This document shows, piece by piece, positions 1 to 43,470 of a DNA stretch of 43,470 nucleotides; within the stretch, counting starts at the first letter, position 1; each line of letters starts with the position of its first letter. The stretch is from the NCBI GenBank assembly GCA_047611865.1, contig JBLFWS010000006.1:1-43470 (forward strand). Reading direction: 5' to 3'. The translations under genes were made by a program, and so were the position numbers. The notes beneath the pieces are model-generated. The model worked only from the letters and a program-made list of their open reading frames with translations, was not told where the DNA came from and ran no database searches. This stretch comes from Chlamydiales bacterium. GTDB taxonomy: Bacteria; Chlamydiota; Chlamydiia; Chlamydiales; JBDQID01.

Positions 1-106
1 AGATGTCGTAGGCCTTGCATAGGTCTGAACAGGTCTGGGTTCCTTGAAAATATTGCTTTATAAATTCTAATCTAACTTTTTCCACGCTTGTAGATCTCCA
101 TGTCAT
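1..106 (-). CDS. IS481-family transposase, N-terminal part (continues off the window)
   Basis: Minus strand reads GAGG RBS, then ATG at 106: MTWRSTSVEKVRLEFIKQYFQGTQTCSDLCKAYDI. This matches the MxW..S..E.R..F....LC..(Y/F).IS HTH start of IS481-family transposases. Not in the ORF track. Confidence 0.8.
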   Translation of the reverse strand, partial: MTWRSTSVEKVRLEFIKQYFQGTQTCSDLCKAYDI

Positions 107-228
107 AAGACACCTCATATTTGTTAAAGCATTGAGGTGAAAGAGTTTACACTATTTGTAACCTATGTGGTTAGTGAGTGTAACCTATGTACTTAGAGAG
201 TTTGTTACCTATGTGCTTAGATCATACC
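1..228 (-). mobile_element. Left end of an IS481-family insertion sequence
   Basis: Three direct repeats TGT(A/T)ACCTATGT(G/A)(G/C)TTAG at 157-174, 179-196 and 203-220 upstream of the transposase start, typical of the iterated transposase-binding sites of IS481 ends. The terminus is near 227-228. Confidence 0.75.
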
Positions 229-316
229 CCCTGGGGGCTCCATTTTAAACGCCTCTTTCCACGGGTTTCCTCGCAAGCTCGGTCACCCGAGGCTTTGATC
301 GGTCGTCCTTCGGACT
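227..316. repeat. REP-like multi-hairpin element
   Basis: CCCCCTGGGGG (227-237), a CCACGGGT...ACCCGAGG stem (259-292) enclosing CTCGCAAGCTCG, and a GTCCTTCGGAC hairpin (305-315). GC-rich within AT-rich intergenic DNA. Confidence 0.5.
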
Positions 317-460
317 CATGAATAGTAACAAAAAAAAACTTACCTCCACTTATGGTTGCACCCTCCATTGAGTTACACCCACAAAGCACTAGCAGGATGA
401 AGAAAATACATTACTTATGTTACACTCTTCCAATCAATAAAAATTGAGATTCTTCGTTTA

Positions 461-1504
461 ATGAAAAAAATTGCTATTCTTGGAGCTGGCTTGTCTGGCA
501 TTGCCACATGCTGGCACCTGCTTCAAGGTGAGAAAATCGAGATTACCCTATTTGATCCTAATGGAATTGCAGGAGGAGCTTCGGGGGTAGCACCTGGGCT
601 ACTGCATACGTTTTGTGGCCCTAAAGCCAAAAAACCCTGGAAGGCTGATATTGGATTTCAAGCCACCTGTGACCTCCTTAAAATTTCTTCTTTGCATCTT
701 GAGTCTGATGTTGCCGATTTTTCTGGTATATTTCGCCCTGCAGTCTCTGAAAAACAGCTTGAGAATTTCAAAAAGAGTCATGAGAAATACGAAAAACTTG
801 AATGGTGGAGCGATAAAACCTCATCTGAAAAGATTTCCGCCATATCGCCTCTCTCTGGTCTATTTATCAAAGACGGAATAGTTGTCAACTGCCGAAAATA
901 TCTCAAAGGTTTGTGGCTTGCCTGTGAAAATTTGGGGGCACGCCTAAATAAAAGAACTATTTTGTCCCTCGATGAGCTAGAGGAATTTGATAGCGTAGTA
1001 ATTGCCATGGGTGCTGCCACCAAAAAAATAAAAGAACTACACTCTGTTCCTTTTACTCCTATTAAAGGACAGTTACTCGAACTTTCCTGGCCAAAAAACC
1101 TCCCTCCCCTTCCTGTAGCCCTAAATTCCAAAGCCTACATTGTCATGAGTTCAAACAAGCAAAGCTGCATCGTTGGATCTACTTTTGAAAGAGATTTTAT
1201 AGATGAGAGTCCCGAACTTGTTGAGCATTTGCAAATTATTCGTGAAAATGCCGAAGCTCTTTACCCTCCCTTGAAAGAGATGAAAGTCATCGGTCATTTT
1301 GCTGGAATTCGGGCTTCAGCTTCAAAAAATCAGAACCGCCCTTTGGTCGGAAGAATGAATAAACGCTGCTGGCTAATTACAGGCATGGGCTCTAAGGGCC
1401 TTCTTTATCATGCCTGGTTGGGTAATCTTCTCAGTAAGGCTATACTTGCTGATAACGATGAATGCATTCCTCAAGAGTGCAAAAGAATAGTTCCCAAGCT
1501 TTAG
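461..1504 (+). CDS. FAD-dependent oxidoreductase, DAO/ThiO/MnmC-C-terminal-like
   Basis: N-terminal Rossmann motif IAILGAGLSG, GASGVAPGLLH, PIKGQ, C-terminal TGMGSKGLLY. Confidence 0.85.
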   Translation: MKKIAILGAGLSGIATCWHLLQGEKIEITLFDPNGIAGGASGVAPGLLHTFCGPKAKKPWKADIGFQATCDLLKISSLHLESDVADFSGIFRPAVSEKQLENFKKSHEKYEKLEWWSDKTSSEKISAISPLSGLFIKDGIVVNCRKYLKGLWLACENLGARLNKRTILSLDELEEFDSVVIAMGAATKKIKELHSVPFTPIKGQLLELSWPKNLPPLPVALNSKAYIVMSSNKQSCIVGSTFERDFIDESPELVEHLQIIRENAEALYPPLKEMKVIGHFAGIRASASKNQNRPLVGRMNKRCWLITGMGSKGLLYHAWLGNLLSKAILADNDECIPQECKRIVPKL

Positions 1505-1606
1505 ACTCTGGCTATCAAATTTTATTTTTACCTCTTGAGTTTTAGCCTGATTGCATGCTAAAGTACTACGAATATCCGTAAATAAATCGTTAAAATTGGA
1601 AATATC

Positions 1607-3496
1607 ATGAGTACTCAAGCGCCATTCACCCCCCACATACCAGCCGATCAAAAGGTTCCGGAGTTTACAGCTCGAGCAGTAGTTCTTGGGATTATCCTTG
1701 CGGTAGTCTTTGGTGCTGCCAACGCCTTCCTCGGGCTAAAAGTGGGTTTGACCGTATCAGCATCCATTCCAGCCGCTGTGACATCAATGGTCGTTCTTCG
1801 CACATTTTTCAAAAATGTTAGCATCCTTGAAAACAATATGGTTCAAACCATTGCTTCTGCCAGCGAAGCTCTCGCAGCCGGGGTTATTTTCACTATTCCT
1901 GCTTTCGCATTTTTGGGAGAACCCCTTCCCCTCTCACGGATAGCCCTATTATCTGTTTTAGGTGGTGTGCTTGGTGTTTTATTCATGATTCCTCTCCGCC
2001 GTTATCTCATTGTCGAAGAACATAACAACCTCCCCTATCCAGAAGGAACTGCTTGTGCCGAGATCCTTAAAGCTGGTGAGAAAGGTGGTAGCAGTGGCAT
2101 TGCAGTCCTCATTGGAAGTATTATAGGTCTAGGCCACAAATTCTGCATGGCTACCTTGCACCTCTGGGAAGAATCTACACGCTGGGTTTTGACCTTTTAC
2201 CAAAAAACTGTCGTAAGCCTTGAAGCTTCTACTGCTCTTATGGGTGTCGGCTTCATTATTGGACCACGCTACTCCGCTCTTACCCTGTCTGGTGGTGTCC
2301 TGGGATGGCTTGTCATTATTCCTTTGATCAAAATGTTTGGCCATGACTTCATTGACCCTAATACAAATGTTATGATTGCCGAGATGTCTGCTGAAGCGAT
2401 TTGGTCAAAATATGTCCGCTACATCGGAGCAGGTGCTATTGTTGTAGGTGGTATCATTGGCCTCTTACGCGCTACACCCGTTATCATCAAAGCCTTTGGT
2501 GTTGGGGTGAAAGAAATTTCCAATACATTTTCAAAATCAGACTCTAAGGAAAGTACTAAAGACCGTACTAGTGAAGACCTTCCAATGAGTTGGATACTAT
2601 GTGGTCTTGTTGCCATCATCCTTACCCTTTGGCTACTTCCAGGCAGCCCAATGAACCTCGTATCCGTAATACTCGTTGTCATTATTGGTTTCTTTTTTGT
2701 AACTGTATCCTCTCAAATTGTGGGATATGTAGGCAGCTCTGTCAACCCCGCCTCAGGTATGATTATTACAACGCTGCTTTTGATTACCTTATTATTTGTT
2801 TGCCTTGGCTGGACAGAATCTATTTACATGGTCGCCGCAATGACTGCCGGTAGTGTGGTAGGAATGGCTGTTTGTGTTGCTGGTGACACCTCTCAAGATT
2901 TAAAGACTGGATATCTTCTTGGTGCGACTCCCCGTCTCCAGCAAATTGGAGAAATCATTGGGGTCGTTGCAGCCGCTCTTGTTATGGGATTTGTTGTTTC
3001 ACTTTTAGATCAGGCTTATACCTTAGGCTCTGAGAAGTTATCAGCTCCCCAAGCAACCATGATGGCCATGATTGTCAAAGGGGTTATGCAGGGAAGCATC
3101 CCTTGGGACCTCGTTATTATCGGAATGATGATCGGTGTAATTTTAGAATTAACACTTTTACCAGTTCTTCCTTTTGCTATTGGCCTTTACCTTCCACTCT
3201 CCATGACAACACCTATTATGCTTGGTGGAATCGTAGCATTGCTTGTGAGTAAACTTTCTAAGAACCCCGAAGAAGACCGTAACCGTGGTATCTTAGTAGC
3301 TTCAGGTTTTGTTGCTGGAGATGCCCTGATGGGTGTAATAACGGCAATGGCTGTTGTTGCTGGGTGGGTTTCTCTTGACGCTCAACCAATGTTTGGCATG
3401 GAAGTCAGCCTAGCAATTCTTCTCGGTATTGCCATCTTTTTCGGCTGGTATTCTCTTGCTTCTTTGCGAGAAGAAGAAGAAGAGCCTGCTGAATAA
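1607..3496 (+). CDS. Oligopeptide transporter, OPT family
   Basis: Highly hydrophobic. Motifs GLKVGLTVSASIPAAV, LENNMVQT, LPYPEGTACAE, QDLKTGYLLGATP, APQATMM. Confidence 0.93.
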   Translation: MSTQAPFTPHIPADQKVPEFTARAVVLGIILAVVFGAANAFLGLKVGLTVSASIPAAVTSMVVLRTFFKNVSILENNMVQTIASASEALAAGVIFTIPAFAFLGEPLPLSRIALLSVLGGVLGVLFMIPLRRYLIVEEHNNLPYPEGTACAEILKAGEKGGSSGIAVLIGSIIGLGHKFCMATLHLWEESTRWVLTFYQKTVVSLEASTALMGVGFIIGPRYSALTLSGGVLGWLVIIPLIKMFGHDFIDPNTNVMIAEMSAEAIWSKYVRYIGAGAIVVGGIIGLLRATPVIIKAFGVGVKEISNTFSKSDSKESTKDRTSEDLPMSWILCGLVAIILTLWLLPGSPMNLVSVILVVIIGFFFVTVSSQIVGYVGSSVNPASGMIITTLLLITLLFVCLGWTESIYMVAAMTAGSVVGMAVCVAGDTSQDLKTGYLLGATPRLQQIGEIIGVVAAALVMGFVVSLLDQAYTLGSEKLSAPQATMMAMIVKGVMQGSIPWDLVIIGMMIGVILELTLLPVLPFAIGLYLPLSMTTPIMLGGIVALLVSKLSKNPEEDRNRGILVASGFVAGDALMGVITAMAVVAGWVSLDAQPMFGMEVSLAILLGIAIFFGWYSLASLREEEEEPAE

Positions 3497-3506
3497 CTCC
3501 GATGAT

Positions 3507-3581
3507 GGGGCGTGCCTTAATTTTTAAGGACACGCCTCTAATACACACAAACAATTTCAAGAGTCGAAATTGTTCGTGTAT
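3507..3581. terminator. Two adjacent hairpins between convergent genes (probable terminators)
   Basis: GGGGCGTGCCTTAA/TTAAGGACACGCCTC (3507-3538) and ATACAC..AACAATTTC/GAAATTGTT.GTGTAT (3541-3581). Confidence 0.5.
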
Positions 3582-3592
3582 ATAATCTTTGC

Positions 3593-4999
3593 TTAAGAGC
3601 TTTTCACTGAGTATTTTTTGAGTTTGTTATATAGGGTGGTGCGATCTATTCCGAGAATTTGTGCCGCTTGATTTTTATTTCCACTATTAGCTTTAAGAAC
3701 ACCTTCAATATGTTCTCTTTCAATGCTCTCAAGTGGAAAATTCTCTCCGATTTTGTTACTCACGGAGATTGGCAATCCGGGCTTTGCACTTATCCTTTGA
3801 CTAATCATTTCGCCAAGAAGAAATCGTAGATGTTCCACTTTGAGTAGCCCTTCGTGACATTCGAGGAGCAAGGTCCTTTCTATTACGTTCCGTAATTCAC
3901 GAACATTGCCAGGCCAAGGATAATTACATAAATCTTTCAGGGCATCTGGAGCAATATCTTGCACATGCCTTCCAAACTCCTTATTAAACACAGCGATAAA
4001 ATGCCTGACAAAACTTTCGATATCATCCTTTCTCTCTCTTAAAGGAGGAAGATTTATGGGCACAACGTTCAACCTGTAATAAAGATCTTCACGAAAAGTC
4101 CCTTCTGAAACGGCCTCTTCAAGATTTTTATTCGTCGCTGTGATCAGCCGGATATCCACCTCAATAAAGTCTGTGCCACCTACACGACGAATTTTACGTT
4201 CCTGTAAAGCGCGTAAAATTTTTGCCTGCATGGTGAGATCCATATCTCCAATTTCGTCAAGGAACAGCGTTCCTCCCGATGCAAATTCGAAAAGGCCTTT
4301 TTTTGTCTGCGTAGCTCCAGTAAAGGAACCAGCTTCATGACCAAAAAGTTCACTCTCTAAAAGTTCTGCTGTCAGTGCCGTAGCATTTACTTCTACGAAA
4401 GGTTTTTTTCTTCTTTCGCTAAGCTCATGAATACGTTGTGCTATGATCTCTTTTCCAGTGCCCGTTTCTCCATAAATAAATACTGTCGTCGAGGCACTTT
4501 TTGCTATGATATCCAAGCTCTCGTATATTTTCGCCATAGCTTTATTGGGGCCAAAAACATACTTCGATTCAAGATCGTGTCGAGATTTTTCTGAAAGAAA
4601 GTTCACCTGTTCTTTAAGGCTTTTACTTTCCAGAACTTTCGATACTCTAAATAAGAGCTCGTCAACACTAAAAGGCTTCAATACATAATCCGAAGCTCCC
4701 TTACGAATAGCTTCCACTGCTTGAGGTACATTCCCAAATGCTGTCATAAAAATGACGCGGGAGTCATTCGAAATCTTCTTTATCTCTTCGAAAAGGATTA
4801 AGCCATTGCTATCGGGAAGATGCACGTCTAGAAGAATAAGCTCTGGATTATGGCAAAGCCCTTTTCGATCTTTCAGCAATCCAAGTGCTGCAGAAGCTGA
4901 ATCCGCTTGAAAAACCTCATAGCCCACCCCGGTAAAGAGTACTGAAAGAGAGGCCAATATACTTATTTCATCATCGATGATCAGAACCTTAGTTTTCAT
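3593..4999 (-). CDS. Sigma-54-dependent response regulator (NtrC/AtoC family: REC-AAA+-Fis HTH)
   Basis: Receiver motifs IIDDE, LLDVHLPD, KPF. Walker A GETGTGKE, ESELFGHE.GSFTGA loop, Walker B TLFLDEIG, FREDLYYRL, WPGNVREL. HTH AAQILGIDRTTLYNKLKKY. Confidence 0.95.
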   Translation of the reverse strand: MKTKVLIIDDEISILASLSVLFTGVGYEVFQADSASAALGLLKDRKGLCHNPELILLDVHLPDSNGLILFEEIKKISNDSRVIFMTAFGNVPQAVEAIRKGASDYVLKPFSVDELLFRVSKVLESKSLKEQVNFLSEKSRHDLESKYVFGPNKAMAKIYESLDIIAKSASTTVFIYGETGTGKEIIAQRIHELSERRKKPFVEVNATALTAELLESELFGHEAGSFTGATQTKKGLFEFASGGTLFLDEIGDMDLTMQAKILRALQERKIRRVGGTDFIEVDIRLITATNKNLEEAVSEGTFREDLYYRLNVVPINLPPLRERKDDIESFVRHFIAVFNKEFGRHVQDIAPDALKDLCNYPWPGNVRELRNVIERTLLLECHEGLLKVEHLRFLLGEMISQRISAKPGLPISVSNKIGENFPLESIEREHIEGVLKANSGNKNQAAQILGIDRTTLYNKLKKYSVKSS

Positions 5000-5029
5000 G
5001 GCCTCTCCTTTAGTTGAAACAATCTAGTT

Positions 5030-6217
5030 TTATTTTGATGCCTGGCCTGCAAGTGGTGCTTCAGTTTTCGCTTTATAGAAAAACTTAGGCCGAATAATGG
5101 GCGTTCCTTTCCCATTTCTAGCTTCTTCCCTTTCGTACACTATTTGAAAAGCAATACCCACACATCTAGAGAGGCCGAACATTACGGTAAAGTATTCCGG
5201 ATAGTCGAAATCCACAGCAGCCAGCAAAGTTCCTGATATTGCGTCCACGTTAGGATAAGGGTTCTGAATTTTGGGATTCTCTTTCAGTACTTTTGTTCCC
5301 TCGGTCCTCAATAGGCTAGCGACCTTTACAAGTGGGTGATCCGGGCGCATATCCTGGCCCGCTTGGTAGAGAACCGTAGCTCTCGGATCTTCTACACGTA
5401 GTACCGCATGCCCAAAACCAAATACCAGTTCTTTGTTTTCCAAACGCTTCCGCACAAGGCCTTCAATTTTCTCTGCTGTAACATCATCCCCAAGTTCATT
5501 TTGAACTTGTTTCACGAAGTCGAGGCAATCCTGATTAGCCTTTCCGTGGCGGGGTCCTGCCAATCCACACATCGCTGCGGAAAGAGAGCCGTATAAATCT
5601 TCCAGACCGGAGGCTACGGCTTTTCCTACGAATGCTGAAAGGTTTCCTCCGCCATGATCGTAATGAAGAACATTAAAGAGCCTAAACACTCGAGTGAGCT
5701 CTTCTTTATTCGCATCTGGGACATTAAGCATTTGTGAGAAGTTTTCCATATACCCCAGTTCTGGTTTAGAGGGATTACATTCCCCCCATCCAGCATGGTG
5801 ATGGATAACATTGGCCACAATTTCCGGCATTTTGGCGACTACATTCAGGCTGTCCTCGCTATAATTTCCCGTTCCCTCCAAAGCACCGCATATGAGTAAT
5901 GCGCAGCTAAAAAGCTTCATCGGGTGAGCTTCTCTAGGCAGATTTCTGATATGTTCAATTGTCTTCTCTGAACACTTAGATCTCTTTTTGATCTCTTCGT
6001 AGAAATTTTGGACATCTGCTTCACTACCCTGCTGTCCTGTCCTGAGCAGGTAGATAACCTCTTCTGGATTCCAGTGAGCTATTTCAGATAATGGACGCCC
6101 ACTATAATACAGGCCCTTCACCGGATCTACGCTTGAGGAAGTACAGTAACCTACGGGAAAGCCTCGCATGCCTGTTTCTAAATGATCCTTTGTTACTTCA
6201 AAAATCACTTCCTGCAT
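5030..6217 (-). CDS. gltA: Citrate synthase
   Basis: DHGGGNLSA, LAGPRHGKANQ, GFGHAVLR, YPNVDAISG, IIRPK. Start overlaps the mdh stop (TAATG). Confidence 0.92.
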   Translation of the reverse strand: MQEVIFEVTKDHLETGMRGFPVGYCTSSSVDPVKGLYYSGRPLSEIAHWNPEEVIYLLRTGQQGSEADVQNFYEEIKKRSKCSEKTIEHIRNLPREAHPMKLFSCALLICGALEGTGNYSEDSLNVVAKMPEIVANVIHHHAGWGECNPSKPELGYMENFSQMLNVPDANKEELTRVFRLFNVLHYDHGGGNLSAFVGKAVASGLEDLYGSLSAAMCGLAGPRHGKANQDCLDFVKQVQNELGDDVTAEKIEGLVRKRLENKELVFGFGHAVLRVEDPRATVLYQAGQDMRPDHPLVKVASLLRTEGTKVLKENPKIQNPYPNVDAISGTLLAAVDFDYPEYFTVMFGLSRCVGIAFQIVYEREEARNGKGTPIIRPKFFYKAKTEAPLAGQASK

Positions 6218-7233
6218 TATGATCTCTCCATTGCTGTTTGAGGATTAGTAAGATCTGCCACTAGGTCACGCTCTTCCAGTAGCTCGTTTTCAGTCTTTTT
6301 AATTTTTTCTTTCAGGCTATCGTTCCATTCTACACCTGCAACGATTTCATATTTCCCATCACCATTGGAACGGCAAGGAAAGGAAAATATCAAATTTTCT
6401 TTAATACCATAAGGGTTTCCGTCTGTGCAAACAGCAGTAGAAAACCATTCCCCTGGAGGAGTAGGAACTGTTAAAGCTTTGACTCCGTCCATTATCGCGT
6501 TTGCTGCAGAAGCTGCGGAGGACTTTCCACGTGCCGCTATGATTGCAGCACCTCTTTTCTGCACTGTTTCTATAAAGTCACCTTCTAACCACTTATGGTC
6601 GCTGATCACTTCCGGAACATTCTTACCATTAATTTTAGCGTTGTAGAAATCTGGAACCTGTGTGGCAGAGTGATTTCCCCAGATTGTCATATTCGTGACT
6701 GAGGTAAGGGGAACTCCGGCTTTTACTGCCAGCTGGTTTACAGCCCGGTTTTCATCAAGACGTGTCATCGCATGGAAGTTTTCACGGGGTATTTTTGGAG
6801 CGTTGTTCATAGCAATCATAGCGTTTGTATTGCATGGGTTGCCTACTACGAAAACTTTCACATCTGGAGAGGCTACCTCATTAAGAGCTCTTCCCTGTGC
6901 TACAAATATTTTCCCATTTTCGGTAAGAAGATCACCTCGTTCCATACCAGGGCCCCTGGGTTTTGCTCCGACGAGAAGAGCCCAATCTACATCTTTAAAT
7001 ACTTCCCTGGGGTCGCTACCTACAATAAGTTCTTGAAGAAGGGGGAAAGCGCAATCATCGAGCTCCATCGCCACACCTTTCAGGGCTTCTAGTGCTTGCG
7101 GAATTTCCAGAATATGCAAGGCTACAGGTTGGTCAGCTCCTAGCATTTCTCCACTGGCAATACGAAATAGCAAGTTATAAGCTATCTGTCCGGCTCCGCC
7201 AGTAACGGCCACTCTCTGTAGAGATTTTGTCAT
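6217..7233 (-). CDS. mdh: Malate dehydrogenase (MDH type 2)
   Basis: [56 protein letters not shown]. Confidence 0.96.
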
Positions 7234-7346
7234 TTGAATTTCTCCTGTTCTATAGAAGTGAAATTTAAAATAGTCATGCTATTCCGTCAGCAGATTTAGT
7301 GCAAGAAGCCTAAAATCTCGAATCTATCACTTAGAATTTAAGACGT

Positions 7347-7376
7347 TTGAGATTAAATCATTTTCTATGGTATACT
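7347..7376 (+). promoter_or_regulatory. Putative sigma-70/sigma-66 promoter for queE-queC
   Basis: TTGAGA-N18-TATACT with an extended TG motif, 37 nt before the queE ATG. Confidence 0.5.
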
Positions 7377-7413
7377 CTCTTTTCTGAATGCTTAATCCAA
7401 GTAAAATAATATT

Positions 7414-8088
7414 ATGTATAAAACCGAGACCCTTTGCGAAAATAAATCTCTAAACATCACAGAAGTATTTACTTCTGTTCAGGGAGAGACCAGCTTTACC
7501 GGACTTCCGACTACCTTTATTCGTCTTGCCCTCTGCAATCTCCGCTGCAGATGGTGTGATACGAGCTATTCTTTTTCCAGAGGAAAAGAATTTACCCTCG
7601 ATGCTTTACTTGAGAATGTGAAGTCAGATGGAGTACGACATATCTGTATCACCGGTGGAGAGCCTCTTTTACAAAAAAATGTTTACCCTTTAATGACGAC
7701 TCTCTGTGACCTGGGTTATGTCGTAAGTATAGAGACAGGAGGAGGTATGAGTACTGAGGCCATAGACCCTCGTGTTCATACGATACTTGATATCAAATGT
7801 CCTGGTAGCGATATGGATCATAAAAATACTTGGGAAAACCTAGGCAGGCTACGCCCCCATGATGAAGTCAAGTTTGTGCTCAGCCATCGGGAAGACTATC
7901 TTTGGGCAAAAGACATTTGTGAACGCTACGACCTAAGTACCAAAGTTCATTCCGTTTTATTTTCCCCTACCCACGACGAACTCCCAGCTGAAGACCTTGT
8001 TGGCTGGATCCTGGAGGATCGTTTACCCGTACGGCTGAATCTACAAGTGCATAAGTTTATCTGGCCGAAAACGATGAAAGGAGTTTGA
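7414..8088 (+). CDS. queE: 7-carboxy-7-deazaguanine synthase (radical SAM)
   Basis: EVFTSVQGE, CNLRCRWCDT (CxxxCxxC), ITGGEPLLQ, LNLQVHK. Adjacent to queC. Confidence 0.93.
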   Translation: MYKTETLCENKSLNITEVFTSVQGETSFTGLPTTFIRLALCNLRCRWCDTSYSFSRGKEFTLDALLENVKSDGVRHICITGGEPLLQKNVYPLMTTLCDLGYVVSIETGGGMSTEAIDPRVHTILDIKCPGSDMDHKNTWENLGRLRPHDEVKFVLSHREDYLWAKDICERYDLSTKVHSVLFSPTHDELPAEDLVGWILEDRLPVRLNLQVHKFIWPKTMKGV

Positions 8089-8090
8089 CA

Positions 8091-8774
8091 ATGAAAGCTG
8101 TAGTATTACTTAGTGGGGGGCTAGATTCCACCGTCTTACTTTCCCTCGCTATTTCTGCGGGCCGAGAATGCCATGCCTTAAGTTTCGACTATGGACAACG
8201 TCACCGCATTGAATTAGAATCTGCCAAGGCTGTAGCGAAGCATTATTCCATAAAACATAGCATTATCTCCATCGACAGTAATGCTTTCGGAAACTCCTCC
8301 CTTGTTTCAGATTTATCTGTTCCCAAAAACCGCACAGCAGAAGAAATGGGTTGTGGTATCCCCAACACTTATGTTCCTGCAAGGAACACTCTTTTTCTTG
8401 CTTATGCTACAGGAAAAGCCGAGCTAATCGGCGCAGAGGAAATTTACATCGGCGTCAATGCAATGGACAGATCGGGATATCCCGACTGCCGTCCAGAATA
8501 TCTTGCTGCATTTCAGTCTCTGTTAAATCTTTCCACAAGGCAAGCCATTGAAGGTCGTGCCCCAAAGCTCATGTCTCCTCTGGCAGACTTAGACAAGACT
8601 GCCATCATTTCCCGAGGGCAATCCTTGGATGCACCTATCCATCTCAGCCTGAGTTGCTACGATCCTGCTAGTGATGCCACCCATTGTGGTGAATGCGATG
8701 CCTGTATTCTACGACAAAAAGGTTTTGTGAAGGCTCGTGTTTCTGACCCGACCCGTTGGGCTGTAAAGAACTAA
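8091..8774 (+). CDS. queC: 7-cyano-7-deazaguanine synthase
   Basis: SGGLDS, FDYGQRH, TYVPARN, GYPDCRPE, CGECDAC. ATG at 8091 with AAGGAG RBS is preferred over TTG 8085. Confidence 0.95.
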   Translation: MKAVVLLSGGLDSTVLLSLAISAGRECHALSFDYGQRHRIELESAKAVAKHYSIKHSIISIDSNAFGNSSLVSDLSVPKNRTAEEMGCGIPNTYVPARNTLFLAYATGKAELIGAEEIYIGVNAMDRSGYPDCRPEYLAAFQSLLNLSTRQAIEGRAPKLMSPLADLDKTAIISRGQSLDAPIHLSLSCYDPASDATHCGECDACILRQKGFVKARVSDPTRWAVKN

Positions 8775-8799
8775 GACAGCCCAAGGAACAGTCTTAGAA

Positions 8800-9849
8800 T
8801 CAGGCTATAGCCGTATAAACAGACCATGAAAAATACAAGAGGTATAGCCCCAACAAGACATAGCCGGTTTTGTAATCCATTGTCCAGTTTCTGAGATACA
8901 GTGAAAAGAAACTGGCAATAACCGTTCCGAATAGAAGAATTACTGAAATATAGAGATCCTCAGTTGCAACATACACTCCATTACCGGTTATACACATGTA
9001 AAGGAAAAAAGGCAGTCCCAGTCCGATGAGAATATCAAAAATATTCGAACCTACTGCATTACTAATAGCCATCCCCCCTTTCCCTTTTTTAGCTACGAGG
9101 TATGACGAAACCAGGTCGGGAACGGATGTACCAATAGCAAGAACTGTGAGGCCAATGATAACCTCTGGAACATTCAGGATGTGAGCGATCGCGACACCAC
9201 TTTCCACAAGAATCCAACTCAAAAAACCAATATAAAATACAGAAACCCCAAAGACCGCATAATAACGCTCATTAGAGGGAAAACCCTTCTCTATGTATGT
9301 GTCTATTGTAGTCCATACCTGATGGATATCAACTTTTCCATCTTCGAGATTAGCTTCACCATTTTCTCCATCATCTTCGTAATGAAAAAACTTTCGCCAA
9401 AACAGTACAACGATGATGTAAACCACATAGGTTCCCATCAGAAAGACTGTTTCAATAAGGGTAACATGTCCATCGTGGAAAAAAGCCACCAACAAAATGA
9501 TTGAAACTGCATAAAATAAAGAGTCCCTAACAACGGGTTGCCAGGAAACCACTGATTTTTTTACAGAAGCTGCCACACCAACAATAACCAAAATATTAAA
9601 AAGAGCAGATCCAACGATTGTACCTACTCCTACGATGGCGTGATCACCAGGTTTAAATATAGCAGCCATAGCAACAAAAAGTTCCGGAGCACTAGAGCCT
9701 ATAGCCATTAAAGTTGCCCCGGCCATATCAGACGACAAATTGAAACGATCGGCAATCTTTTCGAGGGAAACAACGAAATGCTCATCACTAATTCGAGCAA
9801 GTAAGTAGAACGAAACGAGCAGAACCAGTGACCAGAATAGAAGCATCAT
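8800..9849 (-). CDS. Calcium/sodium antiporter (CaCA, YrbG-like)
   Basis: Two alpha-repeats, GATLMAIGSSAPE...GSALFN and GLTVLAIGTSVPD...GSNIFD. About 10 TM helices. Confidence 0.92.
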   Translation of the reverse strand: MMLLFWSLVLLVSFYLLARISDEHFVVSLEKIADRFNLSSDMAGATLMAIGSSAPELFVAMAAIFKPGDHAIVGVGTIVGSALFNILVIVGVAASVKKSVVSWQPVVRDSLFYAVSIILLVAFFHDGHVTLIETVFLMGTYVVYIIVVLFWRKFFHYEDDGENGEANLEDGKVDIHQVWTTIDTYIEKGFPSNERYYAVFGVSVFYIGFLSWILVESGVAIAHILNVPEVIIGLTVLAIGTSVPDLVSSYLVAKKGKGGMAISNAVGSNIFDILIGLGLPFFLYMCITGNGVYVATEDLYISVILLFGTVIASFFSLYLRNWTMDYKTGYVLLGLYLLYFSWSVYTAIA

Positions 9850-9916
9850 CAGCTTACCTTACGATATGCAGTTAGTTATAATTTTAACATATAGACAGCT
9901 CAATGTCCAACTGAGC

Positions 9917-11314
9917 TTAGGCAAGACGTATAACAAGCTCTCCATCAGGGCCTTTCCTCACACGAAAAGTCGGAGACTTACGCAAAGTCCGTAGTACAAA
10001 ATCTTCGTGCAGGAGAACCCACTCCATGGCACACTCTCTAAGAAGGAAGCCTATGATTTCACGGAGCGTATAAGAAATACCTCGTTTGTAGAAATAGCTT
10101 TTCACCCTCCCCAAAACACTTTGGTATTGCTCCGCAACGGAGGGATTAGCACAGTAGACCCCTGGCTCCACCTCCAATAGGTCCTTGCATAGGAGAAACT
10201 TACCATTAAAGTATGTGTCCCCAAGAAAACTTAGCACAGCCTTCGTCTTAGCTCTATCCGTGCTTGACTCGGATAAACGCTCGAAAACATCCCTACGAGA
10301 AGCAATACCTTGACGATTTAGCATCCAAGGCACAATGAACGCACTAGCAATTTGTCCTAACGCATATTCAAGGAACTTCCTTTTCTTATGGCTTTCAAGC
10401 AAATTAAGAGCTTCGTTTCGACACTCTTCGTGCTTTACATTGTTCCAATGTCTGACAGTTGCATTATCTGCAGTACTGAGAGTAAACAAATCAGAAAGCC
10501 CGTAATTCCATAAAAGACAATGGAGTTGCTTACGTTCCATTTCCCCTAGCAGACATTTCAATAGACTACAAAAATCCACCTGCCTCACGCAATTCAAAGG
10601 TGAACCTTTCAGGTAGCCTTCCAAAGTCTGCTGCACTTCATCAATATGTCCCTGCCCCATCCCCTTAAACTTCAAGAAGTCAGAAGTCTCATAGTTCACT
10701 ATATCCTGAATGATCTTTTTCCCATTTTCCAGGAGAGCTTTTTGAGGCTGAGCTGAAAGAGAAAGAACTTCTATAGGTTCATGAAGCATCAAAGAACCCA
10801 TCCAGTCTCTGAAACCTTGGCCAAAGTCAAAGATCTTTTGATCTTCCTCGAAAGGTTCTTCTTCCCCGGCCTCCTGGATCCGCTTTTTTTCACTCACAGA
10901 TGTAGAAGCTTCAGAGACACGACGTACAGTATTAATATCTACATTTTCCAGAGAGTAAATTTCCTTAAAATCCCCAGGATACGAACCTTGGTTCTCCTTC
11001 AAAATAAAAGGTCTACTCGGCACAGACCCTTTTGTTAGTGACCCCTTATCAAATGAAGAAGGAGCTTTAAGACTTACTGGCTCTGCTTTTCCCTGATCCC
11101 TGGATTTATAAGGTACCGCCACACCAACAACTCCGCTGTCAGAAGTTCCACCCATCAGAGAATTTCCCATTGCCAGGAGAGAATCTTCAAGCTTTTGCAG
11201 TCTATCTTTTTCTTTTTCTTCCAGATATAATTCGGACTCAAAGCCATCGTCTTCTAAGGAAGATGACTTAACCAGTCGACCAATATGATCCTTCAGTTTT
11301 CGTATGAGCGTCAT
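9917..11314 (-). CDS. Hypothetical protein with an RNA polymerase alpha-CTD-like HhH domain
   Basis: Central segment PIEVLSLSAQPQKALLENGKKIIQDIV...LKFKGMGQGHIDEVQQTL resembles the alpha-CTD consensus. The rest is unrecognised. Confidence 0.55.
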   Translation of the reverse strand: MTLIRKLKDHIGRLVKSSSLEDDGFESELYLEEKEKDRLQKLEDSLLAMGNSLMGGTSDSGVVGVAVPYKSRDQGKAEPVSLKAPSSFDKGSLTKGSVPSRPFILKENQGSYPGDFKEIYSLENVDINTVRRVSEASTSVSEKKRIQEAGEEEPFEEDQKIFDFGQGFRDWMGSLMLHEPIEVLSLSAQPQKALLENGKKIIQDIVNYETSDFLKFKGMGQGHIDEVQQTLEGYLKGSPLNCVRQVDFCSLLKCLLGEMERKQLHCLLWNYGLSDLFTLSTADNATVRHWNNVKHEECRNEALNLLESHKKRKFLEYALGQIASAFIVPWMLNRQGIASRRDVFERLSESSTDRAKTKAVLSFLGDTYFNGKFLLCKDLLEVEPGVYCANPSVAEQYQSVLGRVKSYFYKRGISYTLREIIGFLLRECAMEWVLLHEDFVLRTLRKSPTFRVRKGPDGELVIRLA

Positions 11315-11396
11315 AAATACTACTTGTTATTCCTATACTTACTATGTCATAAGCTTTTAGCAAATTTTGGACAACCTCTCTCACAAGGAATGGGGA

Positions 11397-12107
11397 ATGA
11401 AAGATACAAAGAATACGCTTGATGTGGAAAATTACATCTTTCTTCTAGCGGGTTTACTCTTCATTACCGCCCTATATCTTGCTAAAACTGGAGATGAAAT
11501 ACAAGAGTCTGATAACACAATCTCCTCTTTTGTTGAGAGAATTATTCCCACTGTCCCTCCTACTGTCCTTGTATCTCTTAACGGCCAAGACATTTACCTT
11601 ACTAAGCATCCAGTCACCAACGAAGAGTTTTATACTTTTTCCAGAGCTACGGGGTATCGGACCTGGCGTGAGCGAAACCGACTATTGCCAAACTGGCGTT
11701 ATCCTTTTTTTTCAGAAAAAGATAATGAGGAAGAGACTCCAAAAACTTTTGAAGATTTAAAATTGCTCCCAGTTCTCTGGCTTTCCAGAGAAGATAGCGA
11801 AGCTTACTGCCAGTGGCTGAAAAAGGAATATAATTCTTTGGGCAAAAATTATAGCTTTTCTCTTCCCTCCTTTAAGGAACTTGAAGCTGCTGCCATCCAG
11901 CAAGAAGAATCCTTTGATTATCTTACGAAAGACCATTGGGAATGGACACGTAGTGACCTCTCTGATTTTGGAAGTAAACTAGGTAATGCCTCTGACTATC
12001 TAACTGCTTGGAGATCGGGAAATGGTCAGCGCCACAGGCGTTCTTCTGACATGGGGAGAAAAGATGTGTCCGCGACAGGGTTTCGCCTACGAATTTCTCA
12101 AGGATAG
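11397..12107 (+). CDS. Membrane-anchored, degenerate FGE-sulfatase (SUMF1) domain protein
   Basis: N-terminal TM helix. HPVTNEEFYTF..ATGY, PVLWLSREDSEAYCQWL, WEWT, TGFR. ATG 11397 is preferred over TTG 11367. Confidence 0.75.
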   Translation: MKDTKNTLDVENYIFLLAGLLFITALYLAKTGDEIQESDNTISSFVERIIPTVPPTVLVSLNGQDIYLTKHPVTNEEFYTFSRATGYRTWRERNRLLPNWRYPFFSEKDNEEETPKTFEDLKLLPVLWLSREDSEAYCQWLKKEYNSLGKNYSFSLPSFKELEAAAIQQEESFDYLTKDHWEWTRSDLSDFGSKLGNASDYLTAWRSGNGQRHRRSSDMGRKDVSATGFRLRISQG

Positions 12108-12109
12108 AT

Positions 12110-12139
12110 TTGACAGCTTTATTCACCTTCTGCTAGATT
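12110..12139 (+). promoter_or_regulatory. Putative sigma-70/sigma-66 promoter
   Basis: TTGACA-N18-TAGATT with TG extension, upstream of the GAF-PP2C gene. Confidence 0.55.
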
Positions 12140-12176
12140 CCAAATAAATTCATACTCAATCCTTTCGGGTAAAATT

Positions 12177-13478
12177 ATGGCAAATGCGACAGTGAGTGAA
12201 CGACAATTACGTAACCTTCAAGCGCTACTAGACGTCTCTAAAGCTATGGGGCACGAGGTCCATCTTGATAACCTCCTAGCCCTCATTCTAGATAAAGCAA
12301 CCGAAGTTATGGAAGCAGACAGAAGCAGTCTTTTTCTCTATGATCCTGACACAAATGAGTTATGGAGCAAGATAGCTCAAGGAATGACTACCCACGAGAT
12401 TAGATTTCCTGTAGGGTTAGGTATCGCAGGAGACGTCGCCAAGACAATGACTCCCTCCAACATCCACGATGCATACGATGACCCTCGCTTCAACAAAGAG
12501 TTCGATATCAAAAGCAACTACCGCACGAAAAGTGTTCTTTGCCTACCTATGATTGGCCATAACTCTGAATTAGTAGGAGTAATACAGGTATTAAACAAAC
12601 AATCTACGGATGTCTTTGATAAAATAGACGAAGACCTTCTGGCGGCTCTTGGAGCCCACGCAGGGGTTGCTTTACAACGAGCGTTGCTTATTGAGTCCTT
12701 CGTGGAAAAAGAAAAACTCGAAGAGACTCTAAAGCTTGCTAATGAGATACAGATGAGCATGGTACCCAAAAAGTTTCCGCCCTTTCCCCACAAGAAACAC
12801 CTCATAGATATTCACGCCTCTATTGAGCCGGCAAAAGACGTCGGTGGTGATCTTTATGCTTTTGAGCTTCTTGATGATGACCACCTGGCCTTTGCCATAG
12901 GGGACGTTTCAGGGAAGGGAGTACCTGCCGCACTGTTTATGGCCATAGCTACAACCTTCCTTAAGGCGATAGCCGATAAAGACCTCTGCCCATCGGATAC
13001 TCTGATTAAATTAAATGACTTCTTGAGCACAGATAACGAAGCTGACATGTTCGTCACCTTCGTGTATGGTATTCTGGACATAAACACGGGACACATTGCC
13101 TACAGCAATGGAGGTCACAATCCCATCTACATCCTACGCACCGATGGGAGCTTTGACATCCTCGCAAAGCCTATTGGTACAGCTCTGGGCGTTATTGGCG
13201 GTCTGCAATTTGAGCCAGCTACCGCTCAACTCAATAAGGGGGACGTTCTCTACCTTTACACTGATGGCGTCAATGAAGCTATGAATGAAGAATTTGAAGA
13301 GTATACCTACCCCCGTATGGAAGAACTTCTCAGAGGAATTTATAAAAAAACGGCTAAAGAAATCGTCGAGGCATCTGTACTCAGTGTCAAAGAGTTTGCT
13401 GGAAAAGCCCCCCAATCCGATGATATCACTCTCTTAACCATTCGCATCCCTCATGAGGGTGAGGTCGAACCCGAATAA
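12177..13478 (+). CDS. GAF + SpoIIE/PP2C serine phosphatase (RsbU-like)
   Basis: GAF: ADRSSLFLYD, DAYDDPRFN, GVIQVLNK. PP2C: VGGDLY, IGDVSGKGVPAAL, MFVT, YTDGVNEA, QSDDITL. Confidence 0.92.
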   Translation: MANATVSERQLRNLQALLDVSKAMGHEVHLDNLLALILDKATEVMEADRSSLFLYDPDTNELWSKIAQGMTTHEIRFPVGLGIAGDVAKTMTPSNIHDAYDDPRFNKEFDIKSNYRTKSVLCLPMIGHNSELVGVIQVLNKQSTDVFDKIDEDLLAALGAHAGVALQRALLIESFVEKEKLEETLKLANEIQMSMVPKKFPPFPHKKHLIDIHASIEPAKDVGGDLYAFELLDDDHLAFAIGDVSGKGVPAALFMAIATTFLKAIADKDLCPSDTLIKLNDFLSTDNEADMFVTFVYGILDINTGHIAYSNGGHNPIYILRTDGSFDILAKPIGTALGVIGGLQFEPATAQLNKGDVLYLYTDGVNEAMNEEFEEYTYPRMEELLRGIYKKTAKEIVEASVLSVKEFAGKAPQSDDITLLTIRIPHEGEVEPE

Positions 13479-13492
13479 AAGCCTAAAAACTG

Positions 13493-14113
13493 ATGATAAG
13501 AGAAAACTTGGATGACAGATGGAAACAAATACTGAACTACTGGTTTGCTAAGGTTCCCGACGTCCCTACCTACTTTCCCCATGATAAGGCTAAGCTTTGG
13601 TTTAGCAAGAGTCAGGAAACAGACGATTACATCTCTAAAACCTTTGGAGACCTTATCCCTCTAGCAGATAGTGGAGTGCTTAAGCATTGGGAAAATTCGG
13701 ACAAAAGCCGTTTAGCTTTAGTCATTCTTCTGGATCAGTTTACGCGCAATATTTATCGAGGCTCCGAGCAATCTTTTGCCTATGACCCTATCGCCCTCAG
13801 AGTTTGTCTCGAAACCATCGAGAAAGGTAAAGACAAAGATCTCTTTCCTGTAGAGCGCTCTTTTTTCTACCTTCCTCTGGAGCACTCTGAAGACCTCTCC
13901 CTTCAAAATCTTTCTGTAGAAAAATTTCAAAAACTTTTGGAAGAATCTCCTGATAATTTAAGAGAAGTTTTAAGTGCTAATGTCGATTATGCCATCAAGC
14001 ACCGCGAAATCATTGAACGCTTTGGCCGATACCCTCATAGAAATGAAATACTAGGCAGAGAATCAAGCGAGGAAGAAATGAACTTTCTCTCAATGCCTGG
14101 ATCTTCATTTTAA
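13493..14113 (+). CDS. DUF924 family protein
   Basis: ILNYWF, LALVILLDQFTRNIYR, FFYLPLEHSE, RFGRYPHRNEILGRES. Confidence 0.9.
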   Translation: MIRENLDDRWKQILNYWFAKVPDVPTYFPHDKAKLWFSKSQETDDYISKTFGDLIPLADSGVLKHWENSDKSRLALVILLDQFTRNIYRGSEQSFAYDPIALRVCLETIEKGKDKDLFPVERSFFYLPLEHSEDLSLQNLSVEKFQKLLEESPDNLREVLSANVDYAIKHREIIERFGRYPHRNEILGRESSEEEMNFLSMPGSSF

Positions 14114-14127
14114 CCACGATAGATGCC

Positions 14128-15966
14128 CTATTCCTCTTTTTTTTCTGCTGCTATGAATTCCAGAATCGTTCGGACATTGTCTTTGGAAAGGCCTTTTACC
14201 TCTTGAAGCTCTTTTTCACCAGCCTCTTTGATTTTTTTTACGCTCCCCAGTTGCTGTAAAAGAGCTTTACGTTTTACAGGACCGATCCCTGGGATGTCAT
14301 CAAGAAAGCTATGTAGGGTTTTCTTTCTTTGACGCTGTCGATGAAAGGATATAGCTACGCGATGGGCTTCATCACGAATCCGTTGCAGGAGAAAGAGTAT
14401 AGGTGAATCTTTTCTGAGGATGATGGGATCTTTTACATTCTGTAGAAAAACTTGCTCTGAGGTCAGACCTTTATCATGCCGGCCTTCCTCTTTAGCTAGC
14501 CCTATGACATCCACAGCTACGATATCAAGTTCTGACAAAACTTTGCGGGCTATATTCAACTGTCCTTTTCCACCATCAACCATGATTAAACTTGGAAGGC
14601 TGTCTTCTTCCTTAGCACGCTTGTAACGCCTTGTAAGAACTTCTTTCATCATCGCATAGTCATCACCGACCTCTACCTCTTTGATTTTATATTTGCGGTA
14701 GCGCGCCTTGTCTATTTCTCCATCAGTGAATACCACCATTGCGGCCACTCTCTCACTCCCCGAAATATGAGAGTTATCGAAGCATTCAATACGTTCGGGA
14801 AAATTCGTCAAACGAAAACGTTCCTTCATTTGTAACAAAATTTTCTCGCGTATAGCCGTCACATCTTTTTCCTGATGGAAGGCAGCCTCGGCATTTTTCT
14901 CGGCCATCTCCAGAAGTTTTACTTTATCACCCTTTCTAGGACAGTGGAGCTGTACTCTTCTCCCCCCTTTCTCCGACAAAAGATCTGATAGGACCTTTGC
15001 ACTTTCAAGAGTATTAAAAAGGAGTATTTCTTTAGGTGTATCAACCTGATCAAGGTAGTGCTGGAGGATAAAAGACTCCAGCAAAGAGACATCATCCTGA
15101 ACAAGATTTGAAAAATGGTGATTGGTAGCACCGACTAGCTTCCCTCCCCTAAAAATCATTTTAGCCAAGGATACTTCGTCACCCTGACGATAAATACCGA
15201 AGACATCGGTATCAACAGTTTCCAACCGGTGAACCTGCTGTGATTCTATAGTTTTTTCCACCTGCTGGATAATTTTATGAATGCGGCTAGCATTTTCAAA
15301 ATCGAGTTTTCCCGAAGCTGCATCGACCTCTTCATGTAAGTCTTTAAGAACATCAGAATTTTTCCCTTGGAGAAACTGTATCGCCCTGTTGACATAGCCC
15401 TCATACTCTTCTTTACTGCAGTAGTTTACACAAGGTGCGCAACACTTATGAATATGATACAAAAGGCATGGTCGTTCTCTCCTCTCCAGCTCTCTGTCCG
15501 AACACTGTCGCATGGGAAAAATCTTGTTAATTAAATCCAGGGTCTGCCTAGCAGCATGTACATTTGTATAAGGACCAAAATATTTGCCATCATTACCGGG
15601 CTTTCCTTTATATCGCACAAGCCGAATCATGGGCCATTTATGCTTATTCGTGATCACCAGGCTGATGTAACTTTTGTCATCTTTTAAGAGAACGTTATAA
15701 CGAGGTTGATAGTTCTTAATGAGGGTGTTTTCTAAAAGGAGAGCTTCTTTTTCTGAGGAAACTACAATCGTCTCGATGTTTTCGACACGAGAGACGAGAT
15801 GAGGTATCTGAGGTCTTCCATCCCTTCCTGGAACAAAATATTGTTTCACCCTATCCCGAAGAACCTTAGCCTTGCCCACATAGATCACCACATCCTTGCG
15901 GTCTTTCATAATATAGACCCCCGGTTGCTCGGGGTAGCTTGATAACTTATCAGGATCAAAAGGCAT
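14128..15966 (-). CDS. uvrC: Excinuclease ABC subunit C
   Basis: GIY-YIG motif PGVYIM..VIYVGKAK, RIECFDNSH, VDGGKGQL, RDEAHR, HhH IPGIGP. Start is placed at MPFDP (15966) because the longer ORF runs into an intergenic repeat. Confidence 0.95.
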   Translation of the reverse strand: MPFDPDKLSSYPEQPGVYIMKDRKDVVIYVGKAKVLRDRVKQYFVPGRDGRPQIPHLVSRVENIETIVVSSEKEALLLENTLIKNYQPRYNVLLKDDKSYISLVITNKHKWPMIRLVRYKGKPGNDGKYFGPYTNVHAARQTLDLINKIFPMRQCSDRELERRERPCLLYHIHKCCAPCVNYCSKEEYEGYVNRAIQFLQGKNSDVLKDLHEEVDAASGKLDFENASRIHKIIQQVEKTIESQQVHRLETVDTDVFGIYRQGDEVSLAKMIFRGGKLVGATNHHFSNLVQDDVSLLESFILQHYLDQVDTPKEILLFNTLESAKVLSDLLSEKGGRRVQLHCPRKGDKVKLLEMAEKNAEAAFHQEKDVTAIREKILLQMKERFRLTNFPERIECFDNSHISGSERVAAMVVFTDGEIDKARYRKYKIKEVEVGDDYAMMKEVLTRRYKRAKEEDSLPSLIMVDGGKGQLNIARKVLSELDIVAVDVIGLAKEEGRHDKGLTSEQVFLQNVKDPIILRKDSPILFLLQRIRDEAHRVAISFHRQRQRKKTLHSFLDDIPGIGPVKRKALLQQLGSVKKIKEAGEKELQEVKGLSKDNVRTILEFIAAEKKEE

Positions 15967-16050
15967 AAAACACCGTGTCATTTGTTCATCAACATCATGA
16001 CGAAAAGTGAGTTTTAATCCAAGTTGTTGGGCTTTTGGTCCAGGGAACAT

Positions 16051-16101
16051 TTTTGAACACGAAGGCTGCAAAGACCGTGAAGACCGCGAAGGAAGAAAAG
16101 A
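16051..16101. repeat. 9-bp-unit repeat, half copy of the element at 43263
   Basis: CACGAAGGC TGCAAAGAC CGTGAAGAC CGCGAAGGA AGAAAAGA aligns with 43263-43312. Confidence 0.75.
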
Positions 16102-16103
16102 AT

Positions 16104-16130
16104 AGCGCCAGACGATGAACCTCTGGCGCT
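16104..16130 (-). terminator. Probable rho-independent terminator of rlmN
   Basis: AGCGCCAGA/TCTGGCGCT stem followed on the minus strand by ATTCTTTTCTT. Confidence 0.55.
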
Positions 16131-16185
16131 TATAAAATATGTCTCAAAATTAGAACTGCATTCAAATGATCGAAGCTCTAATAAC

Positions 16186-17250
16186 TTAAGCGCTAACTTG
16201 CAGAAGGTTTGTTTGTTCATCTTCTTGCAACGCCAACTGACCACATGCTGCTGCTATGTCATCACCTTTAGTATAACGGCAAGTGTGGTTAACCCCTTCT
16301 TTCGTAAGAATCTTTCTGAAAAATTCAACAGCATCTTTTTTAGGACGCTTCAACTTCAGACCTGGAACGGGATTGTACGGAATCAGGTTAACGACGCATT
16401 GCCTCGAACCTACGAGTTTAGCCAAGTCACGAGCGTGTTCTGGTTTGTCATTAATACCCGCAATCAAAATGTATTCGTAGGTAATATCTCTTTTGGTTTT
16501 AAGAAAAAAGCGGTCCATAGCCAACATGACTTCGTCAAGAGGATATTTACGGGCATAAGGGATAATCTTTTTACGAATGTGTTGAGACGGTGCATGAAGA
16601 GAGAGAACCAAACTAATTTTCAGGCCCTTCTCTGCAAGAGCATGGATCCCTTCAACAATACCAACGGTTGATACTGTAATACGTCTTTGGGAGATATTAA
16701 GCATACTCGGACTGTTTAGCAGCTCTATAGACCTTATCACAGCATTAAGATTCATCAGAGGCTCGCCCATTCCCATATAAACGATGTTCGAGACCCTCTC
16801 GCCCTTCTTCTTCAGCTCAGCATTAATTAGAACAACCTGATCTACAATCTCAGAAGCGCTTAAGTTGCGGAAGAAGCCCATTTTGCCTGATGCGCAAAAA
16901 GCACATTTTGCAGGACAACCCACCTGAGAGGACACGCAAACCGTTCGACGATCTTCAGAACAAATGAGAACAGACTCTACGAGAGTTCCATCGGTCATAC
17001 GCCAGAGATATTTAAAAGTTTCCTTGTCGTCAGACGGTGTACAGCGAACTAATTTAAGGGAGCTCAGCTCAAATGATTCTTCTAGCTTTTCTCGAAGACT
17101 TTTACTGAGGTTTGTCATTTCATCCCAATGATCCACACCTTTTTCATAGACCCAGCTCATGATTTGACGAGCGTGAAACTTCTTTTCCTCACACCCAAGT
17201 AACCATTCCTCTAAATCTTTGACGGTTAAATTGCAAAATCCGGTCTTCAT
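16186..17250 (-). CDS. rlmN: 23S rRNA m2A2503 methyltransferase RlmN
   Basis: TVCVSSQVGCPAKCAFC, YMGMGEPL, RITVSTVG, SLHAP, NLIPYNP, GDDIAAACGQL. Confidence 0.96.
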   Translation of the reverse strand: MKTGFCNLTVKDLEEWLLGCEEKKFHARQIMSWVYEKGVDHWDEMTNLSKSLREKLEESFELSSLKLVRCTPSDDKETFKYLWRMTDGTLVESVLICSEDRRTVCVSSQVGCPAKCAFCASGKMGFFRNLSASEIVDQVVLINAELKKKGERVSNIVYMGMGEPLMNLNAVIRSIELLNSPSMLNISQRRITVSTVGIVEGIHALAEKGLKISLVLSLHAPSQHIRKKIIPYARKYPLDEVMLAMDRFFLKTKRDITYEYILIAGINDKPEHARDLAKLVGSRQCVVNLIPYNPVPGLKLKRPKKDAVEFFRKILTKEGVNHTCRYTKGDDIAAACGQLALQEDEQTNLLQVSA

Positions 17251-17410
17251 TACTAACCCCAGTAATTATTTTATAATTAATAAGGCAATATTATAACATT
17301 TTTAAAAGAACATTACAAGATTGTTGATTCTAAAGGTTAGAAAATACAGGTATGTAAACTCTTTTGTTTAAAACCGCTCAATTGAAGGACCTAAGCTGAT
17401 ACTTGATCTA

Positions 17411-18103
17411 CTAGCTTTGATTTGAAGGAAAGTCGGGCTGAGCCTCTGGGTGTGCCAGCTGAAATGCAGGGTTTTTTGAAAGGGTTTCATCAATACGACA
17501 AAGGATGGGAAATGCTGTCATGTCAACGCCATAGAGCCTGGCATTGTACAGCTGGGGTTGTAAAAACAGGTCTGCGGCACTTAGCTCATCTCCCACACAA
17601 TAGACGCCTGCCGTCTCAACTAGCATTTTTTCAACACCTTTCAGCCCCTTTGTAATCCACTTCATCGCCCAATCCCTATCCTCTCCTTCGGGAAAGTCCT
17701 TCAAAACAGCCCCGTTTTGTAGAGGCTGAATATCTGAAGCAATCATCTGTACAACTTGCCTCACAAGACTGCGTTGATACGGATCTTTTGGATATAATGA
17801 AGGCTCAGGCCGTGTTTCATCAATATATTCGATAATCGCAACCGATTGAGAAAGAACTTTACCGTCTATGCGCAACGTTGGGACTTTTCCCAAAGGGTTC
17901 AAATTGCAATATTCCCCCGTTTTTGCCTTAGAGCTTATACCGCGATAGTTGTAGTCAATGCTCTTTACGGCTAAAGCAATGCGCACCCGCCATGAGCAAC
18001 TACTCCGCCAATGGGAGTACAAATCTACAGATGATTCTGAAGCAAAAGAGGATCCCTGAATAAAAAATAATAGTGAAAAAGTGAAAATCAAAAGACGAAT
18101 CAT
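17411..18103 (-). CDS. maiA: Zeta-class glutathione S-transferase / maleylacetoacetate isomerase with a predicted signal peptide
   Basis: WRSSCSWRVRIAL, NPLGKVP, SQSVAIIEY, DIQPLQN, AHPEAQPD. Hydrophobic leader MIRLLIFTFSLLFFIQGSSFA. Confidence 0.85.
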   Translation of the reverse strand: MIRLLIFTFSLLFFIQGSSFASESSVDLYSHWRSSCSWRVRIALAVKSIDYNYRGISSKAKTGEYCNLNPLGKVPTLRIDGKVLSQSVAIIEYIDETRPEPSLYPKDPYQRSLVRQVVQMIASDIQPLQNGAVLKDFPEGEDRDWAMKWITKGLKGVEKMLVETAGVYCVGDELSAADLFLQPQLYNARLYGVDMTAFPILCRIDETLSKNPAFQLAHPEAQPDFPSNQS

Positions 18104-18152
18104 TCAGCTACTCTCCAAGCCTTAAAAAAAGCTGCGAAATCAACCATAAACA

Positions 18153-18362
18153 GGCGTTGTTGCATAACTTAATACGTTTACAATCATTTATTCAACCACA
18201 GAGAGCACCGAGAACACAGAGAGATAGAAAAATGCATAAAGTCTCTCAGAATATGCTATCAACTGATCTGTGATTTTTTATTTTCTCTGCGCCCTCTGTG
18301 ATCTCGGTGGTAAAGCATTAATCATAAGCCTCTTGTAGACGCATATTTTATGCAACAACGCC
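18153..18362 (+). mobile_element. MITE copy 1 (210 bp), IS5/IS903-like ends
   Basis: Perfect 15-bp TIR GGCGTTGTTGCATAA/TTATGCAACAACGCC. 9-bp TSD CCATAAACA at 18144-18152 and 18363-18371. No ORF. Confidence 0.93.
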
Positions 18363-18398
18363 CCATAAACACGTTTCTTCGCAGCTTATATAATCTCT

Positions 18399-20027
18399 CT
18401 AAATGCCTTCCAGATATGCAGATCTGAAATTAAGATGTCCTATATCGGATAGGTGAACATTCTTAACATTCTTTTGCTTCAGGAAGCAATAAGTGTAGAA
18501 AAAGATAGGCGCTACAGGCATTTCATCCATAAGAAGATCCTCGGCAATATGCATCTTTTCATTACGAATTGCTATATCACTTTCTTGTTTAGCTTGGTTT
18601 AAAAGCTCTCGGAACTCTTCGCTTTCCCATCCTGTGTTGTTCACACTGTCAGTTTTATGCTGAAAGATTTCGAGAAAATTGATGGGATCGCTGTAATCTC
18701 CAATCCAGCTGCCGTTGGCAATTTGGTATTCCCCATTTCTTCTCTTATCAAGAAAAACTTTCCCTTCCATATTGTCGAGTTCTACGTCCACGTTAAAAGC
18801 CTTCTTCCACTGCTGCTGGATGGCTTGAGAAAGTTTGTGGTGTCTGTCATTCATAGTGTAACTCAATGCAATCGGTGGTAGCTCAGATACTGTTATCCCC
18901 ATTTCATCAAGTCCTTCCTGAAACAACGCTTGCGCCATAGCCTGATTGTTATCTTCGAAATACGGATCATCCTGAAGGGCTATACTTTTAGGAAGAAATC
19001 CCATAGCTGGCATCTGCCCGCCCTGTAGCACATGCTCCACAATGGCTGCTCTATCAATAGCGTAGCTGAAAGCCTGTCGCATCTTCCTATTATTAAAAGG
19101 AGCTTTTTCTACATTGAAACGAAAAAAGTGCGTTCCAAGAGCAGGTGTGATATGCAGTTCACCAGAATCCTTCAAGGCTTGAATCGCGTCTGCAGGAATG
19201 ATGGATATAGGAGATCCTGCCCAGTCTAAATCGCCCACTTCAAACATAGACAATTCTGTGGGCTCATCAACCATGATTAAATGAATCTTATCAAGAGTTA
19301 CAGAGTCAGCATCATAATAGTTTAAATTTTTACTCACGACTATTTCGTCGTGAATTTCCCATGAAGACAAAACAAAAGGGCCATTACAAAGTAGATCTTT
19401 CTCGGCATTTTTGCTCCAATCAGGGTGTTGGATGTCGTGCTGTCGAGATATTGGCGAAAAAGGTGGCAAGGCGGTCAACTGTAAAAAGAATGCTGCAGGA
19501 GCTTCTAGCTCTACAACTAAGGTACGATCATCGATAGCTTTGATACCTATTTCATCGATTGAAGCTTCTGCTTTGGCAACTGCCTGAGCGTTTTTGATCA
19601 AATAGAAGGCATGAGCATATTCAGAGGGGAATTCCGGATTTAAAATACTTTTCCATGTATATTCAAAATCGTACGCCGTCAATTGAGTATCATCAGACCA
19701 TTTGCTTTCTCGAAGGTGAAAGGTGTAGACTAACCCATCTTCCGAAATATCTATTTTCTTTGCTACCCCTGGAACAGGCTTCCCATCTTTGTCAAGACGC
19801 ATTAGACCTTCGTAGAGCATGTTAAGGACATTAAAGGTCGAGATATCTCTTGCTTGTCGAGGGTCCAGAGTACTCGGGTCCACCCCAAGGTTAATACTAA
19901 GTTCATTAGCCTTTGAAGAAGACTCTCCCGTTTTCTGGTCTTGCCCACAGGAAGTCAGGAATATACACAGACTAATAATCAGGAAACAATTTTCACGTAA
20001 GGAGATTCTGGACACACTGTCCTCCAT
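18399..20027 (-). CDS. oppA: Oligopeptide ABC transporter substrate-binding lipoprotein
   Basis: Lipobox FLTSC. LYEGLMR, YTFHLR, WSD...TAYDF, NGPF, RQAFSYAIDR. No oppBCDF genes nearby. Confidence 0.9.
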   Translation of the reverse strand: MEDSVSRISLRENCFLIISLCIFLTSCGQDQKTGESSSKANELSINLGVDPSTLDPRQARDISTFNVLNMLYEGLMRLDKDGKPVPGVAKKIDISEDGLVYTFHLRESKWSDDTQLTAYDFEYTWKSILNPEFPSEYAHAFYLIKNAQAVAKAEASIDEIGIKAIDDRTLVVELEAPAAFFLQLTALPPFSPISRQHDIQHPDWSKNAEKDLLCNGPFVLSSWEIHDEIVVSKNLNYYDADSVTLDKIHLIMVDEPTELSMFEVGDLDWAGSPISIIPADAIQALKDSGELHITPALGTHFFRFNVEKAPFNNRKMRQAFSYAIDRAAIVEHVLQGGQMPAMGFLPKSIALQDDPYFEDNNQAMAQALFQEGLDEMGITVSELPPIALSYTMNDRHHKLSQAIQQQWKKAFNVDVELDNMEGKVFLDKRRNGEYQIANGSWIGDYSDPINFLEIFQHKTDSVNNTGWESEEFRELLNQAKQESDIAIRNEKMHIAEDLLMDEMPVAPIFFYTYCFLKQKNVKNVHLSDIGHLNFRSAYLEGI

Positions 20028-20123
20028 TTATTTGTACAAAAATCACGGGTGTTGTTGATACCTAAGATAAACATCTTTCGCAAGAACTTTAGAGAATGTG
20101 TCCCTCAGACCCGGATTGTCAGC

Positions 20124-21905
20124 CTATTTTGAAGGAACAAAATCGTAAGCTGTTCTAAAACCTAATGTCGGGTAACAATTTTCAGCCTGGTTGGCGTTGC
20201 GGTAGGACACCATACAGTGAAAGGCATCATACATCCACGCACCACCTCTAACAACTTTATATTTCTCACCAAAGTGAGGATTTTCTACTGAATTCCCTGG
20301 ATAAGCCTCGTACCAACTTGAGGACCACTCCCAAACATTACCTGCAATGTCGTAAAGCCCATAACCATTAGCCTGGTATTGCATAACAGGAGTTGTGCTG
20401 TCTCCAGAAAAGTTCGCATTGCTTCTGGTAATGGTATTTCCCCAAGGATAGTGGATATCTTTCTGCCCTCCCCTTGCCGCATACTCCCACTCTTTCTCTG
20501 TAGGAAGGCGACGTCCTAACCATTCAGCATAAGCCAAGGTATCAGCATAAGTCACTTGAGTCACAGGGTGTAAGTCGAAATCCGGTGGTAGAGTTTGCCC
20601 CGTGGGGGAACGCCATGAAATTCCCGGAAGGACTTTCCATTGTCCATCTCCCCAGAGAGGAGCCCCTTCTCCCTCTTCAGCTTCCGTAACATATCCCGTT
20701 TCCTGAACGAAGCGAGCAAAGAGGCCATTGGTTACCGGCACTCTGTCAATATAAAAACCCAGTGTTGAGCATTCGTGCTGTGGCAAAGCATCTTCTCCAC
20801 ATTCCGCGCTACCAACGAAAAAACTTCCGGCAGGGATGTAAACCATCCCCGGAGGAGTCAGACTATCGCGTCCTTCTCTTACTTTTCCTCCTGCAGGCTG
20901 TCGAATAGGAATTTTCACCACATCCACAGTATCTTCTTCTCCTAGCCTTTCATCAAAGTTATTCTGTAATTCGTCCAAAAGCTCGCGAGCGGAGGTATAG
21001 CGCTTATCAGCGCTATACTGTAGGCATTTATGAACTACTTCATCCCAAAAAGGCGAAATATCAAATCTACGCTTACTTAAGGAAGGAAACTTGCCACAAG
21101 GGATCTCTCCAGTAAGCATTTCATAGATCATAACCCCAATTGAAAAAATGTCACTTTGTGCTGACGGCATTGTTTGGTTTCTTATCTCTGGAGCTCGATA
21201 ATCAAAAGGACGGTAAATACTTGTAAGGGCTTCCCTAAGAGATTTATCGCTGAGGTGTTCGGAAACATCCTCCCCAACTTTCTTACGATGGTAATAGTAC
21301 GCTAGTACAGCCGATTCATCAATGAGACCGTAGGGTTGAAAATCGCTCACGCATACTTCGAAGGGGAGCTTCCGCATTCTCATAGAAGCCCTATCACTTC
21401 TACTACTAAACGACACCAGAACATTTTCAGGCTTCAAATTTCCATGGAAGACCCCTTCATGGAGGGAATCTTTGTACTCTGCTGCGTAATGCAATGCCTC
21501 TAAAATTTGTATCGATATATGAAAGACCTGATGATGAGAGAGCCTTCTCCCATGCCGTTCTATATATTGCCGCAGGTTACAGGAACTGCCATCTCCGTCA
21601 TGGACATAATCTTTTAGCGTATACCAGAATTTCCCTGATCTACCGCTATTTATCACCCTATCAATATGGAAATGTGTCAGTTTACCCAATAGAGATATTT
21701 GAGCTTCTAACCTATCCAGCCATTCGATAGTAAAGTTGTCCAGCAAGGTCAGGGATTTCATAGCAAACTCTTTACCCAACACCCTACTAATCACATGGTA
21801 GGTTGTTCCAATAGGGCCTCGACCAAGAGTATTTAGCACCTGGTAGTCACCGATATAGTCTCCGTAACTGACCTCACCTAATACTTGAAAATTTGTATTT
21901 TTCAT
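20124..21905 (-). CDS. pkn1: Pkn1-like Ser/Thr kinase-fold + FGE-sulfatase domain protein
   Basis: N-terminal kinase fold (LGRGPIG, FAMK, HGNLKPEN, YRAPE, SDIFSIG). C-terminal FGE-sulfatase (PVTN, RLPTEKEWEYAARGG, GNVWEW, RGGAW, GFR). Same architecture as chlamydial Pkn1. Confidence 0.8.
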   Translation of the reverse strand: MKNTNFQVLGEVSYGDYIGDYQVLNTLGRGPIGTTYHVISRVLGKEFAMKSLTLLDNFTIEWLDRLEAQISLLGKLTHFHIDRVINSGRSGKFWYTLKDYVHDGDGSSCNLRQYIERHGRRLSHHQVFHISIQILEALHYAAEYKDSLHEGVFHGNLKPENVLVSFSSRSDRASMRMRKLPFEVCVSDFQPYGLIDESAVLAYYYHRKKVGEDVSEHLSDKSLREALTSIYRPFDYRAPEIRNQTMPSAQSDIFSIGVMIYEMLTGEIPCGKFPSLSKRRFDISPFWDEVVHKCLQYSADKRYTSARELLDELQNNFDERLGEEDTVDVVKIPIRQPAGGKVREGRDSLTPPGMVYIPAGSFFVGSAECGEDALPQHECSTLGFYIDRVPVTNGLFARFVQETGYVTEAEEGEGAPLWGDGQWKVLPGISWRSPTGQTLPPDFDLHPVTQVTYADTLAYAEWLGRRLPTEKEWEYAARGGQKDIHYPWGNTITRSNANFSGDSTTPVMQYQANGYGLYDIAGNVWEWSSSWYEAYPGNSVENPHFGEKYKVVRGGAWMYDAFHCMVSYRNANQAENCYPTLGFRTAYDFVPSK

Positions 21906-22774
21906 CTTATTCCCAAAAATACTGCTTTAAGACGTTTCAGCCACCACTTGACAATACGAAAGTGATTTAGTACTACCCACCACTTAAACGCAGCAATAAA
22001 TCCGAAACGTTTAAAAATCACACTCAAGGTTTCGTTACTATACCTGATGAGGTGTGAAGCTACTAATTCTCTTCTGTCATAGTCTGTGAGGACACGCTCA
22101 GAGATGGCTACGCGTAATTTTTCCACAAGCCGTAAACGACAAAAAAGGTCGTATCCCCCTCGGAGTGAATAGAGAGGTTGAAATTTCCCTACCTTTCTCA
22201 AAGTATCCACCCTAAACCAACATGACTGAATACTTGTTGGCTGCTTTCCCTTTTTGAGAGTTTCAACATTAAGAGGTCTTAGAAGGACCCATGGCTCTTT
22301 ATTATCGTTACGCAAGAGACAGGCACAATACACCAAGTCGGGCATTTCATTATCTATGGCAAGGCGCATCATATGCCCAAGTGCATCTTTGGAAACGTAG
22401 AAATCACCTGGAAAAAAGAAGCAGATGTAGGTTCCACGTGCTAAGGAGATACCCCTATTCATCATCTCATATAAATTATAGTCAGTGACCGTATAAACTC
22501 GAGAAATCGATTCATGATAGCTTTTGACGATTTGCATCGTTCTGTCTTTCGAACAAGCGTCCACCACAATAATTTCTAAATCTGGGTAGTTTTGAGACGT
22601 AACACTGCCCATAGTCAAGTCTATCGACTGTGCACTATTATGTGTAGGAATGACTATCGTCAAACGAGGATAATCATAAGTCTGCTCATGTTGAAGTTGC
22701 TCTTCAAGAAGGCTCCACTCAGAGGATCTCTCTTGGTTGGACTTCTTTTTTTTGACCTGATCCATAGACAGCAT
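21902..22774 (-). CDS. Glycosyltransferase family 2
   Basis: LTIVIPTHN, SVTSQNYPDLEIIVVDACSKD, MNRGISLARGTY. 4-bp overlap with the kinase gene. True start may be 22765. Confidence 0.85.
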   Translation of the reverse strand: MLSMDQVKKKKSNQERSSEWSLLEEQLQHEQTYDYPRLTIVIPTHNSAQSIDLTMGSVTSQNYPDLEIIVVDACSKDRTMQIVKSYHESISRVYTVTDYNLYEMMNRGISLARGTYICFFFPGDFYVSKDALGHMMRLAIDNEMPDLVYCACLLRNDNKEPWVLLRPLNVETLKKGKQPTSIQSCWFRVDTLRKVGKFQPLYSLRGGYDLFCRLRLVEKLRVAISERVLTDYDRRELVASHLIRYSNETLSVIFKRFGFIAAFKWWVVLNHFRIVKWWLKRLKAVFLGIR

Positions 22775-22845
22775 TGCTCCATCGCCAAAGACTCAAGATA
22801 GGGAACTTTGTCGATCTTGTCTAGTGTATACCGAAGCAAACTCTC

Positions 22846-24417
22846 TTAGCGGTCTTGTATATCCACCCTTGCCGAGAGAATTATCACCCCATTTTGTATC
22901 CATCCTTTTCGTGGATCTAGGAGAGTCTTGATAGGTAGAGTTTTCACACCAATGGAAAATTCGTCATCCTCAGGGTGTAGAAGTTCATCAACATCTGCTG
23001 CCCCATCTTCAATTTCCACCTTTTTTATGCTATGAAGATGCTTTCGGCAATCATGATAATTTATCAGAGAAAACTCTACGCTTATTTCCCGGTTTGCCTC
23101 TTCATCGCCTCCCCATCCATTAGCTCCAGCTTTAAATTTTAAATCATCCCCTTTCAATCCTAAGATCAAGTTTCCCTCATCGTCTCTTTCACAAATTAAC
23201 TTATAGGCACATTCTCCACCATTTTCTTGTTCGAAATGAACTTCTGGCGATTCAGACTCTACCCCCCGCTCTATTGTGTGTAGCCATCTTCGGGCATCAG
23301 AAACTTTCCAATAGTAGTTTTCTCCTACCCAGTAGCTTTGATCTATTTTTTCTCTAAAATGCTTTTGTTCAAACCCTGAAAAATTAAAGTCCGGATAAAA
23401 ACTACGATGTTGAAATTTCCTTTTTTCTTTTACTTCCTTTAGCCCAAATGATCTAGCCCCATCTTTTTTATATTTTCCACGAGTGATATCCGCCATTTCT
23501 GAATCACTTAGTAGAAACATAAAGTCCACTCTGGTCCAAAGAGTTTTCATGTCAATGTTTTCAAAACGTATACATTCCATTAGAGACACGCCATCAGCAA
23601 GGGGTTTTCTCAACACATCCCCCGGTAGCTCCAAGACCGTCGAGTTTTCTCTAACCCAGTCCCTTAGAACATCAAGAACCTGAAACTCGTCCTGAATATT
23701 TAGATCATCTTGTTCCAGTATCATCTTAAGTACTTCCGGGGAGAGCTTCATGAAGGATTCATGGCGCAGTACCTGTTGAGCATTTGCCAGTACGTAGGCC
23801 AAAATTTCATTATTAGCAGAGGATTGTGTGTTTTGAACTAAGGAGAGACAGTTTTCTACTCGTAAAGCTTTGGCTAAGTTTTTCCTGCATTTCTTTTGCA
23901 GGTTGCCAAGCATCCACATGTCAGCAAGATCGCAGATCTCAATGGCGTTGCTTTCGTTTAAGCTTATTTCTCCCGTGTAGAGATATTGAATAACTTGCCG
24001 TATCCGTTCATCTGAAGTGAAGTTCAAAGGAATGACTGTTTTCTCATCAGACTCTAAAAAATTATTTTCTTCTGAAAACATCGCTTTAAAGACAGGGCTG
24101 GCTTCTTTTAAAACTTCCCTATGAAAATAGAATGCTCTGCCTCGATCTAGAGAAAATACTCCATTATAAGGAATCCCTTCCCATTCTTTGGGTAAATCAA
24201 GAAATAAATTAGGCCGTAAAAGGCGAGCTTGCTGGGAGATCAAACTAACCCTTTTTGAAGGTCTAGCCGTAGATTCAGGCTCAATTTCCCGGAATGACCT
24301 TTTGGCTACTTTCCTGGTTTTTCCTTGTGAGGCAGATGACTCCATAGGACTATTATCTACAAAAGAGTTTTGAATGGGAAAAGTAGAATTGTTGGCATCA
24401 GCAATAGATAAGCTCAT
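22846..24417 (-). CDS. Eukaryote-like BTB/POZ-BACK protein with a C-terminal MATH-like domain (candidate effector)
   Basis: BTB: FHREVLKEASPVFKAMF, IQYLYTGEI. BACK: FMKLSPEVLKMILEQDDLNI.DEFQV, MECIRF. MATH-like end: LLDPRKGWIQNGVIILSARV. ATG 24417 has a GAGGA RBS. Confidence 0.82.
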   Translation of the reverse strand: MSLSIADANNSTFPIQNSFVDNSPMESSASQGKTRKVAKRSFREIEPESTARPSKRVSLISQQARLLRPNLFLDLPKEWEGIPYNGVFSLDRGRAFYFHREVLKEASPVFKAMFSEENNFLESDEKTVIPLNFTSDERIRQVIQYLYTGEISLNESNAIEICDLADMWMLGNLQKKCRKNLAKALRVENCLSLVQNTQSSANNEILAYVLANAQQVLRHESFMKLSPEVLKMILEQDDLNIQDEFQVLDVLRDWVRENSTVLELPGDVLRKPLADGVSLMECIRFENIDMKTLWTRVDFMFLLSDSEMADITRGKYKKDGARSFGLKEVKEKRKFQHRSFYPDFNFSGFEQKHFREKIDQSYWVGENYYWKVSDARRWLHTIERGVESESPEVHFEQENGGECAYKLICERDDEGNLILGLKGDDLKFKAGANGWGGDEEANREISVEFSLINYHDCRKHLHSIKKVEIEDGAADVDELLHPEDDEFSIGVKTLPIKTLLDPRKGWIQNGVIILSARVDIQDR

Positions 24418-24542
24418 AGTATTTATCCTCACAAATATTAGTTACATAACGAGGAGTTCTTACAGAAATATTCTTTTTTCCGGAAGGGATTTTATACTGA
24501 TCTATTCTTTAAAAAATAGATTACAAGACATTAGTATAGCTG

Positions 24543-24743
24543 GCCGTTGCTGCATAACTTAATACGTTTACAATCATTTATTTAACCACAGAGAGCACCG
24601 AGAACACAGAGAGATAGAAAAATGCATAAAGTCTCTCAGAATATGCTATCAACTGATCTGTGATTTTTTATTTTCTCTGTGATATCGGTGGTAAAATGTT
24701 AATCATTAGCCTCTTGTAGACGTATGTTTTATGCAACAACGCC
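24543..24743 (+). mobile_element. MITE copy 2 (201 bp)
   Basis: Near-identical to copy 1, with one internal 9-bp unit missing. Left TIR GCCGTTGCTGCATAA has 2 mismatches. 9-bp TSD GTATAGCTG at 24534-24542 and 24744-24752. Confidence 0.93.
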
Positions 24744-24797
24744 GTATAGCTGCAATCAAGATGAACTAGAAAGTTCCTAAATCTGAATTATATTACC

Positions 24798-24826
24798 ACA
24801 CGGTGTGAAACCTTCTCACACCGTGT
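24798..24826. terminator. Hairpin, probable terminator of the 24843 gene
   Basis: Perfect 11-bp stem ACACGGTGTGA/TCACACCGTGT just past the stop codon. Confidence 0.6.
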
Positions 24827-24842
24827 TTTAAAAAACTCATAC

Positions 24843-25399
24843 TCAGGGTAAGACAACCCACTGATGATGCCCTAATGGAGGAGAATCAATAGTCTCAAAC
24901 ATATCTACATTTATTTTTAGAGCAAAAGAAAGAGCTTCTCTTAAAGGCTCACCTAAACTTTCCAATTCAAGCTCATCAAAATCAAAGCTTTCAAAATCCA
25001 ACCCTTTAGAATCTTCTTGAACAAACTCTTGCGTAATAACTGTTCGTTTACTTTCAACGGTATCTATTCTTTTCCAGGTCTGACCATCCCTCTGAACCGG
25101 ATACAGTCTTACGACAGGAGTAATTTTTGTGTGCATGTCAATTTCAAATATAGCTTTAGTAATATGCCCGTCTCGACTTTGAGCAGAGAGCCACTCCCGC
25201 ATATTTTCTTCCAAACGAGTAGAAAAAGAGGAAAACTGACAATCTCCAGCAAAAATAATTCTCTCTGCACTAGTTGTTATTTTATCTGTTATTTCTTTCC
25301 AGCGCTCATCCCTTGCATGGTCTTGCTGTACTCTCCGCAGGGAGGAATTTCTTCTAAAGTTTGATCCATGACACTTTTATGCTCAATATTTGAACTCAT
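24843..25399 (-). pseudogene. Hypothetical protein, apparently frameshifted near the 5' end
   Basis: The 123-aa ORF frame stays open about 54 codons upstream of its TTG with no ATG. An RBS-preceded ATG at 25399 (MSSNIEHK) is one base out of frame. Confidence 0.5.
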
Positions 25400-25640
25400 T
25401 TGACATTCCCTTAGGTTATTTTTTTAATATTTAATAGACGGGTAGAAAAATAACACAAGGCTCATTTCCCTTCCATTGCTCGGCTGTAAATAGAATTATT
25501 ATTCCCGCAGCAAGCAGACGGGATATTCAAAATTAACTGATGACAGTGCATCCTTTTTTTTTGAAAAAGCTGAAATGTGCAAGATTTCTTAAAATAAAGG
25601 AGACTTCTTTCTATCTATAAGCCACCCTCATGATGCTTAC

Positions 25641-25669
25641 TTGATATAAAAAGAATTTCCAGTTAAATT
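25641..25669 (+). promoter_or_regulatory. Putative sigma-70/sigma-66 promoter of glyQS
   Basis: TTGATA-N17-TAAATT, 37 nt upstream of the ATG. Confidence 0.45.
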
Positions 25670-25706
25670 ATAACGCTTTTAAGTCACTAAATATCGTGGA
25701 GATATC

Positions 25707-28700
25707 ATGATTACGTTTCAGGAATTTATTCGCAAATTGTCCACCTTCTGGGAAAAGCAAGGATGTATTATCCATCAAGGCTATGACTTAGAGGTAGGAG
25801 CCGGGACATTCAACCCTGCGACATTCCTGAGATGCCTGGGACCAGAGCCCTACAAAGCTGCCTACGTTGAGCCTTCACGCCGTCCCACTGACGGACGTTA
25901 CGGCGACAACCCCAACCGTGTACAGCATTATTTTCAATACCAGGTGGTACTCAAGCCCTCACCTCCCAATATCCAGGATCTCTACCTGAAATCTCTTGAA
26001 GCTATTGGACTGTCTCTCAAAGAACACGACGTACGTTTTGTCCACGACGACTGGGAATCCCCCACTCTTGGAGCCTGGGGTTTAGGCTGGGAAGTCTGGA
26101 TGGATGGAATGGAAGTCACCCAATTCACCTACTTTCAATCTGTCGGCGGAGTTAACTTAAAGCCTATTACTGGAGAGCTTACTTACGGCCTCGAACGTCT
26201 TTGTATGTATTTACAAAAGGTCGACAGTATCTTTGATTTGCAATGGAATGACGAACTCACTTATGGCGACATCTACCACCGCAACGAAGTTGAATGGAGT
26301 GGCTACAACTTTGAGCATGCCTCAGTAGATATGTGGTGGCGTCACTTCCAGGATTATGAGGCTGAAGCCAAGCGCTTGATGGAAGCAAACCTTCCGCTTC
26401 CAGCCTATGATTTTGTAATGAAAGCTTCTCATGCTTTCAACATCCTTGATGCCCGTGGAGTAATTTCCGTAACTGAGCGTACCGGTTATATTGCTCGTAT
26501 CCGTACTTTATCTTGTATGATCGCTGAAAGCTATATCACTAGCAGAGAAGCGCAAGGCTTTCCCCTTATCAGAAAGCATAAGAAGACGCCTCTAGCTCAA
26601 GCCCCAAAGCTTGATGCCAGCAGCCAAAATTTTGACGCAGAGAAAAAAGAAGATTTCATCCTTGAGATCGGCTCCGAAGAGTTACCTGCCACTTTCGTTC
26701 CCATTGGATGCCGGAACTTGAAAAATGCCATCCGCAAGCTTCTTAATGATGAAGGCATCAACTACGGGGATCTGAATATTTACGGAACCCCACGACGTCT
26801 ATCCGTCATTGTTAAAGACCTTGCCGAGGGAAAGAAAGCACAAAGCAACGAACGCCGAGGTCCCCCTCTCAAAAGTGCTTTTGACGAAAAGGGTGAAGTA
26901 ACTAAAGCTGGTCAAGGCTTTTTCCGCTCCCTAGCTGTAGAGAACCCTACCCTCGAATCTATCAGAGAGGGCAAATGCCCAACAGTCAGCATCAAAGATC
27001 TTAAAGGTGTAGAATATCTTTTTGCTACCATCGAGATCCCTGGAGAAGCTACGATGCAGATCCTTTCTGAAAAGCTTCCTCAGCTAATATTAAATATTGA
27101 TTTCCCCAAAACCATGCGTTGGGGCGACCTAGACATCACTTATGCACGCCCTTTGCGCTGGATTCTCGCTCTTCATGGAGAGCAAGTAATTCCATTCGCG
27201 GTAGGTGACGTTCTTTCCGGAAACGTTTCTTCTGGCCATCCGCAACTATGCCCCGGTGATTTCACCGTTAAACATGCCAAAGACTATCTCTCTGTCCTCA
27301 AAGAAAACAAAATCATGGTGGATATTACCGAGAGAAAGAATAGCATTCTTGAACAGCTGGCTAACATAGAAAAAGAAAGCGGCAACATCGTTATTGAACA
27401 AGAAAAAGTCATCCCTCAGGTTCTTCACCTGGTTGAGTGGCCGATGCTAACAACAGCCACCTTTGATTCAGGCTTCCTCCGTGCTCCTAAGGAAGTTCTC
27501 TCATCTGAAATGGTTGAGCACCAAAAATACTTCCCTATCACTGATAAGGAAGGTAATCTTGTTAACCAATTTGTTATTACAGCCAATAACACCCCCTCTG
27601 ACAACATTCGTTCAGGAAACGTCAAAGTAATCTCCGCTCGACTAGCAGATGGTGTTTTCCTCTATGAGCAAGATCTGAAGATTTCTTTAGACGATTTCAA
27701 CGAAAAGCTGAAACAAGTCACTTTCCAAAAAGAATTAGGAAGCGTTTACGCCAAAGTCCAGCGCCTGATATCCAATGTCAAAGTTATCCACAATCTACTC
27801 GATATTGCGGATCTAGATAAGACGCTCCGTGCAGCGGCCCTTTGCAAAGCCGACCTAGCTTCTGAACTCGTAGGCGAATTTCCCGATCTCCAAGGTATCG
27901 TTGGAAAACTATATGCTACAGCACAAGGCGAAGACCAGGAAGTCGCCCAAGCTATCGACGAGCATTGGATGCCTCGCGGAGAAAATGCCCCTTTACCAAA
28001 GAATCCTTCTGGCATTATCGTCAGTCTATCCGAAAAAATAGACAACCTCATCAGCTGTTTTAGCATAGGTCTAAAGCCCACATCATCGAGTGACCCTTAT
28101 GCCTTACGCCGACAAGCCCTTGGAATCATCAAAATACTAATCCAGGGAGAACATCGCCTTCCCCTTGATAACGCAATGCGTGGTTGCTATGAATCATTTT
28201 GCCTGGACATCCCTGACGAAACGAAAAAAAGCTTGAGTAGTGCTGACGAAGTGCTCGAAGAAATTAAAGCTTTCTTTGAAAACCGGATTAAAAGCGTCTT
28301 TCAGGATTTTGGCCTCGAAAAAGACGAAATTGAAGCCTCCCTCTCTTCTGGTTTCAACGATATATACGATACGTTCTGCCGCGCCAAAGCTTTGCACAAC
28401 TTTCGTAAGACTAATGAGAATTTTCCTCAGCTTTACGAAGTCTATCGCCGTGCAAAGGGTCAGCTCGCCAAGCAAGAAACCGCAGTATTCTCAGAAAGCC
28501 TTCTTCAAGAGGAAGAAGAAAAAGCTCTCCACCAAAAGCTTGTGGAAGTGGAAAGCTCTTTAGAGCAAACCATTACGACATATGATTACGACAAAGCCTA
28601 CAAGCTTATTGCCGAAATCCAGCCACACCTTGCCACCCTATTCGACACAGTAAGGGTTCTTGCTGACGAAAAAGACTTACGCCTAAACCGCCTGGCTCTT

Positions 28701-28790
28701 GTGCGCAGAGTCTTCGTACTCTTTGAAATGCTTTTGGATTTTGGAAAGTTACAGGAAAAAGTACGAGGCAATAAAGCTGCTGCCCTATAA
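25707..28790 (+). CDS. glyQS: Glycine--tRNA ligase, fused alpha/beta subunits
   Basis: Alpha: [34 protein letters not shown]. Continues in frame into beta: [25 protein letters not shown]. The fusion is typical of Chlamydiae and plant organellar enzymes. Confidence 0.97.
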
Positions 28791-28874
28791 AAGGCATACT
28801 AGACTAAGAGCAAATTAAGGGGTGTAGTTCCCTTGATTTGGTGATTATTGGGTTCTGTAATTCATATGTTCTTA

Positions 28875-28905
28875 GGCTTTGTTGCGCAATTGGTGCAACA
28901 AAGCC
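28875..28905. repeat. 31-bp palindrome with IS903-type ends
   Basis: GGCTTTGTTGC-GCAATTGGT-GCAACAAAGCC, 18 bp from MITE copy 3. Confidence 0.6.
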
Positions 28906-28923
28906 ACATAATAGCATAAGTCC

Positions 28924-29114
28924 GGCGTTGTTGTATAAAACATGCGTCTAAAAGAGGTTTATAATTAAAATTTTACCACCGAGAGCACAGAGGACTCAGA
29001 TCAGTTGATAGCATATTCTGAGATACTTTATGCATTTTTCTATCTCTCTGTTTTCTAGCTGCTCTCTATGGTTAAATAAATGATTGTAAACGTATTAAAT
29101 TATGCAACAACGCC
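28924..29114 (-). mobile_element. MITE copy 3 (191 bp, inverted)
   Basis: Reverse complement of copies 1 and 2, about 19 bp shorter internally. TIRs GGCGTTGTTGTATAA/TTATGCAACAACGCC. TSD ATAAGTCC at 28916-28923 and 29115-29122 (9 bp if the terminal C is counted). Confidence 0.92.
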
Positions 29115-29223
29115 ATAAGTCCTCCCCTGGAACAATACTACTTCACACACTACTATGGATTGTTATATGTTAATTTACAGATATAACGGATAACTTATTA
29201 ATTTAATTACTAAAGGTTCCACC

Positions 29224-30834
29224 ATGAGCTTTAATTTTCATGCCGTACCCAATAAAACCAGTGAACGTGTTCCTACTTTTTTAACTCCAAATACTCCCCC
29301 CAGAGCCGTCCCTATTTTAAGAAGACCTGTTCTCCCTGATCTTCTACCGCACAAATTCCTCACAACAAGGCATTTTACTAAAAAAGCCCTTCCCCCGATA
29401 GTCCACTTAAATGTCTGCCTTATTGATATCAACAAGAGAATAAATGTAAATTCCACCCGCCCTAGCGCTCATCATGCACTTCTAAAAGCACGAAAAGACT
29501 TAAGGCTTTTGAAGTCAAAAATGAAAACACTTTGCTTTGCTGGAAAGCCCCCTCAAATAGCTGAAGAAAAAAGATCCACGCGAAATCAGAAAGAAAAAGA
29601 GACTTTAGAAGATACGAGGTTCAGACACACTACTCACGTAGAAATGCCTCCCGTTAGACCCTACTCAAAATTCCTCCCCACCACAGCTCCCTCTAGTCTC
29701 CTTACAAATGATAGTTCAACTTTGGAAGAAGTCAATTTTCTCAATGCATCACCCAAGTTTATTTCCAAAGCAAAAAAAATCAGAATGAATATGAAACAAA
29801 TTACAGCGATCATAGAGTTTGTTAATGAATTTGAAATATGCCCTTACAAACCCATTTCATTAGAAAATGCGACCCACATCTCCAGAAGAGAAGCAGAAGA
29901 AATCAGAGGGTCAAAGCTTCCTTTTTCAATGACTCGCAGTTTAAACGAAGAATGGTTTGTTCATTTAAAAACGAAAAATGGTCCATTGCTTGGAGAAGGA
30001 AGCTTTAAGCGAGTTAAAACTTCTCTCTCTTATTCAAGTGGAAAAATTGTGGCAAACGCTACCGGCTACACTAGCAAGCCAGTAATTAGAAATGCCCTTT
30101 TGAGAGATTCTCATGTTGGAAAAATGTTTACCAGACAAACTGGGTTGGTTAGCGTTATCTCTTCCGTACAATACCGCGGCTCTTTAGGCCAAAATAAAAC
30201 CAGCATTTTAATGCCTTACTATAATATGGGAGACTTAAAATCCAATTTTGGCATGTTGAGTCCTGTAAACCAATTTAGAGTTGCAAAAGATATCATTGGG
30301 GGCCTCGCTACTCTACATCGATTAGACATTACACACCGAGATATCAAACCACAAAATATCTTCATAAAGCGAAGTAGGCTAGGTCTTGTATCAGGAGCTA
30401 TTGGTGATTTTGGAACATGCCACTTAAAAAATTTAGAAAATCCCCACACCCACGGCACTCCGGTATATCTTTCTACTGATCAAATGGTCGAAGGTGATGA
30501 AGAAAGAAATGCCTTAGTGCGAAAGGCTAGTGACGTATACGCTCTCGGTATTGTTATTTTAGAGTTATTTCATATGCCTTTACCTGAAATGCTAGATGAG
30601 AAAATAATCAAGACCAAATTCAGAAGTATCATCTCTTATTTAGGGAATAAATTTAACCTGACTGACTCCGAATCAGCAGAGTATAGAAAGTATCAGGCCT
30701 CTTTAAATGTTCTAAGATCTATGCACTTCGAAGATAAAAAAGAAGAGACCCTTGTGCGTTTAGCAACAAGCTGCCTGGACATCAATCCCTTAAACCGCCC
30801 AACAGCTGAAGACATGCTAGCCCAATTTACATGA
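29224..30834 (+). CDS. Eukaryote-like Ser/Thr protein kinase with a long N-terminal extension (candidate effector)
   Basis: LGEGSFKRVK, MPYYNMGDL, HRDIKPQNI, DFG, HGTPVYL, SDVYALG, RPTAEDML. The N-terminal ~190 aa are Pro/Ser/Thr/Lys-rich. No TM helix. Confidence 0.88.
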   Translation: MSFNFHAVPNKTSERVPTFLTPNTPPRAVPILRRPVLPDLLPHKFLTTRHFTKKALPPIVHLNVCLIDINKRINVNSTRPSAHHALLKARKDLRLLKSKMKTLCFAGKPPQIAEEKRSTRNQKEKETLEDTRFRHTTHVEMPPVRPYSKFLPTTAPSSLLTNDSSTLEEVNFLNASPKFISKAKKIRMNMKQITAIIEFVNEFEICPYKPISLENATHISRREAEEIRGSKLPFSMTRSLNEEWFVHLKTKNGPLLGEGSFKRVKTSLSYSSGKIVANATGYTSKPVIRNALLRDSHVGKMFTRQTGLVSVISSVQYRGSLGQNKTSILMPYYNMGDLKSNFGMLSPVNQFRVAKDIIGGLATLHRLDITHRDIKPQNIFIKRSRLGLVSGAIGDFGTCHLKNLENPHTHGTPVYLSTDQMVEGDEERNALVRKASDVYALGIVILELFHMPLPEMLDEKIIKTKFRSIISYLGNKFNLTDSESAEYRKYQASLNVLRSMHFEDKKEETLVRLATSCLDINPLNRPTAEDMLAQFT

Positions 30835-30852
30835 AATGAAGCCTCAAAGAAA

Positions 30853-31263
30853 TCAAGGAAGAAAGCGATTTTCGTAAGAGCCTTTGGGAAGAGGCTCTTT
30901 GCTGCTAAAGAGACGGTATCGATTTTTTGCGATGAGGCGATAGACGATGTCGAAAGGAAAGGACGGAATAAATGAGAGCCACCCTATCATTTTCCAAACT
31001 CCTCCCAAGTGCCACGCAATCCTTAATGCCGCCTTTCCTTTAAGATGTAATATTTGGTCAGGAGTCTCATAGTTTTCCAAAAAAACCATCGTATCCAGAT
31101 CACTTATTAGATCTGGTGTATCCTTAAGTTCCAGTATAGCTGTTTCCCCCTCCAGAGGAGCAAAGAAAAAACATGCCTCTTTGTCTACTTTCAGGAGAAA
31201 GCGAACAACGATATTACACAATGGACAATTGCCATCATAAAAAACTAAGTGCTTATGACTCAT
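30853..31263 (-). CDS. DCC1-like thiol-disulfide oxidoreductase (DUF393)
   Basis: VFYDGNCPLCN, FFFAPL, YRLIAKNRYRLF. Confidence 0.9.
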   Translation of the reverse strand: MSHKHLVFYDGNCPLCNIVVRFLLKVDKEACFFFAPLEGETAILELKDTPDLISDLDTMVFLENYETPDQILHLKGKAALRIAWHLGGVWKMIGWLSFIPSFPFDIVYRLIAKNRYRLFSSKEPLPKGSYENRFLP

Positions 31264-31308
31264 GGTAAACTCCTGATAGAGGGGGGCAAGTTATTCCTTA
31301 ACGTTTCC

Positions 31309-33105
31309 TTAGGAATCTTTCGGCACCTGAACAACTTTTGCTTCTTCTCTTTTCAGATCTGAAAATTCCTTGGCAAGCTCAAGAGCATCTTCATCTGAAA
31401 GATTGCCCGCTTGAAGTTTTGTTTTCACTTCTTCCCGTTGTAACATCAGCTTACGGTCAAGAATCTTCTGGATCGTGTTGTAGAAAAACACCTCAGCTTT
31501 ATCCTGATTAATTTTTTTCTGAAGAATTTCAGAGATAAACTCCTGTCCTTCCTGATCGTTGATCTCAATCGCCAAGGACAATAGATCCATGGATTTCTCA
31601 CTTTGGAAAGCCGACAGATAGGTTTCATAGATATTTTTACAAACAGGAACAATCAGATCATTAGCAGCAACATTTAACCTTGCTGCTTCGACAAAGTGCG
31701 ATTGCGCTTCCCCTAAGACCAGTAACCATCGAAGGAAATCAGCCTCAAGAACTTTGTTAGGATCGACTTCTTCCCGTCCAGCTGAAGCTGTCTTCTGTAT
31801 GTAAAAATTGTTCACATTCGCAATTCCCACTCCTACAGCATCTTCTGGGACATGGGCTAAATGGGCAAGTTTTCGCAAACTCTCGTGAACCATTAAAGGG
31901 CTATCCCATTCCCTTATTCTTTTTGCAATCGTTGTAACGAGTTCATTTTTCCCTGCTGGGGAGCTGAGATCGATCTGTTTTCCCAGGTAATCCACCAAAA
32001 AGGTCAGGTAGTCAGGGCTTTCTTCAAGAATACCCATAAAGCTTTCCGGCCCCCTTTCACTGAGAATACTATCGGGATCACTACCGAAGGGAAGTTGAGC
32101 TACATAAACTTCGACTCCCGCTTTCTGGAAAAGGTGCCCTATTTTTCTAGCAGCATCCCTTCCGGCTTCATCGGCATCAAGAGCTAAATGGATGACGTTT
32201 ACACCAAGATTCAGGAGTTCTTTTACGTGACCTTCTCCAAAAGCTGTCCCCTGCCCTGCAATAGTGATATTAAAACCGGCTTGTATTAATCGAAGCGCAT
32301 CAATCTGCCCCTCTACAATGATGGCTTTCCGTTCTTTAGCTATCCTTCTGCGGCAAAAATTCAGCCCATAGAGGGTACGTGATTTTTTAAAAAGAGGGGT
32401 TTCCGTAGAGTTAACGTACTTGCCTCCAAAAGTTTGATCTTTATACTTCCTTGCTGAAAATCCAATTACGTCAGCAGTAGGGCTAAGGATGGGAAAGGTA
32501 ATACGATCGTAAAAGAAGTCCCGCCACCCTCCATTTCGAGCCTCAGCAATCAAACCAGCTTCATGAAGAATATCGTCCTGAAACTTCTGCTTATACATAA
32601 AGTTACGGAAAATTTTAGGTGACGCTGGTGCAAGCCCCACCTGAAAGTTACGTATAAAGTTAAGATCAAGTCCTCTACGGTACAAATATTCCAAGGCTTC
32701 ATGTCCCTCAGGAGTGTGAAGCAAGGTGAACTGATAAAAGCGGCATGCTGCTTTCATGGCCTTCTTCAATAAAACTTTATTGGGTCCTTTAACCTCTGCG
32801 CCCGACTCTTCTTGTTCCAGGTGAACATGGAACATTTGCGCCAAGCTTTCCACCGCATCGATGAAGGAGACACTCTGGTAGTTCATTAAAAATTGTATCG
32901 CATCCCCATGCGCACCGCAGCCAAAACAATGGTAGTGCGTATCGCCCTTTTGAACAGTGAAAGAAGGACTTTTTTCATCATGAAAAGGACAAAGAGCTTT
33001 ATAGGAGGTCCCGCCCCGTTTTAGATCAATATGTGAGGATATCATCTCGATGATATCGATCCGCTGTTTTAAAGTTTCCAGGCTAGCTTTGGTAAAAAGA
33101 GGCAT
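31309..33105 (-). CDS. dnaG: DNA primase
   Basis: Zinc finger CPFHDEKSPSF..CFGC, KYVNS.ET..FKK, Toprim IVEGQID and LDADEAG. Start placed at MPLFTK (33105). Confidence 0.96.
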   Translation of the reverse strand: MPLFTKASLETLKQRIDIIEMISSHIDLKRGGTSYKALCPFHDEKSPSFTVQKGDTHYHCFGCGAHGDAIQFLMNYQSVSFIDAVESLAQMFHVHLEQEESGAEVKGPNKVLLKKAMKAACRFYQFTLLHTPEGHEALEYLYRRGLDLNFIRNFQVGLAPASPKIFRNFMYKQKFQDDILHEAGLIAEARNGGWRDFFYDRITFPILSPTADVIGFSARKYKDQTFGGKYVNSTETPLFKKSRTLYGLNFCRRRIAKERKAIIVEGQIDALRLIQAGFNITIAGQGTAFGEGHVKELLNLGVNVIHLALDADEAGRDAARKIGHLFQKAGVEVYVAQLPFGSDPDSILSERGPESFMGILEESPDYLTFLVDYLGKQIDLSSPAGKNELVTTIAKRIREWDSPLMVHESLRKLAHLAHVPEDAVGVGIANVNNFYIQKTASAGREEVDPNKVLEADFLRWLLVLGEAQSHFVEAARLNVAANDLIVPVCKNIYETYLSAFQSEKSMDLLSLAIEINDQEGQEFISEILQKKINQDKAEVFFYNTIQKILDRKLMLQREEVKTKLQAGNLSDEDALELAKEFSDLKREEAKVVQVPKDS

Positions 33106-33249
33106 TAGGACCTTATTAATGGGTATATCTGAAGTTATACTGGAATCGGCCACAAACTTTGAATTTGCGGGCGAACCCAGTGCAGGAGGATATTCTCTCT
33201 CTCGAAAAAATCAAAGAACAAAAGCAAGAAAGTAGCACAAATGCAAATG

Positions 33250-33265
33250 TGGCACAGTCCTTGCA
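33250..33265 (+). promoter_or_regulatory. Sigma-54 (RpoN) -24/-12 promoter of fliD
   Basis: TGGCAC-AGTCC-TTGCA is an exact match to TGGCAC-N5-TTGCW. Intergenic, correct strand, 74 nt before the fliD ATG. Confidence 0.85.
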
Positions 33266-33339
33266 GTGCTACAGTCGAGTTAAAGTTTAGATTATGTGTA
33301 TTCAGTAGATTAGGCAATTTATGCCGGGAGGGATTATCC

Positions 33340-35040
33340 ATGACATCACCCACTGCCAGTTCGGATGGCAAGATTAGACTAGGAGGCCTTTCCTCTGGTT
33401 TTGATACCGACTCCATTGTAAATGCCATGCTTGCATCAGATCAAAGTAGAATCGATAAACTCTTGGAAGATGTTGAGATCAACAAAGCAAAAAAGTCCAC
33501 CTGGGAAGATATTACTGAACAACTTAGAACCATGTCCGAAACTGTAACCAAGCTGAAGGCTACAGGTGTCACTGGCCAAACTCTTTTTGATGACAAGCTC
33601 ATGACATCCTCAAACACAGCTATCGCTAGTGGTGTCGCAGCATATACTGCTTCCAAAGGAAGCTACTCCATCAATATCACAGCTATTGCCCAGGCTCATG
33701 TTATTTACGGAACCCAGAAGGCAGCAGGTTATACCCTACCCACTGCAGGTACCTTTCTCCTCAATGGAACCACTATTACTGTAAACAGTGGAGAATCTTT
33801 AACAACCATTGCCAACAGAATTAATCTTTCCGATTTTCCTTCTGGCGAAGAACTACAGGCTAACATCATCGATAACAGACTCGTAATCCAGACCGAAAAC
33901 ACCGGGGCCTCGAAGGCTGTATATGGTACAGCAACTGGATCCCCCCCTTTTGTTATTGCTACAGATGACCCTGATTCCATATTACAAAACGACCTGGAAA
34001 TCATCGATGGTACAGGAAATTTTATTAATGTAGCCCAGACCTCTGCCGATGCCGCATTAACAATCAACGGAGTCCCCTTAAATCCTGAAGAGAATACTGT
34101 TGATGATGCCGTCAGAGGTTTAACAATAAACTTATTAAGTACAGGTAGCGCCGTCATCAATATCACTCATAACACTGAGAAAGTGAAAGCCGTTGTATCC
34201 GATTTCGTAGACCTGTATAACGAGAGCCGAGACCTTATTACAAGAATCCGTACCGCTAAACTCAGTGAAGATGATCTTTTCGGTCTTTTCTCAAATGACC
34301 CCTTACTTAGATCTATGTACAGCGAGCTTCGTTCCTTAACCACTCTAGGAGTGACCTTCGTTAATGGGGACTGGGAAGGAGCCTTATCAGCACAAGCAGC
34401 ATCAGCAAGCGCTACCAGTCTCACTGTTGATAATTTTGAAGTCGACGGCAGTCTGAGCGTAGGAGATATTTTTGTGCTTCCTGGTCATTCAGAAAATTAT
34501 AAGTTAACAGCTAATACAGCCATTGCGGGTGGCACAGCAACCATGTCCTTTTTCCCACCTCTGGAATTTGCCGTAACTGCTGGACAAGCCCCAGTACCTT
34601 TAGTGAAGACCTTAGAAGACATTGGAGTCGGGGTTCGAACAGACACCGTCTCCGGTATCGAAGGTGTCCTGGGAATTCTTGACGAAGCCAAACTTGATAC
34701 AGTTTTGACTACCGATATGGACACCATAGACAAACTCTTCTCTCGATTTCATGCGGACAAACCGTCCCATTTAGGTGTCGGAAGGCGCGTATATGACTGG
34801 ATTGATTCTCAAATAAAAATTTCTGCCTTTGTCAACAAAACTCGCTCAATTGAAGATATTACCATCCCTGGCCTCACCGCCAGAAATGATGGCATCGCAG
34901 AACGAATAACTCGGCTCGAGGCGTCTTTAGAGCAAAAGCGTGAAGGTCTGATCAGAAAATTTGCCGAAATGGAAAACTCCATATCCAAGTCCCAATCCTT
35001 TGGCGCAGCGATTGGAGGTCTTAGTGGTGGTGGTGCTTAA
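33340..35040 (+). CDS. fliD: Flagellar filament capping protein FliD (HAP2)
   Basis: N-terminal GLSSGFDTDSIVNAML, GSYSINITAIAQAH, ADAALTING, NTVDDAVRGLTINL, FVDLYN, C-terminal coiled coil LIRKFAEMENSISK. ATG 33340 has a GGGAGG RBS. Confidence 0.9.
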   Translation: MTSPTASSDGKIRLGGLSSGFDTDSIVNAMLASDQSRIDKLLEDVEINKAKKSTWEDITEQLRTMSETVTKLKATGVTGQTLFDDKLMTSSNTAIASGVAAYTASKGSYSINITAIAQAHVIYGTQKAAGYTLPTAGTFLLNGTTITVNSGESLTTIANRINLSDFPSGEELQANIIDNRLVIQTENTGASKAVYGTATGSPPFVIATDDPDSILQNDLEIIDGTGNFINVAQTSADAALTINGVPLNPEENTVDDAVRGLTINLLSTGSAVINITHNTEKVKAVVSDFVDLYNESRDLITRIRTAKLSEDDLFGLFSNDPLLRSMYSELRSLTTLGVTFVNGDWEGALSAQAASASATSLTVDNFEVDGSLSVGDIFVLPGHSENYKLTANTAIAGGTATMSFFPPLEFAVTAGQAPVPLVKTLEDIGVGVRTDTVSGIEGVLGILDEAKLDTVLTTDMDTIDKLFSRFHADKPSHLGVGRRVYDWIDSQIKISAFVNKTRSIEDITIPGLTARNDGIAERITRLEASLEQKREGLIRKFAEMENSISKSQSFGAAIGGLSGGGA

Positions 35041-35203
35041 AACCCGGTCACCGATCACTTTCCATCTTTTAGTCTACAGGGAAGATTCGGGCATTCACTG
35101 GCGTTTAAGCTTGAAATAAGAGCTATTTCTTGGTAAAAAGGTTCCCCTTTGCTCTAAATCCTTGGGGGGCCTTCCTTTTCCCTCTTACAAAAAAAATCTT
35201 TCC

Positions 35204-37879
35204 ATGACTATCCAGACACCCAGTATTTCTTCTGCACAGAGAGTCACCCCTATGATGCAGCAATGGCATTCTTGCAAAAAAATTTCCAAGGACGCCGTAC
35301 TACTCTTTCGGATGGGAGATTTTTACGAAGCTTTTTATGATGATGCCCAGATTATAGCGAAAGCCATTGACTTGACTTTGACAAAACGCCAGGGCACTCC
35401 CATGTGTGGTATTCCCCACCATACCGTCGACAGCTATGTTGATAAGCTCGTGAGTAAAGGCTTCCGGGTCGCCATCGCTGAGCAAATGGAAGATCCTCGC
35501 CAAGCAAAGGGCATTGTCAAAAGGGATGTTGTCCGTGTTGTCACCCCTGGTACCGTTGTCAACTCCTCTTTGTTGACAGATAAAACCAACAACTTTTTTG
35601 CAGCGATTGATCAGTTGGGATCGCTCTACGGTCTTTCTTTTTTAGATATCAGTACTGGAGAATTCCGAGTCATCGAACTGAACAACAAGCGTGATCTTCT
35701 CAATGAGACATACCGTTTACGACCCACTGAATTTCTCACTTCGGAAAAGTTCAGAGATAAAAACAGTGAACTCTTCGAGGAAATACGTCACAGTTATTCC
35801 TTTCTGCACAACACACAAGAAGAATGGAACTTCGACCACCAGACGAGCTATAATTTTCTTACTAAACACTTTGAGGTTCACTCACTAGATGGCTATGGAA
35901 TCAAAGGAATGCTTCCCGGAATAAATGCTGCGGGAGCACTACTGGCTTATTTAAAGGATGACCTGCGCCTCCCCATCGAACACATTCGCGATATAAAAAC
36001 CTATGCAACCTCTGAATACATGTCTTTGGACCGTACTACCCAAAGGAATCTTGAGTTAACTGAATCCCTTTCCGATGGAAGCAAAAAAAATACCTTGCTG
36101 GAAGTTCTTGATCACACCCTCACTCCTATGGGTGGTCGCATGCTACGCCACTGGGTCAAACAACCTCTACTTTCTATAAAAATTATACAGAACCGTCAAG
36201 ATGCCATCGAATCCTTCGTCAGTAGCCCTCATGTAAGTAACTTCCTTGGCGAGACTTTGAATAAAGTCCGAGATATCGAGCGCTTAATCATGAAGGTCAG
36301 CGCCGGTTATGCGACTCCTAAAGATCTCGTTTCTTTGCGCACATCTCTGGAACAAGTTCCCGGAATTAAAACGACGCTAGAATCCTGTTCCGCAAAACTC
36401 GTGCAGGAAGCCTGCTCTTTAATGGAAGACCCTAGCAATGTCGCCTCTCTTATTGCCACTGCACTAGTGGACGATCCCCCTGTACGTGTCTCCGATGGTA
36501 ATATGTTTCGTAGTGGATACCATGAAGAGCTTGACGAGTTAAAAGAGATCAGTCGCAACGGCAAAACATGGATCGCCAAATACCAAGCGCAGCTTCGGGA
36601 GGAAACGGGCATTAAAACCCTTCGGGTGGGATACACCAGAGTGTTTGGATACTACATTGAAGTTAGTAAAGCCCAAGCTCCGAATATGCCTGAGAGTTTT
36701 GTTCGGAGGCAAACGCTTGTCAACTGTGAGCGTTTTATCTCTCCTGAACTAAAAAACTATGAGAGTAAAGTTCTTACAGCTGAGGATAAATCATCTTCTC
36801 TTGAAACCTCTTTGTTTAACGACCTACGACAGGAAGTTGCAAAGTCTGCCAAACCCATACTCGCTATTGCACAGGCTATAGCGAGTATTGACAGCCTGTA
36901 CTCTTTGGCCGAAACTGCCAGAAAAAACCATTACATTCGTCCAACGGTTAATACAAGCTCTGAATTGAATATCATAGATGGGCGTCATCCCGTCATTGAA
37001 GTCTCTGCTCTCAATAAAACCTTTATCCCTAATGACACCGTTATGGGTGACAATGACAATAGCCTGTTTATCATTACAGGTCCTAACATGGCTGGAAAAT
37101 CTACTTATATCCGGCAGGTAGCCTTACTCACCATCATGGCCCAAATGGGTTCTTTTGTACCTGCAAAAACCGCTACAATTGGTATTGTCGACAAAGTATT
37201 TACTCGCATTGGTGCTAGCGATGACCTTAACCGGGGACAGTCTACTTTTATGGTAGAGATGACGGAGACGGCTAATATCCTCAATAACGCAACATCTCGA
37301 TCTTTAGTTATCCTTGACGAAATAGGCCGTGGAACAAGTACCTATGACGGCATCTCTATTGCCTGGTCTGTTGCCGAGTACCTCTTGACTGTGGAAAACA
37401 AGAAAGCTAAAACCCTCTTTGCCACCCATTACTGGGAGCTTACCAAAATGGAGGAGAAAATTCCTGGCGCTGTGAACTACAACGTCATGGTTAGGGAAAC
37501 GGATGATGGAATCGTCTTTCTCCACAAGATCCTCAAAGGTGAAACAGACAAAAGTTATGGTGTTCACGTGGCCCGCCTTGCTGGGCTTCCGCAAGAGGTC
37601 GTAGACCGCTCAAAAGAAATTCTTGTTCATTTGGAAGAGAATTCCAATAGAAAAGAGAGCTTTGAGGCTCCCAAAACCAAAAAGGTTTTGGCTACTAGAA
37701 TCAAAAATAACGACAGCGAAATCCAGCTTATCCTTTTCGAACCATCGACCAGAAAAAAGCAAGAACCTAAGCACACAAGTCAACTACTCGATGAATTAAA
37801 AGCCCTGGACCTTGATACCATCACTCCCATTCAAGCTCATAGAAAATTGATGGAATTAAAGGCCCTTTTAGCAAAATAA
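35204..37879 (+). CDS. mutS: DNA mismatch repair protein MutS
   Basis: TPMMQQW, FRMGDFYE, TGPNMAGKSTY, GQSTFMVEM, DEIGRGTS, FATHY, SYGVHVA. ATG 35204 is preferred. Confidence 0.97.
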   Translation: MTIQTPSISSAQRVTPMMQQWHSCKKISKDAVLLFRMGDFYEAFYDDAQIIAKAIDLTLTKRQGTPMCGIPHHTVDSYVDKLVSKGFRVAIAEQMEDPRQAKGIVKRDVVRVVTPGTVVNSSLLTDKTNNFFAAIDQLGSLYGLSFLDISTGEFRVIELNNKRDLLNETYRLRPTEFLTSEKFRDKNSELFEEIRHSYSFLHNTQEEWNFDHQTSYNFLTKHFEVHSLDGYGIKGMLPGINAAGALLAYLKDDLRLPIEHIRDIKTYATSEYMSLDRTTQRNLELTESLSDGSKKNTLLEVLDHTLTPMGGRMLRHWVKQPLLSIKIIQNRQDAIESFVSSPHVSNFLGETLNKVRDIERLIMKVSAGYATPKDLVSLRTSLEQVPGIKTTLESCSAKLVQEACSLMEDPSNVASLIATALVDDPPVRVSDGNMFRSGYHEELDELKEISRNGKTWIAKYQAQLREETGIKTLRVGYTRVFGYYIEVSKAQAPNMPESFVRRQTLVNCERFISPELKNYESKVLTAEDKSSSLETSLFNDLRQEVAKSAKPILAIAQAIASIDSLYSLAETARKNHYIRPTVNTSSELNIIDGRHPVIEVSALNKTFIPNDTVMGDNDNSLFIITGPNMAGKSTYIRQVALLTIMAQMGSFVPAKTATIGIVDKVFTRIGASDDLNRGQSTFMVEMTETANILNNATSRSLVILDEIGRGTSTYDGISIAWSVAEYLLTVENKKAKTLFATHYWELTKMEEKIPGAVNYNVMVRETDDGIVFLHKILKGETDKSYGVHVARLAGLPQEVVDRSKEILVHLEENSNRKESFEAPKTKKVLATRIKNNDSEIQLILFEPSTRKKQEPKHTSQLLDELKALDLDTITPIQAHRKLMELKALLAK

Positions 37880-37964
37880 AGCTGATTACTGCTACAATAC
37901 CCATCGAATGTCAGCTTTATTTATTCTGACAAAAGATTACTCGAATTCCCCAAGGATGGATTAC

Positions 37965-39146
37965 ATGGTCAAGAAAGAAAAAAAGGTTGTTCTGAAAAAG
38001 GGCAAAGAGAAAGCCTTACGTAACAAGCACCACTGGATTTTCTCCGGTGCCGTACATGCACTCCCCACATTTTCTCCCGGTGAGATCCTTCCGGTATATT
38101 CTTTCGAAAAAGAATTACTTGGATCTGCTTATTTCAATTCATCCTCCTCTATTATTGGCAGAATGCTTTCTTTTGGCGATGAAGATCCATTAACTAGCGT
38201 AAGGAATAACCTCGACAAAGCCATCAATCTGAGAGAGCATTACTTTGATGAGTCTAAAACAAATGCTTACCGCTTGGTAAATGGTGAAGGCGATAGAATT
38301 CCCGGATTGATCGTAGACAAGTATGCCGATGTACTGGTCTTACAAGTCAGCACCTTGGGTATCGATAAAATTAAAAATGAAATCCTGTCTTTTCTTTTGA
38401 AAAGATTTCCTTCCTGTCAAATGATTTTAGAAAAATCCCAACTGCCTTCAAGAAAAGAAGAAGGCTTGGAAAATTTTGAAGGCTTGCTGCACGGAAAAGA
38501 AATAGACGAAGTAGAAGTTATAGAAAATTCCGTCAAATTCCTTGTCTCATTTTCAAAATCTCAGAAAACGGGTTTTTTTCTCGACCAAAGAGATATGCGA
38601 GATTTAGTGGGTCAACTTTCTCATAAAAAGAGAGTTTTAAATTGTTTTTCCTACTCTGGAGGATTTTCTCTTTATGCAGCTAAAATGGGTGCTGACAAGG
38701 TTGTTTCTGTAGACATCTCCCAAAGCGCCATCGACCTGGCACAAAGAAATTTTGATTTAAATGGCCATAGCCTGGAAGAAGGTTCTCTAATTTGTGATGA
38801 TGTATTCCAATACTTACGTAAAGATTCTTTGGACTTTGATATCGTCATCCTGGACCCTCCAGCCTTCGCCAAAAAGAAGGGCGACGTAAAAAAAGCTTGT
38901 CGAGGCTATAAAGATATTAATCGTCTGGCTCTTCAAAAAATGCCTAGCTCCAGCTTATTGCTCACATGCTCCTGCTCCTATCATGTCGACGAAAAACTTT
39001 TTCAAACTGTCGTCTTTCAGGCTGCTCAAGAAAGTGGTCGTGAAGTTCAGATCCTCACACAACATCGTCAGGCTTTTGACCACCCCGTAAATATCTTTCA
39101 CCCAGAGGGAAAATACCTTAAAAGTTTACTACTATATGTGAGCTAA
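37965..39146 (+). CDS. rlmI: RlmI/RlmK-family SAM-dependent rRNA methyltransferase
   Basis: HHWIFSG, YRLVNGEGD..PGL, QKTGFFLDQR, VLNCFSYSGGFS, ILDPPAF, TCSCS. Start is uncertain (37908, 37956 or 37965). Confidence 0.85.
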   Translation: MVKKEKKVVLKKGKEKALRNKHHWIFSGAVHALPTFSPGEILPVYSFEKELLGSAYFNSSSSIIGRMLSFGDEDPLTSVRNNLDKAINLREHYFDESKTNAYRLVNGEGDRIPGLIVDKYADVLVLQVSTLGIDKIKNEILSFLLKRFPSCQMILEKSQLPSRKEEGLENFEGLLHGKEIDEVEVIENSVKFLVSFSKSQKTGFFLDQRDMRDLVGQLSHKKRVLNCFSYSGGFSLYAAKMGADKVVSVDISQSAIDLAQRNFDLNGHSLEEGSLICDDVFQYLRKDSLDFDIVILDPPAFAKKKGDVKKACRGYKDINRLALQKMPSSSLLLTCSCSYHVDEKLFQTVVFQAAQESGREVQILTQHRQAFDHPVNIFHPEGKYLKSLLLYVS

Positions 39147-39180
39147 AAAAAATCGACCCTCAAAATTCAAAGTTTGCGCC

Positions 39181-39231
39181 CTGGGTCGCGTTTCCAAATT
39201 AGGGAATGTCTGATTTGGAAACACGACCTAG
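39181..39231. repeat. 22-bp inverted repeat (terminator or mini mobile-element remnant)
   Basis: CTGGGTCGCGTTTCCAAATTAG / CTGATTTGGAAACACGACCTAG with a 7-nt loop; 19 of 22 pairs are Watson-Crick. Confidence 0.65.
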
Positions 39232-39294
39232 TCCGCTATACTTTTTTTGTTTAACTTTTTTTCATTTGTATGCTAGTATTACTCGTGATTACCA

Positions 39295-40074
39295 ATGGGT
39301 AAAGGCGAGGTTATTGTGTCTTCGGAAATACAAACTGAGAAACAGGGTTTAAATCTTTTTGGACAAAGTCCAAGCCTGTGCTTTCAGTTTATTTTAGCTG
39401 AGTTTATCGAAACGTATAAAGAAGTTCAGACTATAGAAAATATTTATAAGGAAATGGAATCCTTATTGATCAAGCGCCGCCTCTTAGCTGATGTAGACCA
39501 TCTCCTCAGAGAACTTTTAGACTGCATCATAAAGCTGTCCGGCTCTGCCATCATCAACGAAGATTCGTTTTCCTGGATCTCTAGAAAGGGTTGCTTAAGT
39601 AAGCTCAGACAATATTGCTATCCTTTTGTCAATCTCCTCGACAACAAAGAAAGCACCATTGTTAACCTAAATATTTGTGTCAGCAAAGCTTTTCATAGTG
39701 CTTTGCAAGCCCGGGAGGTCATCCTTTACCTCCGTCAGGAAGATCAAAGTGCAAAAAAAATGCCTGACTACGCTATGCTTTACCAGCTTTTGGACAGGCT
39801 AGTAGACAACATCAACCGAGCATCACGCCTTATTTTAAGAGTTATCATCCGTTTCCGCGAAGATGAAAATGTAGTATATTTCCTTTTGAGAAACAAAGAC
39901 CAGCTGGATGCTATATACAAAACAAACTTCGTCACCAAGCTTTTCCGCAAGATGTATCCTGATGGCGTCGAAGAAGCGGGTCAACTCCTCATGAGGAAAT
40001 ATTCCGAAAGAGGTTTTACGAAGTTACTTAATACCATTGCGGGAAAAATTGCGCATGTGGGAAACCCCTCTTAA
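39295..40074 (+). CDS. Hypothetical alpha-helical protein
   Basis: 259-aa ORF, translationally coupled (TAATG) to the next gene. No motif recognised. Confidence 0.7.
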   Translation: MGKGEVIVSSEIQTEKQGLNLFGQSPSLCFQFILAEFIETYKEVQTIENIYKEMESLLIKRRLLADVDHLLRELLDCIIKLSGSAIINEDSFSWISRKGCLSKLRQYCYPFVNLLDNKESTIVNLNICVSKAFHSALQAREVILYLRQEDQSAKKMPDYAMLYQLLDRLVDNINRASRLILRVIIRFREDENVVYFLLRNKDQLDAIYKTNFVTKLFRKMYPDGVEEAGQLLMRKYSERGFTKLLNTIAGKIAHVGNPS

Positions 40075-40946
40075 TGAGCTCTCTCCAAAAGGAATTTTCC
40101 GAAGTCCTCGCTCTTGCCAAGCAATTCCTCGAACAGACTCCTCAAGAAGAATCTTTTGTTTTTTCTACTCCGTCTAACGCTCAATATTTTCGTGAGTTAG
40201 CAAAGAGTATGCCTATTACTTCCGATCCTGTAGATAGGCAGAGACAATCCTTACAAAAAAATAGTTTCGATTCTCCAGCTCCTCCGCCACCGCCACCCAA
40301 AGCGCCTGTACCAGAAGACCCTCCAAAGTCTCAAAATTTTTTCCATGGGAAGGTAAAAAAAGAAAAATCTCCTAAAAAGGAAAGCAATCCCTCCAAAGAA
40401 ACTGGCACCCATCCATTTTTCAAATTAGTTCCTGTTGACGCTGGGCCACCTGATCCTCTTGATGATATGATGTCCGCAATAAAGAAGTACTTTCCAGGAA
40501 TCGATGTCGTAGAGACCCCACCCGATGACAAGCTCGCTCACCAGATTGCAAACAAATGGAAGCAGGTTACGGGAATCCCTGATATTGCAATCCTCTCATA
40601 TCGCGATTCCCCCAAGGAAAAAGAATTTCTTGGCAATGTAGCCAAAGCAGTAAGTAATCAAATAGCCCCCTCCAGTGTACTATCGGCTGTAGAAATTGAA
40701 CATCAAGATAAGTGGAAAAAACTCCTGTCAGCTCCCAATTTAAAATTGGTGATCACTAATGAAAAAGGTATGCATTCCCTTTCCTTAATGATGAAACACC
40801 ACCACCTCAATAACAATAATTCCAGACAATACCTCGGCAAAGTTCCCATACTTTTACTTTCTTCTATTTCACTTTATTTGAGAGACCCTTCCCTGAAGTC
40901 ATCCCTATGGAATGCCATATGCCATTTTAAAAACGAAATCATGTAG
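40074..40946 (+). CDS. Chlamydial conserved hypothetical protein (possibly CT779-like), Pro-rich
   Basis: 290-aa ORF directly upstream of priA, with a poly-Pro linker and C-terminal LK.SLWNAI. Homology is inferred from recalled synteny only. Confidence 0.6.
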   Translation: MSSLQKEFSEVLALAKQFLEQTPQEESFVFSTPSNAQYFRELAKSMPITSDPVDRQRQSLQKNSFDSPAPPPPPPKAPVPEDPPKSQNFFHGKVKKEKSPKKESNPSKETGTHPFFKLVPVDAGPPDPLDDMMSAIKKYFPGIDVVETPPDDKLAHQIANKWKQVTGIPDIAILSYRDSPKEKEFLGNVAKAVSNQIAPSSVLSAVEIEHQDKWKKLLSAPNLKLVITNEKGMHSLSLMMKHHHLNNNNSRQYLGKVPILLLSSISLYLRDPSLKSSLWNAICHFKNEIM

Positions 40947-40950
40947 TGCC

Positions 40951-43188
40951 ATGTCATCATTTACAAAATACGCCTCGATTCTATTAGATGTCGCCATTGA
41001 AAAAGTGTTGGATTATGGAGTCACCTCTGAACAAGAAAGTTTGATCAAGCGTGGTATGCGTGTAGAAGTCCCTGTCCGAGGCCGTCTTTGCAAAGGTTTT
41101 GTCTATAAAATCAAGGACCAGGCTGATTTCCCAAAAGTTCTTCCTATCTCGAAACTTCTTTCTGATGACGAATTGATTTCAGATGAACTTTTCGATCTCG
41201 CTATCTGGATGTCGAGATACTACTGTGCACCCTTGAGGCAGGTATTCAAATCTATCCTTCCTAGCACAATTCGCGGTGATGCCAAGCATAAACAACAACT
41301 TTTTGTCATGCGTGGAAAAACTCGGGAAGAGCTACGAAAAGCTTGTGAAAAGCTCCGTTTAACAAACCAGGCACAAGCTCTTGTTTTGGATGTCATGCTA
41401 AAGGTAACAAAAGGCATCTTACTTACTGAACTTCTGGAGCTCGCGCAAGTGTCAAAGAGTCCGGTGACGACCCTTGCCAACAAAGGTCTTTTATCTCTTG
41501 ATATTGTACGCGTAGATCGCTCCCCTCTAGTGAACGAAGAATATTTCCGTACAAATCACAAAGTTTTGAATGATGAGCAGGCTGTAGCCTTATCTCGAAT
41601 TTCCGACAGTTTGCAGTCCCACAGGTTTGAATCTCACCTCCTATATGGTGTTACAGGTAGCGGTAAAACTGAAGTATATCTTCAGGCTATTGACGAGACA
41701 TTGAAGTTAGGCCGAGGGGCTATCATGCTTGTGCCGGAAATCTCCCTAACCCCTCAAACTGTGGACCGTTTCAGAAGTCGCTTTGAAGGACATATTGCCA
41801 TACTTCATCACCGCCTGAGCGCAGGAGAACGTTATGACGAATGGCACAAAATACGTCGCGGGGAAGCTGGTATAGTTATTGGTGCCCGCTCTGCTATTTT
41901 CAGCCCTCTCCCTAACCTTGGATTAATTATTATCGATGAAGAGCATGAATCGTCCTACAAGCAGACCGATGAAGCCCCATGCTACCATGCGAGAGACGTA
42001 GCTGTAATGAGGGGCTACCTCAGTAAGAGTGCTGTAATACTAGGAAGTGCTACACCGTGCCTGGAAAGTTTCTACAATGCAGAGAAAAAAAAGTACACTC
42101 TCAGCACCCTTTCTCATAGAGCAGACTCCGCAAATTTGCCAACCGTCCGCATTGTAGACATGAAGAAAGAGTATGAGAATAAAAAAGCTAACGGTTCCTT
42201 TTCCGATCTTCTTCTTAAAGGTATTGAAAAACGACTTGCTGATGGAGAGCAAACGATTTTATTTCTCAATCGTCGGGGATATCATTCTCAGCAAATATGC
42301 CTTACCTGTAGTGAAGTCGTCAAATGCACTCAATGTGACTTATCCCTAACTTTTCACTACAACGACAACACTCTTTCCTGCCACCTATGCGGGTATGCCA
42401 TTACCCCCCCTCCTCATAAATGCCCCACCTGTAACAGCCATAGCACTATGAAATTCCGCGGCGTTGGAACGGAGCAGATAGAAAGATCCTTACATGGTAT
42501 TTTCCCCGAAATACGCACCACACGCATGGATGCCGACACCACACGTCACAAAGGCAGCCACGAGCGTTTACTTCGGGATTTTCGTACCGGAAAATCCGAT
42601 GTACTCATTGGAACGCAGATGATTGCTAAGGGGTTGCATTTTCCTCAGGTTACCCTTGTAGGAGTTCTAAACAGTGATTCCAGCCTCAACATACCCGACT
42701 TTCGTTCCTCCGAGCGCACATTTCAACTTCTTACTCAAGTTGCAGGAAGAGCAGGCAGAGGGTACCTCCCAGGAGAAGTTATCATTCAAACACGAATGCC
42801 CGAAAACGACACTATTGCATTAGCGTCCAGACAAGATTACCCCGAATTTTATAAAGACGAAATTTCCGTTAGAGAAATGTTTGGCTATCCTCCCTTCTCC
42901 CACATCATCAAATTCACTTTTACTGGAAAAAATGAAAAACAAACACTTCGATACGGGGAGAACTTTCAGCGCTCCTTCTTATCAAAACTCCCCCCTAACT
43001 ACGAGGTGTCCCCTGTAGCTCCTGCGGGCTATGCCAAGATAAAAGAACGCTATCGCTTCCAATGCTTGGGACGTGGTCCAAGTATTTATTTAATGAACGA
43101 AAAGATTGAAGAAGTAAGACAAAAGCTAGCACCTCCAAGAGACTTACGTCTATCTATTGACATAGATCCCCTGTCGACCTACTTCTAA
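40951..43188 (+). CDS. priA: Primosomal protein N'
   Basis: GVTGSGKTEVY, LVPEISLTPQ, IIDEEHE, LNRRGY, four CxxC pairs, GTQMIAKG, QVAGRAGR, DIDP. ATG 40951 is preferred. Confidence 0.97.
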   Translation: MSSFTKYASILLDVAIEKVLDYGVTSEQESLIKRGMRVEVPVRGRLCKGFVYKIKDQADFPKVLPISKLLSDDELISDELFDLAIWMSRYYCAPLRQVFKSILPSTIRGDAKHKQQLFVMRGKTREELRKACEKLRLTNQAQALVLDVMLKVTKGILLTELLELAQVSKSPVTTLANKGLLSLDIVRVDRSPLVNEEYFRTNHKVLNDEQAVALSRISDSLQSHRFESHLLYGVTGSGKTEVYLQAIDETLKLGRGAIMLVPEISLTPQTVDRFRSRFEGHIAILHHRLSAGERYDEWHKIRRGEAGIVIGARSAIFSPLPNLGLIIIDEEHESSYKQTDEAPCYHARDVAVMRGYLSKSAVILGSATPCLESFYNAEKKKYTLSTLSHRADSANLPTVRIVDMKKEYENKKANGSFSDLLLKGIEKRLADGEQTILFLNRRGYHSQQICLTCSEVVKCTQCDLSLTFHYNDNTLSCHLCGYAITPPPHKCPTCNSHSTMKFRGVGTEQIERSLHGIFPEIRTTRMDADTTRHKGSHERLLRDFRTGKSDVLIGTQMIAKGLHFPQVTLVGVLNSDSSLNIPDFRSSERTFQLLTQVAGRAGRGYLPGEVIIQTRMPENDTIALASRQDYPEFYKDEISVREMFGYPPFSHIIKFTFTGKNEKQTLRYGENFQRSFLSKLPPNYEVSPVAPAGYAKIKERYRFQCLGRGPSIYLMNEKIEEVRQKLAPPRDLRLSIDIDPLSTYF

Positions 43189-43193
43189 TTTCC

Positions 43194-43245
43194 CAGCTTT
43201 TCCCCTCAGCTTTTACCCTCAGTTTTTACCCTCAGCTTTCACTCT
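43194..43245. repeat. Tandem repeat, 4 x 13 bp
   Basis: CAGCTTTTCCCCT CAGCTTTTACCCT CAGTTTTTACCCT CAGCTTTCACTCT. Confidence 0.8.
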
Positions 43246-43262
43246 ATTGACTCTTTTTATTT

Positions 43263-43470
43263 TTTTGACGCGAAGGCAGCGAAGAACGCGAAGGCCGCGA
43301 AGGAAGAAAAGAGGAGAGAAGAAGAGAGAGGAAAGAAAAAGGGAATAGTTTTACCCCAGTTTCCCCGAATAATGCCTTTCATTACTTTCTTGGCTTGCAT
43401 TACGTTTAAATATATTTACCTTACCTCCTCTTAAATACCTTCGTGTTCCTCTTCTTTTTCTCTCCTCTTC
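43263..43470. repeat. Long imperfect palindromic element with 9-bp units (probably truncated by the window end)
   Basis: CGCGAAGGC AGCGAAGAA CGCGAAGGC CGCGAAGGA, then a purine tract AGAGGAGAGAA. The complementary pyrimidine tract TTCTCTCCTCT lies at the window end. Confidence 0.6.

Follow-up and report, generated by a model that had tools for sequence, protein, structure and literature searches.

Why do three copies of one short repeat, in a single 43,470-bp stretch of the genome of an uncultured Chlamydiales bacterium (the window), all turn the same end toward the start of an accessory or eukaryote-like gene? An earlier note on this DNA called the repeat an IS903-like MITE and proposed that it carries a promoter or regulatory site to those genes. 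We consider it very probable that the repeat is a high-copy MITE made from IS903-group ends, moved in trans as selfish DNA, and that its orientation in the window reflects chance rather than a portable promoter.

Three MITE copies in the window

The three copies were recovered at the positions reported for them, each with 15-bp TIRs and with one of three distinct TSDs of 8-9 bp (Table 1). Because the three TSDs are mutually different, the claim that the insertions were independent is also supported. The TIR pair is GGCGTTGTTGCATAA / TTATGCAACAACGCC, with two mismatches in the left TIR of copy 2 and one mismatch in one TIR of copy 3. By BLAST, copies 2 and 3 are 91% and 82% identical to copy 1. 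No ORF of at least 70 aa was called inside any of the three copies.

The end that faces the three gene starts, end A, carries ..GATTGTAAACGTATTAAGTTATGC.. in its sequence. We confirmed that the GST, BTB and kinase genes all face this one end, and also the approximate distances of 50 and 110 bp given for the GST and kinase genes; the BTB gene, previously placed at about 125 bp, starts closer to the repeat. Genes were called with our own ORF and codon-usage caller, and distances to gene starts are approximate since start codons were set by the longest ORF. The N terminus of the GST-like protein, MIRLLIFTFSLLFFIQGSSFASE, resembles a signal peptide as judged by eye. Near copy 3 is a palindrome that consists of two IS903-type ends only (GGCTTTGTTGCGCAA / TTGGTGCAACAAAGCC) and is a minimal relative of the MITE end family. 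Two more TIR-only elements, each flanked by a TSD of 8-9 bp, lie in other parts of the genome.

Table 1. Features of the window at and around the MITE copies
Feature	Position	Strand	Details
GST-like gene	17411..18103	-	Start 49 bp from end A of copy 1; Pfam GST_N
Half of terminator-like stem, AAGCTGCGAA	18129..18138	-	Partner TTCGCAGCTT at 18378-18387
TSD of copy 1, CCATAAACA	18144..18152	.	Second copy 18363-18371
MITE copy 1	18153..18362	+	210 bp, 210-bp subfamily; TIR GGCGTTGTTGCATAA at both ends; end A (position 1) toward GST gene
SBP_bac_5 solute-binding protein gene	18399..20027	-	Stop 36 bp from end B of copy 1
BTB + BACK protein gene	22846..24432	-	Start 110 bp from end A of copy 2; Pfam BTB+BACK
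TSD of copy 2, GTATAGCTG	24534-24542 and 24744-24752
MITE copy 2	24543..24743	+	201 bp, 201-bp subfamily; end A toward BTB/BACK gene
Fused glycyl-tRNA synthetase alpha+beta gene	25707..28790	+	Stop 133 bp from end B of copy 3
31-bp palindrome of two IS903-type ends	28875..28905	.	18 bp from copy 3
TSD of copy 3, ATAAGTCC	28916-28923 and 29115-29122		9 bp counting the terminal C
MITE copy 3	28924..29114	-	191 bp, 191-bp subfamily; end A toward kinase gene
Protein kinase gene	29224..30834	+	Start 109 bp from end A of copy 3; Pfam Pkinase

The repeat family across the genome

BLAST against the 3.59-Mb draft genome (272 contigs) identified about 90 loci, 59 of them full length, and the repetition is far beyond chance. 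Full copies range from 191 to 212 bp, most commonly 210 bp (n=30), 201 bp (n=14) or 191/192 bp (n=4), with a median pairwise identity of 94.3%. The TIR is present at both ends of all 59 full copies with at most three mismatches. A 9-bp TSD is perfect in 33/59, has one mismatch in 15/59 and two in 2/59, so that 48 copies have a TSD with no more than one mismatch. The TSDs of the other 9 are shifted or degraded, several of them by a one-base change of register. Targets are AT-rich, roughly palindromic 9-bp sites, approximately ATTTAAAAT. The family therefore has the features of a MITE: it is short, lacks a transposase gene, is bounded by TIRs, is flanked by TSDs of fixed length that differ from copy to copy, and is present in many dispersed copies. 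The repeats also break the genome assembly.

The parent insertion sequence

The name IS903-like proved well chosen. IS903B (plasmid NZ_CP047284.1) has the ends GGCTTTGTTGAATAAATC and a 9-bp TSD, and the MITE TIR is identical to it at 13 of 15 bases. A search for an autonomous IS5/IS903 transposase with the same TIRs, as the earlier note had suggested, found an IS5-family transposase in an element with near-identical ends. The 319-aa ORF (G000:C57:17275-18234) scores 287.5 bits against NF033579 (cut-off 140), matches PF13737+PF01609 and is the only full-length transposase ORF above the family cut-off in the genome. The ends of its element are GGCCTTGTTGCACTA and GGCGTTGTTGCATTA; the latter, the right TIR, agrees with the MITE TIR at 14/15 positions, and the word arms are near-identical to those of the MITE. 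The structure of this resident IS was joined from contigs C57 and C100 (319-bp overlap, 97.8%), and a complete copy in one piece was not assembled in this genome. A 659-bp deletion derivative (C124:8474-9132) is flanked by the 9-bp TSD CTGTTGAAC. Among five IS903-like loci in relatives, four have GGC.TTGT.G.. ends.

The parent also carries a GxxExxY nuclease gene (TIGR04256, 154.6 bits, cut-off 35) and hairpin arms of CACAGAG-type words. The MITE retains both ends and both hairpin arms, as inverted CACAGAG-type arrays, and the GxxExxY gene is found only in the IS; the MITE would be a gene-less derivative of such a parent. We propose that the MITE was assembled from both termini of an IS903-group (IS5-family) insertion sequence that this genome itself carries. 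Each copy still has the 15-bp IS903-type TIRs and, further in, the two word arrays, because of which the whole MITE forms a long hairpin. In place of the transposase and GxxExxY PD-(D/E)XK nuclease genes is an AT-rich core of about 55 bp. In alignments, MITE end A matches the right end of the IS best, and the end-B word array matches the left-end words. The MITE has a spacer of about 23-36 bp between TIR and words that is absent from the resident IS, and its direct parent may therefore be an unassembled sibling IS. To judge from the similarity of the ends, the resident IS903-type DDE transposase most likely moves the MITE in trans. It would cut at the TIRs, paste the element into a 9-bp target and thereby duplicate those 9 bp.

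Related elements were found in the same genome and in relatives. Waddliaceae MAGs contain 15 copies of a 1,564-bp element, 10 of them with perfect 9-bp TSDs, in the order TIR, words, transposase (72% identical), GxxExxY gene, words, TIR, and its right TIR equals the MITE 15-mer exactly. These genomes hold intact, recently active IS copies, which provide material for studying what the hairpins and the nuclease do. The MITE-bearing genome also has a TIR-bounded cassette with a GxxExxY gene and without a transposase (C82:1870-2349), and a 263-bp deletion form of that cassette (C1:17666-17928, TSD ATTATTGAT). One end family thus shows a full series, from autonomous IS through deletion derivatives, gene-carrying cassette and MITEs to TIR-only stubs, and the widespread GxxExxY-nuclease/CACAGAG-hairpin cassette can ride within an IS903-type transposon. 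A more speculative idea, which we regard as rather unlikely, is that the hairpin words and the nuclease form a functional module co-opted by IS903-type transposons of chlamydiae. The arms or the nuclease could, for example, help excision, target choice or copy retention. Co-option would explain why word-bearing derivatives (59 full MITEs and other families) vastly outnumber TIR-only ones (3 found). If true, the GxxExxY/CACAGAG cassettes found across phyla would gain a first tractable mechanism of mobility.

Placement between gene ends

As selfish DNA, the MITE would persist at sites of low cost to the host, in intergenic DNA and above all where two genes converge. Placement was scored for the 51 full copies with both neighboring genes called, excluding about 31 partial or contig-edge loci. 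Relative to the expectation from intergenic length, sites between convergent genes are overrepresented about 1.9-fold (15/51 copies versus 7.9 expected) and those between divergent genes are reduced to about 0.57-fold (chi-square p=0.011). Distances to end-facing genes are short, with medians of 96-115 bp.

This distribution would also fit a MITE that acts post-transcriptionally, in 3' UTRs or between co-directional genes, as an RNase III site, an mRNA stabilizer, or a substitute or extended terminator. Such roles have been proposed for other bacterial MITEs and REPs. The fold is strong: copy 1 forms one long hairpin of -69.5 kcal/mol (z = -7.07), and 0 of 200 shuffled sequences fold as well. 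The insertion point of copy 1 also coincides exactly with the loop of a terminator-like hairpin downstream of the SBP gene. A 10-nt stem spans the insertion point in the reconstructed target site, and one half of it adjoins a T-run on the minus strand (18123-18129). The copy inserted into a pre-existing hairpin, and the old stem can therefore still close around the MITE. Nevertheless, a scan for a terminator-like site (GC stem and T-run) found none in or at copy 1. Hairpin loops are not preferred targets either, since a stem of at least 7 nt crosses the insertion in 5/50 reconstructed sites versus a permuted mean of 4.26, and these sites fold no differently from random intergenic windows (p=0.44). 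Purifying selection against insertions that disrupt promoters accounts equally well for the excess at 3' ends. A post-transcriptional function is unlikely to account for the family; it would be a side effect at some loci, compatible with the selfish-element reading. We infer that the MITE is neutral for the neighboring genes.

Orientation and neighboring genes

The proposal of the earlier note was that end A carries an outward promoter or regulator site (TT(G/A)AAT-N18-TAA(G/A)TT), with insertions near accessory or effector-like genes retained by selection. In the window, 3/3 copies turn end A to a gene start 49-110 bp away. Across the genome this arrangement disappears: end A points toward the downstream gene in 13 of the 51 copies and away from it in 15 (binomial p=0.85); a further 8 copies separate divergent genes and 15 separate convergent ones. 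The split becomes 10 versus 15 when the copies in the window are omitted, and the result is unchanged with flanking ORFs of at least 100, 150 or 200 aa. Start codons no more than 150 bp away face end A in 13 cases and end B in 9, but this split has p=0.52. Median distances to start-facing genes are 120 bp for end A (n=22) and 181 bp for end B (n=25), which is not a significant difference (p=0.43). Insertions are also depleted between divergent genes, where promoters lie.

The hexamers themselves argue against a promoter. The pair with its 18-nt spacer is present in 45/59 copies, but each hexamer matches TTGACA or TATAAT at only 3-4 of 6 positions. The -35-like hexamer is TTAAAT in 44/59 copies and TTGAAT in only 1/59, and the -10-like hexamer is TAAGTT (29) or TAAATT (16). 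A scan for sigma-70-type promoters found no site inside copy 1. The class of the downstream genes gave a similar result. The 47 start-facing genes are mostly housekeeping, such as RuvC, LGT, adenylate kinase, MnmA and 2-oxoglutarate dehydrogenase. Enrichment of effector-like genes is not visible, with 5/47 start-facing versus 4/63 end-facing neighbors, and two of the five start-facing genes with eukaryote-like domains are the window's own. A phmmer search found about 14 kinase genes, and a MITE lies upstream of the window's kinase gene alone. Random orientation and the lack of effector enrichment are two of the three outcomes that the earlier note had named as refuting its idea. A portable promoter is thus very improbable, although end A could act as a weak outward promoter at individual loci, and the shared orientation of the three window copies looks like a chance arrangement, not a regulatory device. 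The result is deflationary: the evidence does not support the wiring of the accessory and eukaryote-like genes here by a mobile promoter, and these repeats are best annotated as ordinary transposon debris.

Word arms and mobility

It is extremely improbable that movement of the MITE depends on the word arms and on either the GxxExxY nuclease or a RAYT-like Y1 enzyme, as proposed for REPINs, instead of on a DDE transposase: in all well-preserved copies the words lie within IS903-type TIRs and a 9-bp TSD flanks the element, a pattern diagnostic of DDE cut-and-paste, TIR-only mini-elements without words have 8-9-bp TSDs as well, and the relatives' hairpins without a TIR head lack a TSD-bounded structure in the examples read. 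Y1 HUH transposition (IS200/IS605) leaves no TSD. The observations in favor of such a route are that the arms are the part common to hairpin elements of 12/40 related genomes, that 32 of 57 GxxExxY loci across phyla are bracketed by an exact inverted repeat of at least 10 nt (word-like in 19 of the 32), and that the genome has 8 PF13366 and 5 Y1_Tnp (PF01797) profile matches.

Comparison with known elements

Correia elements of Neisseria are promoter-bearing MITEs. They resemble the window MITE as TIR elements of about 100-200 bp that lie near gene starts and form hairpins in RNA. The window MITE differs in having neither an orientation bias nor a consensus-grade outward promoter, and in its TSD and partner family. 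REP/REPIN elements with RAYT and the GxxExxY/CACAGAG hairpin cassettes share arms of short tandem CACAGAG-type units, which recur in the 12 related genomes and, across many phyla, around GxxExxY genes. Unlike in those elements, the hairpin here lies within IS903-type TIRs flanked by 9-bp TSDs, and the form that carries genes also encodes a DDE transposase. The REP/REPIN-RAYT class, marked by insertion without a TSD and by a Y1 RAYT gene that the repeats flank, does not fit these 9-bp TSDs.

The family and its parent also closely resemble IS903/IS903B. The 13/15 terminal match has the form GGC.TTGTTG.ATAA, and the right end of the Waddliaceae relative is identical at 16/18. Both sides have 9-bp TSDs and a DDE transposase of about 310-320 aa (44% identical over 96% of the length), with 54 versus 56 bp from its stop codon to the element end. 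Whereas IS903B has a single gene in 1,057 bp, the chlamydial parent spans about 1,556-1,564 bp and adds a divergently transcribed GxxExxY gene and CACAGAG-type word arrays inside both TIRs; the window elements carry no gene. Two further known classes are IS-derived bacterial MITEs and the mobile insertion cassettes (MICs) or transporter IS. The family is not a plain internal deletion of the resident IS: it has additional spacers separating TIR from words, and its core bears no relation to that IS. It is otherwise like IS-derived bacterial MITEs in being short, non-coding, TIR-bounded, TSD-flanked and multi-copy, with ends that match a resident IS, and the transposase-less GxxExxY cassette with its 263-bp deletion form follows the MIC pattern.

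Distribution and structure of the repeat

Three copies of a short, gene-less repeat, the MITE, are present in the window as the earlier note had described them. Each has 15-bp terminal inverted repeats (TIRs; GGCGTTGTTGCATAA / TTATGCAACAACGCC, with 1-2 mismatches in copies 2 and 3), and the target-site duplications (TSDs) differ: CCATAAACA, GTATAGCTG and (C)ATAAGTCC. The same end was also correctly seen to face three gene starts. We call this end, which holds position 1 in copy 1, end A; its distance to the gene start is 49 bp for a GST-like gene, 110 bp for a BTB+BACK gene and 109 bp for a protein kinase gene. End B, opposite, faces three stop codons: those of an SBP_bac_5 gene, of a 123-aa ORF without a Pfam match and of a fused glyQS gene. 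We consider it very probable that the repeat is a selfish, non-autonomous MITE of the IS903 group, which would be moved in trans by DDE cut-and-paste and retained where it is harmless, and that the orientation in the window is due to chance.

BLAST with the three window copies detected about 90 MITE loci, 59 of them full length, in the draft genome G000 (3.59 Mb, 272 contigs, 41.5% G+C), of which the window is contig C6 and which encodes a TLC ATP/ADP translocase (613 bits). Together with the fused glyQS gene and the Waddliaceae and Parachlamydiaceae affinities of its mobile element, this translocase suggests an environmental representative of the Chlamydiota and not a listed pathogen. The full copies include length classes of 210 bp (n = 30), 201 bp (n = 14) and 191/192 bp (n = 4), each represented once in the window, and the median pairwise identity of copies is 94.3%. 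The 9-bp TSD is perfect in 33 full copies; another 15 show one mismatch and 2 show two. Of the remaining 9, several are one-base register shifts. The MITE inserts into AT-rich sequence that is roughly palindromic (about ATTTAAAAT).

The MITE folds into one long hairpin (-69.5 kcal/mol, z = -7.07), which 0 of 200 shuffles equaled. Its arms are arrays of CACAGAG-type short units, or words. Rfam returned only sub-threshold look-alikes of miRNA precursors (21 bits vs a gathering threshold of 211, and 20 vs 110), which amount to generic long hairpins. A local post-transcriptional effect of this hairpin at some loci is rather unlikely, and it would be compatible with a selfish element. In its favor, copy 1 interrupts a terminator-like hairpin (10-nt stem, T-run on the - strand) at its loop, directly behind the SBP_bac_5 gene, and the arms of this old stem could still pair around the hairpin of copy 1. 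Against it, insertion into hairpin loops or terminators is not general, and such a target preference was rejected as a general rule.

The whole MITE was not detected in the 40 relatives searched, where the word arm alone was matched, or in four chlamydial MAGs bearing a related IS. An exact search across genome contigs for 39 bases of end A gave 0 matches. The word array is the only MITE part found outside G000; 12 of the 40 relatives contain it, frequently in many copies. A search for empty sites in the sole genome of the same family (68% complete) gave one weak coding match, too divergent for use.

Features of the window and of the G000 draft (C, contig)
Feature	Position	Strand	Description
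MITE copy 1	window 18153-18362	+	210 bp
MITE copy 2	window 24543-24743	+	201 bp; 91% identity to copy 1
MITE copy 3	window 28924-29114	-	191 bp; 82% identity to copy 1
Terminator-like hairpin	window 18123-18138 + 18378-18387		loop holds copy 1
TIR-only palindrome	window 28875-28905		31 bp; GGCTTTGTTGCGCAA / TTGGTGCAACAAAGCC
TIR-only elements	C37:9003-9043, C22:14537-14563		8-9-bp TSDs
Fused glyQS ORF	window 25707-28790	+	1,027 aa
Pkinase/FGE-sulfatase gene	window 20124-21905	-	
CGAAGG/GTGAAG repeats	window 16050-16101 + 43261-43312, also 43195-43243		9-nt units
Parent IS, part 1			TIR-L GGCCTTGTTGCACTA
Parent IS, part 2			word array, after TIR-L
Parent IS, part 3		-	319-aa transposase
Parent IS, part 4			spacer, about 70 bp
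Parent IS, part 5		+	139-aa GxxExxY gene
Parent IS, part 6			word array, before TIR-R
Parent IS, part 7			TIR-R (GGCGTTGTTGCATTA in inward reading)
CACTGAG-arm family	C82:1870-2349, C1:17666-17928, C49:13215-14722, C135:3280-3662		exact MITE TIR
IS4-family element	C135:7723-9313, C93:12408-13190, C159:276-1048		TIRs CCTTGGGGCTTTTCCCCATACG..

Several other features of the window were observed. The alpha and beta subunits of glycyl-tRNA synthetase form a single fused ORF. Another gene encodes a protein with Pkinase at the N terminus fused to FGE-sulfatase (207 bits) at the C terminus, and is followed by a family-2 glycosyltransferase gene in the same direction and then by the BTB gene. Another word repeat family, of CGAAGG/GTGAAG type, forms a pair with 85% identity, and its right-hand copy has the appearance of one hairpin arm continuing beyond the window. 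A tandem run of CCCTCAGCTTTTA type lies close to the end of the window.

Orientation and neighboring genes

The MITE had been proposed as a possible portable promoter or regulatory site that co-regulates accessory genes. Genes were called with a custom ORF/codon-usage script (2,846 genes, 83% coding), and the orientation tally covers the 51 full copies with both neighbors called, with about 31 partial or contig-edge loci excluded. The window pattern, with end A toward a downstream start and end B toward an upstream stop, was found at 13 copies and its reverse at 15 (p = 0.85), or 10:15 without the three window copies. The split was 12:13, 10:12 and 8:8 when both flanking ORFs had at least 100, 150 and 200 aa, respectively. 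End A lies no more than 150 bp from a start codon in 13 cases and end B in 9 (p = 0.52). The genome-wide BLAST and tally of orientation and downstream genes suggested in the earlier note gave no orientation bias. Among the same 51 copies, 15 lie between convergent genes vs 7.9 expected from intergenic length, and 8 lie between divergent genes vs 14.1 expected (chi-square p = 0.011). The opposite would be expected of a promoter donor.

The neighbors whose starts face the MITE (n = 47) are chiefly housekeeping genes. Eukaryote-type domains occur in 5 of these 47 (BTB, Pkinase, IQ, SET+ankyrin and TPR), two of which the window itself supplies, and in 4 of 63 end-facing neighbors (HEAT, two patatins and a cadherin-like protein), as counted at different E-value limits of 1e-5 and 1e-8, respectively. 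By single-sequence phmmer, the gene calls contain some 14 kinase genes and a single BTB gene, and the MITE is upstream only at the window's kinase and BTB genes. Between these two sets of neighbors, no class bias and no enrichment of effector-like genes is visible.

The hexamers put forward for the promoter, TT(G/A)AAT-N18-TAA(G/A)TT, are weak as candidates. Of the 59 full copies, 44 have TTAAAT as the -35-like hexamer and one, window copy 1, has TTGAAT; the -10-like hexamer, after an 18-nt spacer, is TAAGTT in 29 and TAAATT in 16. A consensus scan of copy 1 found no promoter-like and no terminator-like site inside. It is very improbable that end A holds an outward promoter.

The parent element

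Of more interest than the promoter question as posed is the parent element. The 15-bp end with at most three mismatches has 297 matches in G000: 73 with an end A interior, 75 with an end B interior and 149 with other interiors, many of which are chance matches. Among the last, several further families share the head GGC.TTGTTGC... with the MITE. They comprise three palindromes, 27-41 bp long and made of TIRs only, elements with CACTGAG-type arms and the ends of a gene-bearing element. The palindrome in the window is of perfect type, consists of two IS903-type ends only and is separated from copy 3 by 18 bp.

The gene-bearing element is taken here as the parent IS. Its structure is a join of contigs C57 and C100 (319-bp overlap at 97.8%), from which a length of about 1,556 bp is inferred. 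Its transposase matches NF033579 (IS5 family; 287.5 bits vs a cut-off of 140) and PF13737+PF01609, with 44% identity to the IS903B transposase and 47% to that of ISVa2. The second gene matches TIGR04256 (GxxExxY; 154.6 bits) and PF13366 (147 bits). This transposase ORF is the only full one above the family cut-off in the assembly, and every IS copy is at a contig end or interrupted by other insertions. A 659-bp internal-deletion derivative has the TSD CTGTTGAAC. MITE end A aligns best to the right end of the IS and the end-B words to its left-end words, with about 23-36 bp of extra spacer at each MITE end. The IS903-like part of the earlier note is upheld by the TIRs, the 9-bp TSDs and an IS5-family transposase ORF inside an element with MITE-type ends, and the portable-promoter part finds no support in the 13:15 orientation, the mainly housekeeping neighbors or the weak hexamers. 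That the nuclease or a Y1 enzyme moves the MITE through its hairpin is very improbable, given its TIRs and TSDs.

Nested mobile elements are abundant in G000, and contigs end at them. In the CACTGAG-arm family, one form lacks the transposase and has a GxxExxY gene that contains one TAG, another is a 263-bp deletion (TSD ATTATTGAT), another houses a nested IS (TSD GATGGATAC), and another keeps a C-terminal remnant of the transposase. An IS4-family transposase (NF033592, 156 bits) adjoining a MITE-like end at C135:7723 was rejected as a partner of the MITE. It has its own unrelated TIRs, at C93:12408 and C159:about 1048, and is nested inside a repeat with merely 58 bp in common with MITE end B. 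Further insertions interrupt the IS4-family element, and a PDB sequence search with this transposase gave no meaningful match.

Relatives and known systems

The GxxExxY protein, used as query against one genome per species, returned 80 loci. An identical 1,564-bp arrangement was found at 15 of these, from two Waddliaceae MAGs, in the order TIR-L GGCTTTGTTGCGTAA, words, transposase, GxxExxY, words and TIR-R. Its transposase is 72% identical to that of G000, its TIR-R 15-mer equals that of the MITE, and 10 of the 15 copies have perfect 9-bp TSDs. Degraded versions are found at loci L121, L142, L149 and L173. The closest relatives of the G000 element come from Waddliaceae and Parachlamydiaceae MAGs, and at E <= 1e-10 a transposase match is present in 15 of the 40 relatives.

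None of the 57 GxxExxY loci of other lineages (among them Chloroflexota, Bacteroidota, Acidobacteriota, Planctomycetota and Proteobacteria) has an IS903-type transposase. An exact inverted repeat of at least 10 nt brackets the gene at 32 of them, and 19 of these repeats are CACAGAG-like. Loci L122-L200, in MAGs from numerous phyla, encode GxxExxY proteins with 54-76% identity to their chlamydial counterpart, suggesting that the cassette spread horizontally. In our reading, the cassette of nuclease and hairpin has a long history and a wide distribution. In some chlamydiae, an IS903-type transposon would have come to enclose it, and the window MITE would be a gene-less descendant of this composite.

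In the literature searched, by titles and abstracts, we found no description of MITEs in chlamydiae or of an IS903-type IS bearing a GxxExxY gene; the papers on IS903, MITEs and the IS5 family include a study of the Paracoccus mobilome (PMC3281130), and PDDEXK_3 is represented by a superfamily survey. IS903B (NZ_CP047284.1) has the ends GGCTTTGTTGAATAAATC and a 9-bp TSD, the same TSD length as the MITE. The ordinary IS903-like elements of the relatives, in contrast to the parent IS, are 1.04-1.19 kb long, have the ends GGCGTTGTTGCGTAA, GGCATTGTTGCATAA and GGCTTTGTTGCACAA, and carry neither words nor a second gene.
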